From a virus: a stretch of DNA of 16,715 nt. Below are positions 1 to 16,715 of this stretch, piece after piece. Every line of letters begins with the position of its first letter. The stretch's first letter is position 1. The stretch lies in UHGV virus genome UHGV-1907752; one strand, 5' to 3'. Below the pieces are notes generated by a model, which was not told the origin of the DNA, did no database searches, and was given only the letters and a program-made list of their open reading frames with translations. The translations under genes and the position numbers were made by a program.

Positions 1-62
1 CCACCGACGGTTTCTCACTCACCTGCATCCCTTCACGCGGGACCAGATGCAGCGTTTTTATC

Positions 63-3000
63 TCAGCCACTCAGCATTCCTCCGTCACGTCGCATGGACA
101 GCATCACCGCCTGCACCCGCTGGTCAATCAGTTGCACAAGGCTGCCCGCAGCTTCCGGCCCTATCTGGCCATTAGTCCCGTCATTCTGAATGGCGATATG
201 GTAGACCGGGGAATACACCAGACCCGCACTGCCGTTCATACTGCCCACCGCTCGCACACCCAGCGAGCCATCCGCCGCCCGGGTCAGGGGCATAATGGCT
301 TCAGGACCGGCCTCCCCCATCAGTCCCGCCCCTTTTGCAAAGGCAAAGTACGTGGGCGTGTCCACAATACTGTTGCTGTACGCACTCAGGTTTGCCGAGG
401 TAAACACGCCGCCTTTTGCATTGGCCACCGCCCCGCCCAGCCAGTCACCAATGCTGCCGAGAAATCCTCCTACACCGGACATACTGTTTGCCGCCGTCTT
501 GATCCCGTTGACAATCGCGGCATTCATAAGAACTTTTGATATTTCCTGCAGCACTGATGAGGCCCAGCTGCGCCATTCCACTTTATTCCCGTTCAGCACC
601 TCCGTGATGTTATTCACCATCCCTGAGATACCCTCCGTCGCAAGCTGTGCTGCCTGTGAGGCGTAATCGGACGCATTATCCACCCAGTTACTGAACCCCT
701 CCTGCAGCCCTTTCTGCCAGTCCGCACGCTGCACATCCGATTCGGCATAAAAGGCTGCCTGGTCCTTAAGGCGTTCGCTCAGATACTGCGCGTTCTGTGC
801 CCGTGCCTGTCTGTAAAAATCCTCACTGATATCCCCGGTCTGATACTGAGACTGAAGGTCCGCATCCTTCTGGCGGAAGCTGTCGCGGATCTGCTGCAAC
901 TCCCGCATGCGTTCCCTGGCTCGTTCTCCCTGCCCGTACCCCAGCAGTTCGGCTTCATTTGATGCACGCGCAGCCACATTATCATTCTTCAGGGTCTCTT
1001 CCCGGGACCGCAACTGCTCCCGGATTTTTTGCTGGTCAATCAGGGCCGCATTGCGCAGCAGTTCCTGCTTCTGTATCTCCGTCAGGGTTTTCAGTTCGCC
1101 CTGCGCTGTCTGGTACTTCAGCTTCGCCAGTTCTGTATTCTGACCCGCCAGTGCCAGTTGCTCTTTCTGCTGCTTCAGTAGCCGGGAAAAACTGTCTTCC
1201 GCTTTTTCCGTCTCTGATTTTCCACCCCGGGATTTGGGTTTATTCGCCTCGTTATTGCGCCAGGCTTCCAGGGCATTACTGATATAACGTTGTCTCGCCT
1301 CCTGATACGGATCACCCACAAAACCGAGGTCATCCGCCGCATACCCCAGCCGGGCACGCTCTTTTTCTTCCCCTTTCAGTCTGGACAGGGCCAGCTCACG
1401 CTCTGTTTTTGTCAGGGCACTCTGCTGTTTATCATCCAGAGTGGCCTGTGGCAGCCGTAACGGCACATTCACCAGTCCCTGCCGCTGCTGAAGCAGTTCA
1501 TTACCCAGCCCCAGCAGACGGTTGAATTCCGTATGCTGACCGTTCATAACCAGCATGGACTGGTACACCTTATTCTGCTCTGCCGCCTGCTGACGAATTA
1601 ACGCCACACGACGGTCTTCCAGCCCGGCAAGCACATCCTGAATGGACTGCGCTTTTTCCTGCATCTGTGCCAGACGGGACTGCTCAACGGCAAGCTGCTC
1701 TGTTGCCTGAGCAAGCCCTTCCGTTACGGTCTTCACCGAGGTCAGATGGTTTATCATGAATCCGTCACCGGTCGTCCAGCCCGGGTTCGCCAGAACATAC
1801 TGATATCCTGCGATTTTTTCCTGCAGGGATTTCACCCGACTGGCCTGTTCATCAATCAGCCGGTTCTGCTCTGTCAGCGCCGCCCGTGTTCGTCCTTCAT
1901 TATCTGAGGCTTCAGGCAAAGACATTGACGGCGTTTTATGCGCGATTTCATCTATCGTCAGTGCATACTGGCGCGCAGACTCCCTGGCCTGCTCCTGATT
2001 CTGGTACAGCGTGTACCATGCTGCAGCCCCCAGCATCACCAGTCCGGGTACGCCACCAACCAGCCCCAGCGCACCGCTCATCAGACGTGAGCCCACCGCC
2101 GTTGTACTGTTCAGCGCATTCTGGGCGGCGCTTCTGGCAGCAATATTTCTGTTCAGGCGTTCCTGTGTGGCCGCCAGACGGGCCTCTGCAGCAATCTGCA
2201 TCTCCGTCCCGCGGGCTGCCGCCACGGCCTGCTGAGCACGGTACACGGCTGCCCTTGCCCGCGCCGTGGCAATCTGCGTTCCCCTGAACTGTGCTTCCGC
2301 CAGTGCAACTTCATTACGTGCAGCCGTCACAAGTCCTGCCGTGGCAGACACCGCTCCGGAGGCCATATTGCCAAAGTACCGGGCAACCCCGACGGCAACC
2401 AGCGCACCCACGGCTGTTGCCACATTATCAATCTGTCCGGCAACACCGTTCAGCACGCCGGAGAGCGTTTTTGTCACCCCGCTGGCCTCATTCGCACCGC
2501 CCACCCAGGCCATAAAGGCGTTTTCCACCTTTGTGATACTACCGGAAACCGTTTCCGGCATGGCCGCATATTCATCACGTAATATCCCCAGCTGGCTGAT
2601 TAACGCAGGGACCACTTTATCCGCTGTCAGTTTTCCGTCATCCGCCATTGCCTTCAGATCTTTACGGGCCACACCCATCCCCGCAGCAAGCGCGCGGATC
2701 ACCCGGTCGCCATTTTCGTTAACAGCATTAAATTCTTCGCCACGCAGTACACCCTGTGCCAGTGCCTGGCTGAACTGGGTGATCACCGAACCGGATTCCG
2801 CAACTCCAGCCCCTGACAGTTTCAGTCCTGTCGAAATGGCCTCCGTCACCTTCAGCACATCATCAGCACTGTAACCATATTCACGCATTGAGGCTGCCGA
2901 GCGGGCAAACAGGGCCGCATTATCTGAAAATGCCGTGCCCGTCCGCTGGCTGATATCCATCAGCACTTTCTGTGATGACGAAAATTCATCGGATGACTGC

Positions 3001-3305
3001 GACGCCTGTTTCAGTCGGGCATTCACGGAACTCCATTCATCGGCCAGAGAAATCAGGTGTCCGGTGGCAAAGGCACCTGCAAATGCCCCCGCCGTTCCGG
3101 CAGCTGAAGCGCGGATTTCCGTCAACTGGCTGTTCAGCTCAGCCAGGGCGCGTCGCTGCTCCCGGGCGACTGCGGCAGCCTGACGCCCGCCATTCTGCAG
3201 GGTCCGGTAATATTCACTGCCCATGCGGGAAGCCCGCTGGATCTCCGACTGGAATGACTGCGAATTTGCCGAAATTTTGATAATCAGTTCACGTAACGTC
3301 GCCAT
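63..3305 (-). CDS. tail tape measure protein
   Basis: 1080-aa ORF, Ala/Gln/Arg-rich with long helical/coiled-coil-like stretches and a Gly-rich C-terminus. It lies directly downstream of the G/GT chaperone pair and major tail protein, the canonical tape-measure position. ATG at 3303-3305 is preceded by a GGAGA Shine-Dalgarno. Confidence 0.85.
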   Translation of the reverse strand: MATLRELIIKISANSQSFQSEIQRASRMGSEYYRTLQNGGRQAAAVAREQRRALAELNSQLTEIRASAAGTAGAFAGAFATGHLISLADEWSSVNARLKQASQSSDEFSSSQKVLMDISQRTGTAFSDNAALFARSAASMREYGYSADDVLKVTEAISTGLKLSGAGVAESGSVITQFSQALAQGVLRGEEFNAVNENGDRVIRALAAGMGVARKDLKAMADDGKLTADKVVPALISQLGILRDEYAAMPETVSGSITKVENAFMAWVGGANEASGVTKTLSGVLNGVAGQIDNVATAVGALVAVGVARYFGNMASGAVSATAGLVTAARNEVALAEAQFRGTQIATARARAAVYRAQQAVAAARGTEMQIAAEARLAATQERLNRNIAARSAAQNALNSTTAVGSRLMSGALGLVGGVPGLVMLGAAAWYTLYQNQEQARESARQYALTIDEIAHKTPSMSLPEASDNEGRTRAALTEQNRLIDEQASRVKSLQEKIAGYQYVLANPGWTTGDGFMINHLTSVKTVTEGLAQATEQLAVEQSRLAQMQEKAQSIQDVLAGLEDRRVALIRQQAAEQNKVYQSMLVMNGQHTEFNRLLGLGNELLQQRQGLVNVPLRLPQATLDDKQQSALTKTERELALSRLKGEEKERARLGYAADDLGFVGDPYQEARQRYISNALEAWRNNEANKPKSRGGKSETEKAEDSFSRLLKQQKEQLALAGQNTELAKLKYQTAQGELKTLTEIQKQELLRNAALIDQQKIREQLRSREETLKNDNVAARASNEAELLGYGQGERARERMRELQQIRDSFRQKDADLQSQYQTGDISEDFYRQARAQNAQYLSERLKDQAAFYAESDVQRADWQKGLQEGFSNWVDNASDYASQAAQLATEGISGMVNNITEVLNGNKVEWRSWASSVLQEISKVLMNAAIVNGIKTAANSMSGVGGFLGSIGDWLGGAVANAKGGVFTSANLSAYSNSIVDTPTYFAFAKGAGLMGEAGPEAIMPLTRAADGSLGVRAVGSMNGSAGLVYSPVYHIAIQNDGTNGQIGPEAAGSLVQLIDQRVQAVMLSMRRDGGMLSG

Positions 3306-3322
3306 TCACCTTTCTCCGGGCG

Positions 3323-3344
3323 TAAAAAAACCGCCTCAGCGGTT
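3323..3344 (-). terminator. intrinsic-terminator-like hairpin (AACCGC-TGAG-GCGGTT followed by a U7 tract) between the GT extension stop and the tape measure start
   Basis: On the minus strand the sequence reads AACCGCTGAGGCGGTTTTTTTAC: a 6-bp stem, 4-nt loop and U-run. It sits in the 47-nt spacer between the T-frame stop (3353) and the tape measure ATG (3305). Confidence 0.45.
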
Positions 3345-3352
3345 CTCATCAT

Positions 3353-3667
3353 TCATGACTGTGCTGCAAAGCTCAGCGCGTCTTCCAGCGCCGCAAACGG
3401 ATCCACCTCCGGCTTATCCTCATCCTCGCCCCAGCAGAGCATGGCGTCCTTCAGTGCAACATTCATCCCCTGTGCCCCGAAAACCGCTTTCACGATCTGT
3501 GCATTACGGATATCCCCGCGCTCATCACCCAGCGGGGATACCCTGTCGAACTCCATCCACATCATCGCCTCGCTCACACTCAGGCTGTGCCGCAGTTCGG
3601 ATAAGGTGCGCCCCAGACGGAGCGCAAGTCGCATCAGAAAGCAAATTTCCGGGCGGGCTACTTTTTT
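3353..3667 (-). CDS. T-like C-terminal extension of the tail assembly chaperone, reached by a -1 programmed ribosomal frameshift from the G-like ORF (GT fusion product)
   Basis: The ORF 3353..3634 is in the -1 frame relative to the G-like ORF and that frame is open back to the slippery site. Translating from the slip gives ...KK-VARPEICFL-MRLALRLGRTLSELRH... with no stop. It occupies the position of lambda gene T between G and the tape measure gene. Confidence 0.7.
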   Translation of the reverse strand, partial: KKVARPEICFLMRLALRLGRTLSELRHSLSVSEAMMWMEFDRVSPLGDERGDIRNAQIVKAVFGAQGMNVALKDAMLCWGEDEDKPEVDPFAALEDALSFAAQS

Positions 3668-4032
3668 CTGGCCGACTCTGCATCAGCGATCAGTTCCAGT
3701 GCCTGACGCAGCAACCGGGCATGTACCGGACCATAGACGGCCAGCACCTGCTCACGGTCGTCCGGAGCGAACACCCGCTGCAGATCCGTATCACACAGGA
3801 CATCGCAGAACAGCGTCACATCCGCTTCCAGGTTACGGCGGGTTTTCGCCACCACCGACAGGGTATCGTCATCCTCTCCATCACCATTGAGCACTTCCTG
3901 CCACAGATACCAGGCCTCTGCCGAAGGCTCCCGCAGCACCACGCTGACATTACCCCATTCCGGCACCTTCACCGTTTTATGACGAAACCCTGACAGTCTG
4001 GCCAGCGCCAGCGTTTTCAGATCCTTTTTCAT
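3658..4032 (-). CDS. tail assembly chaperone (lambda G-like)
   Basis: About 124 aa, acidic, between the major tail protein and the tape measure gene, ending in the slippery site. I chose the internal ATG at 4030-4032 (MKKDLKTL...) because it has an AGGGGA Shine-Dalgarno about 9 nt upstream and avoids a 34-nt overlap with the major tail gene that the track start at 4080 would create. Confidence 0.7.
   Translation of the reverse strand: MKKDLKTLALARLSGFRHKTVKVPEWGNVSVVLREPSAEAWYLWQEVLNGDGEDDDTLSVVAKTRRNLEADVTLFCDVLCDTDLQRVFAPDDREQVLAVYGPVHARLLRQALELIADAESARKK
3661..3667 (-). promoter_or_regulatory. slippery heptamer A-AAA-AAG for the -1 frameshift, immediately before the G-like stop codon
   Basis: Minus-strand mRNA reads TCG GCC AGA AAA AAG TAG. 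The heptamer AAAAAAG sits in the X-XXY-YYZ register of the G frame and the TAG stop follows directly. Confidence 0.7.
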
Positions 4033-4046
4033 GATGACCCATCCCC

Positions 4047-4763
4047 TTATCCGGCGGCTGCGCTCACTGTCACGGTGCATTCAACAGACGTCACACTCTG
4101 TGCTTTCTCTGCCGAATCGGTCACCACGCAGGTATATTTCCCCGCATCAGCGGACTGCGCACCTGGCTTACTGAAGGTGTCTGTCGTCTGCCCGTCAACC
4201 GGCTGACCATCCTTCTTCCAGGCGTATTTATACGGCGGCGTTCCCCCGTTGGCACTGACTGACATTGTCAGCAGCGCACCTGTATTCACGGTAAGTGTTT
4301 TATCCAGATTTTTCACAAACGCCAGCGGTACCACAAAGGACACCGGTTTGCCTTTCATACGCAGTGAAAACGTTGCTGCCACCACGCCGTTGGTACCGGA
4401 TGACCAGGTGTGCTGACGCACTTCCGCCAGGAACTTAAAGCCCTTACCGGACGGAAACAGCACCTTAAACGCATACAACGCGTCATTGTCATAGGCATCA
4501 CGCATGGCGTTCTGGGCCTGATTCAGATAAAAATTACCCGACATGGAAATCTCAGACGACGCCCCCAGACCGTTGATGTTCTCCTGCTCTGTGGAGCAGA
4601 GCGTGGTCACATCAATATCCTGTTTCTGACCGGCGGTGAACTGGACTTCCTTGATGGTGCAGTCCAGGCGCAGATATTCCGCCTTATCCATAGTTTCAGC
4701 AGTCGCCGGGGCAGATGAAATCATCACCTGCGTCAGCTGTGAGCGTTCATACAAAGCAGACAT
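4047..4763 (-). CDS. major tail protein with C-terminal Ig-like (Big_2-type) domain
   Basis: 238-aa ORF with a strong AGGAGG Shine-Dalgarno 5 nt upstream of the ATG. The C-terminal 80 aa (…TPPYKYAWKKDG…GKYTCVVTD…) has the look of an Ig-like domain as found on the lambda gpV C-terminus. Position is immediately upstream of the G/GT pair. Confidence 0.8.
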   Translation of the reverse strand: MSALYERSQLTQVMISSAPATAETMDKAEYLRLDCTIKEVQFTAGQKQDIDVTTLCSTEQENINGLGASSEISMSGNFYLNQAQNAMRDAYDNDALYAFKVLFPSGKGFKFLAEVRQHTWSSGTNGVVAATFSLRMKGKPVSFVVPLAFVKNLDKTLTVNTGALLTMSVSANGGTPPYKYAWKKDGQPVDGQTTDTFSKPGAQSADAGKYTCVVTDSAEKAQSVTSVECTVTVSAAAG

Positions 4764-4776
4764 TCTGCCTCCTGAT

Positions 4777-4801
4777 AATAAAAAACCCGCACGCGGCGGG
4801 G
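4777..4801 (-). terminator. intrinsic-terminator-like hairpin (CCCGC-CGCGT-GCGGG plus U6) immediately upstream of the major tail protein RBS
   Basis: Minus strand reads ACCCCGCCGCGTGCGGGTTTTTTATTATCAGGAGGCAGA-ATG: a GC stem, U-tract, then the Shine-Dalgarno and start codon. Confidence 0.5.
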
Positions 4802-4829
4802 TATGGGTTTTGTAGAAAAAAAGAAAAAG

Positions 4830-5174
4830 TCACACCGTGACCTGAAACTCCAGGGTTGCACGGTAACAGCGGTTTTCCGGAATATAGTCCTGCATTTCAC
4901 TGACGGATCCCGGGGCCAGCAGCATTATGGCTTCACGGGCGTCCTGACGTATCTGACGCGCCTGCGTCACAGTCCCGGCATAAACGTCTATCTGCACCGA
5001 CACTGAGGACTCCGCCTGCCCGCCCATCACGTCCGCAGACACCGATGAAATCAGGCTGAAAACCACCCACGGAAGCGCCACCGACGGCCTGCCATCCAGC
5101 AGGGGGACCACATACGGGTACACCTGCCCGCCGGCAAGATGCGCCAGATGAGGATACAAATCCGCCTCCGTCAT
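4830..5174 (-). CDS. tail completion / tail terminator-type protein (lambda Z/U-position)
   Basis: 114-aa ORF between the gp10-like gene and the major tail protein. Its start overlaps the upstream stop as ATGA (translational coupling). Function is assigned mainly from position. Confidence 0.5.
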   Translation of the reverse strand: MTEADLYPHLAHLAGGQVYPYVVPLLDGRPSVALPWVVFSLISSVSADVMGGQAESSVSVQIDVYAGTVTQARQIRQDAREAIMLLAPGSVSEMQDYIPENRCYRATLEFQVTV

Positions 5175-5617
5175 CGTCTCAGTACCTCATCAATGGCCCG
5201 GTTCATCCGCGCAATCGCCACCTGAGCTGCCTGTTCACTGCGCACATCAAACGCCGGGCGCACAAACGGGTGCGGTGGCATATTCACGGTCCCCATTTCC
5301 ACAAACCGCCAGTAGAAAGCATTGCGCGGGTTATCCGCCTTCATGGTGTTATCGCTGTTACCGGTGTCCGGATTAACACCACGGATATGGACACCGGATT
5401 CCATCCCGCCATCGCGGGAGCGCCGGGAAAGGACCACCACATTGCGGCGCAGTTTTCCCCTGCGTACCGGTGCCCGTGACACCACTTCTTCTTTCAGCAC
5501 ATTCGCACCCGCACGGGTTGCCTCACGCAGCACCCGGTTATTTTCCGCACCACTCAGAAGCTGCAAATCGCGGCTGATGTCCTCCAGCCCCGAAAAATCC
5601 AGCAGGGTTTCGATCAT
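5171..5617 (-). CDS. HK97 gp10-family tail/neck component
   Basis: 148 aa with the conserved ...FVEMGT...PHPFVRPAF... segment typical of the HK97 gp10 family. ATGA overlap with the upstream gene. Confidence 0.7.
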   Translation of the reverse strand: MIETLLDFSGLEDISRDLQLLSGAENNRVLREATRAGANVLKEEVVSRAPVRRGKLRRNVVVLSRRSRDGGMESGVHIRGVNPDTGNSDNTMKADNPRNAFYWRFVEMGTVNMPPHPFVRPAFDVRSEQAAQVAIARMNRAIDEVLRR

Positions 5618-5964
5618 TTTTCCCCTCCCAGCCGACAGAGAATTTCCAGACGCCCGCCGGTCGCATCCGGCACGGGCAGCCCGACAACGTTCAGGATCCG
5701 GTCACGCCATGGACCACTCAGCACATGAAGTCGTGACGCTGCCGTGATTTCCCGACCGGACTGACCGCGCACCCAGATGCGGATTTCCGCCTGCGCCATT
5801 TCCGCACCGGACTGCATCCGCTCCCGGCTGCTCCTGCCTCGGATATCCGCATGAATTTTCCCGCATGACACCCATTCTTCCGTCATTTCTCCGGCAGCGT
5901 TACGGGTTAACACCGGGTTCAGAACACTTATCATCTGTGTCAGACGACCTGCAGATATTGCCAT
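5614..5964 (-). CDS. head-tail adaptor / head closure protein (SPP1 gp16-like)
   Basis: 116-aa ORF with a strong GAGGAGGGGGA Shine-Dalgarno. Size, position and the …IRIWVRGQSGREI… pattern fit the head-tail joining family. Confidence 0.65.
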   Translation of the reverse strand: MAISAGRLTQMISVLNPVLTRNAAGEMTEEWVSCGKIHADIRGRSSRERMQSGAEMAQAEIRIWVRGQSGREITAASRLHVLSGPWRDRILNVVGLPVPDATGGRLEILCRLGGEK

Positions 5965-5973
5965 TCCCCCTCC

Positions 5974-6300
5974 TCATAACACCGTCGGACAACGCAAATC
6001 GTAAATCAGCACGGAAACAGAAAACGGCAGCTCCCCCTGAAGCAGTTCTTCCCGCTCCGCAAGATCCGGATTCCGGTACAGCATCCCGGTCAGTCGCATG
6101 GCAGCCCCCTTCATCCGGGTTAATGCCTCGCCCGGGATCAGTTCACCGTCCTCACGGATCACTTTATCCCGGCTGCCCTGAATGTAGGCCAGCAGCACGG
6201 CGGTAGCCTGACGAACCTTGTCCATCAGCATGTCATCATCCGCGTCATGGTCGACACGCAGATGTGCCTTGATCTCTTCCAGTGTCAGTAATGCCGTCAT
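5974..6300 (-). CDS. gp6-like head-tail connector protein
   Basis: 108 aa, N-terminal …LTLEEIKAHLRVDHDADDDML… matches the signature start of the gp6-like connector family. ATGA overlap with the upstream ORF. Confidence 0.7.
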   Translation of the reverse strand: MTALLTLEEIKAHLRVDHDADDDMLMDKVRQATAVLLAYIQGSRDKVIREDGELIPGEALTRMKGAAMRLTGMLYRNPDLAEREELLQGELPFSVSVLIYDLRCPTVL

Positions 6301-8785
6301 TTTCCGCCTCCTGCATCCCGCCCACGTTTTGCAGCCAGGGTCCAGGCTGATGAATGAGCTTCTCCGGGTTTATCTTCGGTCATACTGTTGCAGTGCCACA
6401 GCGAGCCCCCCCACGTCACCGTATCGCCGGAGTGGTAGGTTTCACCGGCTCTGAACACACCGCGGTAGAGCATCACCGGCAGGGAAAATGTTTTTTCCGT
6501 ACGCTGGCCACTGCTCTGCCGGACCACCACAGAGAACAACCGCTCACCCGTCATGCTGACGTCAATATCCGCCACCCCGTCAACCAGGCATTCCCATCCC
6601 CGCATCCCGTGCGTTTTTTCATACGCCCGCCAGAGTCCGCCCTGGTGTGTGGCATACGTGCCCCGGGGAAAGGATTTTTGATCGTCAATGGCGGGGAGTA
6701 TTTCCAGAGCCGTGGCATCACGCCCGTCCTGCGGAGCCGGCAGGGCACTCACCGCATCCAGAACCGCCTTCTGCAGAACATCCGGATCGTAGTCACGACC
6801 ATCACGCGGAACATGAATATGGCTTACAGCCTCCTTCACCATCTGTTCAAGCATCGGACGCACATCATCCGGGGTGAGACTTTTACCGTCCGTCGGCTGC
6901 GGAATATTTGCGACCGCATCATTCACCGCCTTCTGCAGTACTTCCGGATCGTAGTCACGACCATCACGCGGAACAGGGATATGGCTTACAGCCTCCTTCA
7001 CCATCTGTTCAAGCATCGGACGCACATCATCCGGGGTGAGACTTTTACCGTCCGNNNNNNNNNNACCATCTGTTCAAGCATCGGACGCACATCATCCGGG
7101 GTGAGACTTTTACCGTCCGCCGGCTGCGGAATATTTGCGACCGCATCATTCACCGCCTGCTGCAGTACATCCGGATCATAATCACGACCATCACGCGGTA
7201 CCGGAATGGCCCCCACAGCGTCATCCACCATCGCCTGCAGAACCGGACGCACCTCATCCACCGTCACATGCTTCTGTAATACCGCCGACAGGGAAGTCAG
7301 TTTCTCTTCAAACGCTTGTGCCTGCGAGGCCATCTTCCCCTCAAATGTGCGCTGTAAATCCGCCAGCACTGTGGAGAATTCTTCTCCCAGTGCACGAATA
7401 ATGGACAGTTCCCGTTCCGTCATTTTCTCAGTATCCCCCCTGAACATCGCTTTCACCGCATCATGCTCTGTTTCACTGATTGCCTTATTACCGTCAGATG
7501 CGCCGTCAGGCAGCTGTGATGAAACTGTTTTCCCGGCAGACGAGAACGGATCCTCACGGGCATCACGACGGGACAGCGCCTCCAGACTGTAGTTCTGCTG
7601 CTGAAGATACAGTGCATCACCGCCGGCCAGGGGCGGCAGGTTCTCCCGTTTACGGGCCTCATTGGGCGTGAGAAGCGTATTTTTCACCGCATCCCCCAGC
7701 GTTTTCATGCGCCGCTCACTGTCCATTCTCAGCAGCGTGGTGACATCAAATTCTGTACTCTCGTTTTCCCCCGTTTCCAGCGCCTCATCCAGTAACAGTT
7801 CAATGGACTCAATCAGCGTCTGCAGGCACTGGGAATAATACTGCTGCTCCAGCGCCTCCACGTTGTCACTGGAAGGCGGTTGTCCCACGCCAATCTTGTA
7901 GGCCGGGACACGGAACACCGAACAGACAATTTCAGCGGTCATCTTCAGTTGTTCCACCGTCTGCGCATCCACCGGTGAAAACGTCGTGGGGTTGTATTTT
8001 GCCCCGTTGCTCAGAATGGCCGTTTTCCCCGCATTTTCGCCTGTATACCCGCTGTCCCAGTTGCTCTTCAGTTTTTTCGCATTTTCTTCCGTAATACTGC
8101 CGGGGATCTCAATCACCCCGGACGGCCTGCCGCCATTTCTGAAAAAAGACGTCGAATTTTCCTGAATATGATGCCCCTGCGTGGCCGCCAGCCCGGCGGC
8201 ATACACCGGCGGCAATCCTATAAGCGGATGAAAAAAACAGTTAAACCGGTCGTGGATCACTTCCCGGGCAGGCACCGTCACCGCCTCCGTGATCCCGCAG
8301 TTCCGGTCCGGCGTGATGCGGTAGAACACCTCGCCGTCATCCGCCACCAGAGGTTCAACCCGGCTCCAGTCCAGAATACGCAGTTCTTTGATCTGCCCCC
8401 GGGCATTACGGATTTTCAGCACCACCGTATTGCCGTGACGCAGTTTGGCGTTCAGCCACAGTTCAAAAAACTGGATGCGGTTCTGCTGGGCGTTGGGACG
8501 ACGACAGAGGCGGGCAATATCCCCCCGGCGCGTTTCCCTGCGTATCCCATGCGCATCCGTCTGCATAAGACGCAGCCGCATTTTGGCGATATCCTGGGAT
8601 ATCAGCGAAATACATGCAAACACCGCATGAAAGGAGAGGACGGCTTCAGGATCGGCTTTCACGCCCTGCTGCCAGGCGCCGGAAAAGGGCTCAGCCACCG
8701 CCTGAAACAGGCTGGTCCAGCCCGCCTCTCTTACGTCACGTCCTGATTTCTGGTTTTTTCGGGTTCGCCGTAAAAGGTTCCACAT
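6297..8785 (-). CDS. portal protein (HK97-family-like) with a C-terminal extension of tandem 54-aa repeats and a roughly 120-aa C-terminal domain; interrupted by the assembly gap at 7055-7064
   Basis: The N-terminal 400 aa carry portal-like blocks (…RRPNAQQNRIQFFELW…HGNTVV…, …FFRNGGRPSGVIEIPGSITEENAKKLKSNWDSGYTGENAGKTAILSNGAKY…, …FRVPAYKIGVG…). The ORF continues without a stop into repeats of DGKSLTPDDVRPMLEQMVKEAVSHIPVPRDGRDYDPEVLQKAVNDAVANIPQPT. The track splits it into 6998..8785 and 6297..7025 only because of the 10-N placeholder; the total length here is therefore not a multiple of 3. Confidence 0.6.
6731..7281. repeat. tandem direct repeats, 162-bp unit (54 codons), at least 4 units, within the portal-gene C-terminal extension
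   Basis: Near-identical 162-bp units at 6731-6892, 6893-7054 and, after the gap, a partial unit 7065-7119 followed by a more diverged unit to about 7281. Unit boundaries are in phase with the codons. Confidence 0.85.
7055..7064. other. assembly gap (10 N) inside the tandem-repeat array
   Basis: A run of 10 N. The left flank ends exactly at a repeat-unit boundary and the right flank resumes 107 nt into a unit. Confidence 0.95.

Positions 8786-16715: not shown

What the first reader, a model, noticed from the sequence alone, without database searches (positions are those of the whole stretch)
6297..8785. Portal gene continues into a tandem 54-aa repeat array and an extra C-terminal domain
After a recognisable portal core of about 400 aa, the same ORF runs into at least four copies of a 54-aa repeat (…PVPRDGRDYDP[DE]VLQKAVNDAV…DGKSLTPDDVRPMLEQM…) and then a 120-aa Trp/Cys-containing domain (…GDTVTWGGSLWHCNSMTEDKPG…). 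Perfect 162-bp nucleotide repeats inside an essential structural gene are recombination-prone, so the copy number is probably variable. The extension could be an internal-capsid barrel or a separately functioning domain (for example ejection or decoration related). It could also be a separate gene product if the unresolved gap hides a stop or frameshift.
Basis: seen in the sequence. Interest (0 to 1): 0.7.

Follow-up and report, generated by a model that had tools for sequence, protein, structure and literature searches.

The report
Portal gene fused to neighbouring fibre-like gene
The "extended portal" of this E. coli prophage is two genes joined by one extra G: an ordinary HK97-type portal and a widespread, uncharacterised fibre-like protein with a sugar-binding head that almost all related phages encode separately just downstream.

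Summary
The ORF is real: minus strand 6297-8785, with an HK97-family portal core, a flexible tail, a helix, a 54-aa (162-nt) repeat array and a 140-aa beta domain. The 10-N gap (7055-7064) lies inside the array. Its flanks share an exact 55-nt overlap, the mark of an assembly collapse. Merging them gives an in-frame 807-aa ORF, 6 nt different from phage vB_EcoS-705R7. Only about three 54-aa periods are resolved, not four, and the repeats are 97% identical, not perfect.

The extension is a separate gene, called X here (phrog_1289, 5788 clusters at 50% identity). In 68 of 68 other species, portal and X are adjacent ORFs in different frames, overlapping in 67. In E. coli a G-run (7435-7440) in the Shine-Dalgarno-like sequence before X's ATG (7421-7423) decides the state. 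G5 gives portal (454 aa) plus X. G6, as here, fuses them. Both alleles are common, and RefSeq labels the ancestral-like G5 form "frameshifted".

X length is 245+54n aa (n=0-6) among close relatives. X looks like a fibre: a coiled-coil helix, a variable stalk (collagen-like in relatives) and a tandem CBM5/12-like head. Its function and place in the virion are untested. Recurrent fusion to the portal's C-terminus favours tethering inside the capsid. Interest is moderate.

The parts
6297..8785 (-). Fused portal-X ORF as assembled. It is interrupted by the 10-N gap. The minimal reconstruction is 807 aa.
7640..8626 (-). HK97-family portal core (aa 54-382)
   Evidence: PF04860, 273.8 bits. TIGR01537, 349.5 bits on the near-identical L003 protein. 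Solved homologues are 9lbn, HK97 8cez/8fql and RcGTA 6tba.
7424..7639 (-). Portal crown motif (LTPNEARKRENLPPLAGGD) followed by a flexible C-terminal tail of about 50 aa. The tail ends in a short amphipathic helix (HDAVKAMFRG).
   Evidence: Alignment to solved portals ends near aa 420. Tails of the same kind occur in six X-linked portals.
7435..7440 (-). G6 run (C6 on the + strand). It is part of the SD-like AGGGGGGA upstream of X's start. G6 fuses the frames. G5 gives a portal stop (TGA) overlapping X's ATG.
7421..7423 (-). ATG that starts gene X (MTERELSIIRALGEEF...) in the two-gene alleles. Here it is internal codon 455.
7271..7423 (-). N-terminal long helix of X (X residues 1-50), coiled-coil-like
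   Evidence: AF2 helix 3-50, pLDDT about 80
6729..7267 (-). Repeat array. The 54-aa unit consists of two 27-aa half-units (DGRDYDPxVLQxAVNDAVANIPxPx / DGKSLTPDDVRPMLEQMVKEAVSHIPVPR). It contains the scaffold gap.
   Evidence: AF2 gives helix+loop per half-unit at low confidence.
7055..7064 (.). 10-N scaffold gap. The flanking 55-mers (7000-7054 and 7065-7119) are identical.
6300..6728 (-). Conserved C-terminal beta domain of X, with two CBM5/12-like motifs and a KRGRD tail
6384..6452 (-). Second CBM5/12-like motif (YHSGDTVTWGGSLWHCNSMTEDK)
   Evidence: PF02839, 23.9 bits, just under the 26.2 cutoff. Relatives pass the cutoff.

Best explanation
Shown. The window carries the head module of a long-tailed lambdoid (Stx-phage-type) E. 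coli prophage. Its 'extended portal' is a fusion of two genes. One is an HK97-family portal of 454 aa. The other is the gene that follows it in this whole phage lineage, called X here (phrog_1289).

The ancestral arrangement is portal and X as overlapping, translationally coupled ORFs in different frames. In E. coli phages the sequence before X's ATG is a G-run. With five G the portal stops at a TGA overlapping X's ATG. With six G, as here, the portal frame reads straight into X.

The 162-nt array is the variable stalk of X. It expands and contracts by unit-length recombination or slippage much faster than point substitutions accumulate. It also breaks short-read assemblies, which is what the 10-N gap is.

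Inferred about X. X is an elongated, probably trimeric fibre. It has an N-terminal coiled-coil helix, a stalk of helix-loop repeats (true collagen triplets in many relatives), and a conserved distal head made of two CBM5/12-type glycan-binding modules.

Inferred about its place, as my best guess. X works while tethered to the portal's long flexible C-terminal tail, non-covalently in G5 phages and covalently in G6 phages. That would put about 12 copies (four trimers) inside the capsid above the portal crown. The head would bind a ligand common to all hosts, such as the peptidoglycan glycan backbone, or a virion component. It would not bind a strain-specific receptor.

Inferred about expression. 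The internal SD-like sequence and the ATG are intact in G6, so free X may also be made there.
For: Fusion by one G:
- The junction DNA is identical in the compared loci apart from G5 versus G6, bar isolated synonymous differences further upstream.
- The window, 705R7, 2851, YYZ-2008 and E2348/69 are fused.
- WGPS2, EH1995 and BP-4795 are split, with an ATGA overlap.
- Of about 958 complete E. coli genomes with this junction, at least 752 records hold an exact G6 copy and at least 367 an exact G5 copy.
- On a tree of 61 loci there are at least 4 changes of state.

The two-gene state is ancestral:
- In 68 of 68 species-level loci from alpha-, beta- and gamma-proteobacteria, portal and X lie in different frames (53 at -1, 15 at +1). 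In 67 of them the two ORFs overlap.
- The synteny TerL-protease/MCP-small ORF-portal-X-adaptor holds in Salmonella phage FSL SP-016, a Rhizobium phage, Halomonas and metagenomes.
- 148 of the 150 best family representatives lack a portal domain.

SD reading:
- AGAGGA, GAGGA or AAGGAG sits 6-12 nt before X's ATG in relatives. The E. coli G-run occupies that place.

Gap:
- There is an exact 55-nt overlap, and the merged ORF is in frame.

X is functional in both states:
- pN/pS of the C-domain is 0.21 within G6 and 0.24 within G5.

Fibre-like architecture:
- AF2 results.
- 51 of 150 representatives have at least 5 collagen G-X-Y triplets, and several hits carry PF01391.
- The CBM5/12 match is supported by sequence and fold.

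Tethering to the portal:
- There are at least four further independent portal-X fusions. One is a Pantoea-type clade of 13 clusters (query included) that stay fused at 61-69% identity to the query. The others are P0431/P0427, P0437/P0435 and P0430.
- Related portals carry other C-terminal cargo, such as Zeta toxin.
- X-linked portals have a tail of about 50 aa that HK97 gp3 and 9lbn lack.
- The C-domain is 45-60% identical from E. coli to Rhizobiales, which is unlike fast-evolving receptor-binding tips.
- That portal C-termini face the capsid interior is established structural knowledge for HK97, RcGTA, SPP1 and P22. I did not recompute it.
Against: - There is no experimental datum on X: no virion proteomics, no structure, no mutant.
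- The only paper on a relative with mass spectrometry (phi330, PMC12502783) reports coverage for its short-tailed phages only.
- Coiled coil plus collagen plus CBM is the typical make-up of external fibres. The best fold matches are tail fibres and extracellular chitin-binding modules. No collagen-like or CBM protein is known inside a capsid.
- Adjacent overlapping genes fuse easily by a single indel, so recurrent fusion is weaker evidence of physical association than it would be for unlinked genes.
- Nearly all genes of this module overlap, so coupling to the portal is not specific.
- Trimer formation and the SD function of the G-run are inferred, not shown.
- The AF2 stalk has pLDDT below 50.
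Confidence: 0.6

Rival explanations
1. X is an external head or neck fibre, like a whisker or decoration fibre. It acts as a free protein and helps reversible binding to cell-surface glycans. Under this reading the fusion to the portal is a tolerated by-product of a 1-nt insertion. Free X in G6 phages comes from the retained internal SD and ATG, and the fused copies are inert baggage inside the head.
For: - The architecture is typical of fibres: a long helix, collagen or helix-loop stalk of variable length, and a CBM5/12 head.
- The best fold matches are Agrobacterium phage 7-7-1 and Milano tail-fibre and receptor-binding proteins, and chitin-binding modules.
- The gene lies between the portal and the head-tail adaptor, as neck proteins do.
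- The internal start signals are intact in G6.
- Twelve extra chains of 350-570 aa would cost little capsid volume (my estimate).
Against: - The fused allele is the majority in E. coli, and several independent fused clades persist through deep divergence. That is unexpected if fusion removed most of the functional product.
- The head domain is unusually conserved across host classes for a receptor binder.
- The receptor of the related phage phi330 is OmpC, recognised by the J-like tail fibre (PMC12502783), so X is not the primary receptor binder.
Confidence: 0.27
2. The long form is the true, original portal gene, with a C-terminal extension such as an internal barrel or decoration. The split forms are broken pseudogenes.
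For: - PGAP labels G5 alleles 'phage portal protein, frameshifted'.
- phrog_2271 is an 859-position 'portal' profile covering both parts.
- The fused allele is the more frequent one in E. coli.
Against: - In 68 of 68 other species the two genes are separate.
- Isolated phages FSL SP-016, RHph_X2_26 and BP-4795 have the two-gene form.
- Split X ORFs stay intact with pN/pS 0.24.
- X has its own ATG and SD-like sequence in every lineage.
- The model is not a continuous helical barrel.
Confidence: 0.05
3. The locus is built to give two products in set proportions. In G5 phages a -1 slip on G GGG would make a few portal-X chains among plain portals, as with T7 10A/10B or lambda G/GT. In G6 phages internal initiation would add free X. 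On this reading the G-run is a recoding or phase-variation device.
For: - In G5 the Gly-tRNA on GGG can re-pair perfectly one base back, and the shifted frame gives exactly the G6 protein (sequence).
- At least 4 switches of G-run length occur among 61 loci. Two G5 loci differ by 0-2 nt in 900 from G6 loci.
- A hairpin lies downstream (z = -2.84).
Against: - There is no canonical X XXY YYZ heptamer.
- The hairpin starts about 41 nt after the run, too far for a -1 stimulator.
- There is no Rfam match.
- Other lineages use both the +1 and -1 frame relations and have no G-run.
- A tract of 5-6 G is short for phase variation, and the state is mostly inherited by clade.
- The near-identical G5/G6 pairs could be homopolymer sequencing errors in draft assemblies.
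Confidence: 0.06
4. Assembly artefact. The continuous ORF is an illusion created by a scaffolding join, and the real sequence has a stop or frame change in the gap.
For: A 10-N gap sits inside the gene, and read literally it puts the downstream part out of frame.
Against: - The flanks overlap exactly by 55 nt and merge in frame.
- The merged gene differs by 6 nt in 2424 from a gap-free phage record.
- The fusion point is 370 nt upstream of the gap and is fully sequenced.
Confidence: 0.02

Closest known systems
HK97-family portal proteins (PF04860/TIGR01537; HK97 gp3, PDB 8CEZ/8FQL; RcGTA portal 6TBA)
   Same: The first 420 aa or so are a full-length member. The profile scores are far above cutoff, and the alignment reaches the C-terminal crown of the solved proteins.
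   Different: The solved relatives end 10-25 aa after the crown. This portal has a flexible tail of about 50 aa and, in this allele, 353 or more further residues from another gene.
SPP1 gp7 / Mu gpF ('MuF') minor head proteins, including MuF polymorphic toxins (from memory: Jamet et al. 2017)
   Same: The gene lies immediately after the portal. The protein is thought to be held by the portal inside the head. Its C-terminal part is modular and variable. Here too, related portals carry Zeta-toxin or HExxH modules.
   Different: There is no sequence or Pfam relationship (no Phage_Mu_F hit). X's C-domain is conserved rather than polymorphic. Tethering is inferred, not shown.
P22 portal C-terminal barrel
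   Same: It is a C-terminal extension of a portal that projects into the capsid.
   Different: P22's barrel is a continuous helix from the same gene. X consists of short helices broken by PxPxDG loops followed by a beta domain, and is a separate gene in most phages.
Phage fibres built from coiled coil or collagen plus CBM5/12, with T4 fibritin as the segmented coiled-coil model (BFVD 'collagen triple helix repeat' / ChiC_BD proteins; tail fibres of Agrobacterium phages 7-7-1 and Milano)
   Same: The domain grammar and the fold of the head are the same. The stalk length varies.
   Different: Those fibres are encoded in tail or baseplate or neck modules and are external. X sits between the portal and the adaptor, is repeatedly fused to the inward-facing end of the portal, and has a head conserved across bacterial classes.
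Frameshift-made C-terminal extensions of virion proteins (T7 10A/10B, lambda G/GT)
   Same: Two overlapping frames give a short and a long product sharing an N-terminus. The -1 relation at a run of G is similar.
   Different: Here the two states are fixed genomic alleles (G5 or G6). No slippery heptamer or correctly placed stimulator was found.

Membership tests
HK97-family phage portal (PF04860 / TIGR01537) | Profile match above the curated cutoff over the whole domain | tested here: met
   PF04860: 273.8 bits against 39.1, profile positions 2-321 of 321. TIGR01537: 349.5 bits against 112 on the near-identical L003 protein.
HK97-family phage portal (PF04860 / TIGR01537) | Sequence homology to solved dodecameric portals, reaching their crown | tested here: met
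   9lbn E=9e-29, HK97 8cez E=2e-20, RcGTA 6tba E=1e-11. Query aa 43-420 are aligned.
HK97-family phage portal (PF04860 / TIGR01537) | Encoded in a head module with terminase, protease, capsid protein and connectors | tested here: met
   TerS, TerL, S78 protease-capsid fusion, gp6-like connector, head completion protein, gp10-like protein and tail completion protein are all present.
phrog_1289 / X family (stand-alone portal-adjacent protein) | Profile match of the region after the portal tail | tested here: met
   For the 407-aa X of NC_049941 (about 93% identical at DNA level to the window's gene): phrog_1289 E=2e-197 and phrog_2271 positions 455-859. For the window's own 251-aa C-terminal piece: 5788 representative clusters at E<=1e-3.
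phrog_1289 / X family (stand-alone portal-adjacent protein) | A gene of its own, directly downstream of and overlapping the portal gene | tested here: not met
   In this window X is in frame with the portal (G6). The feature is met in 68 of 68 other species and in G5 E. coli alleles.
CBM5/12 carbohydrate-binding module (PF02839) | Pfam score at or above the gathering cutoff | tested here: inconclusive
   The window scores 23.9 bits against 26.2. The homologue P0122 scores 29.8 bits. PF02839 is precomputed for many relatives.
CBM5/12 carbohydrate-binding module (PF02839) | Small beta fold superposable on solved chitin-binding domains | tested here: met
CBM5/12 carbohydrate-binding module (PF02839) | Binding of chitin, GlcNAc polymers or a related glycan | not testable with these tools
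   This needs pull-down or ITC with the purified C-domain.
Collagen triple-helix repeat protein (PF01391) | Runs of G-X-Y triplets | tested here: not met
   The window's X has none. 51 of 150 family representatives have at least 5 triplets, and fused relatives carry PF01391.
MuF / SPP1 gp7 minor head protein (PF04233) | Phage_Mu_F domain | tested here: not met
   No such Pfam hit in X or in any of 10 relatives. Only the gene position is alike.
P22-type portal barrel | Long uninterrupted C-terminal helix continuous with the crown | tested here: not met
   AF2 gives helices of 13-18 residues separated by 10-13-residue loops, then a beta domain. This is a monomer model with a low-confidence stalk.
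Programmed -1 ribosomal frameshift site | Slippery heptamer plus a stimulatory structure 5-9 nt downstream, conserved among relatives | tested here: not met
   Only G GGG is present. The hairpin begins about 41 nt downstream. Rfam gives nothing. The frame relation varies among lineages.
Phase-variable homopolymeric tract (contingency locus) | Tract long enough for frequent slippage; state uncorrelated with phylogeny | tested here: inconclusive
   The tract is 5 or 6 G. There are at least 4 changes in 61 loci, but the state is mostly clade-wise. The switching rate is not measurable here.

The most novel reading that the evidence does not exclude
The long C-terminal tail of this class of HK97-type portals is a general tether for proteins carried inside the capsid. 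X is by far the commonest such cargo. It would be a trimeric fibre with a peptidoglycan- or chitin-type glycan-binding head, stored above the portal crown in siphophages. It might act at DNA exit or entry, for example by leaving through the tail or holding the genome end. The tether would switch between non-covalent and covalent by a one-base slip in the ribosome-binding site. The Zeta-toxin and HExxH portal fusions would be other cargos of the same system. This would be a portal-based counterpart of the MuF toxin carriers.
Probability: 0.3. Interest if true: 0.7.

Novelty: new variant of a known kind. Interest (0 to 1): 0.4.

Why it matters
- Annotation. About 18% of complete E. coli genomes carry this junction (about 958 of 5426). 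The two-gene form is being labelled a frameshifted pseudogene. X and its fragments are named 'portal protein' or even 'head-tail connector'. In EHEC research, prophage intactness is judged from such calls.
- Assembly. The 162-nt array is a systematic break point for short-read assemblies. Thousands of 'partial portal' entries come from it.
- Biology. X is a very large phage protein family (5788 clusters at 50% identity, across alpha-, beta- and gamma-proteobacteria) with no assigned function. It sits at a fixed place next to the portal. The natural G5/G6 pair offers a ready-made experiment, covalent against non-covalent, to find out where X sits and what it does.
- If X proves to be portal-tethered internal cargo, that would add a new component to the siphophage head.

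Tried and rejected
- Reading the gap literally gives a frameshift and many stops. I rejected that reading after finding the 55-nt overlap.
- The first homologue search with the full X returned only near-identical E. coli entries, so it was of little use for function.
- The search for related loci with the 26-sequence alignment failed for lack of a conserved stretch. I redid it with 5 sequences.
- NCBIfam found nothing for X. PADLOC was not searched.
- A PDB sequence search found no solved homologue apart from CBM5/12 modules.
- tblastn with beta- and alpha-proteobacterial X against isolated phages found no well-studied phage carrying X.
- Four literature searches aimed at X, portal frameshifts or this phage group found no description of X or of the G-run.
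- Strauch et al. 2008 on phage 2851 is not held. The infectivity of 2851 and BP-4795 therefore rests on my memory.
- The phi330 paper has virion mass spectrometry but reports it only for the short-tailed phages. Its deposited sequence also has extra frame breaks in this gene.
- 'Phage gp6-like head-tail connector' names on X fragments suggested a fusion to the downstream adaptor. The sequences end normally, so this is a naming error.
- Programmed frameshifting was considered and found unsupported.
- The second structure-prediction job was not used. The tool gives no contact or PAE output, so it could not test the tail-helix to X-helix docking.
Full report
**What is in the window**

The finding lies on the minus strand. 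One ORF runs from the ATG at 8785 to the stop at 6297-6299. It is broken only by a run of 10 N at 7055-7064.

The first 420 aa or so are a full HK97-family portal:
- PF04860: 273.8 bits against a cutoff of 39.1, aa 54-382.
- TIGR01537: 349.5 bits, measured on the near-identical L003 protein.
- Solved homologues: 9lbn, HK97 gp3 (8cez/8fql) and the RcGTA portal. The alignment reaches their C-terminal crown.

After the crown motif the chain continues as follows:
- A low-complexity tail of about 50 aa.
- A helix of about 50 aa.
- An array with a 162-nt / 54-aa period.
- A domain of about 140 aa rich in Trp, Gly and Cys.

The neighbours are a small and a large terminase, a protease-capsid fusion, a 73-aa ORF, a gp6-like adaptor, a head completion protein, a gp10-like protein, a tail completion protein, a tail tube protein and a tape measure protein. 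This is the head and tail module of a siphophage.

**The gap and the repeat count**

The 55 nt before and after the N-run are identical. Contig ends of a k=55 de Bruijn assembly look like this when a repeat collapses.

Removing the duplicated 55 nt gives a 2424-nt gene. It is in frame, encodes 807 aa, and differs at 6 positions from the gap-free record of phage vB_EcoS-705R7. The gap therefore hides no frameshift. It does hide the copy number.

The resolved sequence holds six 27-aa half-units at aa 507-668. That makes three 54-aa periods, the outer ones degenerate. The best pair of units is 157/162 identical, and the longest exact run is 76 nt. 'At least four copies' and 'perfect' are therefore overstated. 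The period, the motifs and the coordinates are right.

**Which phage**

The gene matches 93 phage records at 93-99% identity. These are mainly long-tailed Stx1a, Stx2a and Stx2c converting phages, such as 2851, BP-4795, YYZ-2008 and the WGPS series. The X-coding part of the gene (L003 2780-3924) matches 1246 of 5426 complete E. coli genomes, with a median of four matching places per genome.

The matched span in those records changes in steps of 162 nt.

**The key observation: one G decides between one gene and two**

In NC_049941, LC567831 and BP-4795 the region is annotated as two genes. One is a 454-aa portal ending ...KAMLRGILRK*. The other is a 407- or 461-aa protein starting MTERELSIIRALGEEF. 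The two overlap in ATGA.

In the window, 705R7, 2851, YYZ-2008 and E2348/69 the region is a single ORF.

The junction DNA differs consistently only in a G-run. Five G give two genes, and six G give one. The window's run is at 7435-7440.

Frequencies:
- Exact-match searches in complete E. coli genomes found at least 752 records with a G6 copy and at least 367 with a G5 copy, among about 958 genomes that have this junction.
- In 68 junction loci (63 from IMG/VR, plus four phage records and the window) the split is 40 G6 to 28 G5.
- The state mostly follows clades. A neighbour-joining tree of 61 loci still needs at least 4 changes. Two G5 loci differ from G6 loci at 0-2 of 900 flanking positions. 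These could be recent slips or homopolymer sequencing errors.

RefSeq labels the G5 form 'phage portal protein, frameshifted'.

**Which state is ancestral**

The C-terminal part belongs to a very large family. The window's 251-aa C-terminal piece matched 5788 representative clusters (50% identity) at E<=1e-3, and 588 at E<=1e-30.

Of the best 150 representatives:
- 148 have no portal domain.
- The median length is 364 aa.
- 141 start with Met.

PHROGs holds the family as phrog_1289. The name 'portal protein' there appears to be carried over from the fused forms.

A scan of one genome per species gave 74 loci from Enterobacterales, Pseudomonas, Burkholderiales, Rhizobiales, Caulobacterales and others. 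In all 68 loci where both parts were found, portal and X are in different frames (53 at -1, 15 at +1). In 67 of them X's open frame overlaps the end of the portal gene.

The same order holds in Salmonella phage FSL SP-016, Rhizobium phage RHph_X2_26, a Halomonas prophage and two metagenomic contigs. That order is TerL, protease and capsid, small ORF, portal, X, adaptor.

The two-gene arrangement is therefore ancestral, and the E. coli G6 form is derived.

In the relatives an SD-like AGAGGA, GAGGA or AAGGAG lies 6-12 nt before X's ATG. The E. coli G-run occupies that position. I infer that the run is X's ribosome-binding site, and that the extra G leaves an intact internal start (ATG at 7421-7423).

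**The repeat array as a fast-changing stalk**

X measures 245+54n aa. Values from n=0 (P0295) to n=6 were seen.

Within one cluster of 29 loci that differ by at most 1.2% in flanking DNA, X ranges from 353 to 569 aa.

Public protein sets are full of 'partial' portal entries caused by contigs ending in this array.

**What X looks like**

An AlphaFold2 model of stand-alone X (353 aa, with 66 aligned relatives) gave the following:
- A long N-terminal helix, residues 3-50, pLDDT about 80.
- One helix plus one loop per 27-aa half-unit, at low confidence (pLDDT below 50), as expected for something that needs partners.
- A confident all-beta C-terminal domain, pLDDT above 90.

Sequence agrees with this:
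- PF02839 scores just under its cutoff in the window and above it in relatives.
- The PDB profile search finds only chitinase and deacetylase CBMs.
- The domain holds two such motifs, around GGLWRA and GDTVTWGGSLWHC.

In a third of the representatives the stalk contains real collagen triplets, which argues for a trimer. X is thus built like a fibre.

X is under purifying selection in both allelic states, with pN/pS 0.21 and 0.24 for the C-domain.

**Where X acts**

This is inference. Four observations favour a portal-tethered position inside the capsid.

1. Independent fusions. Besides E. coli there are at least four other portal-X fusion lineages. A Pantoea-type clade has 13 clusters (query included) of 1096-1249 aa that stay fused at 61-69% identity to the query. 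The others are P0431/P0427, P0437/P0435 and a Pandoraea protein with a collagen stalk.
2. Other cargo. Related portals carry other C-terminal modules, namely Zeta toxin/AAA_33 and an HExxH-containing domain.
3. Longer tails. All X-linked portals examined have a tail of about 50 aa ending in a short amphipathic helix. HK97 gp3 and 9lbn lack it.
4. Conserved head. The head domain is 45-60% identical from E. coli to Rhizobiales. That fits a ligand common to all hosts or a virion partner better than a strain-specific receptor. The related phage phi330 uses OmpC through its J-like fibre (PMC12502783).

In every solved portal the C-terminus points into the capsid. This is established knowledge that I did not recompute. 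A covalently fused X would therefore be inside. Easy toggling between G5 and G6 is most simply explained if covalent and non-covalent tethering are equivalent.

Several things count against this:
- The architecture and the fold matches are those of external fibres.
- No collagen-like or CBM protein is known inside a capsid.
- Fusion of overlapping neighbours needs only one indel, so recurrence is weaker evidence than it seems.

I put the internal-tether reading at about 0.45, the external-fibre reading at about 0.3, and leave the rest open. The core claim is two genes fused by one G, with a variable stalk and an assembly gap. I put that at about 0.9.

**Rivals**

- Ancestral long portal. The view that the long form is the original portal and the split forms are broken is contradicted by the 68 of 68 result and by isolated phages with the two-gene form.
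- Programmed frameshifting. It is conceivable at G GGG. But there is no heptamer, the only hairpin begins about 41 nt downstream (z = -2.84), Rfam finds nothing, and other lineages use either frame relation without a G-run.
- Assembly artefact. This is excluded by the overlap and by the near-identical gap-free relative.

**Known or new**

The sequence itself is common and annotated as 'phage portal protein'. I found no paper that describes X, the G-run switch or the fusion.

The nearest known things are:
- HK97-type portals, for which membership is met.
- The P22 barrel and the MuF/gp7 proteins, which are analogies only, with membership not met.
- Collagen/CBM phage fibres, which share the fold and the domain grammar but differ in genomic place.

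I file it as a new variant of a known kind and score interest at 0.4. It is not a surprise in kind. It does correct a widespread annotation, and it points to a very large uncharacterised family with a natural experiment attached.

Noticed in passing
window 8997-10934 (-): The prohead protease (Peptidase_S78, aa 48-152), a coiled-coil segment and the HK97-type capsid protein (aa 386-635) are one 645-aa ORF. The capsid gene lies upstream of the portal gene. This unusual order is kept in a Halomonas prophage. In two metagenomic relatives the protease and capsid are separate genes.
   Followed up: partly
window 8731-8952 (-): A 73-aa ORF (phrog_829, unknown function, no Pfam hit) overlaps the portal start by 55 nt. 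An ORF of 63-84 aa sits in the same place between capsid and portal in every distant relative examined.
   Followed up: partly
proteins P0433, P0434, P0436, not in the window: HK97-family portals from metagenomes carry other C-terminal modules after the same kind of flexible tail. P0433 and P0434 carry Zeta toxin/AAA_33. P0436 carries a domain with an HELGH motif. These may be portal-borne toxins, comparable to MuF toxins.
   Followed up: no
L073 1169-3753 (NZ_AP018488.1) and similar RefSeq records: PGAP marks the G5 two-gene allele as a frameshifted portal pseudogene. Comparative data indicate it is the ancestral, intact arrangement.
   Followed up: yes
proteins P0284, P0340, P0343 and others: Fragments of X from Klebsiella, Salmonella, Enterobacter and Citrobacter are named 'phage gp6-like head-tail connector protein, partial' in NCBI. 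They contain only X sequence, so this looks like a name-transfer error.
   Followed up: partly
protein clusters P0416 (6387 members), P0329 (1456), P0332 (665): Very many 'partial' portal proteins in E. coli draft genomes start or end inside the 162-nt array. The repeat is a systematic contig break point.
   Followed up: partly
window 7366-7393 (-): A hairpin GCACUGGGAGAAGAAUUCUCCACAGUGC lies in the first 90 nt of X's coding sequence. The 95-nt segment has z = -2.84 against shuffles. Its meaning is unknown, and it is too far from the G-run to be a frameshift stimulator.
   Followed up: partly
window 6354-7181 (+) and L001 5506-6528 (-): Long antisense ORFs (275 and 340 aa) run across the repeat array. 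They look like a by-product of the repeated codon pattern, not genes.
   Followed up: no
L151 860-3602 (PV189401.1, phage phi330): This plaque-forming Pankowvirus (1e9 PFU/ml, receptor OmpC) has the G6 tract and four full repeats. Its Sanger-assembled record has extra frame breaks in the portal tail and in the C-domain. Other genes are also split. These are probably sequence errors.
   Followed up: partly
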